From the IMG/VR virus record IMGVR_UViG_2534681662_000012: 6,205 bases of DNA. The stretch is one strand, 5' to 3'. Both the position numbers and the translations under genes were made by a program. Source of the DNA: a virus (Duplodnaviria; Heunggongvirae; Uroviricota; Caudoviricetes). The notes beneath the pieces are model-generated. The model did not search any database. It was given only the letters and a program-made list of their open reading frames with translations, and was not told where the DNA came from. Within the stretch, counting starts at the first letter, position 1. Each line of letters opens with the position of its first letter. This document shows positions 1-6,205 of this stretch, one piece after another.

Positions 1-181
1 CTGCAATCACCTTTATCGCCAGCCTTCCGGACAGCCTTAATTTCAGCCGCTGCTGGCGAACAATAAGCGCCACAGCCCGGCGATAACGCTTTCCCTCCTC
101 AGAGATAAAATATGTGCTGCCACGGCGTCGCCAGTAGGTGTTCACCGTCGGCGGGTAAGGCAAAACAAACTCTATACGCAT
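1..181 (-). CDS. rusA: RusA-family Holliday junction resolvase, 5' part only (about 60 codons; gene continues past window start)
   Basis: Hand translation of the minus strand from ATG at 181..179 gives MRIEFVLPYPPTVNTYWRRRGSTYFISEEGKRYRRAVALIVRQQRLKLRLSGRLAIKVIA with no stop before position 1. This matches the RusA N-terminal pattern as I remember it (LPxPP-S/T-xNxY..R....-S/T-xEGxxYRxxV). SD AAGAGG (193..188) sits 6 nt upstream of the ATG, immediately after the TAA stop of the upstream ORF (196..194). Not in the ORF track because it has no in-window stop. Confidence 0.75.
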   Translation of the reverse strand, partial: MRIEFVLPYPPTVNTYWRRRGSTYFISEEGKRYRRAVALIVRQQRLKLRLSGRLAIKVIA

Positions 182-193
182 CAGTAACCTCTT

Positions 194-811
194 TTACCCA
201 AGCACGCCAGTTGCAAAGGCGTGATCAAGAAAACGAAAAATTAAATCAACCTGAGAACCATGCATTTCTTCGAACGCCAGCGGATCCGCATGAAGCTCGT
301 TGTGATGCTCCCGACACAGCGGTAGCGTGAAAATATCGTGAGATTTTGTCCCCATTCCGCCCTGACCATGACCAATCAGGTGATGGGGATCGTCGGCTGG
401 CTTACCACAACACGCACACGGCTGTGTCTTCACCCAGCGTGTGTATTTCTCGTTAACCCAGCGGCGACGTTTAGGTCGTTTCATGAAAGATTCCGGAGAC
501 TCCGGATCTACGGCAATGCTGACCACCGTCTTTTCCTGTGGTGCGTTCTGTTGCTGGTGGACGTGAGGCAGCGGCGCAAGATTTTTTGTGCGCTGTTTCA
601 GTATGCTGGTGGCGGTCTGCTCTCCCGGTACGATGTCGCTTTCGCGGTACACCGAGCGGATTTTTTCCGCACGCAAGCCCAGCGAACGACGTAATACCGC
701 TTCCGGTAGCGCGTCCGCCACCTGATTGCGGACCGCCCACCAGGATAATTCAGCCAGAGATAATTCACGCTCCTGCGTACCGCTTATTGCGTGACCGATG
801 ACGTCAATCAT
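194..811 (-). CDS. Cys/His-rich lambdoid-prophage protein, DUF968/YdfU-like C-terminal region (205 aa from the internal ATG)
   Basis: Track ORF 194..1021, trimmed to the internal ATG at 811..809 (MIDVIGHAISGTQERELS...). The upstream 70 codons (MLLVVLGHCLTGCCAILNPASGHTAIII...) are Cys/Thr/Ala-rich, look non-protein-like, and overlap a better frame. The C-terminal block WVKTQPCACCGKPADDPHHLIGHGQGGMGTKSHDIFTLPLCREHHNELH is a Cys/His metal-binding-type motif that I associate with the DUF968 family; this is recollection, not a search result. Stop TAA at 196..194. Confidence 0.6.
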   Translation of the reverse strand: MIDVIGHAISGTQERELSLAELSWWAVRNQVADALPEAVLRRSLGLRAEKIRSVYRESDIVPGEQTATSILKQRTKNLAPLPHVHQQQNAPQEKTVVSIAVDPESPESFMKRPKRRRWVNEKYTRWVKTQPCACCGKPADDPHHLIGHGQGGMGTKSHDIFTLPLCREHHNELHADPLAFEEMHGSQVDLIFRFLDHAFATGVLG

Positions 812-1241
812 CCATGCTGACAGTTTTGATGAGCAAGTTGCCGAGTGATTCGGATGTCTGGTCACGCAGCTGGTTGTCGCAGTGCCAGCACAACACCATT
901 GCGCCGGTACCATATCGGTGAATAACGGTTTCGCTGTGATGATAATCGCCGTGTGGCCACTGGCAGGATTTAATATGGCACAACAGCCAGTCAGACAGTG
1001 CCCCAGCACCACCAGCAGCACGAATCACCCGCTCATCGCTGAAAAATGGCAGTAATGATTTATCCTCCGCCAGCGGCTGGCGAACAGCAGGAACGACTCC
1101 GGACGGCAGACCGCGCATGCTTTTCGGTTCCGGCTCCACCAGAACTCGAGGGTTATGAAATACCTGCATGGATTCACGGCCCGGTTTTAGCACCACCAGC
1201 CCAAGTTCCGGTACCGGAACAGGTCGAAGTAACACCCGCAC
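804..1241 (-). CDS. Hypothetical Cys/His-rich prophage protein (145 aa); possibly the N-terminal part of a split YdfU-like gene
   Basis: Track ORF 804..1241. Start is GTG at 1241..1239, preceded by GGAGG (tctGGAGGtaacGTG on the minus strand) that overlaps the TAA stop of the upstream ORF at 1245..1243. The product ends ...CQWPHGDYHHSETVIHRYGTGAMVLCWHCDNQLRDQTSESLGNLLIKTVSMDD. Its TGA stop (806..804) overlaps the ATG of the next ORF (811..809), giving minus-strand ATGATTGA. Confidence 0.55.
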   Translation of the reverse strand: MRVLLRPVPVPELGLVVLKPGRESMQVFHNPRVLVEPEPKSMRGLPSGVVPAVRQPLAEDKSLLPFFSDERVIRAAGGAGALSDWLLCHIKSCQWPHGDYHHSETVIHRYGTGAMVLCWHCDNQLRDQTSESLGNLLIKTVSMDD

Positions 1242-1242
1242 G

Positions 1243-1521
1243 TTACCTCCAGATGCGTTGCTGGTATGTGCGGGATGAACGCGGTGGGCGTTCGGAGTAA
1301 GGGAGTCTGACTGAGATTATCCAGTGACGGTAGTCGAGGCTAAGAGCTTTCTTAACCTCGTATCCGCGCCTGCGGTAACACTGAATTATCCATTCCGCCT
1401 GCTCTTCAGTGCATGGAGGATGCTGGAACCAGTCTGATTTGAATGCGTGAAAACGCCGTCCGCACCTACTGGCAAAGACGGCAGAATCATTAGAATTGTG
1501 TAATTTGGTATCGTGCGCCAT
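1243..1521 (-). CDS. Small prophage protein (92 aa) in the position rem occupies in Qin-type prophages
   Basis: Track ORF 1243..1650, trimmed to the only internal ATG (1521..1519; MAHDTKLHNSNDSAVFASRCGRRF...). The track start at 1650 would put the hok terminator hairpin (1603..1620) inside the coding region. Upstream SD is weak. Function unknown; the rem analogy is positional only. Confidence 0.45.
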   Translation of the reverse strand: MAHDTKLHNSNDSAVFASRCGRRFHAFKSDWFQHPPCTEEQAEWIIQCYRRRGYEVKKALSLDYRHWIISVRLPYSERPPRSSRTYQQRIWR

Positions 1522-1590
1522 CGGTTGTCTCTGCTGGCGCAGCAGGTGCCAGTTGTTCAGGCTGGCGTGCGAATTGTAAACCAGAATGCC

Positions 1591-1620
1591 AGGAAAAAAC
1601 AAAACCCGCCGAAGCGGGTT
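1591..1620 (-). terminator. Rho-independent terminator downstream of hok
   Basis: Perfect 7-bp stem (1603-1609 aacccgc with 1614-1620 gcgggtt) and a 4-nt loop cgaa. On the minus strand the hairpin is followed by the U-rich tract UUUUGUUUUUUCC (complement of 1591-1602). It lies about 70 nt 3' of the hok stop. Confidence 0.6.
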
Positions 1621-1688
1621 ACGTGCGGGTGCGTTGAGGATGCCTGCCACATAAGAGGTGGCGAGGGATTTCTCCCTCGCCTGGTCTC

Positions 1689-1844
1689 TTACTCCTCAGG
1701 TTCGTAAGCTGTGAAGACAGCGACCTCCGTCTGGCCGGTTCGGATTCGTACCTCGCAGAGGTCTTTCCTCGTTACCAGTGCCGTCACTATGACGGTTAAA
1801 CAGATGACGATCAGGGCGATTAACATCGCCTTTTGCTGCTTCAT
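1689..1844 (-). CDS. hokD: Hok/Gef-family type I toxin, HokD/RelF-like (51 aa)
   Basis: The internal ATG (1844..1842) of track ORF 1689..1901 gives MKQQKAMLIALIVICLTVIVTALVTRKDLCEVRIRTGQTEVAVFTAYEPEE. I recognise this as the Hok family (single TM helix, then the conserved RKDLCEV.IRTGQTEVAVF block) and, from memory, as identical or near-identical to E. coli HokD (RelF). SD AAGGAG sits 9 nt upstream. The 19-codon in-frame N-terminal extension in the track ORF was not adopted. Confidence 0.85.
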   Translation of the reverse strand: MKQQKAMLIALIVICLTVIVTALVTRKDLCEVRIRTGQTEVAVFTAYEPEE

Positions 1845-2116
1845 AGCCTGCTTCTCCTTGCCTTTCGGCACGTAAGAGGCTAACCTACATGTGTCTAGCA
1901 TGAAATTGGCCTCAGATTAATGTTAAGCGTCTTGCAGGACGCGTAATGTTAACTGGGGCTTTTCTCTATCTGCCCTTGGTGTTCATGCCCGAGGCAGATA
2001 GCCTCAAGCACCCGCAGCCATTCTACTTAACTACCGTTACCTCGCCAATATGAAATCAGTCAGAAAGACGATCCATAAGAACAATAGCAAGATTTCTTAA
2101 TGGAGATGGATGTAAG

Positions 2117-3604
2117 CTAAATATTTTGGCTCGGTCTGCTTTCTATTAAATGCAACCTGTATTTTAAAGCATGATGTGTCCTAAACTCATTTTGTAGATT
2201 AATTTTTAAGTTAGGCAAACTACTTACGTATTCCCATCTACCTTGTTTTTTTTGTCCGATAAGTGAGTTATCAAACAGGAAGTTGATATATTGACGTATC
2301 ACCCCATCAGAAATACCTGCAAATTCATTACGGCACTTCTCGGAAAAATCATTAAAATCGAATGTTTCTACTTGGATAGTTTGAAGAACAGTTAGTAAGT
2401 TCTCAATTTCAGGGAATTGGTTGGACCATTCATCAATCACCTCATTGTACACACTTATAGATGCTTCACGGTCAGCTTCATAAAGCTCATTGGAAGTGTA
2501 AAGACCTGAGACATTATTTTTATGACATGCCCTAATTTTGTTGAAGTAGACAATAATATCCCTAGGCCTAAAGAAAGAACGGCGACATATATATTTAAAT
2601 GGAGGAGTCCCCTGCCTAACGAATGAAACCTCAAATACTTTCCCAGATCTGTCCTTTTCGTCATCTAATATGAGATCATTAGGTTTGTATTTCTTTATCC
2701 TCTCATAATACATATCGTTTAGATTATTTTCATTCCATGAGATTATGATAGCACTATCTTGCAATAATTTGTTTTTATCATTGAATTTCAAAGAATGATA
2801 AATATCCGTTCGTAGGAAGGGAATGACTTTTAATTTATCATTGAGGCGTTCATCAGATGCTATGTTTCTACAGACATTTAGCAGATTTATTAAAACCTTA
2901 CTATATTCTTCAATTTGCCCCTCTAGCCAGTTTTCGTCTAATTGGTCAAGGGCGATAATTATTTTTTCATTACCAATGTTATCTTTAAAAATTTTTTCAA
3001 AATACGTAAGCAACGTGAAAGCATTAGCTCTTAGCTTTTGCTTTAGCTGAGCATTCTCAGCAACTTCCTCTAACGAAATTTCACCTGCGTCCAATGATAC
3101 TTCATTAAGACCAGCACTGGGCCCTTTTATGGTTTTTAATCTGGTTATTTTTGAAAACAAAACCTCCCTAAGAGTTGGGTCGGGACTACCAAAGATAGTT
3201 TTGATATAATTATGTGCCCACGTTAGATCTTTGTTTAAAGTCTCTCCAGCATCATTTTTTATTTCAATAAGTTTAGATAATGCCTTAATATAAAAAAGAT
3301 ACATCCAACTTTTTTGATAAGCGGAAAGTTCTCCAGCCATTGCATCCTTGTAAAGTTGATGGGCTGGCCATGGATAGTCACTAAAATTTAGACATACTGA
3401 GTAAAACCCGTTGAGATTGGCTGGGTTTCCTCTTCTAAGGTGTTCATAAATGGCTGTTTTACCAGTACCTTTTCTTCCAAGAACCAACCAAGCCCTACTT
3501 TCAATAATATCCTTTATCGCCGGTAGCTTAAAAAAATAGGTCTGTAAGTCCCGATCTGTTTCTGCTGAAACTTGAAATTCTGGTAGCCAGTCTCTAATGT
3601 CCAC
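2117..3604 (-). CDS. P-loop NTPase, 495 aa, STAND/KAP-like motif pattern; AT-rich horizontally acquired gene; candidate phage-defence/abortive-infection protein
   Basis: Track ORF 2117..3604; an uninterrupted 495-codon frame in an otherwise AT-rich segment. Walker A WLVLGRKGTGKTAIYEHL near residue 40; Walker B-like IIALDQLDENW near residue 220 (hhhhD-x-hDE, as in STAND/NACHT-type NTPases; the roughly 175-aa A-to-B spacing is more like KAP-type). In-frame start is GTG at 3604..3602 with SD AAGAGGA about 4-5 nt upstream. G+C in hand-counted 60-bp lines is about 27-35%, against about 57% in a flanking backbone line. Confidence 0.85.
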   Translation of the reverse strand: MDIRDWLPEFQVSAETDRDLQTYFFKLPAIKDIIESRAWLVLGRKGTGKTAIYEHLRRGNPANLNGFYSVCLNFSDYPWPAHQLYKDAMAGELSAYQKSWMYLFYIKALSKLIEIKNDAGETLNKDLTWAHNYIKTIFGSPDPTLREVLFSKITRLKTIKGPSAGLNEVSLDAGEISLEEVAENAQLKQKLRANAFTLLTYFEKIFKDNIGNEKIIIALDQLDENWLEGQIEEYSKVLINLLNVCRNIASDERLNDKLKVIPFLRTDIYHSLKFNDKNKLLQDSAIIISWNENNLNDMYYERIKKYKPNDLILDDEKDRSGKVFEVSFVRQGTPPFKYICRRSFFRPRDIIVYFNKIRACHKNNVSGLYTSNELYEADREASISVYNEVIDEWSNQFPEIENLLTVLQTIQVETFDFNDFSEKCRNEFAGISDGVIRQYINFLFDNSLIGQKKQGRWEYVSSLPNLKINLQNEFRTHHALKYRLHLIESRPSQNI

Positions 3605-3921
3605 ATTTTCCTCTTTACATTACATTACCTTTATGTTTTTCCAAAATAAATCAAAGTCATATGGCGTATCAAGTTTTTTTGATTATTTATGAGCTCATAC
3701 TCAAAAAAATACTAAATCTAATTTATCTTACGTTAACTAAAGATTTCATATGTTAGTATGCTCAAGCAATGCTACTGCTGGAGTCTGATGATATCCGTTA
3801 TACACTAATTGCCACGCACACAAGCGACATCAGTTCATGGCACAAAGCAGACAACCACGCTACCTCTACCCTATGCCATGAAAATGTCAATTTACATCTT
3901 AACTAATGCACTTTAATCTCG

Positions 3922-4344
3922 TCACTTAAATAGATACCGAACATTTCCCTGATAAAACGACAATATGCGCTGCATAACTTCGCTCTTCTGGCACTCGCGA
4001 CAGATTATGTTTAGACGACTGTCGTAGCGACGTATTTCTCCATCAGGTAGTGACCAGATAAGGTCCGGATCAACCACAGCGGGTTTCTTCACCTTCGCCC
4101 TAGAGAGTTTTTTGCGGGCATTTTGCCAGTCCTTTCGTGCCTGTTCAGACGGGAATAACCCGTAGCCGGAGTTGTATACATAACCACTGGCAACCAGCTC
4201 TCTGGCAAGAATGCTCATCAGATATCTTGTCGCACCTGTTTTAGCTTCCAACTGTCGTAATGTCTCGCGACCGCTCTGGCGCACAAGTTCGACCACCTGC
4301 TCTTTAATTTTTTCCCGCTCTTCCTGTGTAAAAACTTTTGCCAC
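3922..4344 (-). CDS. Hypothetical prophage protein, 140 aa
   Basis: Track ORF 3922..4344. GTG start at 4344..4342 with a strong SD AAGGAGG 4 nt upstream (ttAAGGAGGacttGTG on the minus strand). Backbone-like G+C. The product (MAKVFTQEEREKIKEQVVELVRQSGRETLRQLEAKTGATRYLMSILARELVASGYV...) is basic and could contain an HTH, but I do not recognise a specific family. Confidence 0.65.
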   Translation of the reverse strand: MAKVFTQEEREKIKEQVVELVRQSGRETLRQLEAKTGATRYLMSILARELVASGYVYNSGYGLFPSEQARKDWQNARKKLSRAKVKKPAVVDPDLIWSLPDGEIRRYDSRLNIICRECQKSEVMQRILSFYQGNVRYLFK

Positions 4345-4384
4345 AAGTCCTCCTTAAAATTACCTCATGACCTGAAATCAACAC

Positions 4385-5350
4385 TTATCCCCTGAAACCA
4401 GGCGGAATTTCTGTATCCGGTTCAGAAATATGATTCACACAACGCTGTACAGGTGAACGTCCCAAGCGGATGACCAGTTCGTCCCATTTTTCGCGGAGTT
4501 TTGACGGGCTCATGATGTTTTTTACCCAGAATGGATCTCGCTGTACCCGACCAAACATTTCGCAAATTTGTCTGTGGCTTCTGCCATCCAGCATCCGCAT
4601 TGTGCGCACGTCATTGGCCCAGGCTGTCCAGTTAGGCTCTTTTGGTCGCATGATCTCTCCATCGTCGCTGGCAGCCTGTTCGTAAAGGTTCACGATCCGC
4701 CCCCAAATCCACTGCGCACACGCCAAATCCTCCCTGCTACCCCACTGGCGTTTTTTCGCACTAAACACAACCGCGTCGGGGTTCTGGGTTAAAAAATCCT
4801 GTTCAGCGGTCTGCGGGTCCGGTTGCGAAGCTTCCGGACGAAAAGTGTTTTTATTCTCTGTAGTAATCTCTGTTGTATTCTCTGTAAGATCATCAGGCCA
4901 TTTTGACCCGATGACATTGGGTCGTTTTGAACCAATGGAGCGTTTCATTTTGACCTCTTCCATCGTGTCATTTTGACCTGATGGAGCGGCGCATTTTGAA
5001 CCGATGGATTCGTTCAATTTGCCACCATCTAAAAGCTCGCTCCCATAGTTGATCGTGTAGAAATTGGTCATATCGCGCTTTGATTTATTGAGCTTTTCAC
5101 AACGCAAAAGCCCCAGCGTTTTCAGACTTGCAAACGCGCGCTTTAAAGTTGACTCTGACCAGAATGGGAACTGTTCCAGCCATTGTTCCGTTGTGTTGTA
5201 AATCCAGCGAACACCATCACATTCCATGCCGGAATTGGTATCTCTCAACCAGTAATGCAACTGCTGCAACACAATGGCTTCATTTAAGCCAATCTTCATC
5301 GCAAGCTGTGTGTTTATAACCAGTGGGCGTTCAGCAAAAAGAAGGCTCAT
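4385..5350 (-). CDS. Phage replication initiator (lambda O-like / replisome organiser) with an internal origin
   Basis: Track ORF 4385..5404. The track start at 5404 is TTG with no SD, so I prefer ATG at 5350..5348 (weak GGATGG SD), which overlaps the upstream ORF stop by about 20 nt; the start remains uncertain. The N-terminal region looks like a winged-helix DNA-binding domain; the middle is encoded by iteron repeats (repeated SIGSK / VIGSK peptide); the C-terminal domain is Trp-rich. An internal ori is the hallmark of O-type initiators. Confidence 0.7.
   Translation of the reverse strand: MSLLFAERPLVINTQLAMKIGLNEAIVLQQLHYWLRDTNSGMECDGVRWIYNTTEQWLEQFPFWSESTLKRAFASLKTLGLLRCEKLNKSKRDMTNFYTINYGSELLDGGKLNESIGSKCAAPSGQNDTMEEVKMKRSIGSKRPNVIGSKWPDDLTENTTEITTENKNTFRPEASQPDPQTAEQDFLTQNPDAVVFSAKKRQWGSREDLACAQWIWGRIVNLYEQAASDDGEIMRPKEPNWTAWANDVRTMRMLDGRSHRQICEMFGRVQRDPFWVKNIMSPSKLREKWDELVIRLGRSPVQRCVNHISEPDTEIPPGFRG
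4898..5012. repeat. Iteron array (putative prophage origin of replication) inside the initiator gene, with an adjacent A+T-rich short-repeat tract at 4841-4890
   Basis: Five direct repeats of about 18-20 bp with 23-24 bp periodicity. Plus-strand copies start near 4900 (attttgacccgatga), 4924 (gttttgaaccaatgga), 4948 (cattttgacctcttccatcg, degenerate), 4968 (cattttgacctgatggagcg) and 4992 (cattttgaaccgatggattcg); consensus CATTTTGA(C/A)C.GATGGA. Immediately downstream in gene orientation is the tract 4851-4888 with three copies of tctctgt(a/t) (ttattctctgtag, taatctctgtt, tattctctgtaag). Confidence 0.6.
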
Positions 5351-5852
5351 AATTCCATCCAGCTTTTTGTTGGTATTGCTGTCGATACGCAAGTTTGAAA
5401 GCAATTGCTTTTTCTATAAGTTCGTCAGTTTCACGATCCACTACGGCAGGATCAGCAAAAAGCAGTCCGGACTCCACCACATCGCCATATTCTTTGTTTA
5501 ACCCGGCGATCATGTACGTGATGCTTTTTCCGTCACTAATTTCACGATACAACCTGAAATCATTAATCCGGATAGCCTCCATAATTGCAGGCACTAGCGC
5601 CGTGAACTTTTCACGCTTATCCCTAGTGTCGATAGCCTTCCAGCGTTCGAATATCTTCACTCGATTAACGCCAAGCGCTCGCTGATCAACCGCGCCACCT
5701 TCATCTGTGACACGCTGAACATCGATGTTCGGGCGCTCTTTCAAAGCCCAGAATGCTTCAGTGATTAATATCGTCGCCTGCTCCTGTGTCATTCCTGGTC
5801 GACATATCCAGGCATCCAGAGCCTCACGAGCCTGTTCAGGAGTGATTTTCAT
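5331..5852 (-). CDS. Hypothetical prophage early-region protein, 173 aa
   Basis: Track ORF 5331..5852 with ATG start at 5852..5850 and backbone G+C. The product (MKITPEQAREALDAWICRPGMTQEQATILITEAFWALKERPNIDVQRV...) is not recognised by me. Its start lies 37 bp from the IS1 left end. Confidence 0.65.
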   Translation of the reverse strand: MKITPEQAREALDAWICRPGMTQEQATILITEAFWALKERPNIDVQRVTDEGGAVDQRALGVNRVKIFERWKAIDTRDKREKFTALVPAIMEAIRINDFRLYREISDGKSITYMIAGLNKEYGDVVESGLLFADPAVVDRETDELIEKAIAFKLAYRQQYQQKAGWNYEPSFC

Positions 5853-5889
5853 TGTTCAACCGCCCCGCCCGCTTCGTCTTACGATATTC

Positions 5890-5912
5890 GGTGATGCTGC
5901 CAACTTACTGAT
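5890..5912 (+). repeat. IS1 left terminal inverted repeat (about 23 bp)
   Basis: GGTGATGCTGCCAACTTACTGAT at 5890-5912 matches the IS1 terminal inverted repeat as I recall it. The other end and the target-site duplication lie outside the window. Confidence 0.85.
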
Positions 5913-5944
5913 TTAGTGTATGATGGTGTTTTTGAGGTGCTCCA

Positions 5945-6205
5945 GTGGCTTCTGTTTCTATCAGCTGTCCCTCCTGTTCAGCTACTGACGGGGTGGTGCG
6001 TAACGGCAAAAGCACTGCCGGACATCAGCGCTATCTCTGCTCTCACTGCCGTAAAACATGGCAACTGCAGTTCACTTACACCGCTTCTCAACCCGGTACG
6101 CACCAGAAAATCATTGATATGGCCATGAATGGCGTTGGATGCCGGGCAACAGCCCGCATTATGGGCGTTGGCCTCAACACGATTTTACGTCACTTAAAAA
6201 ACTCA
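5945..6205 (+). CDS. insA: IS1 InsA (N-terminal 87 codons; truncated by the window end)
   Basis: Hand translation from GTG at 5945 gives [87 protein letters not shown] with no stop before 6205, matching IS1 InsA (zinc-finger plus HTH). Not in the ORF track, which shows a different-frame ORF at 5916..6128. Confidence 0.9.

Follow-up and report, generated by a model that had tools for sequence, protein, structure and literature searches.

Two Single-Base Deletions Divide a YdfU-Type Prophage Gene into Overlapping Reading Frames in a Draft Contig of Escherichia coli 2788150

The Locus and Its Overlapping Reading Frames

The window, that is, the whole stretch of DNA analysed here, is the entire 6205-nt contig AQDT01000037.1 of the draft assembly GCA_000355595.1 of Escherichia coli 2788150. 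At one end it carries the 5' part of rusA (1..181, minus), coding for a Holliday-junction resolvase and cut by the contig end; between rusA on one side and, on the other, hokD together with a conserved 92-aa hypothetical gene (phrog_1212; 1243..1521, minus), in what is the nin region of a lambdoid prophage, two ORFs are found on the same strand and in different frames. The upstream one (1241..804, minus), immediately preceded by the 92-aa gene, extends from GTG 1241..1239 to TGA 806..804 and codes for 145 aa, and the downstream one (811..194, minus) extends from ATG 811..809 to TAA 196..194 and codes for 205 aa; the overlap ATGATTGA (811..804, minus) is common to both. The frame of the downstream ORF remains open beyond ATG 811, as far up as GTG 1021 (275 aa). 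The GGAGG ribosome-binding site of GTG 1241 (1250..1246, minus) overlaps the end of the upstream 92-aa gene, whose stop is at 1245..1243. The same pair was annotated by the depositors as a 143-aa product starting from GTG 1235 (1235..804) and a 205-aa product (811..194, EMW42242.1).

The disrupted gene spans 194..1241 (minus), that is, 1048 nt or 3 x 349 + 1, while its intact homologues measure 1050 nt. The initial annotation had described two same-strand ORFs sharing 804-811, the one ending with the TGA and the other starting with the ATG given above, over a span that is not a multiple of three, and all of these coordinates are confirmed; the length of about 349 aa which it gave for YdfU is also correct, a RefSeq CDS named ydfU and the best intact homologues being 1050 nt long.

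One Gene of the DUF968/YdfU Family

Judged by sequence comparison, the two ORFs are collinear fragments of a single DUF968/YdfU-family gene, 349 codons long when intact. The 205-aa ORF matches Pfam PF06147 (DUF968) with 258.6 bits against a cut-off of 27.8, over profile positions 1-171 of 171, and also matches HNHc_6, weakly, and several HNH PHROGs; the His-Me (HNH) motif CxxC..HH..CxxHH is present in its translation, the residues involved being CACCGKPADDPHHLIGHG...PLCREHHNELH (written out, CACCG...DPHHLIGHG...PLCREHHNELH). The Pfam search with the 145-aa ORF gave no match, and no match to either fragment was found with PADLOC and NCBIfam. Both fragments fall on one and the same profile, phrog_96 ("HNH endonuclease", 334 positions), the upstream ORF at positions 1-138 (E 5.7e-62), followed by the downstream ORF at positions 145-333. 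When the two missing bases described below are restored, a 1050-nt ORF is obtained, the 349-aa product of which aligns without gaps (349/349) with homologues and is 84-96% identical to intact E. coli members; nearly all of the 120 protein-cluster representatives listed are 348-352 aa long, with 100% coverage of the repaired query. The alignment to full-length homologues, which was to establish whether the ORFs are collinear, bears out the core of the initial annotation, namely that a single-ORF YdfU-like gene has been split by a small indel, be it a frameshift pseudogene or a sequencing indel.

Genomes of E. coli carry the homologous DNA as one 1050-nt CDS, annotated as "DUF968 domain-containing protein" and, in some records, as ydfU; a single 1050-nt ORF of this kind occurs in thousands of E. 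coli genomes and phages, and the phage records annotate one gene. The window copy lacks the uninterrupted ORF of the DUF968/YdfU family, two 1-nt deletions having distributed the gene over three frames; fragments collinear with an intact homologue and identifiable indels, as found here, are the marks of a frameshift pseudogene. Six repaired variants (carrying the E or the G allele, and starting at 1241, at 1235, or at the first ATG) were absent from a collection of 15 billion proteins, and these exact look-ups found neither a perfect intact twin nor a re-assembly of strain 2788150.

The intact protein consists of an N-terminal Cys/His-rich module and a C-terminal DUF968 domain resembling His-Me/HNH nucleases. 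The N-terminal module of 133/134 residues defines a narrow enterobacterial family, with 155 representatives in 1.84 billion proteins; stand-alone N-terminal pieces of ~134 aa are grouped in phrog_11007. DUF968 and DUF1364 (YbcO, PDB 3g27) constitute group 7 of the His-Me finger (HNH) superfamily, which in prophages typically adjoins rusA and the gene of the Q antiterminator (PMC5714182); a discussion of recombination-associated HNH nucleases likewise includes DUF968 proteins, which in some cases are fused to recombinases (PMC4118853). The family and the neighbourhood suggest that the intact gene product is a putative nin-region DNA-processing nuclease. Some homologues appear to be larger: P0070-P0072 (607 aa) are apparent fusions of PF27659, DUF968, and PF03589 (Q antiterminator), and P0085 (447 aa) combines RusA and DUF968; these may be real fusions or artefacts of read-through or frameshifting.

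Compared with known systems, the gene is closest to YdfU of the Qin prophage of E. coli K-12 (PF06147, 349 aa), which belongs to the same family, has the same length as the window copy once this is repaired, and occupies the same slot of a lambdoid prophage, between hokD/rem and the rusA or Q genes; unlike YdfU of Qin, the window copy carries two 1-nt deletions and encodes no full-length product. With His-Me group 7, including YbcO of DLP12, the C-terminal fragment shares the CxxC...HH...CxxHH motif, and the RusA/Q neighbours described for that group are also present at the window locus. A difference is that no solved-structure relative of the window protein is detectable by sequence: the search gave none that is relevant, the best match (E = 0.81) being a zinc finger.

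Two Single-Base Losses

Alignment to the intact CDS in NZ_CP148570 displays exactly two 1-nt gaps and no further indel. At the first lesion (841..842, minus) the window reads CTC-GG-CAA, where intact genes have CTC-GGG-CAA or CTC-GAG-CAA; at the second (823..824, minus) it reads AAAA-C-TG, with a single C at 823, where intact genes have AAAA-CC-TG or AAAA-TC-TG. The window sequence at the lesions is, on the minus strand, CTCGGCAAC and AAAACTG; on the plus strand the first lesion appears as GCCGAG (intact counterparts GCCCGAG or GCTCGAG) and the second as CAGTTTT (intact counterparts CAGGTTTT or CAGATTTT), and the lesion-bearing strings of the window are CACTCGGCAACTTGC and CATCAAAACTGTCAGC. 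A distance of 18 nt separates the two lesions, which are found outside the overlap, 13 and 31-38 nt upstream of ATG 811; the expectation that nucleotide alignment would reveal an indel of 1-2 nt near 800-815 is borne out as to the presence of indels and needs correction as to their number and place, the gene having suffered two 1-nt deletions at 823/824 and 841/842.

Both intact alleles of the first site are common in E. coli, with 1,662 records for GAG and 346 for GGG. Among the relatives of the gene, an IMG/VR contig piece (L079) comes closest, with 98.4% identity over window positions 1-1591; it carries GGG and CC at the two sites and shows, over 462-971 and 981-1591, no difference from the window other than the two missing bases. 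The most parsimonious description, as far as these alignments go, is that of two contractions of short homopolymers in the same direction, GGG to GG and CC to C, within 510 nt that are otherwise unchanged.

With the two bases missing, the upstream ORF contains native residues 1-133/134 followed by 11-12 out-of-frame residues (..NLLIKTVSMDD*), and the downstream ORF corresponds to native residues 145-349 and holds the complete DUF968 domain; the ten native residues 135-144, among which A137, Q139, N140, L141, and W144 are invariant, are found in neither ORF. The first loss would shift the frame, and the ribosome would read 11-12 wrong residues before halting at the pre-existing out-of-frame TGA 806..804; the Met codon 811..809, which is in the native C-terminal frame and precedes this TGA by five bases, mimics by coincidence an overlap of the ATGA type. 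The N-terminal fragment would be produced from the normal GGAGG-GTG start, while the fragment with the HNH domain, devoid of a ribosome-binding site, would be produced poorly if at all; neither recoding nor coupling would be at work.

The Overlap and the Case for Recoding or Coupling

Intact genes contain the string ATGATTGAC without change and read it in one frame as W-M-I-D; by comparison with these genes, ATGATTGA is pre-existing coding sequence (Trp-Met-Ile-Asp) with no significance of its own. ATG 811 is the native codon of Met145, a residue which is Ile in the close relative P0020 and which falls outside the invariant columns of a 24-sequence alignment. The anti-SD duplex calculated before ATG 811 amounts to -0.9 kcal/mol, versus -10.6 kcal/mol before GTG 1241, where GGAGG lies seven bases upstream; no X XXY YYZ slippery heptamer was found in the upstream frame and no SD-like stimulator near the overlap. 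By chance alone, an out-of-frame stop is met about 12 codons past a frameshift; the locus has the look of an ATGA-type overlap because a native Met codon happens to precede the out-of-frame TGA.

These observations bear directly on the proposals that the two-frame layout is functional, and translational coupling and programmed frameshifting are effectively excluded. If the gene were functionally split, the N-terminal module and the DUF968/HNH domain would be made as two polypeptides, by termination and reinitiation at ATGATTGA; the presence of a complete Pfam DUF968 domain inside the downstream ORF, an ATG located 5 nt before the upstream stop in a geometry compatible with reinitiation, and the existence of the phrog_11007 stand-alone N-terminal pieces would agree with this, but the chance that it is so is very slight, since the arrangement is conserved in no other sequence searched, intact genes use the overlap string as ordinary coding sequence, relatives have Ile in place of the Met, there is no SD, and ten conserved residues, including the five invariant ones, are lost. 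Moreover, the break falls inside a predicted helix (130-153) and not in a linker, in a low-confidence AlphaFold2 model of the nearest intact homologue (P0034) built from a 24-sequence alignment, the mean pLDDT of which, 48, is too poor for a fold search. The genuine coupled gene pair envisaged by the initial annotation thus finds no support: the overlap is not a boundary in homologues, the layout and the start codon are not conserved, and the upstream gene contains no ribosome-binding site for the second ORF. A more specific version, in which the strain truly has the deletions and makes the Cys/His module and the DUF968 HNH domain as separate yet cooperating polypeptides, the second being translated by reinitiation at ATGATTGA, is slighter still in probability. 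As to programmed ribosomal frameshifting (a +1 event, or two -1 events, restoring the full-length protein), its probability is close to nil: that two overlapping same-strand frames jointly encode a known protein is all that speaks for it, whereas homologues are single in-frame ORFs with no conserved two-frame layout, slippery site and stimulatory element are both missing, the native sequence requires two separate corrections 18 nt apart, and the last sense codon, GAU followed by UGA C, would, from the sequence, offer no cognate +1 re-pairing. The likeness to prfB (+1), dnaX (-1), and coupled pairs with ATGA overlaps is superficial, consisting of overlapping same-strand frames and an ATG near the upstream stop; unlike these systems, the window has no conserved shift site, stimulatory element, SD, or conserved two-frame layout.

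Distribution of the Lesion

The distribution of the lesion was assessed in a set of 5,426 complete E. coli genomes with a 101-nt query spanning both lesions, and by exact-pattern scans, run separately for each deletion, of GTDB species representatives, IMG/VR, and JGI metagenomes. The 101-nt query finds 2,172 E. coli records, not one of them at >=99%, the top matches being all 101/103 with both bases present, and neither deletion gave any match in the three DNA collections; the intact pattern occurs in at least 120 IMG/VR contigs. A two-ORF layout with the ATGA overlap in many genomes, which according to the initial annotation would have indicated a real gene pair, is consequently seen in none of these records or collections. 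In a collection of about 15 billion proteins, the 143-aa product and the 205-aa product both trace to exactly one public contig, AQDT01000037.1. The lesion is private to this one draft record, as expected if it were a consensus error confined to a single deposited sequence. An exact look-up returns three samples with AQDT01000037.1, yet these correspond to one contig and one GenBank accession, and may be mirrors or independent samples; if independent, they would favour a real lesion. No literature was found on strain 2788150, AQDT01, or GCA_000355595.

Disruption of the gene at other places is sporadic. In 126 fetched loci, all of which carry the intact junction pattern or its close homologue, the gene is single, full-length, and in frame in 111, cut by the ends of the locus in 7, and changed in frame in 5; no other E. 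coli-type copy among them is broken at the site of the window. Four of the ~118 IMG/VR copies (L071, L041, L123, and L020) are frame-changed, all in a variable region at residues ~180-260, so that about 3-4% of the other public copies are disrupted. A distant homologue (L006:197-1244, from Logan SRR28345961, 55% identity) is found in three frames, with breaks at residue 134/135 (CTCGGG|A) and near residue 265; breakage may recur at the short G-run of codon 134, or it may simply be sequencing errors that recur there.

The Mosaic Prophage Segment

The surroundings of the gene are a mosaic. At window positions ~998-1890, ETEC E24377A is the one complete genome with 99% identity, and positions 200-461 and 1595-5890 match strains 504838 and 101EVA; in and around the split gene, L079-type sequence (503-971 and 981-1591) is combined with 504838-type sequence (200-461 and 972-980). 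The haplotype has no near-identical complete genome, and the mosaic was not seen intact elsewhere. The interval 972..980 (minus) is a patch of four SNPs, converting LLRHVKS into LLCHIKS, of 504838 type within sequence of L079/E24377A type; it may represent gene conversion over a very short tract, or else betray a chimeric consensus. At 1538-1595, rem (~423 nt in 101EVA and 504838) is replaced by ~56 nt, as in E24377A and Z1322HEC0009, and this is a further mosaic boundary adjoining the split gene. The idea that the deletions mark a recombination junction was rejected, the nearest switch from E24377A/L079 to 504838 sequence lying at 972-997, 130-170 nt away.

The prophage module is present in multiple copies, up to 9 per genome. 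The other end of the contig (5889-6205) is an IS1 end (the N-terminus of insA, 87 aa), 98.4% identical to IS1B of strain 504838; adjoining it is the YdaT-toxin/cro side of the prophage, so that a repeat bounds the contig at this end. Comparison of the window with E. coli 101EVA over 4.3 kb (1595-5890) gives 5 substitutions and a single indel, an A5 to A4 contraction in the hokD terminator. This A4 allele (1601-1605; an A-run on the plus strand and, on the minus strand, the hokD terminator's T-tail) is common, being found at >=99% in 635 E. coli records, and from this frequency the A4/A5 polymorphism is taken as natural variation and no error. The remaining ORFs of the contig are all intact; with these ORFs intact and the A5 to A4 contraction a common natural allele, the suggestion that the contig is generally error-prone was discarded.

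Other features of the segment deserve mention. Between a DUF977 gene and hokD, a 495-aa P-loop ATPase of the Sll1717 family (2117-3604, minus; NCBIfam NF047389, 250.8 bits) is encoded, for which PADLOC gave a weak match only (PDC-M28C, E 4e-5); the prophage may carry it as cargo of an accessory or defence type. The ATPase gene is located in a low-GC island (~2001-4000) with 34-37% GC, compared to 45-56% in the rest of the contig. At least 80% of the window is carried by only 35 of the 5,426 E. coli genomes. A 64/65-aa ORF called by the depositors (1510-1707, plus), antisense to the hokD leader/terminator and also annotated in RefSeq for E24377A (WP_306344597.1), lies over the hok/sok regulatory region and is probably a spurious call.

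Consensus Error or Genuine Pseudogene

That the gene has been broken by a lesion, whether this is an error of the record or a real pseudogene, is almost certain. Concerning its origin, the odds are judged somewhat better than even that the two contractions are consensus errors of a draft assembly in a multi-copy prophage segment; the step from lesion to error, as opposed to mutation, is one that we infer. An error is favoured by the clustering of two indels in 18 nt and the absence of any substitution from the surrounding 510 nt, by the fact that both losses contract short runs, by the lack of an intermediate with one deletion anywhere searched, by the shortness of the contig, which has an IS1 end and a multi-copy prophage module as its limits, and by the mosaic of two prophage types, possibly arising from reads of two co-resident copies, a setting in which errors of the consensus come about; against it counts the fact that runs of 2-3 bases are no classic hotspots of sequencing error. 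It was also considered whether the location of the deletions in polymorphic columns might prove a consensus derived from a collapsed repeat, but this evidence is weak, given that ~25% of the columns of the block vary in a sample chosen with a pattern covering the lesion site, and that the contracted runs owe their existence to the G and C alleles.

A genuine, strain-specific pseudogene, in which real slipped-strand events or one complex event inactivated a dispensable prophage gene of strain 2788150, is a serious possibility, to which we assign somewhat less than an even chance. The anatomy of the lesion is the same as it would be for an error; prophage genes often decay, and 4 of the ~118 IMG/VR copies, as well as the distant L006, are frame-changed, L006 with a break in this same short run of G; no sign of poor sequence quality is seen in the remainder of the contig; and, there being no near-identical complete genome, a mutation restricted to the lineage could escape the collections searched. 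On the other hand, two independent indels within 18 nt, with 510 flanking nt unsubstituted with respect to L079, are improbable as separate mutations, neither deletion was found alone in E. coli genomes, GTDB, IMG/VR, or JGI metagenomes, and both truncated products occur on a single contig among ~15 billion proteins.

Implications

The case is of an ordinary and already-known kind, in which two single-base deletions, private to one draft record, break a known prophage gene, and amounts to either an assembly error or a recent pseudogene; both prophage gene copies disrupted by frameshifts and small indel errors in draft assemblies are routine. For annotation, it follows that EMW42242.1 and its 143-aa neighbour are to be regarded not as two proteins but as pieces of a single ydfU-type gene, either a pseudogene or an error, and that the apparent "ATGA-type overlap" of the window should not be listed among cases of translational coupling. 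Real deletions would add one more decayed gene to those known in prophages. Only the unlikely functional split, if true, would inform on the uncharacterised nuclease-like YdfU/DUF968 family; in particular, a split into separate yet cooperating parts would amount to a natural "domain-splitting" experiment on an uncharacterised nin-region nuclease.

What the first reader, a model, noticed from the sequence alone, without database searches (positions are those of the whole stretch)
1689..3604. NTPase-hok tandem: the NTPase occupies the slot that relBE holds upstream of hokD in K-12 Qin
As I recall the K-12 Qin prophage, hokD (relF) is the third gene of the relBEF operon and is followed by rem and ydfU. 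Here hok, a rem-position ORF and a YdfU-like gene are present in the same order and orientation, but the sequence immediately upstream of hok is the AT-rich NTPase, with no RelE/RelB-like ORF. I found no convincing intrinsic terminator between the NTPase stop (2117) and the hok start (1844), so read-through transcription into hok is plausible. Two readings follow: (a) this is a variable cargo hotspot where toxin-antitoxin and defence genes swap; or (b) the NTPase and the Hok membrane toxin act together as a sensor plus effector abortive-infection pair. The second is speculative.
Basis: partly seen in the sequence, partly recalled or inferred. Interest (0 to 1): 0.7.

Follow-up and report, generated by a model that had tools for sequence, protein, structure and literature searches.

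The report
ATPase cargo beside intact hok/sok
An uncharacterised ATPase gene sits next to the Hok toxin gene only because it landed in a swap-slot of an E. coli prophage where many different anti-phage genes are exchanged; the two genes are separate modules, not a working pair.

Summary
The tandem is real. A 495-aa Sll1717-family P-loop ATPase (3604..2117, minus strand) lies 272 nt upstream of a Hok identical to K-12 HokD (1844..1689), in a Qin-type lambdoid prophage.

That 272-nt spacer is not empty. It holds the full hok/sok control region:
- a promoter-like site (2048-2020)
- the leader (Rfam sok, 116.6 bits)
- a mok-position ORF
- an antisense Sok promoter and hairpin
- tac/fbi pairing and the only terminator (1620-1603)

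K-12 lost all sequence upstream of 1858 when relBE integrated.

The ATPase sits on an AT-rich cassette (2093-3825, 34.5% GC against about 50%). This cassette fills a hypervariable slot between the DUF977 (Ren-like) gene and hok/sok. Roughly half of complete E. coli genomes appear to have these flanks, but only 41 of 5,426 carry the ATPase. Other occupants include Kiwa, an AbiU-like AIPR protein, a PD-T7-3-like protein, PDC-S39, QueH and methyltransferases, in both orientations.

ATPase orthologues (63-89% identity) in seven other genera lie in other prophage hotspots or defence islands. None has hok/sok within 5 kb.

Reading (a), a cargo hotspot, is supported. Reading (b), an NTPase-Hok sensor-effector pair, is not. 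The ATPase is a plausible new single-gene defence candidate.

The parts
3922..4344 (-). DUF977 / Ren-like gene, last gene of the replication module; conserved right anchor of the cargo slot
   Evidence: Pfam DUF977 1.9e-28. PHROG 142 'Ren-like exclusion protein' 7e-44. Conserved next to different cargos.
3826..3921 (.). Conserved tail downstream of the DUF977 stop; right junctions of the slot fall at 3826-3843
   Evidence: Homology to L004, L005 and L006 resumes at 3826, 3838 and 3843. Pairwise junction comparison.
2093..3825 (-). AT-rich cargo cassette (34.5% GC) carrying the ATPase gene and its upstream region
   Evidence: Junctions against other genomes. GC content. Present in 41 of 5,426 E. 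coli genomes.
3643..3672 (-). Promoter-like site for the ATPase (TTGATA-18-TATTTT), inside the ~130 bp of upstream DNA that travels with the gene
   Evidence: Consensus scan, not above shuffled expectation. DNA similarity to the Proteus orthologue loci extends upstream to window 3729-3738. Function is inferred.
2117..3604 (-). Sll1717-family P-loop ATPase, 495 aa; GTG start with a GAGG Shine-Dalgarno. Walker A GRKGTGKT (residues 43-50), Walker B ALDQLDE (218-224). AAA+ (ORC/Cdc6-STAND-like) core with a C-terminal winged helix.
2056..2092 (-). 3' remnant (last 12 codons and stop) of a 29-aa hydrophobic small ORF. The ORF is intact in other genomes between the slot and the hok promoter. The cassette's left junction cuts it.
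   Evidence: Alignment of left junctions. Translation VLVLKCALAIVAVMAIYCLAIILMDRLSD in L022.
2020..2048 (-). hok promoter-like site TTGGCG-17-TAGAAT; places the transcription start at about 2013
   Evidence: The same hexamers occur at the same relative place in L021 and L004. The Rfam model starts at 2013. The start site is inferred.
1839..2013 (-). hok mRNA leader with the 5' tac element and the Sok target
   Evidence: Rfam RF01794 'sok' 116.6 bits (gathering 59), E 7e-27, full length.
1689..1901 (-). mok-position ORF: ATG at 1901, 57 nt upstream of and in frame with hok (70 codons)
   Evidence: PMC6379469 describes an ancestral hokD ORF of about 70 codons.
1689..1844 (-). hok (HokD), 51 aa membrane toxin
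   Evidence: Pfam HOK_GEF 3e-23. 100% identical to K-12 HokD.
1858..1967 (+). Antisense sok: -35 TTGCCT (1858-1863), -10 TAACCT (1881-1886), RNA of about 1891-1967 with a single-stranded 5' tail, a long hairpin and a U-rich end
   Evidence: Motif positions. Fold -30.6 kcal/mol, z -5.9. Expression not tested.
1627..1648 (-). fbi-like element complementary to the 5' tac of the hok mRNA
   Evidence: Local alignment and duplex -35.2 kcal/mol. The 5' end pairs with this region in the MFE fold of the 418-nt transcript.
1603..1620 (-). Intrinsic terminator of the hok transcript
   Evidence: AACCCGCTTCGGCGGGTT followed by a T-run.

Best explanation
The locus holds two independent modules that are neighbours by position, not by function.

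Module 1 is a complete, self-contained hok/sok type I toxin-antitoxin unit (about 2048 to 1600, minus strand). It has its own promoter, the tac/fbi-regulated mRNA, a mok-position ORF, Hok and antisense Sok. This unit is a conserved landmark of Qin-type lambdoid prophages.

Module 2 is a 1.7-kb AT-rich cassette (2093-3825). It brings a single Sll1717-family AAA+ ATPase with about 130-220 bp of its own upstream DNA and no terminator. It occupies a hypervariable cargo slot between the last replication-module gene (DUF977, at the ren position) and hok/sok. Cargo is presumably exchanged by recombination in the conserved flanks; this step is inferred. In K-12 the same slot received relBE (with ydfV and flxA), and that event also deleted the hok leader.

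The ATPase most likely acts alone as an ATP-dependent switch of the ORC/Cdc6-STAND type. Its winged-helix end would bind a phage-derived nucleic acid or protein, and it would oligomerise to block the invader directly. It would be expressed from its own promoter in the lysogen. The architecture is shown. The defence role rests on guilt by association. The mechanism is inference only.
For: hok/sok autonomy:
- Rfam sok/hok-leader model at 116.6 bits, full length.
- Promoter-like TTGGCG-17-TAGAAT at 2048-2020, conserved in other genomes.
- The 5' tac pairs with the 3' fbi in the MFE fold.
- Sok promoter and hairpin, z -5.9.
- The leader is present in about 1,385 genomes, only 41 of which have the ATPase.
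- A related prophage locus, hokW-sokW, is an experimentally functional type I TA (PMC8621323).

Hotspot:
- A padded-query search sampled 60 of 4,840 matching records evenly. In 36 rows the hok leader and DUF977 were joined, with different cargos between them.
- Annotated examples.
- PADLOC hits: KwaA 337 bits and KwaB 528 bits, AbiU 82, PD-T7-3 54, PDC-S39 343.
- Junctions vary (345, 380-404 and 630-665 nt from the hok stop). All lie upstream of the inferred hok start site at about 325 nt.
- K-12 is the exception, with its break at 1858 (PMC6379469).

ATPase as stand-alone mobile cargo:
- 34.5% GC.
- Orthologues at 63-89% identity across phyla.
- Serratia: in the P2 gpA-gpQ locus, which is the defence hotspot defined in PMC9122126.
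- Klebsiella: in the tail-gene region of a P2-like prophage.
- Proteus: next to an integrase.
- Vibrio: at the end of a filamentous prophage.
- Sulfuricurvum: beside DarTG and TA genes.
- Tenacibaculum: beside GmrSD and R-M genes.
- No conserved partner gene, and no hok or sok in 13 loci.
- 2,627 family representatives, mostly 470-500 aa. Rare fusions to EAD7, GT4-conflict and cold-shock domains.
Against: - No terminator is predicted between the ATPase stop and hok. The cassette removed a weak terminator-like hairpin that other genomes carry just upstream of the hok promoter. Read-through of ATPase transcripts into hok in this lineage is therefore not excluded.
- The ATPase has no recognisable effector domain, which leaves room for a trans-acting partner.
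- It matches no validated PADLOC system, only PDC-M28C at 4e-5 over 90 residues. It is absent from 50,697 sequenced phage genomes. No paper found mentions it. Its defence role is unproven.
- All promoter calls are consensus matches at or below shuffled expectation.
- The estimate that about half of genomes carry the flanks comes from even sampling of one search, not from a full count.
Confidence: 0.85

Rival explanations
1. The NTPase and Hok form a two-gene abortive-infection system. The ATPase senses infection and causes Hok to be made or released, for example through read-through transcription that outruns Sok. Hok then depolarises the membrane.
For: The genes are tandem and co-oriented with no predicted terminator between them. 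The ATPase lacks an effector domain. Distant relatives carry EAD7 adaptor domains, which implies that some family members signal to separate effectors. All 41 E. coli copies sit next to hok.
Against: - The 41 copies are one cassette lineage in one slot, at 99.8-99.9% identity, so they count as a single event.
- Orthologues in seven other genera and contexts never have hok or sok within 5 kb.
- hok has its own promoter and a complete Sok control circuit.
- About 1,340 genomes have the same hok leader with other cargo or none.
- Other cargos in the slot are transcribed away from hok.
Confidence: 0.04
2. The ATPase is a replication protein of this prophage, an AAA+ initiator or helicase-loader at the lambda P position, and not accessory cargo.
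For: It lies just after the O-like and DUF977 genes. Its fold resembles Cdc6/ORC, DnaA, MuB and TnsC.
Against: - Only 41 of an estimated 2,900 records with the same replication-module flank carry it.
- Its GC content is foreign.
- Orthologues sit in P2-like prophages that have their own gpA, next to an integrase, at a filamentous prophage and in chromosomal islands.
- It is absent from 50,697 phage genomes.
Confidence: 0.03
3. The hotspot reading holds, but the ATPase is not an anti-phage gene. It could be a selfish, regulatory or otherwise host-directed cargo, or a decaying passenger.
For: It matches no validated defence family. The slot also carries non-defence-looking cargo such as QueH, an alpha/beta hydrolase and DUF551/DUF4014 genes. 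Two E. coli strains carry it disrupted by IS3.
Against: - It recurs in recognised defence hotspots and islands in unrelated taxa.
- It has a STAND/ORC-like fold typical of immune ATPases.
- Relatives are fused to conflict-system domains.
- Conservation is strong, at 73% mean column identity with all catalytic motifs invariant, which argues for a selected function.
Confidence: 0.3

Closest known systems
hok/sok of plasmid R1 and hokW-sokW of prophage Sp5 (type I toxin-antitoxin)
   Same: Hok/Gef toxin, an upstream mok-position ORF, antisense Sok with its promoter overlapping the hok start region, 5' tac / 3' fbi pairing and a terminal hairpin. Like hokW-sokW it lies in a lambdoid prophage (PMC8621323).
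   Different: Here the mok-position ATG is in frame with hok, giving a 70-codon ORF. From memory, mok in R1 is in another frame; this was not checked with tools. No expression or toxicity data exist for this locus.
relBEF (relB-relE-hokD) of K-12 Qin
   Same: Same prophage type and chromosomal site, identical HokD protein, same downstream DUF968 gene.
   Different: No relB or relE here. K-12 lacks everything upstream of window 1858 (leader, mok, sok -10 element, hok promoter), as well as DUF977 and the O-like gene. The window represents the intact, ancestral-type hokD locus, and K-12 is the derived state (PMC6379469).
P2 gpA-gpQ (old/tin) and P4 defence hotspots (Rousset et al. 2022, PMC9122126)
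   Same: Conserved phage flanks enclose highly variable cargo enriched in anti-phage systems. The same ATPase family occupies the P2 gpA-portal locus in Serratia.
   Different: A different phage family and position: a lambdoid prophage, between the ren-position gene and hok/sok. This particular slot was not found described in the searched literature.
STAND / ORC-Cdc6-type immune ATPases (Avs, BrxC, RdrA, NLRs) and archaeal AAA+ SSO1545/PAB2304
   Different: Much smaller at 495 aa, with no sensor repeats and no effector domain. Sequence similarity to any of these is negligible: no PDB sequence hit and no Pfam hit above threshold.

Membership tests
hok/sok type I toxin-antitoxin locus | Hok/Gef-family small membrane toxin ORF | tested here: met
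   PF01848 3e-23, full model 1-42. Identical to K-12 HokD.
hok/sok type I toxin-antitoxin locus | Conserved structured leader with an overlapping upstream (mok) reading frame | tested here: met
   RF01794 116.6 bits against gathering 59. ATG at 1901 opens a 70-codon ORF over hok.
hok/sok type I toxin-antitoxin locus | Antisense Sok RNA gene (promoter, single-stranded 5' tail, terminator hairpin) | tested here: met
   TTGCCT-17-TAACCT at 1858-1886 (+). The 80-nt fold scores -30.6 kcal/mol, z -5.9. This is sequence-level evidence only.
hok/sok type I toxin-antitoxin locus | Long-range 5' tac / 3' fbi pairing in the full-length mRNA | tested here: met
   Duplex -35.2 kcal/mol. The pairing is present in the MFE of the 418-nt transcript.
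hok/sok type I toxin-antitoxin locus | Toxicity of Hok and neutralisation by Sok | not testable with these tools
   Needs expression assays. Shown for the related hokW-sokW (PMC8621323).
P-loop ATPase, Sll1717 family (NCBIfam NF047389) | Full-length match above the curated cutoff | tested here: met
   250.8 bits against cutoff 75, covering residues 13-484 and profile positions 5-454 of 454.
P-loop ATPase, Sll1717 family (NCBIfam NF047389) | Intact Walker A and Walker B motifs | tested here: met
   G43, R44, K45, G46, G48, K49, T50 and D220-E224 are invariant in 30 homologues.
Two-gene sensor-effector abortive-infection system (NTPase + Hok) | Conserved co-occurrence of the two genes across independent lineages | tested here: not met
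   None of 13 orthologue loci from 7 genera has hok or sok. The hok leader occurs without the ATPase in about 1,340 genomes.
Two-gene sensor-effector abortive-infection system (NTPase + Hok) | Single transcription unit | tested here: inconclusive
   No terminator is predicted between the genes, but hok has its own conserved promoter-like site and a leader that starts at about 2013.
relBEF operon | RelB antitoxin and RelE toxin ORFs upstream of hokD | tested here: not met
   No such ORFs or Pfam hits in the window. K-12 homology ends at 1858.
Prophage defence/cargo hotspot | Conserved flanks enclosing many different gene sets | tested here: met
   At least 12 distinct cargos between DUF977 and the hok leader.
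Prophage defence/cargo hotspot | Cargo includes known anti-phage systems | tested here: met
   Kiwa KwaA and KwaB, AbiU-like, PD-T7-3-like and PDC-S39.
Validated anti-phage defence system (for the ATPase) | Match to a known defence family, or a demonstrated phage-resistance phenotype | tested here: not met
   PADLOC gives only PDC-M28C at 4e-5 over residues 212-304. The phenotype cannot be tested here.

The most novel reading that the evidence does not exclude
The Sll1717-family ATPase is a previously unrecognised single-gene anti-phage system with no effector domain. It would be a minimal ORC/Cdc6-STAND-like ATP switch with a winged helix that interferes with the invader directly. It travels between defence hotspots of lambdoid, P2-like and filamentous prophages across phyla. 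In addition, the DUF977-hok/sok slot would be a major, so far undescribed lambdoid defence hotspot present in roughly half of E. coli genomes.
Probability: 0.45. Interest if true: 0.55.

Novelty: new member of a known kind. Interest (0 to 1): 0.38.

Why it matters
- It corrects a tempting inference. The textbook relBEF arrangement of K-12 is a derived, leader-less state of hokD, whereas this window shows the intact hok/sok unit. Adjacency to hok therefore says nothing about a partnership.
- It points to a practical resource. This lambdoid-prophage slot is easy to find by its flanks, already contains Kiwa and Abi-like genes, and also holds many unannotated genes. It could be mined for new defence systems in the way the P2 and P4 hotspots were.
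- It nominates one concrete candidate. The ATPase is small, unusually conserved and widely transferred, and no function has been assigned to it.

Tried and rejected
- Pfam gave no family for the ATPase. At relaxed thresholds only sub-cutoff AAA_16 and ORC-CDC6-like hits appeared.
- The PDB sequence search gave nothing meaningful.
- Foldseek against viral structures gave TM-scores of 0.35 or less.
- The afdb50 library was unavailable.
- tblastn against 50,697 phage genomes found no match. Plasmids gave only relatives at 27-33% identity.
- Literature searches for 'Sll1717' and for WP_000354584 returned nothing. 'lambdoid' with 'DUF977' returned nothing. The 'nin region' search gave nothing relevant.
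- Brenes & Laub 2025, on E. coli prophage defence systems, is not held, so I could not check whether it already covers this slot or gene.
- The Rfam isrK hit at 1599-1680 (27.9 bits against gathering 50) is sub-threshold. It covers the hok 3' stem-loops and terminator, and I rejected it as an sRNA call.
- I considered that the ATPase might be the phage's helicase loader or initiator. I rejected this on distribution and composition (see the rival explanations).
- I looked for small hydrophobic toxin ORFs next to the orthologues as functional stand-ins for Hok. None is conserved.
Full report
**What is in the window.** All real genes lie on the minus strand. Read 5' to 3' on that strand they are:
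- a YdaT-family gene (5852..5331)
- an O-like replication gene (5404..4385)
- a DUF977 gene (4344..3922)
- a 317-nt AT-rich gap
- a 495-aa ORF (3604..2117)
- hok (1844..1689)
- a 92-aa phrog_1212 gene (about 1521..1243)
- a DUF968/YdfU-like gene (1241..194)

Family assignments come from Pfam, NCBIfam and PHROGs. DUF977 corresponds to PHROG 142, 'Ren-like exclusion protein'. It therefore sits where ren sits in lambda, at the end of the replication module.

**Origin of the window.** Megablast against 5,426 complete E. coli genomes shows a Qin-type lambdoid prophage. The best relatives cover window 1-5890 at about 98% identity (1595-5890 at 99.9%) and are integrated at the rspB/ynfA site, like Qin.

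K-12 Qin does read ydfU-rem-hokD-relE-relB on one strand. The Hok encoded here is 51/51 identical to K-12 HokD.
- The 'rem-position ORF' is not Rem. rem is missing: 56 bp (1539-1594) replace the 422 bp that include rem in strain 101EVA. The same rem-less layout occurs in HUSEC2011.
- The YdfU-like gene is split into two overlapping ORFs. The span is 1048 nt, which is 1 mod 3.

**The spacer is the hok/sok control region.** The simple scan does find no terminator there, but the interval is far from empty.
- Rfam's sok model, which covers the hok leader strand, matches 2013..1839 full length at 116.6 bits (gathering 59).
- A promoter-like TTGGCG-17-TAGAAT sits at 2048-2020. This places the start site at about 2013, exactly where the leader model begins. 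The same hexamers recur at the same relative place in other genomes.
- The inferred 418-nt transcript ends at the only predicted terminator (1620-1603).
- In its minimum-energy fold, the 5' GGGUGCUUGAGG pairs with CCUCAACGCACCC near the 3' end. This is the tac/fbi arrangement of hok mRNAs.
- An ATG at 1901 opens a 70-codon ORF over hok, at the mok position.
- On the plus strand, TTGCCT-17-TAACCT (1858-1886) precedes an RNA with a free 5' tail, a long hairpin and a U-rich end (z -5.9). This is the Sok architecture.

hok here is therefore a complete, autonomous type I TA unit. A related prophage locus, hokW-sokW of Sp5, has been shown to work as one (PMC8621323).

**K-12 is the derived state.** Homology between the window and K-12 stops at 1858, 14 nt upstream of the hok ATG and at the sok -35 element. 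K-12 therefore lacks the hok promoter, the leader, mok and most of sok. Ramisetty and Sudhakari state that relBE integration shortened an ancestral hokD ORF of about 70 codons to 51 (PMC6379469). The NTPase 'holds the relBE slot' positionally, but the relBE event also destroyed hok regulation. The NTPase cassette did not.

**The ATPase rides on a cassette in a hypervariable slot.**
- A search with window 2000-3950 found the ATPase in only 41 genomes. About 1,340 further genomes matched only 2000-2092 (or 2000-2078), which is the hok promoter side.
- Alignment to three such genomes sets the junctions at 2092/2093 (or 2078) and at 3826-3843.
- The enclosed 1,733 bp are 34.5% GC, against 51-53% on the left and 48% on the right.
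- To see what else occupies the interval, I built a query from the hok leader (1859-2092), 11 kb of random padding and DUF977 (3922-4344). The padding lets the tool join the two anchors across gaps of up to about 6 kb.
- Of 60 rows sampled evenly from 4,840 matching records, 36 had both anchors joined. This suggests about 2,900 records, or roughly half of the genomes. It is an estimate from sampling, not a count.

The cargos between the anchors differ from genome to genome: DUF4209; an AIPR-family gene; QueH with or without a methyltransferase; DUF4145 with other genes; an integrase-bearing islet; a SAM methyltransferase with DUF7167; an alpha/beta hydrolase (O157:H7); KwaB-like with QueH; an ATP-binding protein with a STAS-like protein; DUF551/DUF4014; a SMEK-domain protein; and several hypotheticals.

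PADLOC models identify a complete Kiwa system (KwaA 337 bits, KwaB 528 bits), an AbiU-like protein (82 bits), a PD-T7-3-like protein (54 bits), PDC-S39 (343 bits) and an Argonaute-associated N-terminal domain in the SMEK protein.

Cargo genes occur in both orientations. DUF4209 and the hydrolase point away from hok. Left junctions fall at 345, 380-404 or 630-665 nt from the hok stop. All are upstream of the inferred hok start site at about 325 nt. Reading (a) is therefore well supported.

**The ATPase outside E. coli.** The protein has orthologues at 63-89% identity in Klebsiella, Proteus, Serratia, Vibrio cholerae, Enterobacter, Nitrosomonas, Methylococcaceae, Shewanella, Marinobacter, Sulfuricurvum, Arcobacteraceae, Bdellovibrionaceae and Tenacibaculum. 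Almost all are 493-497 aa. Their contexts are as follows.
- Klebsiella: within the tail-gene region of a P2-like prophage.
- Proteus: immediately after a prophage integrase.
- Vibrio: at the end of an integrated filamentous phage.
- Serratia: between gpA and the Ogr/portal genes of a P2-like prophage. This is the gpA-gpQ defence hotspot defined by Rousset et al. (PMC9122126).
- Enterobacter: a small island with a TacAT-like TA pair.
- Sulfuricurvum: beside RhuM, RelB/YafQ and DarTG.
- Tenacibaculum: beside an LRR protein, an R-M methylase and GmrSD.

No neighbour is conserved. tblastn with Hok, blastn with the hok locus and the Rfam scan found no hok or sok in any of the 13 loci. No small hydrophobic stand-in is conserved either. 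DNA similarity to the Proteus copy runs from about 130 bp upstream of the start to 11 bp past the stop. The gene therefore travels with a short upstream region, which contains the TTGATA-18-TATTTT site at 3672-3643, and without a terminator. The 41 E. coli copies are 99.8-99.9% identical in one context and count as a single acquisition. Reading (b) fails its key test, conserved co-occurrence.

**What the ATPase looks like.**
- Walker A (GRKGTGKT, residues 43-50) and Walker B (ALDQLDE, 218-224) are invariant. So are an RRSFFRPRD stretch and a GQKKQGRWEY hairpin near the C-terminus. Mean column identity is 73% over 30 sequences.
- The AlphaFold model has pLDDT 79 and pTM 0.78.
- A profile search of 1.84 billion representatives finds 2,627 relatives, mostly of the same size. 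The few longer ones carry EAD7, a conflict-system GT4 glycosyltransferase or an N-terminal cold-shock domain.
- It matches no validated defence model, only PDC-M28C weakly.

**Inferred role of the ATPase.** I infer, and have not shown, that it is an ATP-gated switch acting alone, probably by binding and oligomerising on a phage-derived nucleic acid or protein. I put the chance that it is a genuine anti-phage gene at about one half.

**Read-through.**
- The cassette lacks a terminator. It also removed part of a 29-aa small ORF that, in other genomes, carries a weak terminator-like hairpin just upstream of the hok promoter. Transcripts from the ATPase promoter may therefore run into hok.
- A 5'-extended transcript would still contain tac, fbi and the Sok target, so this need not change Hok control. 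That point is an inference from the known hok/sok mechanism.
- The right end of the window (5891-6205) is the left end of an IS1 inserted in the Cro/CI-family gene (compare). The prophage's early rightward operon is thus cut off from its promoter, and the ATPase and hok must rely on their own promoters.

**Verdict.** Reading (a) is supported and reading (b) is not. What remains of interest is the hotspot itself and the ATPase as a candidate single-gene defence.

Noticed in passing
window 5891-6205: This is the left end of an IS1 element (inverted repeat GGTGATGCTGCCAACTTACTG... starting at 5891; 98.4% identical to IS1B in L003). It is inserted in the Cro/CI-family gene, of which only the last ~55 nt remain. 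It explains the 85,820 'places' reported. It also disconnects the early-right promoter from ydaT-O-DUF977-slot-hok.
   Followed up: partly
window 194-1241: The DUF968/YdfU-like gene is split into two overlapping ORFs (1241..804 and 1021..194). The span is 1048 nt, which is 1 mod 3, so there is either a frameshift (pseudogene) or a sequencing error. Relatives have one 349-aa ORF.
   Followed up: partly
window 1539-1594: rem is absent: 56 bp stand in place of 422 bp that include rem in strain 101EVA. The same rem-less layout is present in HUSEC2011 (L006), so the window is a mosaic of two prophage variants.
   Followed up: partly
window 2056-2092; intact copies at L022 585-674 and in L004, L005, L020, L021: A 29-aa hydrophobic small ORF (VLVLKCALAIVAVMAIYCLAIILMDRLSD) lies between the cargo slot and the hok promoter in many genomes. 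It contains a weak terminator-like hairpin. In the window only its last 12 codons survive. Its function is unknown; it could be a small membrane protein.
   Followed up: partly
NZ_CP041433.1 (STEC313) and NZ_CP041429.1 (STEC367), hits H3, H12 and H31: In two raw-meat STEC isolates the ATPase gene is interrupted by an IS3-family element and is annotated as two ATPase fragments.
   Followed up: no
L023 (NZ_CP163448.1) 1-3908: A complete Kiwa system (KwaA and KwaB) plus QueH occupies the slot. No hokD is annotated there, and a truncated ISNCY transposase fragment lies at the hok-side end of the stretch.
   Followed up: partly
ATPase homologues P0010-P0120: Sequence conservation is unusually high for a mobile accessory gene: 63-71% identity between E. 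coli, Vibrio, Nitrosomonas, Sulfuricurvum (Campylobacterota), Bdellovibrionaceae and Tenacibaculum (Bacteroidota). This implies recent wide horizontal transfer, very strong constraint, or both.
   Followed up: partly
P0173, P0187, P0230, P0233 (remote family members): Rare fusions of the ATPase core to EAD7 (an effector-associated adaptor), to a conflict-system GT4 glycosyltransferase and to N-terminal cold-shock domains.
   Followed up: partly
window 1599-1680 (-): Sub-threshold Rfam hit to isrK (27.9 bits against gathering 50) over the hok 3' stem-loop and terminator. It probably reflects only the two hairpins.
   Followed up: no
L024 (NZ_CP151934.1) 784-2741: A three-gene cargo (376-aa ATP-binding protein, 104-aa STAS-like protein, 172-aa hypothetical) sits in the same slot with no PADLOC match. 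Its left junction at about 345 nt from the hok stop replaces the hok -35 region.
   Followed up: no

Follow-up and report, generated by a model that had tools for sequence, protein, structure and literature searches.

What is an AT-rich gene doing in a decaying lambdoid prophage, and does it bring its own expression signals? The initial annotation of the window, by which we mean the whole stretch of 6,205 nucleotides of viral DNA that was analysed (IMG/VR record IMGVR_UViG_2534681662_000012), had placed a sharp compositional island at positions 2020-3790, consisting of essentially one NTPase gene and its AT-rich upstream DNA, and had regarded it as typical of DNA silenced by H-NS. We compared this region with related prophages and with homologues of its gene from other bacteria.

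Composition and boundaries of the island

The step in composition was readily recovered. The G+C content is 0.344 over 2020-3790 compared to 0.539 over 1-2019 and 0.477 over 3791-6205, and in the sliding profile it changes from 0.49-0.58 to 0.29-0.41 within approximately 2000-3800 and then to 0.43-0.55. A fit with two change points put the maximum-likelihood breaks at 2046 and 3966 with an LLR of 77.9, whereas 50 shuffles of 50-nt blocks averaged 11.2 and reached at most 18.7, so that the low-G+C island is real. The coding sequence of the ATPase has a G+C content of 0.351 and the upstream tract at 3605-3780 one of 0.267. GC3 is 0.306 in the ATPase gene compared to 0.44-0.55 in the DUF977, O-like, YdaT and DUF968 genes and 0.35 in hokD.

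The junctions were set by comparing prophages that have near-identical flanks, with 95-99% identity, and unlike cargo. Homology to the prophages with other cargo stops at 2092/2093 and resumes at approximately 3825-3838, which delimits a cassette with a G+C content of 0.346. Because this homology extends to 2092, positions 2020-2092 lie outside the island; its left edge had therefore been drawn approximately 70 bp too far to the left, in conserved hokD/sok DNA. These positions form the promoter-proximal part of hokD/sok, with a promoter-like TTGGCG-17-TAGAAT at 2048-2020. The cassette and its flanks contain the following features:

2093-3833, no strand assigned: single-gene cargo cassette of 1.74 kb, defined by comparison, with a fuzzy right edge (3825-3838)
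1690-1845, minus strand: hokD toxin CDS in the left flank (Pfam HOK_GEF, 3e-23; RefSeq annotation in L001)
1839-2013, minus strand: hok/sok regulatory RNA of the hokD locus in the flank (Rfam RF01794, 116.6 bits, E = 6.9e-27, full model length)
3834-3882, minus strand: conserved hairpin just 3′ of the DUF977 stop codon (inverted repeat I5)
3922-4344, minus strand: DUF977/Ren-like gene in the right flank, the last of the replication module (Pfam DUF977, 1.9e-28)

The 3′ end of the hairpin is the cassette junction; the element is kept in other prophage backbones and its RNA fold has a z-score of -4.8, with none of 200 shuffles folding as well. The product of the DUF977 gene matches phrog_142, 'Ren-like exclusion protein', at 7e-44. 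No att- or transposon-type direct or inverted repeats were found at the junctions, and a search around the cassette returned only a 10-nt inverted pair (2048-2057 and 3742-3751), which lies off the junctions, plus short AT-rich chance matches.

A hypervariable slot in a decaying prophage

The cassette occupies a hypervariable slot in a decaying Qin/Rac-type lambdoid E. coli prophage, bounded by the replication module (O-like and DUF977/Ren-like genes) and the hokD/sok-rem-DUF968-RusA-Q module. At least four alternative contents were found between DUF977 and hokD, with flanks that are 90-99% identical. The alternative cargo encodes HAD and NUDIX hydrolases in L003 and L020, a SMEK-domain protein, a methyltransferase and a hypothetical protein in L021, and consists of IS1 and a gene for a hypothetical protein in L023; in L022, a gene for a DUF4145 protein lies upstream of hokD, with DUF977 outside the compared stretch. 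The cassette itself was present in 41 of the 5426 complete E. coli genomes. It is an island of foreign DNA, and the sharp, one-gene character attributed to it at first stands. In the literature searched, we met no description of the DUF977-hokD slot as a hotspot.

Around the ATPase gene the prophage has decayed: it has lost rem, DUF968 contains a frameshift and the cro-like gene is interrupted by IS1. Nevertheless, the E. coli copies in the protein cluster of the ATPase (P0001, 96 member sequences) all have the same intact ORF, and the gene has outlasted its decaying prophage. In two STEC genomes, it is disrupted by IS3 and is therefore dispensable.

The cargo gene encodes a Sll1717-family ATPase

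The gene product matches the NCBIfam model NF047389, 'P-loop ATPase, Sll1717 family', with 250.8 bits compared to a curated cut-off of 75, and the alignment places residues 13-484 on positions 5-454 of the 454-position model. It also matches phrog_13260, of unknown function, over its full length (5e-34). The family name is already known from NF047389 and from RefSeq, where WP_000354584.1 is named a Sll1717-family P-loop ATPase; the function is uncharacterised family-wide (approximately 2,500 clusters at 50% identity). We scored motif conservation across 71 diverse family members with 20-55% identity, resulting in the following assignments:

2117-3604, minus strand: CDS of the Sll1717-family P-loop/AAA+ ATPase, 495 aa, with a C-terminal winged helix
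3455-3478, minus strand: Walker A, GRKGTGKT, residues 43-50 (G43, K45, G46, G48 and K49 invariant)
2933-2959, minus strand: Walker B, IIALDQLDE, residues 216-224 (D220 and D223 invariant; on the strand at 214-220)
2558-2569, minus strand: RPRD, residues 346-349, a candidate sensor-2 or arginine element
2120-2407, minus strand: C-terminal helical and winged-helix domain, approximately residues 400-495, with the conserved wing GQKKQGRWEY

Within the RPRD element, every member has P347 and R348, and at least 90% of them share R346 and D349. The predicted model has strands at residues 40-43, 67-73, 214-220, 258-264 and 285-288 and a helical insertion, approximately 130 residues long, that separates strand 2 from Walker B. 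Its quality is moderate (pLDDT 69), and residues 139-176 and 321-345 are poorly modelled. In this model, the AAA+ core, the helical lid and the C-terminal winged helix superpose on Cdc6/Orc1. By its family, its motifs and the predicted model, the protein is an ATPase with an AAA+ core of the ORC/Cdc6/archaeal-ATPase type and a winged helix.

Searches beyond the family returned little. Pfam gave nothing at E ≤ 0.01 and a noise-level AAA_16 match at E ≤ 10 on the window protein. The ORC-CDC6-like family PF24389 did not match it at E ≤ 10 and scored 24.3 and 23.7 bits, below the gathering cut-off of 27, on the homologues P0113 and P0114. No effector or repeat domain was found with Pfam or in the model, which contains ATPase, helical and winged-helix parts only. 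Sequence searches of the PDB with the single protein, a profile of close homologues and the 71-member profile returned matches at the level of the P-loop only, and the viral structure library BFVD contained no match at E ≤ 1e-3. PADLOC-DB v2.0.0 yielded no convincing match to any defence model; the sole hit, PDC-M28C (E = 4.1e-5, 20.6 bits), covers residues 212-304 only. In the literature search, no paper was found that names Sll1717 or WP_000354584, and the ATPase was not found in the main text or supplements of DefensePredictor or in the supplements of Rousset 2022 and Vassallo 2022.

Start codon and upstream DNA

Translation from a GTG that is overlapped by an out-of-frame ATG had been proposed for this gene, and the comparison of homologues bore this out. 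The 5′ end of the gene and the DNA upstream of it contain the following elements:

3602-3606, minus strand: GTG start codon (3604-3602) and out-of-frame ATG (3606-3604), read from the sequence
3609-3615, minus strand: Shine-Dalgarno sequence AAGAGGA, read from the sequence, a heptamer that is kept in the Proteus copy
3605-3746, minus strand: upstream DNA co-transferred with the gene, according to homology with Proteus; presumed promoter region
3643-3672, minus strand: promoter-like TTGATA-18-TATTTT, matching at 9 of 12 positions, not significant

All five E. coli copies examined start with GTG, whereas the homologous codon is ATG in all eight homologues from other genera, which supports the position of the start; a single A>G change therefore made both the GTG and the overlapping ATG. 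The N-terminus reads M-D-I/V-K in Gram-negative copies of the ATPase gene. The reading frame of the ATG at 3606 ends after 30 codons (ORF 3514-3606), and the GAGG core at 3613-3610 lies upstream of both codons, at a spacing of 5 nt to the GTG and 3 nt to the ATG. We infer that the E. coli-specific change from ATG to GTG, with its overlapping ATG, probably lowers the translation of a dosage-sensitive protein.

Nucleotide homology to the Proteus cassette (83%) spans 3746 to 2106 and includes 142 bp of upstream DNA. Of the proposal that the island has its own expression signals, this part is supported: the upstream DNA moves with the gene in Proteus. The signals themselves were not recovered, as promoter-like sites within 1850-4000 occur at chance frequency (7 compared to 7.3 expected), no promoter is callable and a scan of the same region found no terminator-like site. 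The weak sigma70-like hexamers listed earlier are therefore at the level of chance, and the TTGATA/TATTTT pair, which reads TAGATA/AACTTT in the Proteus copy, is not conserved. The aligned upstream regions of Proteus, Klebsiella and Serratia contain no conserved -35/-10 pair. An AT-rich palindrome at 3674-3709 was rejected as a candidate signal; it folds no better than shuffles (z -0.7) and is not conserved in Proteus.

With 0.344-0.346 compared to 0.48-0.54 in its flanks, the island has the G+C content of H-NS-type xenogeneic DNA. The 10-mer TCGATAAATT, which we take to be the H-NS nucleation consensus, is not enriched when up to two mismatches are allowed (10 matches compared to 8.1 expected). 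Silencing of the island by H-NS would be an expectation from AT-richness alone.

Homologues and their neighbourhoods

The ATPase is 61-72% identical among Gammaproteobacteria, Campylobacterota, Bacteroidota, Bdellovibrionota and Patescibacteria, and its close relatives span at least seven phyla. Because the nucleotide identity between these cross-phylum copies is only 65-69%, such protein identities show long-term purifying selection, accompanied by rampant transfer of the gene across phyla. In every host examined, the gene has a G+C content of 27-41%, regardless of the composition of the host.

Several homologues are located in or next to prophages. In Serratia, the gene lies in a P2-like prophage between gpA and ogr/portal; Rousset et al. 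2022 (PMC9122126) described this P2 gpA-portal site as the old/tin defence hotspot. The Klebsiella homologue adjoins tail genes in a P2-like prophage, the Proteus homologue directly follows a prophage integrase, the V. cholerae homologue adjoins a filamentous prophage and the homologue in Lactococcus phage CAP follows the lysin gene at the genome end. Only 1 of 50,697 sequenced phage records contains any homologue.

In non-phage contexts, one locus contains GmrSD, a reverse transcriptase and a DNA methyltransferase, another RhuM, RelB/YafQ, DarTG and SIR2, and a further one TacAT. Among 137 neighbours at 14 species-representative loci, we found a type IIG restriction-modification enzyme, Drt2, DarG, SoFic, methyltransferases and three integrases; many neighbours are housekeeping genes, and this tally is descriptive, made without a background control. 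More than 25 loci, drawn from many phyla, share no constant partner gene. Two partner candidates, an upstream ORF of 97 aa in V. cholerae and a downstream LRR gene in Tenacibaculum, were rejected as lineage-specific and absent elsewhere. Distant members of the family are fused to a GT4-conflict glycosyltransferase (8e-128), to EAD7 (4e-38) or to a cold-shock domain, and Pfam defines these fused domains from conflict systems. EADs recruit effectors to NTPase cores (PMC7159879).

Possible functions of the ATPase

We favour, with moderate confidence, the reading that the ATPase is a prophage-carried anti-phage candidate that would act through superinfection exclusion or abortive infection, because it lies in a variable slot, its homologues occupy phage accessory positions and contexts rich in defence and toxin-antitoxin genes, its family contains conflict-domain fusions, the gene is under purifying selection with transfer, and it survives in a decayed prophage. 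Its homologues recur at an independently defined phage hotspot and at integrase-proximal and post-lysin positions, as hotspot cargo does. Against a defence role weigh the lack of an effector domain, of a convincing PADLOC match and of an identified promoter, as well as the moderate confidence of the model, the IS3-disrupted copies and the housekeeping neighbours. Furthermore, very high conservation across phyla is unusual for sensors of fast-evolving phage proteins, which also counts against it.

For an anti-phage ATPase, the co-travelling AT-rich DNA of approximately 140-230 bp would drive expression in the lysogen. Speculatively, the ATP-bound protein might attach, through its winged helix and helical insert, to nucleic acid or to a replication intermediate of an infecting phage, and the bound ATPase might then oligomerise and block replication initiation or helicase loading; alternatively, it could recruit a host factor as a switch driven by ATP. 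The analogues behind these steps are Cdc6/Orc1, DnaA, TnsC, MuB, BrxC and RdrA. Only tentatively do we extend this to an effector-less, single-protein anti-phage system, in which the ATPase itself would be the effector, loading or polymerising on phage DNA or an origin in an ATP-dependent manner and blocking replication or helicase loading. Such a system would represent the eukaryotic/archaeal initiator fold at work in bacterial immunity that phages have spread over at least seven phyla, including Patescibacteria.

The lack of an effector domain in the window protein could also mean that it serves a conflict system as its sensor or switch core, with an unlinked or host-encoded effector, or that its function is unrelated to phages, for example the exclusion of plasmids or mobile elements, addiction or winged-helix regulation. 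Relatives carry EAD7 adaptors, which act by homotypic recruitment of separately encoded effectors, and the nearest structural analogues in defence (RdrA, BrxC and Avs) all require partner or effector modules. However, the window protein carries no EAD, no partner recurs at the loci compared, and a lone gene that spreads across phyla should need, at most, a universally conserved host factor as a partner; we consider this explanation unlikely. A role as a replication accessory of the prophage, namely an initiator or helicase loader similar to ORC/Cdc6 or DnaC that works with the O-like and DUF977 genes, would fit the position of the gene directly downstream of the replication module and in the same orientation, the predicted fold nearest to Cdc6/Orc1 initiators and the fact that, from the O-like gene to DUF977, the window has no recognisable DnaC/P-like loader. 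This role is improbable, as unrelated genes or only IS1 replace the ATPase beside replication modules that are 95-99% identical; on the ground that the slot holds unrelated cargo beside near-identical modules, we rejected the loader. In addition, homologues occur next to integrases, behind a lysin gene, in P2-like prophages equipped with a gpA of their own and, outside phage regions, in chromosomal defence islands, those of Patescibacteria among them; of the sequenced phage records, just the one contains a homologue.

The DNA might also be an inert, H-NS-silenced xenogeneic relic that hitchhikes and is now functionless in E. coli. The low G+C content of the gene and its upstream tract compared to approximately 0.51 in the host, the weak GTG start, the rarity in E. 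coli and the two IS3 disruptions are consistent with a relic, but the ORF has remained intact and identical among the P0001 copies from E. coli despite the decay of the prophage, the cross-phylum identities show lasting purifying selection, and silencing and function can coexist. We regard inertness as very improbable.

As a compositional island, this DNA is ordinary, a textbook AT-rich prophage moron; its worth lies in the gene, which represents an uncharacterised ATPase family. Close relatives with 61-72% identity occur in very distant bacteria, always AT-rich, alone and often at phage exclusion-gene positions. If the ATPase is protective, it would constitute a compact, portable single-gene system without an obvious effector, and its mechanism would be instructive about how AAA+ initiator-like proteins can turn against invading DNA. 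The DUF977-hokD slot, with its precisely known junctions, would be a handy place to mine for further candidates in thousands of E. coli genomes.

Comparison with known systems

The full-length match to NF047389 is to a family whose name itself carries no function. Cdc6/Orc1 and the archaeal ATPases SSO1545 (2fna) and PABY2304 (2qen) share 8-17% sequence identity with the ATPase, and there is no HMM-level relation to any PDB chain beyond the P-loop. Unlike Cdc6/Orc1, the window protein has the helical insertion of approximately 130 residues and is encoded by mobile cargo rather than by a chromosomal replication gene. BrxC of BREX, RdrA of RADAR and the Avs/STAND proteins have sensor repeats and need PglZ/BrxB, the RdrB deaminase or a fused nuclease, SIR2 or TIR domain, respectively, whereas the window ATPase has 495 aa, stands alone without an effector or repeat domain and is matched by none of their PADLOC models. 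The tripartite architecture of the STAND NTPases (Avs/NLR-like), with effector, NTPase and sensor repeats (TPR/LRR/WD40), is absent from the ATPase. 'Reve', a single-gene system from P4 hotspots, is reported as a KAP-family P-loop NTPase (NAR 2026, PMC13586616). Pfam KAP_NTPase does not match the window protein or two homologues at E ≤ 10, and in this respect the window protein differs from the published description of Reve. The closest likeness in arrangement is to the exclusion cargo of P2 (old/tin/fun) and lambda (rexAB/ren) and to the P2/P4 hotspots: Old, Tin, Rex and Ren have no sequence relationship to the ATPase, but these loci share with it a fixed variable slot between conserved phage flanks that holds one gene or a small cassette, and their cargo is likewise AT-rich, patchy in distribution and swapped for unrelated cargo.

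An AT-rich cassette in the DUF977-hokD slot

Followed in a 200-nt sliding window, the G+C content falls from 0.49–0.58 to 0.29–0.41 between approximately 2000 and 3800 and then recovers. In a two-change-point likelihood model of the window the breaks fall at 2046 and 3966 (LLR 77.9), whereas 50 shuffles of 50-nt blocks averaged 11.2 and never exceeded 18.7. The low-G+C island that the initial annotation had proposed at 2020–3790 is therefore real. Segment G+C is 0.539 for 1–2019, 0.344 for 2020–3790 and 0.477 for 3791–6205; the coding sequence of the ATPase gene (2117–3604, minus strand) has 0.351 and the tract 3605–3780 has 0.267. At third codon positions, the G+C content of this gene is 0.306 versus 0.44–0.55 in the DUF977, O-like, YdaT and DUF968 genes.

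The window comes from a lambdoid prophage of the Qin/Rac type in E. coli. In the sister prophage L001 of strain 101EVA, whose integration site adjoins rspB/ynfA, the genes run in the order cro, ydaT-like, O-like, DUF977, ATPase, hokD, rem, hypothetical, DUF968, RusA and Q antiterminator. Because homology to prophages with other cargo ends and resumes there, the cassette is, as judged by alignment, the stretch from 2093 to approximately 3833. Homology to the sister locus L003 covers 1595–2092 and 3834–5890, with flanks 95–98.6% identical, and 1689 bp of unrelated DNA encoding HAD and NUDIX hydrolases replaces 2093–3833; in other variants the breaks fall at 2075–2092 and 3827–3838. Of 5426 complete E. 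coli genomes, 41 carry the full island and a further 652 match bases 2020–2092 alone; in approximately 3,300 genomes the match to the right flank starts only at approximately 3834. The left edge initially set at 2020 was thus misplaced, the first ~70 bp (2020–2092) belonging to the conserved hokD locus.

Features around the cassette
194–1241: split DUF968 (ydfU-like) gene, two overlapping ORFs (804–1241 and 194–1021)
1839–2013: complete sok element (Rfam, E 7e-27), part of the conserved hokD locus
2048–2020: promoter-like TTGGCG-17-TAGAAT, part of the conserved hokD locus
3882–3834: strong hairpin of 17–18 bp (z -4.8), starting 40 nt past the DUF977 stop codon
5890–6205: IS1 end, 99% identical to IS1A in the sister locus L023, interrupting the cro-like gene

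The hairpin, which has no U-tract, ends the conserved right flank and is also found in other Rac/Qin-type backbones; the cassette junction lies at its 3′ end, and it could be a terminator, a processing site or a recombination breakpoint. On the left, L003 and two further sister loci (L021 and L022) have an additional conserved segment of ~70 nt, located past the equivalent of window position 2092 and upstream of the hokD promoter region; the L022 annotation makes it a hypothetical protein of 29 aa. This segment is missing from the window, and the left junction of the ATPase cassette thus lies deeper in the hokD flank than that of the other variants. Just downstream of hokD, the Rfam model of the Hfq-binding sRNA isrK matched weakly at 1599–1680 on the minus strand (27.9 bits versus a gathering score of 50; E 0.005).

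Sister prophages fill the slot with the HAD and NUDIX hydrolases, with a SMEK-domain protein plus a methyltransferase, or with IS1 plus a hypothetical gene; L022 has a DUF4145 protein upstream of hokD, the stretch compared stopping short of its DUF977 side. In K-12 Qin, relBE presumably lies upstream of hokD. The E. coli cassette keeps to the DUF977-hokD slot even where the rest of the prophage differs. We conclude that the island is cargo acquired by horizontal transfer, a single-gene cassette in a prophage slot prone to recombination.

Start codon and upstream region

The GTG start (3604–3602) and the overlapping out-of-frame ATG (3606–3604) are present as initially described, and the frame opened by the ATG closes after 30 codons. 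The homologous start codon is ATG in Proteus, Klebsiella, Serratia, Vibrio, Enterobacter and Sulfuricurvum, where D-I/V-K and a W at residue 6 follow it, and this homology fixes the predicted start position. Each of the five inspected E. coli copies has AATGTGG, against AATATGG or similar in the other genera, so a single A>G substitution gave rise to both the GTG and the overlapping ATG. A GAGG core (3613–3610) lies 5 nt from the GTG and 3 nt from the ATG, a spacing that favours the GTG as the likely start.

The island's proposed own expression signals found only partial support. Promoter-like hexamer pairs occur at chance level (7 found, 7.3 expected), and the TTGATA/TATTTT pair singled out initially reads TAGATA/AACTTT in Proteus. 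The ORF together with 142 bp on its upstream side and 11 bp on its downstream side (3746 to 2106) shares 83% identity with the Proteus cassette, which at the sequence level demonstrates that the gene moves together with its upstream region. Because the IS1 in the cro-like gene would cut off read-through from the prophage early promoter, a local promoter would be needed in the window if the gene is expressed; no intrinsic terminator was found between the ATPase gene and hokD. An AT-rich palindrome, TTTTTTTGAGTATGAGCTCATAAATAATCAAAAAAA (3674–3709), centred on GAGCTC and lying immediately upstream of the TTGATA hexamer, shows no conservation in Proteus and folds no better than shuffles. A 10-mer taken as the H-NS nucleation consensus showed no enrichment.

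An intact gene in a decayed prophage

The ATPase ORF is intact in a prophage that is otherwise decayed through IS1 in the cro-like gene, the split of DUF968 and the loss of rem. The cro-like gene of L001 is the equivalent of window 5837–6064, and the exact IS1 junction is in no complete E. coli genome of the collection. Relative to the intact 349-aa L001 gene, DUF968 is split by two 1-nt deletions near 842 and 824, either as a pseudogene or through sequencing error. Approximately 366 bp are missing at 1538–1595 compared with L001, which removes rem, and the ORF at 1243–1650 (135 aa) is, on this alignment, a fusion artefact of the deletion.

Homologues and their neighbourhoods

Vibrio, Methylophaga, Nitrosomonas, Sulfuricurvum, Arcobacteraceae, Flavobacteriia, Pontibacter, Bdellovibrionaceae and two Patescibacteria carry homologues with 61–72% identity but a nucleotide identity of only 65–69%, a comparison that indicates old divergence under strong purifying selection together with wide horizontal transfer. 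The homologous genes have 27–41% G+C everywhere, below their flanks except in three low-G+C hosts (0.34 within Klebsiella DNA of 0.53–0.55; 0.35 within Serratia DNA of 0.52–0.58). Because this holds in all hosts whatever their flanks, AT-richness is the gene's own trait and not a signature of recent arrival specific to E. coli.

The two Patescibacteria homologues, from MAGs of the candidate phyla radiation (L036 and L044), are 62–63% identical, which is unusually high for a match to an E. coli prophage gene. In the raw-meat STEC isolates STEC313 (NZ_CP041433) and STEC367 (NZ_CP041429), an IS3-family insertion splits the gene (matches H3, H12 and H26), which is annotated as two Sll1717 fragments, and truncated protein clusters of 331 aa (P0108) and 365 aa (P0082) exist.

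The Serratia homologue is carried by a P2-like prophage, where it sits between gpA and ogr/portal in the old/tin hotspot that Rousset et al. (PMC9122126) described. Others lie in a P2-like tail region (Klebsiella), beside a prophage integrase (Proteus), at the genome end after the lysin gene (Lactococcus phage CAP) and, in V. cholerae, with a filamentous prophage (Rep_trans, Zot) on one side and matP/lon on the other. Both V. cholerae loci carry a conserved 94–97-aa ORF just upstream that was not seen in other genera. Chromosomal homologues lie in islands with GmrSD, reverse transcriptase, methyltransferase, RhuM, RelB/YafQ, DarTG, SIR2 and TacAT. In a descriptive survey of 137 crude-ORF neighbours at 14 species-representative loci, which has no background control, PADLOC identified a type IIG restriction-modification enzyme, Drt2, DarG, SoFic and several methyltransferases, and Pfam three integrases; no partner gene recurred.

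Family and predicted fold

No Pfam family was found for the 495-aa product, which matched NCBIfam NF047389 (P-loop ATPase, Sll1717 family) over its full length (250.8 bits, cut-off 75) and phrog_13260 (function unknown in PHROGs); PADLOC gave only a partial, weak match. A full HMM scan yielded 2,537 family clusters at 50% identity, with most members standing alone at 470–520 aa. In rare cases longer members have a fusion partner, which is a GT4-conflict glycosyltransferase, EAD7 adaptor domains or an N-terminal cold-shock domain; EADs were defined as effector-recruiting adaptors in NTP-dependent conflict systems (PMC7159879).

An AlphaFold2 model built from 38 homologues (pLDDT 69, pTM 0.62) comprises a P-loop alpha/beta core in which a ~130-residue helical insertion separates strand 2 from Walker B, followed by a helical region and a C-terminal winged helix whose wing is basic and invariant. 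Foldseek ranked Cdc6/Orc1 first (1e-6), local winged-helix matches were Fur, MukF, JetA and SmtB, and no sequence-level kinship to any PDB chain was found beyond the P-loop. Across 71 family members at 20–55% identity, the invariant residues are G43, K45, G46, G48 and K49 (Walker A), D220 and D223 (Walker B), and W100, R265, D276, K279, W290, R302, P347, R348 and E392, nearly all of which we read as ATPase or oligomer-interface positions.

Proposed function and relation to known systems

Because of the gene's position, its neighbourhoods, the conflict-system fusions and the selection pattern, and because the ORF is intact while the prophage has decayed, we consider anti-phage defence or superinfection exclusion the most likely function, with moderate confidence. 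Cdc6/Orc1, DnaA, TnsC and MuB, the folds closest to the predicted one, assemble on DNA in an ATP-dependent manner. Because of these folds and the basic, invariant wing, we speculate that the ATPase might assemble ATP-dependently on phage nucleic acid and thereby block replication or helicase loading; alternatively, it might serve as a switch, driven by ATP, for recruiting a conserved host factor.

A sensor for an unlinked effector would fit the EAD7 fusions in the family and the observation that no second catalytic domain was seen in the protein, but this reading, like a function unrelated to phages, appears unlikely. A role as a replication accessory of the prophage would fit the Cdc6/Orc1-like fold but is improbable, since the slot holds unrelated cargo in sister prophages. 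Least credible is inert silenced DNA, a reading that would fit the low G+C content but not the intact ORF.

As a candidate defence gene the ATPase is of moderate interest. The Sll1717 family is already named in NCBIfam and PHROGs without an assigned function, and no papers on it were found in the literature searched, which did not cover Brenes & Laub 2025. Cargo in prophage hotspots is a known phenomenon, of which this gene is one more case. The single-gene ATPase system Reve (PMC13586616) is described as KAP-type, whereas the window protein is not KAP by Pfam.

Follow-up and report, generated by a model that had tools for sequence, protein, structure and literature searches.

A solo mobile ATPase of the Sll1717 family in a Qin-like prophage cargo slot is a candidate anti-phage defence gene

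A low-G+C insert in a Qin/Kim-type prophage carries a single ATPase gene

The window, a stretch of 6,205 nt from the IMG/VR virus record IMGVR_UViG_2534681662_000012 (Caudoviricetes), is 99.8% identical to a cryptic lambdoid prophage of the Qin/Kim type in E. coli that contains dicB, ydfA-D, and hokD. On the minus strand, the genes are arranged in the order YdaT/CII-like protein, O-like replication protein, DUF977/Ren-like protein, ATPase, hok together with an Rfam sok element, and DUF968/HNH. This annotation bears out the position between the replication module and hok that a preliminary description of the DNA, made from the sequence alone, had given for the ATPase gene. The features relevant for the following analysis are:

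1689..2013, minus strand: hokD toxin ORF (PF01848, E 3e-23) and Rfam 'sok' RNA element (RF01794, 116.6 bits at 1839-2013), the downstream backbone module
2093..3837, no strand assigned: low-G+C cargo insert, delimited by breaks in backbone homology and by a dip in G+C
2117..3604, minus strand: coding sequence of a Sll1717-family P-loop ATPase (AAA+, ORC/Cdc6-STAND-like), based on the ORF, NF047389, PHROG 13260, and PGAP
3605..3746, minus strand: leader/promoter region upstream of the ATPase gene, defined by nucleotide homology to the Proteus copies and containing a GAGG Shine-Dalgarno sequence
3922..4344, minus strand: DUF977/Ren-like backbone gene upstream of the ATPase gene, at the left edge of the replication module (PF06163, E 2e-28; phrog_142)

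The ATPase ORF comprises 1488 nt, begins with a GTG codon, and encodes 495 amino acids; at 35% G+C, a frame of 495 codons stays open by chance with a probability of ∼1e-16. The GAGG Shine-Dalgarno sequence is located at 3613-3610, 5 nt ahead of the GTG. Frame, start codon, and Shine-Dalgarno sequence were thus found as proposed before, and the N-terminus (MDI[RK][DE]W...) lines up with the starts of homologous proteins, while PGAP calls the identical 1488-nt CDS in other strains. The leader contains a sigma-70-like sequence (TTGATA-18-TATTTT at 3672-3643), the frequency of which is within chance expectation. Scans for promoters and terminators around the gene revealed nothing above chance, and a search for repeats in the same region yielded weak pairs only and no iterons.

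The gene has a G+C content of 35.1%, compared to 50.9% in its flanks, and is therefore indeed as AT-rich relative to the prophage backbone as had been noted. Backbone homology with related Qin-like prophages carrying other cargo ends at ∼2092 and restarts at ∼3838, which delimits an insert of 1.7 kb that consists of the ATPase as the sole gene, 233 nt upstream, and 24 nt downstream of it. In other strains, the same interval is occupied by a gene for a DUF4209 protein along with IS2, by an alpha/beta-hydrolase gene, by small hypothetical genes, or by remnants of methyltransferases. Since related prophages hold other cargo at this site, we retain the earlier assignment of the ATPase gene as prophage cargo in a variable slot.

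Among 5,426 complete E. coli genomes, 3,244 contain DUF977 and 43 (0.8%) contain the ATPase, always on the chromosome and in copies that are at least 99% identical. Four of these 43 copies carry an IS3 insertion or have been truncated, suggesting that the gene is dispensable or costly. Such a rare and occasionally damaged gene could represent some other lysogenic-conversion or selfish function that shares the same kind of slot, for example a stress-tolerance gene, a toxic ATPase with addiction-like behavior, or an anti-defence factor by which the prophage is protected, and cargo slots are also known to house virulence, metabolic, and anti-defence genes. We consider this alternative improbable on the evidence from selection, fold, and neighborhood given below.

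The protein belongs to a large family of unassigned function

The ATPase matches the NCBIfam model NF047389 (“P-loop ATPase, Sll1717 family”) with 250.8 bits (E 2.9e-74; cutoff 75 bits) in an end-to-end alignment of residues 13-484 on profile positions 5-454 of 454. It is also matched by PHROG 13260 (E 5e-34), and the identical E. coli protein WP_000354584.1 already carries the Sll1717-family name in PGAP. An exhaustive search (E≤1e-3) identified a wider family of ∼1,370 clusters at 50% identity, mostly with a length of 470-520 aa. Accordingly, the protein is not the orphan it was taken for. Both NF047389 and PHROG 13260 are families of unassigned function, and literature searches for Sll1717, WP_000354584, PDC-M28, FunZ, and “phage CAP” returned nothing functional for any family member. 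The gene is not mentioned in an E. coli defence-island survey either.

No Pfam model fits the protein. The only matches were a sub-threshold one to AAA_16 (E 0.027; 15.4 bits versus a cutoff of 32.6) and a spurious one to a methyltransferase, and the NACHT and NB-ARC models did not match. In a set of 98 relatives (20-55% identity), NACHT and nSTAND3 were each matched once, in all cases below threshold. The ABC-type models AAA_15 and AAA_21 and the PADLOC models for GajA, AriA, and Old showed no match, in agreement with the initial view that this is not an ABC-type ATPase. TIGR02928 (orc1/cdc6) reached only 11 bits (E 0.11) against a cutoff of 181, and neither the Pfam ORC-CDC6-like model nor DnaA-type HMMs matched. 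PDB sequence and profile searches returned P-loop matches only, and no viral structure in BFVD matched at E<1e-3. A terminase, a helicase loader, or a partition ATPase, any of which would have spoken against a defence gene, was looked for in these searches, and no confident match to one was found.

The predicted fold is of the ORC/Cdc6-STAND type

A model of the ATPase was generated with AlphaFold2 from a 55-sequence alignment (pLDDT 81.5, pTM 0.81). In this model, an AAA+ core is interrupted between strands 2 and 3 by a helical insert of 130 residues and is followed by a lid of helices and, at the C-terminus, by a winged-helix-like domain. Motifs and domains map to the window as follows:

3455..3478, minus strand: Walker A/P-loop GRKGTGKT (residues 43-50), following the model strand 40-43
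2978..3370, minus strand: helical insert after strand 2 (residues 79-209), taken from the model and partly of low confidence at 155-177
2933..2959, minus strand: Walker B IIALDQLDE (residues 216-224), strand 214-220, with D220 invariant and D223 nearly so
2804..2815, minus strand: LRTD motif (residues 264-267), strand 258-265, with R265 invariant and D267 nearly so
2558..2575, minus strand: lid motif F-F/G-R-P-R-D (residues 344-349), within the helical lid 335-359
2165..2407, minus strand: C-terminal winged-helix-like domain (residues ∼400-480), three helices and a beta-hairpin at a pLDDT of ∼90-95

The motifs for ATP binding and hydrolysis are intact: Walker A and Walker B, both recognized at the outset, are carried by adjacent strands of the core sheet, the arrangement that defines AAA+/ASCE proteins, and G43, K45, G46, G48, and K49 of the P-loop as well as D220 are invariant in the 98 relatives. 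The unusually long distance between the two motifs that had also been pointed out amounts to ∼170 residues and is, according to the model, due to the helical insert. W100 of this insert is likewise invariant in the 98 relatives, and block 91-100 is the most constrained stretch within the close clade. Judging from the model, the insert is likely a module for sensing a ligand or nucleic acid. Based on AAA+ topology, R265 would be a sensor-1 arginine at the tip of strand 4, as in STAND NTPases. Within the lid motif, which may represent a GxP-like motif with sensor-2 arginines, P347 and R348 are invariant and R346 and D349 nearly invariant in the same 98 proteins, and in the C-terminal domain G450 and H477 are nearly invariant as well. 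In STAND NTPases, a histidine that contacts the nucleotide is located in the winged helix. Neither the Pfam search nor the model revealed an effector domain, a repeat sensor (TPR, WD40, or LRR), or a membrane segment.

The ORC/Cdc6 clade is characterized by an AAA+ core whose second strand is followed by a helical insert, together with a lid of helices and a winged helix at the C-terminus, and the model fits this fold. The best structural matches are ORC/Cdc6-type replication initiators, DNA-bound AAA+ assemblies, and archaeal-type AAA+ ATPases, and the matches to ORC/Cdc6 and SSO1545 cover both the AAA+ and the winged-helix regions. Predicted fold and structural matches agree with the STAND-like P-loop NTPase suspected previously, and on the basis of this model the protein is an ORC/Cdc6-STAND-type AAA+ ATPase. 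SSO1545 (2fna) and PAB2304 (2qen), which represent the Pfam class PF01637, are only 11-15% identical to the window ATPase, which does not match PF01637 and whose helical insert between strands 2 and 3 is much larger. Both proteins are themselves without assigned function.

The preliminary description had proposed a relationship to KAP-family abortive-infection NTPases such as PifA. The resemblance pointed out there is that of a P-loop NTPase standing alone in a slot of a prophage. This reading is contradicted by Pfam (no KAP_NTPase match at E≤1), by PADLOC (no match to the Pif model), and by the fold, which is of the ORC/Cdc6 and archaeal AAA+ type with lid and winged helix. Moreover, KAP P-loop NTPases contain a membrane-spanning insert, which is missing from the model; here, the insert is predicted to be soluble and helical. 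We therefore regard the KAP assignment as almost certainly wrong.

The structural matches to replication initiators and DNA-bound AAA+ assemblies, together with the location directly downstream of the prophage replication genes, raise the question if the ATPase could serve the DNA transactions of the mobile element itself, as an ORC/Cdc6-like initiator, a loader, or a partition or regulatory ATPase. Several observations make this very unlikely. The flanks contain neither iterons nor conserved DNA that might provide an origin or site, and the linkage to replication genes is confined to this window, with other copies residing at tail-module junctions, prophage ends, in a pur operon, and in defence islands. 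The ATPase is missing from most Qin-like prophages that possess these replication genes (DUF977 in 3,244 and the ATPase in 43 of the 5,426 genomes). In contrast to ORC/Cdc6 initiators, the putative sensor-1 residue is an arginine, a STAND-like feature. Given the lack of origin-like flanks and the negative results with Orc1/Cdc6 and DnaA-type HMMs, a role as replication initiator in particular was judged unlikely.

The ATPase gene moves alone and is conserved across phyla

Proteins with 63-71% identity to the window ATPase are encoded in Vibrio, Methylococcaceae, Nitrosomonas, Arcobacteraceae, Sulfuricurvum, Shewanella, Tenacibaculum, and Bdellovibrionaceae, and distant relatives were found on 65 plasmids. 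Between hosts, nucleotide homology stops at the borders of the ATPase CDS; the Proteus copies alone share a further 143 nt upstream. No neighboring gene is conserved across the 13 contexts sampled. Because homology is confined to the CDS and a conserved neighbor is lacking, these comparisons indicate that the gene moves as a solo unit. Its G+C content is 27-35% in every host, even in those with 54-56%. A 97-aa ORF upstream of the V. cholerae copy was considered as a conserved partner and rejected, as it is absent elsewhere and between-host homology ends at the CDS.

For the window ATPase and the Proteus copy, we obtained a dN/dS of ∼0.07; in most pairs, which share 63-89% amino-acid identity, synonymous sites are saturated. 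Conservation within the close clade is high over the full length of the protein. The substitution pattern thus points to strong purifying selection, which speaks against decaying junk and hence against the selfish or conversion gene discussed above.

Homologues reside in prophage cargo slots and defence islands

The genomic contexts of selected homologues are:

Serratia copy (81% identical): P2-like prophage, between gpA and Ogr/portal
Klebsiella copy (89% identical): P2-like prophage, between gpU and a tail-fibre gene
Proteus copy (89% identical): lambdoid prophage, immediately past the integrase
V. cholerae copy: adjoining a filamentous prophage near rtxA/matP
Arcobacteraceae copy: adjoining AbiTii and an integrative element
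Tenacibaculum copy: amid GmrSD, a reverse transcriptase, methyltransferases, and a PIF1 helicase
Niallia copy (distant member): adjoining Thoeris and restriction-modification genes
Enterobacter copy: adjoining TacAT
Lactococcus phage CAP copy (24% identical): 3′ of the lysin gene
S. pneumoniae copy (distant member): alone within the pur operon
Methylococcaceae copy: solo islet

The interval between gpA and the portal gene of P2-like prophages, the old/tin locus, has been validated experimentally as an anti-phage hotspot that serves as a reservoir of anti-phage genes (PMC9122126), and the Serratia copy is located exactly there. The ATPase is not among the systems named in the searched passages of that paper, and neither P2 Old (an ATPase-TOPRIM protein) nor Tin shows kinship with it in sequence or fold.

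In IMG/VR, relatives of the ATPase are encoded on 49 viral contigs, many of them ∼0-2.5 kb from a contig end. Integrases, CI-type repressors, and genes for lysis or tails predominate among the nearest neighbors on these contigs. Judging from the sampled contexts and the viral contigs, relatives appear to be concentrated in prophage cargo slots and defence islands, in accordance with the first interpretation of the locus. A bulk PADLOC scan revealed few known defence genes among the viral-contig neighbors, which counts against a defence function, and the evidence from prophages therefore rests on position, not on adjacency. The S. pneumoniae copy in the pur operon and the Methylococcaceae copy, both without nearby defence genes, count against this function as well.

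Distant family members are linked to conflict systems

Longer distant members of the family carry additional domains, namely a C-terminal GT4-conflict glycosyltransferase, an N-terminal EAD7 domain, or N-terminal cold-shock domains. EAD7-type domains have been described as recruiters of effectors through homotypic interaction (PMC7159879). The PADLOC candidate model PDC-M28C matches 69 of 98 distant members (best E 7e-15), and mad8 matches eight. The window ATPase itself matches PDC-M28C only weakly and over part of its length, with 20.6 bits for residues 212-304, from Walker B to sensor 1, on positions 169-256 of a 480-position profile, the length of which is close to that of the ATPase. PDC-M28 is a multi-gene candidate defence system, whereas the 1.7-kb insert contains no genes for its A/B partners. 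Fold and fusion partners tie the family to NTPase conflict systems, and copies adjoin Thoeris, GmrSD, and AbiTii, with one more in the P2 old/tin locus; both points argue further against a conversion or selfish gene of another kind.

The same data raise a different possibility, in which the ATPase would be only a sensor or switch subunit that, upon activation, recruits an effector encoded elsewhere, such as a host nuclease or protease or the product of another prophage gene. An ATPase without a recognizable effector domain would fit such a role, as would the EAD7 adaptors for separate effectors, the glycosyltransferase fusions of distant members, and the multi-gene organization of the nearest PADLOC relative, PDC-M28C. 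On the other hand, no neighbor is conserved in the 13 sampled contexts, the CDS alone is transferred, and an EAD-type adaptor is absent from the clade of the window ATPase. With 63-71% identical proteins in Bacteroidota, Campylobacterota, and Gammaproteobacteria, any partner would have to be universal. Taken together, we regard a separate effector as unlikely.

The PADLOC search and the comparison of relatives agree with the original notion that the ATPase is not part of any experimentally defined defence family. Antiviral STAND NTPases such as Avs3, Avs5/SIR2-STAND, bacterial NACHT proteins, and plant NLRs comprise 800-2,000 aa, compared to 495 aa here, and unlike them the window ATPase possesses neither an N-terminal effector nor a C-terminal TPR, LRR, or WD40 sensor; no PADLOC Avs model matched it. 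BrxC/BrxD of BREX and RdrA of RADAR act in multi-gene systems with a methyltransferase and PglZ or a deaminase, whereas the ATPase gene occurs solo, and the corresponding PADLOC models showed no sequence match.

A candidate defence function and its possible mechanism

Based on the ATPase switch motifs, the solo mobility, the purifying selection, and the residence in cargo slots and defence islands, we propose that the ATPase is a self-contained, horizontally mobile cargo gene that shields the lysogen, and hence the prophage, from attack by other phages or mobile elements. We give this candidate function somewhat better than an even chance.

In the mechanism we envisage, the resting protein would be a nucleotide-locked monomer. 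An infection signal would be sensed by the helical insert, the winged helix, or both, with a nucleic-acid structure or a conserved factor of replication or packaging as the most plausible trigger. By analogy to its fold relatives, recognition would trigger ATP-dependent oligomerization, and the oligomer itself would be the effector, binding or sequestering its target and thereby blocking phage DNA replication or packaging. On DNA, such an oligomer may resemble the assemblies of ORC/Cdc6, TnsC, or MuB. Both nucleic-acid binding and oligomerization are suggested by these fold relatives only. The very high degree to which the protein is conserved from phylum to phylum points to a universal target and not to a fast-evolving phage protein. 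Two considerations count against a defence function. To our knowledge, no killing or blocking mechanism has been established for effector-less STAND-like proteins, and uniform conservation across phyla is unusual for immune sensors.

A bolder extension would regard the entire Sll1717 family as a class of one-gene immunity, in which a minimal, effector-less ORC/Cdc6-STAND ATPase uses its ATP-driven oligomer as the weapon; the oligomer would assemble on some feature universal to invading DNA, or on a conserved factor of replication or packaging, and block it. We consider this extension rather unlikely as it stands. It would explain why the protein is found unchanged from Bacteroidota to Enterobacteria and how it shuttles among P2-like, lambdoid, filamentous, and lactococcal prophages.

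The gene family as such is already catalogued by NCBI and PHROGs, while defence databases hold only PDC-M28C as a distant candidate relative. As a defence candidate, the ATPase is an NTPase-based, minimal, and effector-less protein with unusual conservation across phyla, and its family ranges over prophages, plasmids, and islands of many phyla. If it is protective, a widespread defence family that is mostly missed by current detection tools would be added, and the DUF977-hok interval of Qin-like prophages would be a cargo slot to mine, like the hotspots of P2 and P4. It would also mean that the bare NTPase-lid-winged-helix module, the core common to ORC/Cdc6 and NLR-type immune receptors, suffices for defence with neither an effector nor a repeat sensor fused to it, and a protein of 495 aa would provide a small and tractable model for the sensing and action of such switches.

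Some family members are annotated as “FunZ”, a label that stands for “function unknown gene Z”. A namesake gene of meningococci is phase-variable and appears among the alternative cargo genes listed for a variable island.

Sequences flanking the ATPase gene

The slot between the DUF977 gene and hokD, in which the cargo insert with the ATPase gene lies, and the prophage backbone around it contain four further features in the window:

194–1241, minus strand: DUF968/HNH-type gene, split into the overlapping ORFs 804–1241 and 194–1021
1689–2013, minus strand: complete hokD module, comprising a Hok/gef ORF (PF01848) and a match to the Rfam family 'sok' (RF01794, 116.6 bits)
3834–3882: imperfect inverted repeat with 18-nt arms (78% complementary) and a 13-nt spacer
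5889–6205 (right end): sequence with 98.4% identity to an IS1 element (IS1B in L001, the strain 504838 locus)

The hokD module follows the ATPase gene on its downstream side, beginning ∼100 nt past the stop codon. Its sok match is on the same strand as the hok ORF and overlaps the hok 5′ region. On the other side, the inverted repeat is located just downstream of the DUF977 stop and coincides exactly with the right edge of the cargo insert, where homology to the backbone begins again (∼3838); it could represent a terminator or a recombination scar.

In related E. coli prophages, the same slot carries other genes. A 595-aa DUF4209 protein, adjoining IS2, is encoded there in strain DEC9B (L010, 2505–4292), while an alpha/beta-hydrolase gene on the opposite strand occupies the position in O157:H7 NE1127 (L014). 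Both proteins are uncharacterised candidates in their own right.

Inactivated copies and neighbours of homologues

Among the E. coli carriers, an IS3-family insertion splits the ATPase gene in two STEC strains (NZ_CP041433.1 and NZ_CP041429.1; matches H1 and H2), and only 38–47% of it is left in two further strains (NZ_CP069710.1 and NZ_CM142774.1; H75 and H76). Therefore, 4 of the 43 carriers harbor an inactivated copy.

The gene neighborhood was also inspected for homologues in other hosts. At two loci of Tenacibaculum finnmarkense (L015 and L016; 11646–12770), a 374-aa leucine-rich-repeat protein is encoded directly downstream of the homologue. The two neighborhoods differ otherwise; the protein may represent a partner specific to this clade or cargo that travels along with the homologue. 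In Vibrio cholerae, the homologue lies between rtxA and matP, where it occupies the end of a filamentous prophage (Rep_trans, Zot); it is preceded by a 97-aa ORF (L002, 9573–9866; L004, 270–563) for which no Pfam match was found. More distant homologues (∼23% identity) form a clade on IMG/VR metagenomic prophage contigs (L041–L047, L052, L054, and L055). On all of these, a co-oriented ORF of 415–428 aa begins ∼170 nt past the homologue, close to the contig end; this ORF may be the source of the integrase matches in the bulk PHROG scan. A distant family member from Streptococcus pneumoniae (L022, 8001–9515), whose cluster comprises 155 sequences, is inserted alone into the purine biosynthesis operon, where it separates purH from purD.

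Possible mosaic structure of the prophage

Compared with strain 504838, identity is only 93.8% over positions 1–1538 of the window and 99.8% over 1595–5890, which suggests a recombination mosaic at ∼1540–1595. A ∼420-bp segment containing the rem gene (L001, 13273–13694) is absent from the window at 1539–1594. Relative to the intact 349-aa copy of strain 504838, the DUF968/HNH-type gene shows two single-base deletions, at ∼823 and ∼841; the split marks either a frameshifted pseudogene or a sequencing error. At the right end, prophage-backbone homology ends at 5890, within the position of the Cro/CI-type regulator gene upstream of ydaT, so that IS1 seems to disrupt this gene in the strain of the window.

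Follow-up and report, generated by a model that had tools for sequence, protein, structure and literature searches.

Where does this prophage start its replication, and which DNA element does its initiator read? These questions are raised by a gene on the minus strand of a 6,205-nucleotide viral DNA (IMGVR_UViG_2534681662_000012; the whole stretch analysed is called the window here). A first-pass annotation had proposed that the middle of this gene holds a prophage replication origin of the lambda type, composed of five iterons and an adjacent A+T-rich repeat tract. Sequence tests support an origin embedded in the initiator gene, through its layout, the constraint acting on the DNA itself and a plan shared by 92 relatives. 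We consider it quite likely that the segment ~4850-5029 is the cis-acting replication origin of an mEp460/HannyBb-type lambdoid prophage, situated in the linker-coding middle of the initiator gene. The prophage copy in the window may be defective.

The initiator gene and its repeat block

The gene begins with an ATG at 5350, its start overlapping the stop of the upstream cII-like/YdaT gene (5331-5852), and a longer open reading frame extends from a TTG at 5404. The same 966-nt coding sequence is annotated in phage mEp460_ev081, and the RefSeq name of the product is 'phage replication protein O'. A PHROG profile search matched the initiator to phrog_391, 'replication initiation O-like' (E 1.2e-92), over its full length (residues 35-339 of the longer open reading frame versus positions 11-298 of the 298 in the profile), while Pfam and NCBIfam searches with the initiator assigned it to no family. 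Along the gene, the N-terminal domain (N-domain) coding sequence is followed by the iterons, an A/T- and purine-rich tract and the C-terminal domain (C-domain) coding sequence. In an AF2 model of low confidence (mean pLDDT 54), residues 102-175, which are encoded by the putative origin, are predicted to be disordered between two folded domains. The features are as follows.

4385-5350, minus strand: initiator gene, 321 aa (from the list of open reading frames)
5030-5350, minus strand: N-domain coding sequence, aa 1-107, a putative winged-helix origin-binding domain
5007-5029: iteron 1 in gene order, degenerate; core 5012-5024, GTTCAATTTGCCA, centre 5018 (read from the sequence)
4984-5006: iteron 2; core 4989-5001, centre 4995; gene strand TCCATCGGTTCAAAATGCGCC, translated SIGSKC
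4961-4983: iteron 3; core 4966-4978, centre 4972; 23-bp dyad CATCAGGTCAAAATGACACGATG, in the second frame, PSGQND
4938-4960: iteron 4; core 4943-4955, centre 4949; in the third frame, EEVKMK
4915-4937: iteron 5; core 4920-4932, centre 4926; dyad CATTGGTTCAAAACGACCCAATG
4891-4914: iteron 6, nearest the 12-mers; core 4896-4908, centre 4902; dyad CATCGGGTCAAAATGGCCTGATG
4850-4885, minus strand: three 12-mers, ACAGAGAATACA (4885-4874), ACAGAGATTACT (4873-4862) and ACAGAGAATAAA (4861-4850) (TRF and repeat search)
4469-4840, minus strand: lambda-O-like C-domain coding sequence (BLASTP to lambda O)
4388-4450, minus strand: C-terminal tail, VQRCVNHISEPDTEIPPGFRG, a close match to the last 21 residues of E. 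coli DnaT

Six phased repeats occupy the middle of the gene, five clear and one degenerate, with centres at 4902, 4926, 4949, 4972, 4995 and 5018 and a centre-to-centre spacing of 24/23/23/23/23 bp. The near-helical-turn periodicity claimed earlier was confirmed by TRF, which reported a period-23 array at 4925-5008 (3.7 copies, score 70), and a repeat search found 23-nt families spaced at 24/23/23/23 bp. The earlier count of five holds for the clear phased copies but omits the degenerate sixth at 5007-5029, which lies past the end given for the array, 5012; relatives carry a good iteron at this position. The 17-mer first taken as the unit, CATTTTGAMCNGATGGA, matched four times with up to three mismatches (4899, 4923, 4969 and 4992, all on the + strand), compared with 0.10 matches expected by chance, and four matches were reached in 0 of 200 shuffles. 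However, this register is not the repeat unit; the conserved part is an imperfect dyad of 13 bp, which reads GGTCAAAATGACC on the gene strand. Across the 6.2-kb window there are five matches to the core YTTTGAMC, all within this array (4901/4925/4948/4971/4994), and scans with the unit and core patterns found no second iteron cluster elsewhere in the window. Iteron 3 is the best-conserved copy; in iteron 4, the third clear copy in coordinate order (at 4946), the core alone is kept and the flank is inverted.

Beyond the iterons, three TCTCTGT repeats had been reported in an A+T-richer tract, and they are indeed found at 4855, 4867 and 4879 (three in the window versus 0.56 expected), in a tract of 27.5% GC. 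The family consensus of the 12-mer is ACAGAGANTACW; TRF placed a period-12 array at 4855-4886 with 2.7 copies, and the array starts 17 nt from the centre of iteron 6 (family mode 15-18 nt). The tract is the least stable 40-bp stretch within the gene (-45.6 kcal/mol; window-wide mean -54.9, s.d. 5.1), although this is only ~1.8 s.d. below the average stability and the window includes a low-GC ATPase gene of still lower stability. Describing it as an A+T-rich repeat tract is correct but falls short, as the tract is a sequence-specific, deeply conserved 12-mer array. Compared by eye with consensus sequences, the 12-mer bears no resemblance to DnaA boxes or to IHF or Fis sites. Each 12-mer unit does contain a primase CTG site, but this would leave the conservation in Firmicutes unexplained.

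Spread of the 12-mer array and its possible roles

Relatives were drawn from a one-genome-per-species collection, an earlier scan having given only near-identical E. coli prophages. The shared plan, seen in 92 non-redundant relatives, consists of 3-7 dyad iterons (typically 5-6) followed by 2-5 copies of ACAGAGANTACW; all counts across relatives concern genes that are phylogenetically non-independent. The iterons of these 92 genes are diverse dyads whose sequences differ by lineage, spaced by 23 bp in 259 cases, 24 bp in 39 and 22 bp in 16, and the array follows the last dyad centre by 15-18 nt across the family. The window shows all three family features, namely N-domain homology, iterons at 22-24 bp and at least two 12-mers at a 17-nt gap. 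It also has the general features of an iteron-type theta origin: tandem same-strand sites, an adjacent unwinding element and an initiator in cis. Origins of related phages, in hosts ranging from E. coli to Staphylococcus, carry the 12-mer ACAGAGANTACW with hardly a letter changed, and an exact-pattern scan located the array within initiator genes on over 120 viral contigs.

The N-domain family comprises 10,312 cluster representatives at E<=1e-3 (~10,000, clusters at 50% identity), with plasmid matches that are mostly phage-plasmid-sized or prophage-borne. Its Firmicute relatives carry the label 'DnaD-like' in PHROG and GenBank. About one quarter of the N-domain relatives, mainly in Bacillus and Neobacillus, have no recognisable array. 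Searches by tblastn with the E. coli and Lactobacillus N-domains reached phages of S. aureus, Bacillus, Listeria, Vibrio and Bacteroides and returned no characterised origin among the relatives. Literature searches by topic found nothing on the N-domain family or its origin (Weigel & Seitz 2006 lay outside their scope), and searches with the exact strings of the 12-mers and of their peptide found no paper.

The 12-mer array tracks the N-domain family and not the C-domain: in BLAST clustering, 77 of 81 N-parts group together, but the C-parts split into five or more unrelated families. The O gene of an Stx2 phage combines unrelated iterons and a DnaB/DnaC-type module, yet carries the same 12-mers. 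Homologous initiator genes that lack the repeat block had been named in advance as evidence against an origin, and rare 290-aa variants formally answer to this description. These variants are exact iteron-to-iteron 93-bp deletions and, since they resemble the classical ori- deletions of lambda, do not count against the origin claim.

It is unlikely, in our view, that the 12-mers are kept mainly as a recombination linker at a junction between modules, with the N-domain and iterons on one side and the C-domain and helicase modules on the other, rather than as a recognised unwinding element. Such a junction is suggested by the homology between the window and Klebsiella phages, which begins at 4855, by Stx phages sharing only 4852-4891 with the window, and by C-domains of at least five families joining one N-domain family exactly at the array. 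However, the arrays of Proteobacteria and Firmicutes are identical letter for letter despite N-domains that are only 40-55% identical, and a linker would leave the fixed phase to the last iteron and the exact 12-bp (sometimes 11-bp) period unexplained. The linker and unwinding roles are in any case compatible.

The coding strand of the tract is purine-rich (the + strand is 65% pyrimidine), the array always lies on the coding strand 3' of the iterons, and coding strands are likewise purine-rich at the same point in lambda, P22 and phi80. The 12-mers could then act via the transcript, whose purine-rich RNA (ACAGAGAAUACA repeated) would pair with the pyrimidine-rich template in a stable R-loop, aid opening or priming and underlie 'transcriptional activation'. 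We regard this as quite improbable, as R-loop stability needs a purine bias and not an invariant 11-of-12 sequence, and no RNA family matched at the array.

Comparison with known origins and constraint on the DNA

The putative origin is laid out like that of lambda, in a group that also includes 434, 933W and P27. In both, the origin lies mid-gene in the initiator (O in lambda), with 4-6 dyad iterons that have a central A-tract and a 20-24 bp spacing (lambda's own iterons, at 39034-39118, have annotated spacings of 20, 24 and 23 bp). An A/T- and purine-rich tract then follows 3' of the iterons, the ori-encoded peptide forms a linker and the C-domains are homologous (E 4e-28). In contrast, the N-domain of the window belongs to another family, the iteron sequences are unrelated, the lambda tract holds loose ACAAAAGA-type repeats and one CAGAGAAT but no phased 12-mer array, and the window has a DnaT-like tail instead of a P gene. 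The designation 'lambda-type origin' is therefore apt for the architecture and the C-domain (34% identity), but not for the N-domain, which is not PF04492, or for a P gene. P22 also has a gene-internal origin (gene 18), with GGTAAAAC iterons followed by ACAAAAGACAATAT repeats, and phi80 has one inside gene 15, with four annotated gp15 sites and then a purine-rich tract. Unlike the window, neither carries a ACAGAGANTACW array, and the next gene is of the DnaB helicase type in P22 and annotated as similar to lambda P in phi80. The comparison with lambdoid ori regions suggested at the outset thus gave the same layout in lambda, P22 and phi80, but the 12-mer array in none of the three. As for oriJ of Rac, we rejected it as a related origin: its YdaU is a DUF1376 protein, with no 12-mers and no 23-bp iterons, that shares the tail.

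The iterons could instead be initiator sites for autoregulation, copy control or exclusion (by titration or handcuffing), with replication starting elsewhere in the prophage. Plasmid iterons have control functions too, and cloned lambda ori fragments inhibit incoming phage (PMC3349717). However, invariant 12-mers that always start 15-18 nt from the last iteron, where the gene is least stable, are the signature of an opening site and not of an operator, and the window has no other iteron cluster. The layout also equals that of the mapped lambda origin and of two annotated origins, the one in P22 assigned from its similarity to lambda and the one in phi80 from gp15-binding sites. We consider a control function in place of an origin very unlikely.

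Judged from codon positions, the iterons and 12-mers are constrained as DNA and not as protein. A comparison of 18 collinear homologues, 72-99% identical in nucleotides, gave third-codon conservation values of 0.69 for the N-domain coding sequence, 0.87 for the iterons and 0.98 for the 12-mers; the values for first and second positions were 0.93, 0.89 and 0.91, respectively. The 23-bp iteron unit is translated in all three frames. A repeated SIGSK/VIGSK peptide, as described in the first-pass annotation, is found at three copies, but the 23-bp period shifts the frame, giving PSGQND and EEVKMK at the remaining two clear copies. Among 12-mer units chosen solely by their peptide pattern, NCA-GAG was used in 102/102 and NNT in 101/102, against a background codon use of 25% for ACA and 45% for GAG. 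Four-fold degenerate sites were invariant in all 102 units, and the sole free base switches the encoded residue between N, I, T and S. Each of the 8 N-domain clusters shows this codon invariance, those of low-GC Firmicutes (background GAG 0.21-0.29) among them, and in the Firmicutes arrays the first unit lies 11 bp from the second, in another reading frame. The idea that the repeats serve the protein (SIGSK..., TENTTEITTE), being selected as residues of a flexible linker or peptide repeat and having no function in cis as DNA, is already contradicted by these data and retains almost no probability: although the region is coding, with a repeated peptide at three iterons and a TE(N/I)T repeat kept in homologues, the iteron unit is read in three frames (SIGSK, PSGQND, EEVKMK), the codon-position signature of protein selection is gone over the iterons and reversed over the 12-mers, four-fold sites are fixed in 102/102 units while the free base alters the residue, and the segment is predicted to be disordered, with 12-mer units in other frames in Firmicutes.

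Initiator domains and a proposed mechanism

DNA binding by the N-domain is putative and suggested by weak winged-helix similarity. In Pfam, the N-domain gave nothing at E<=10 beyond noise, whereas lambda O scores 5.7e-36 there (PF04492); it does not belong to Phage_rep_O (PF04492), and hhalign of its profile against the lambda O N-domain returned a probability of 0.1. Weak sub-threshold winged-helix matches were to Cdc6_C, PadR and DnaD_N, the last in 2 of 21 N-domain members (best E 0.12). The predicted secondary structure is wHTH-like (AF2, pLDDT ~60-74). Foldseek ranked PDB 4pql and 5kbj best for the N-domain model (probability 0.97-0.98, E 0.16, model pLDDT 54), which represent the N-domain of RepA from staphylococcal multiresistance plasmids (5kbj as a Rep-DNA complex); this match is weak (TM 0.48 on target) and without sequence similarity. 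PDB sequence searches with the initiator matched the DnaT tail alone. As a side observation, residues 66-67 track the variable iteron base in GG[T/A/G]CA, a suggestive correspondence (n=20) that is confounded by phylogeny.

We propose a model in which N-domain dimers would bind the iterons, whose constant 23-bp phasing would build an O-some-like complex that stresses the adjacent duplex. The 12-mer array would be the place of strand opening and helicase entry. The invariant sequence of the array and its joint inheritance with the N-domain family make specific recognition probable, and the form recognised would most likely be one single strand. Transcription from the immunity region would cross the origin, as in lambda. 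Sequence-specific repeats in DNA unwinding elements, read by initiators as single strands, have been described (PMC10797057), and lambda O binds A/T-rich ssDNA (PMC7466680). Like the 12-mers, the DnaA-trios and the 13-mers of RK2 oriV (TrfA/RepE, strand-specific) are tandem repeats at a fixed distance from the last site, with a sequence constrained beyond A+T content (PMC10797057). They differ in unit length and sequence and belong to unrelated initiators (AAA+ DnaA; WH1-WH2 Rep), whereas the proposed element in the window lies inside a coding sequence.

More tentatively, the ACAGAGANTACW array might be a universal, sequence-specific element for opening or helicase entry in this large initiator family, with one strand read by the N-domain independently of iteron specificity. 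It would then be a phage counterpart of the DnaA-trio from Enterobacteria to Firmicutes, with Enterobacterales members loading the host helicase via the DnaT-like tail and without a phage loader. Unwinding regions of phages and plasmids are usually viewed as A+T-rich DNA with lineage-specific repeats; in contrast, even the synonymous sites of this 12-base element are unchanged from phylum to phylum, whereas the neighbouring iterons and partner C-domains vary freely. Because its function as DNA can be separated from that as protein by synonymous recoding, DNA opening by a non-AAA+ initiator becomes directly testable here. Among 5,426 complete genomes of E. coli, 1,956 (that of BL21 being one) carry this prophage type; their annotation leaves out the origin and labels the gene just 'replication protein O' or 'hypothetical'. 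The probable origin and initiator specificity of this prophage type are now located. A DNA signature of 23-bp iterons followed by (ACAGAGANTACW)n would permit origin annotation in thousands of prophages.

The C-domain is 34% identical to lambda O over 148 aa (BLASTP, E 4e-28), groups with it in all-against-all BLAST and is modelled with a pLDDT of ~66-83 over aa 180-297. In lambda, the C-domain of O binds P. No adjacent P-type helicase-loader gene was found 3' of the initiator in the window, mEp460_ev081 or mEp460_4F5; all three share a downstream order of a DUF977/Ren-like gene, an Sll1717-family ATPase gene and hok. With no downstream gene for a P, DnaC-like or DnaB-like protein, the initiator itself would probably recruit the helicase of the host, via its lambda-O-like C-domain and the DnaT-mimicking tail.

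Residues 301-321 match the PDB DnaT chains 2ru8, 6aep and 9zbt (..VNHISEPDTEIPPGFRG in the initiator versus ..VNTVSEPDSQIPPGFRG in DnaT), and the NCBIfam DnaT model aligned to residues 320-339 of the longer open reading frame with 16 bits, against a cut-off of 201. The likeness to E. coli DnaT (primosomal protein I) is confined to these last 21 residues, with neither the N- nor the C-terminal domain of DnaT found in the initiator. As the rest of the protein is unrelated to DnaT, the label 'Primosomal protein I' on mEp460 records is an over-annotation. The preprimosome structure paper states no role for the extreme tail of DnaT. The tail need not replace a loader, since Rac YdaU also bears it and has a DnaC-like partner. 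The tail persists in homologues with unrelated residues ahead of it, and a recognisable loader or helicase gene lies downstream at 3 of 40 loci with the tail versus 34 of 72 without it.

Probable origin elements within the initiator gene

The window comes from a lambdoid prophage of E. coli and spans its early-right region; the genes and origin elements considered here are as follows.

5331-5852, minus strand: cII-like/YdaT-family gene
4385-5350, minus strand: initiator, 321 aa
5018 (degenerate), 4995, 4972, 4949, 4926 and 4902: iteron centres within the initiator gene
4885-4850, gene strand: three 12-mers at exact period, ACAGAGAATACA, ACAGAGATTACT and ACAGAGAATAAA
3922-4344, minus strand: DUF977/Ren-like gene
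2117-3604, minus strand: low-GC Sll1717-family P-loop ATPase gene
1689-1901 and 1839-2013, minus strand: hok and sok
194-1241, minus strand: DUF968/HNH genes

The first-pass annotation had proposed a lambda-type origin with five iterons and an adjacent A+T-rich repeat tract. Phased repeats in the initiator gene are confirmed by a period-23 array (TRF, 4925-5008). The 17-mer proposed in that annotation has 4 matches at up to 3 mismatches versus 0.10 expected, and all five copies of the core YTTTGAMC in the 6.2 kb lie at this site and on one strand, at spacings of 24/23/23/23 bp. The five clear cores stand, while the total does not: inspection of the window sequence and comparison with relatives give six units, the sixth being the degenerate one centred at 5018. 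Their conserved core, which reads GGTCAAAATGACC on the gene strand, is an imperfect dyad of 13 bp, and three units (4961-4983, 4915-4937 and 4891-4913) form 23-bp dyads with 8/10 arm matches. The A+T-richer tract was likewise recovered as a period-12 array (TRF, 4855-4886) of three units, which begins 17 nt past the last iteron centre; its GC content is 27.5%, and no other 40-bp stretch of the gene is less stable. Since the 23-bp period is not divisible by 3, the iteron unit is read in differing frames and translated variously as SIGSK, PSGQND, EEVKMK, SIGSK and VIGSK; the repeated SIGSK/VIGSK peptide noted earlier thus holds at three copies only, as a by-product.

Rare 290-aa initiator homologues (proteins P0016-P0022; locus L286, 1680-1760) lack exactly 31 codons, and these 93 bp equal 24+23+23+23. 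The deletion junction TCCATCGG/GTCAAAATGG indicates recombination between iteron 2 and iteron 6, with four units lost in frame. Homologues that conserve the protein and lack the repeat block, which the first-pass annotation had named as counter-evidence, therefore formally exist, though their deletion is the expected product of tandem iterons. The in-frame ori- deletions of lambda are a parallel, and the 290-aa variants may be origin-defective prophage copies.

Constraint and conservation of the probable origin segment

Judged by codon-position and codon-usage patterns, selection on the origin segment acts on the DNA, not on the protein. Across 18 non-redundant collinear homologues (72-99% nucleotide identity), third positions of the N-domain are conserved at 0.69 and first and second positions at 0.93, the usual coding signature. 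This signature is gone in the iterons (0.87 versus 0.89) and reversed in the 12-mers (0.98 versus 0.91). For the codon-usage test, arrays were defined solely by the peptide pattern ([TSPA]E.[TS]), two or more times, in genes found via protein similarity. The first codon was NCA in 102/102 units (a four-fold degenerate site; background ACA 25%), GAG was present in 102/102 (background 45%) and the third codon ended in T in 101/102. The sole free base is position 8, where a change switches the encoded residue between N, I, T and S. Each of 8 N-domain clusters shows the invariance, which extends to Firmicute genes with a GC content of 33-35% and a background GAG of 0.21-0.29. The first unit in Firmicutes lies 11 bp from the second, in another reading frame (ACC AGA GAY TWC), and in one Paenalcaligenes gene all three frames are used.

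The same plan was found in 92 non-redundant genes, collected from protein-seeded loci (one genome per species) and pattern-seeded viral contigs. These have an N-domain coding sequence of ~320 nt, 3-7 iterons (typically 5-6) whose spacing is 23 bp (259 cases), 24 bp (39) or 22 bp (16), a gap of 15-18 nt from the last dyad centre to the array (with a second mode one period further), and 2-5 12-mers on the coding strand. The iterons are lineage-specific dyads (GGTCAAAATGACC, GGGCAAATTGCAC, GGACAATTTGTCC, TGGCGGAAAGCGCCA, TGCAGGAAACCTGCA and others), with the GGTCAAAATGACC type seen repeatedly, from E. coli through to Staphylococcus and Fructilactobacillus. The triple-12-mer pattern matched at least 120 viral contigs, once in each, and lay within an ORF of 250-480 aa in the same frame in 79/80 fetched loci; no array was found on the opposite strand in 412 kb of related loci. 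By BLAST, 77/81 N-parts of array-bearing ORFs fall into one cluster, including those of the window and a Stx2-phage O gene, and the C-parts into at least 5 unrelated families. Thus, the array travels with the N-domain and not with the helicase-recruiting half.

Variants occur among loci L153, L125 and L130: a Thermoanaerobacter relative has AACAAATATAAAC repeats of 14-15 bp in place of canonical 12-mers, an Acinetobacter relative has CAAGAGAATAC at the 12-mer position, and the array of a Pseudomonas luteola relative is degenerate. Several Bacillus and Neobacillus relatives have neither 12-mers nor variants.

In the Stx2 phage the iterons are of an unrelated GGGAAAAC type and the downstream module encodes a helicase/replication protein, yet its 12-mers are the same as those of the window. 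The O gene of Stx2a phage Stx2_14040 (L003, 2486-2680) contains four copies, and Stx2 phage and the window are 97.5% identical over 40 bp at the iteron/12-mer boundary, so the array is also a module junction in lambdoid phages. No 12-mer array was found in lambda, the P22 ori region or the whole phi80 genome; the corresponding position in these phages is occupied by purine-rich repeats of a looser kind (ACAAAAGAC...).

Initiator domains and the DnaT-like tail

Together, the anatomy, the DNA-level constraint and the linkage of array and N-domain support the replication-origin reading to the extent possible from sequence. As a lambda-like origin located in an O-like gene, the segment is of an ordinary type. 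It goes further in three respects: a distinct and very large N-domain family without a Pfam model, a phase-locked and sequence-invariant 12-mer array, and a DnaT-mimic tail in place of P. No description of any of the three was found in the searchable literature, one key review being outside its scope.

The C-domain of the initiator (residues 147-294) matches residues 135-270 of lambda O (34% identity, E 4e-28). The N-domain has only sub-threshold winged-helix matches, and profile comparison with the lambda O N-domain detected no relation to Phage_rep_O. In a 50%-clustered library, its family counts 10,312 representatives at E<=1e-3, of which 4,538 remain at E<=1e-10. Many representatives are 400-880 aa long with two domain copies (P0126, P0129, P0131, P0147 and others), a different architecture. 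The AF2 model, of low overall confidence (mean pLDDT 54), predicts a wHTH-like N-domain, a helical C-domain and, at 102-175, a disordered segment that corresponds to the residues encoded by ori; the best Foldseek matches, which are weak, are the N-domain of a staphylococcal plasmid RepA and the corresponding complex with DNA. Covariation of residues 66-67, where the predicted third helix starts, with the iteron's variable base is only suggestive (n = 20, phylogeny-confounded).

The C-terminus of the initiator (4388-4450, minus strand) closely copies the final 21 residues of DnaT, ending in SEPDTEIPPGFRG. This tail is present in 46/159 family members, which derive without exception from Enterobacterales, Pantoea or unnamed viral contigs. 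A recognisable downstream loader/helicase gene was found in 3/40 loci with the tail versus 34/72 without it, in a limited reference set of non-independent loci. The unrelated DUF1376 initiator YdaU of the K-12 Rac prophage (L287, 3120-3977) has the same tail, ending in SLPDSAIPPGFRG, alongside a DnaC-like neighbour; the tail is thus a mobile motif and not simply a loader substitute, and it looks like one for host-primosome recruitment. The DnaT C-terminal domain docks on PriA, with no role given to the extreme tail (PMC13377028).

We then propose a model in which N-domain dimers would assemble on the phased iterons into an O-some-like complex, the strands would open within the 12-mers, and the host helicase would probably be recruited via the lambda-O-like C-domain and the DnaT-like tail. 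Repeats of the DNA unwinding element are read sequence-specifically as single strands by other initiators, as in DnaA-trios and TrfA/RepE 13-mers (PMC10797057), and lambda O binds A/T-rich ssDNA (PMC7466680). Since the 12-mers are invariant while the iterons vary, the comparison argues for a putative second, conserved recognition mode of the N-domain, for the 12-mers.

Prophage setting

The initiator gene shares 99% identity with its counterpart in phage mEp460_ev081 and 97% with the HannyBb and PhiR42_1 genes, and many E. coli chromosomes are 98% identical to the entire window. The origin segment alone (4830-5040) was found in 1,956/5,426 complete E. coli genomes, BL21 among them. The initiator ATG (5350) lies 20 nt within the 3' end of the cII-like/YdaT gene (stop 5331-5333), an arrangement suggestive of translational coupling. 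The immunity region belongs to the RacR/YdaS/YdaT type, yet the initiator is unrelated to Rac YdaU.

The Sll1717-family ATPase (495 aa; NCBIfam 2.9e-74) is encoded between the replication genes and hok, on a strongly A+T-rich island with the least stable DNA of the window. The gene resembles an acquired moron and may serve in defence; mEp460_ev081 has at this position an annotated gene on the opposite strand and of other length. The hok/sok toxin-antitoxin locus (1689-2013) is complete, with a Hok/Gef ORF (Pfam 3e-23) and the sok antisense RNA (Rfam, 116.6 bits). ORFs 804-1241 and 194-1021 overlap in different frames and each match part of one family, the former positions 1-138 of 334 of the phrog_96 HNH endonuclease and the latter DUF968, suggesting that a DUF968/HNH gene is frameshifted or split, or else that the GTG start of the second ORF is over-extended.

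Follow-up and report, generated by a model that had tools for sequence, protein, structure and literature searches.

What does an IS1 element that begins next to the start codon of a prophage early gene interrupt, and are the genes beside it cut off from their promoter or provided with a new one? The DNA that raises this question, hereafter the window, is the entire 6,205-bp contig AQDT01000037.1 of draft assembly GCA_000355595.1, which is on record for three samples. We compared it with IS-free relatives and with collections of genomes and proteins, thereby identifying the interrupted gene and weighing the consequences for the genes downstream.

The IS1 element

The right end of the window consists of IS1 sequence, in and beside which the following features were located.

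5890..6205, plus strand: left 316 nt of IS1, truncated by the contig end (identity to full-length IS1 copies)
5890..5912, plus strand: IS1 left terminal inverted repeat (IRL), GGTGATGCTGCCAACTTACTGAT (direct reading)
5945..6205, plus strand: insA, 87 codons, GTG start at 5945, open at the window end (Pfam, NCBIfam)
6196-6202, plus strand: A6C motif AAAAAAC for -1 frameshifting, at the end of insA (located in the sequence)
5881..5889, no strand assigned: the 9 bp adjoining the IRL, ACGATATTC (breakpoint from the comparison with two IS-free relatives, CFSAN061763 and ATCC 43896)

A preliminary description of the window had set the left end of IS1 at 5890 and its distance from the ATG (5852) of the neighbouring gene at 37 bp, with insA on the plus strand and opposed to the prophage genes. 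These positions were borne out, as the IRL begins at 5890, the gap is exactly 5853-5889, and all other prophage genes are on the minus strand. The 316 nt differ from two 768-bp IS1 copies of another E. coli genome at only 5/316 and 7/316 positions (98.4% and 97.8% identity), and this is therefore no chance match; the IRL is identical to that of three full IS1 copies in E. coli QL57EC. The insA product carries an N-terminal zinc ribbon (Pfam Zn_ribbon_InsA PF03811, E 1.4e-21) and a C-terminal HTH (Pfam HTH_Tnp_IS1 PF12759, E 1.3e-30). Its 89 bits against NCBIfam transpos_IS1 are under the cut-off of 100 bits because the window holds only positions 1-78 of the 199 in that model. IS1 matches were present in 5203 of 5426 complete E. 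coli genomes (megablast), and the sequence stops at IS1 nt 316, the assembler having failed to get across the repeat. The target duplication made by IS1 is 8 or 9 bp (PMC12428005). If this is a simple insertion, ACGATATTC would be the expected duplicated copy at the right end of the element.

The interrupted gene is dicC

Three prophage reading frames adjoin the element and overlap one another.

5836..5889, minus strand: 3' remnant of dicC, codons 59-75 (EYRKTKRAGRLNNENHS) plus TGA (same as in IS-free relatives)
5331..5852, minus strand: ydaT-family gene, 173 aa, ATG at 5852 (Pfam YdaT_toxin; relatives)
4385..5350, minus strand: replication protein O-like gene, 321 aa (relative ATCC 43896)

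When positions 5331-6205 were searched by megablast against the 5426 complete E. coli genomes, many 100% matches ended at window position 5890, and the annotation of these matches named a 'toxin YdaT family protein' beside a 'Cro/CI family transcriptional regulator', or DicC. The IS-free sequence itself ends at 5889, because the last matching base, a G, is also the first base of IS1. In CFSAN061763 and ATCC 43896 the site reads ...CGATATTC followed directly by GTCATAAAC..., and translation of the relatives' gene puts the IS1 point, which is the boundary between these two stretches, between dicC codons 58 (D) and 59 (E). The intact gene of the IS-free relatives is 228 bp long, on the minus strand, and encodes a Cro-like protein of 75 aa. 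A tblastn search with the relative's protein matched 5836-5889 to its residues 59-75 at 100%. Both in the relatives and in the window remnant the dicC stop codon lies 17 nt inside the start of the ydaT-family gene. The full dicC product of ATCC 43896 scores 165 bits against NCBIfam DicC (cut-off 130), matches Pfam P22_Cro at residues 3-58, and can be aligned with P22 Cro (PDB 1rzs) from residue 1 to residue 58. Our comparison thus places IS1 inside a coding sequence, at the predicted end of the P22-Cro-type domain, and not in a promoter or spacer.

The comparison with IS-free relatives, which the preliminary description had itself named as a check, thus identifies the interrupted sequence as the 75-aa Cro-like dicC. 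That description had taken whatever lay upstream of the 173-aa gene to be separated from it by IS1, offering an immunity or early promoter region and an upstream gene as candidates. The separation stands and so does the upstream gene, which is dicC, broken at codons 58/59; an immunity or promoter region at the junction does not, as the 37 bp are dicC coding sequence. Nor does the element sit in a pre-existing intergenic spacer that leaves the regulatory elements intact, a case that had been raised against a regulatory effect: IS1 is inside a gene, between promoter and operon.

A separate observation concerns the variability of dicC. Many database variants of DicC (P0031-P0039 and P0053) are identical through ...EGRAMRL and unrelated in sequence after it, and the point of divergence corresponds to residue 42 in the product of the interrupted gene. 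The N-terminal halves of DicC vary among immunity types, while the 3' half and ydaT are conserved. Together, these patterns suggest that the cro gene contains a recombination joint or the boundary of a repeat.

Prophage context and frequency of the insertion

In the relatives, the genes int-xis-exo-ydfD-dicB-...-ydfA and a dicA-like repressor gene follow one another on the plus strand, and divergent from them are dicC, the ydaT-family gene, O, DUF977, a cargo gene, hokD, (rem), a hypothetical gene, DUF968, rusA and the gene for antiterminator Q. There dicC is divergent from the CI-like repressor gene, and the spacer between the two bears the promoter candidate. With this gene order the prophage is a Qin-type lambdoid one. 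In the literature on K-12 Qin, DicA and DicC form a CI/Cro-like bistable switch in which dicCp is equivalent to P_R (PMC10448788). The dicA-dicC region of K-12 described there is the same locus, and the insertion site aligns, in K-12 derivatives, with the junction of the dicC 3' end and the start of ydfX. The genes past dicC have decayed to remnants (ydfX) in K-12 Qin, whereas in the window ydaT and the O-like gene are intact and separated from dicC by IS1. The window prophage also differs from K-12 Qin in having no rem and another cargo gene.

The site is uninterrupted in 2484 of the 5426 complete E. coli genomes, and the window's IS1 junction occurs in 0 of the 5426. Since the downstream genes are intact and the site is uninterrupted in so many genomes, the data point to a recent, strain-specific insertion. 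A single high-coverage match to 5331-6205 was obtained among the complete genomes, that of E. coli QL57EC (NZ_CP172108.1). There too, IS1 disrupts the early-right module of a Qin-type prophage, but it lies inside ydaT and is accompanied by a deletion that reaches the lysis genes, which makes it an independent event. In that locus (L002, positions 5761-7216), the IS1 copy interrupts ydaT and connects it with a ydfR-like lysis gene that is itself truncated. The whole region from replication to Q is missing in an IS1-bounded deletion, and three IS1 copies are found within 6 kb.

Genes downstream of the insertion

The preliminary description had treated the 173-aa reading frame as the first gene of the early region. 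This needs correction, as dicC precedes and overlaps it by 17 nt. Because the preceding 37 bp belong to dicC, the 173-aa frame is the second gene of the early-right operon, at the cII position. The protein passes the Pfam YdaT_toxin cut-off modestly (26.1 bits against 21, residues 59-131) and has 100% aa identity with the product of the relatives' gene, which is annotated as a YdaT family protein. Against the solved structures, the CP-933P YdaT structure 8bt1 gave a borderline E = 0.071 and 3c4r gave E = 0.049; no solved-structure match at E <= 0.01 was found. The putative YdaT-family assignment is thus based mostly on the family threshold and on position. YdaT has been described as a functional equivalent of CII (PMC9986795, PMC8630535). 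The next gene of the same operon is the O-like gene, which overlaps the end of ydaT by 20 nt and whose product matches, at 100% aa identity, a protein of ATCC 43896 annotated as 'phage replication protein O'. Farther downstream, protein identities to the relative are 99.3% for DUF977 and 99.8% for the ATPase.

Whatever follows IS1, ydaT and the O-like gene are not adjacent to dicCp now. Our preferred explanation, to which we assign a probability of about 0.75, is an insertion of IS1 at dicC codon 59 of a Qin-type lambdoid prophage that uncouples ydaT and the O-like gene from dicCp.

Promoter-like sites around the junction

On the minus strand of ATCC 43896, the sole promoter-like site of the region is TTGACT-16-AATAAT (10/12), located in the dicA-dicC spacer; this candidate is some 205-230 bp upstream of where the insertion point maps on that relative. 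In the window two promoter-like elements were found, both in the IS1 end.

5897..5924, plus strand: inward promoter-like site CTGCCA-16-TATGAT (consensus scan)
5898..5903 (read 5903->5898), minus strand: outward -35-like hexamer TTGGCA in the IRL, with no partner -10

The inward site is the only promoter-like site in 5300-6205, is also present in a full IS1 copy, and coincides with the known position of the insA promoter in the IRL. The same consensus scan of 5300-6205 gave no minus-strand promoter-like site between IS1 and ydaT or within ydaT.

The preliminary description had raised the possibility that the IS end contributes a hybrid outward promoter. By this explanation, the outward -35 of IS1 would combine with flanking DNA and drive ydaT and the replication genes independently of DicA and DicC. 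There is precedent for it in the passage of PMC8764528 that cites Prentki et al. 1986, according to which IS1 ends carry an outward -35 able to create hybrid promoters; as in the cases treated there, including afaA in ST131, the IS1 end with the outward -35 is here close to a gene start, at 37 bp, and the TTGGCA box is present at 5903->5898. In that passage, however, activation is reported solely with a -10 at the right distance, and unlike those promoters the window has no -10 at a workable distance. The hexamers 15-19 bp from TTGGCA are GTAAGA, TAAGAC, AAGACG, AGACGA and GACGAA. Their agreement with TATAAT ranges from 0 to 3 of 6 bases, the T at position 6 is missing from all of them, and the best, TAAGAC at a spacing of 16 bp, reaches 3/6. 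With no minus-strand promoter in the scanned interval either, we consider a hybrid promoter very improbable and reject it on spacing and on the quality of the -10 at 15-19 bp; the outward -35 known from IS1 ends is there, with no usable -10.

As a side observation, full IS1 copies contain an antisense promoter-like site, TTGCCA-18-GATTAT (9/12), at about IS1 nt 661-632 (6662->6633 on the minus strand of L002). If active, this site could in principle send transcription through the IRL toward ydaT.

Simple insertion, rearrangement or artefact

Predicted DicC::IS1 products were computed for a 9-bp duplication (87 aa), an 8-bp duplication (67 aa) and no duplication (84 aa). The 87-aa fusion was absent among the best 120 of 5483 matches in the protein collection, a range in which its rank would be expected to fall; full-length DicC variants, and unrelated genes with the same IS1 tail, were found among these 120. 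The predicted right junction, composed of the IS1 right inverted repeat (IRR), 0-12 nt and dicC sequence, was not found in genome_contigs. The exact left junction was not found in the species-representative genomes, the JGI metagenomes or the 5426 complete E. coli genomes.

An alternative that we hold to be unlikely, yet of some weight, is that IS1 marks a rearrangement: an adjacent deletion or inversion, or recombination between two IS1 copies, would have deleted the 5' part of dicC together with the immunity region, or carried them elsewhere, in which case the DNA past IS1 would have no relation to the prophage. That neither a fusion of DicC with the IRR end of IS1 nor a partial protein appears in the best 120 of the 5483 matches is in keeping with such an event, given that GCA_000355595.1 is indexed in that collection. 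So is the QL57EC prophage, where IS1 in ydaT has been joined to the lysis region with the intervening DNA deleted, and from which it follows that IS1-bounded deletions happen in this module. But a missing called protein is weak evidence, as the contig may have been short or filtered, or the protein clustered under a full-length representative; moreover, the left junction resembles a clean joint between IRL and target, and the content of the window fits a simple insertion equally. The absence of the fusion protein mildly favours either a rearrangement or the loss of a small contig.

We give hardly any credence to an assembly artefact, in which a chimeric contig end would join the prophage to a collapsed IS1 repeat. 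It is true that the junction is at one end of a short draft contig, and that none of the complete genomes and other collections searched contains it. However, the joint is exactly at the first base of the IRL, like a real transposition product and unlike a random chimera, the same contig is on record for the three samples, and contigs that end within IS copies are the normal result of real insertions.

Other features of the contig

The left part of the window shows several features of its own. The rusA sequence at window 1-181 (minus strand) is cut by the left contig end, so that 60 of 124 residues are present at 93% identity to the relative; with rusA on the left and IS1 on the right, both contig ends are at repeats (lambdoid prophages and IS copies, respectively). 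The DUF968 (ydfU-like) gene at 194-1241 (minus strand) is in two reading frames with a break near 816-826, residues 1-142 and 140-349 of the relative's 349-aa protein matching frames -3 and -1, and it is probably a frameshifted pseudogene. At 1539-1594, rem is absent; the interval is 56 bp, compared with 422 bp with rem in ATCC 43896. The Rem protein of K-12 Qin is a DicA antirepressor (PMC10448788). We considered loss of rem as a strain-specific deletion and rejected it, since the same rem-less layout recurs in other genomes at about 95% identity, which makes natural mosaicism the explanation. To the left of about 1540, the window is only 93.8% identical to ATCC 43896, and this fall in identity places a mosaic joint near 1540. 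ATCC 43896 is otherwise the closest relative, with 99.84% identity over window 1595-5890.

The cargo gene at 2117-3604 (minus strand) and its flanks (1900-3920) are low in GC, at 32-37%. Its 495-aa product is a P-loop ATPase that NCBIfam places in the Sll1717 family at 250 bits; PADLOC gave a weak match only (PDC-M28C, E = 4e-5). In CFSAN061763, the slot between DUF977 and hokD is occupied by a DUF4209 gene on the opposite strand. This position has the look of a moron or defence slot with variable content.

Likely effect on the early-right operon

IS1 insertions are strongly polar, and an internal terminator of the element is classical knowledge. Jordan, Saedler and Starlinger in 1968 and Hubner, Iida and Arber in 1987 are the names reportedly connected with IS1 polarity or the internal terminator. 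A simple scan of a full IS1 copy revealed no intrinsic terminator, and termination would accordingly have to depend on Rho. As in the classical polar insertions in gal and lac, IS1 is here in the promoter-proximal gene of a polycistronic unit, where termination in the element would be expected to abolish distal expression. The differences are that the target is the early-right operon of a prophage, that the polarity is here a prediction, and that the window contains the left part of IS1.

In the intact relatives, dicCp in the dicA-dicC intergenic region would drive dicC, the ydaT-family gene, the O-like gene, DUF977 and onward. With a simple insertion, IS1 would stand between dicCp and ydaT with insA directed at the immunity region. 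Transcription from dicCp would reach the right end of IS1 first, translation would be lost after about 26 codons, and the transcripts would terminate in the roughly 0.7 kb of antisense IS1 RNA that is left untranslated. ydaT would also be deprived of any translational coupling to dicC. Such a loss is plausible because ydaT, for which no clear ribosome-binding site was seen on reading the sequence, overlaps dicC. Polar silencing of the cII-like and replication genes would be the most likely outcome in view of the strong polarity of IS1 insertions: the early-right genes (cII plus replication) would be silenced, not activated, and the prophage would be unable to replicate. It is plausible in this light that the element cripples early transcription and helps to fix the prophage, as the preliminary description had proposed. 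A simple insertion would also retain DicC residues 1-61, followed by a 26-residue IS1-encoded tail, GNDSNLLIVFYVQIMPDDFVMQLHRF, in the predicted 87-aa product, which might remain active in the DicA/DicC switch.

A more elaborate version, in our judgement improbable, regards the insertion as a selected domestication step instead of random decay, with a working DicC(1-61)-tail protein and an intact switch over dicBF, the cII-like and replication genes being permanently disconnected and read-through from insA favouring repression. The protein may work because the IS1 point is the exact end of the Cro fold. If this were true, insA read-through would be antisense to dicC and sense to dicA, and the switch would be biased to repression.

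Implications

An insertion of IS1 in dicC that uncouples the operon from dicCp, our preferred explanation, has consequences chiefly for annotation. Draft contigs that end in IS copies conceal half of such an event, and the correct label for the 37 bp upstream of the ydaT-family gene is a pseudogene fragment of dicC (cro-like), not a promoter. For the prophage, a defective early-right operon should be recorded. This prophage adds a further case of IS1 inactivating a Qin-type prophage, with little significance beyond annotation: the disruption of a cryptic prophage operon by IS1 is a known kind of event and an ordinary step in prophage decay.
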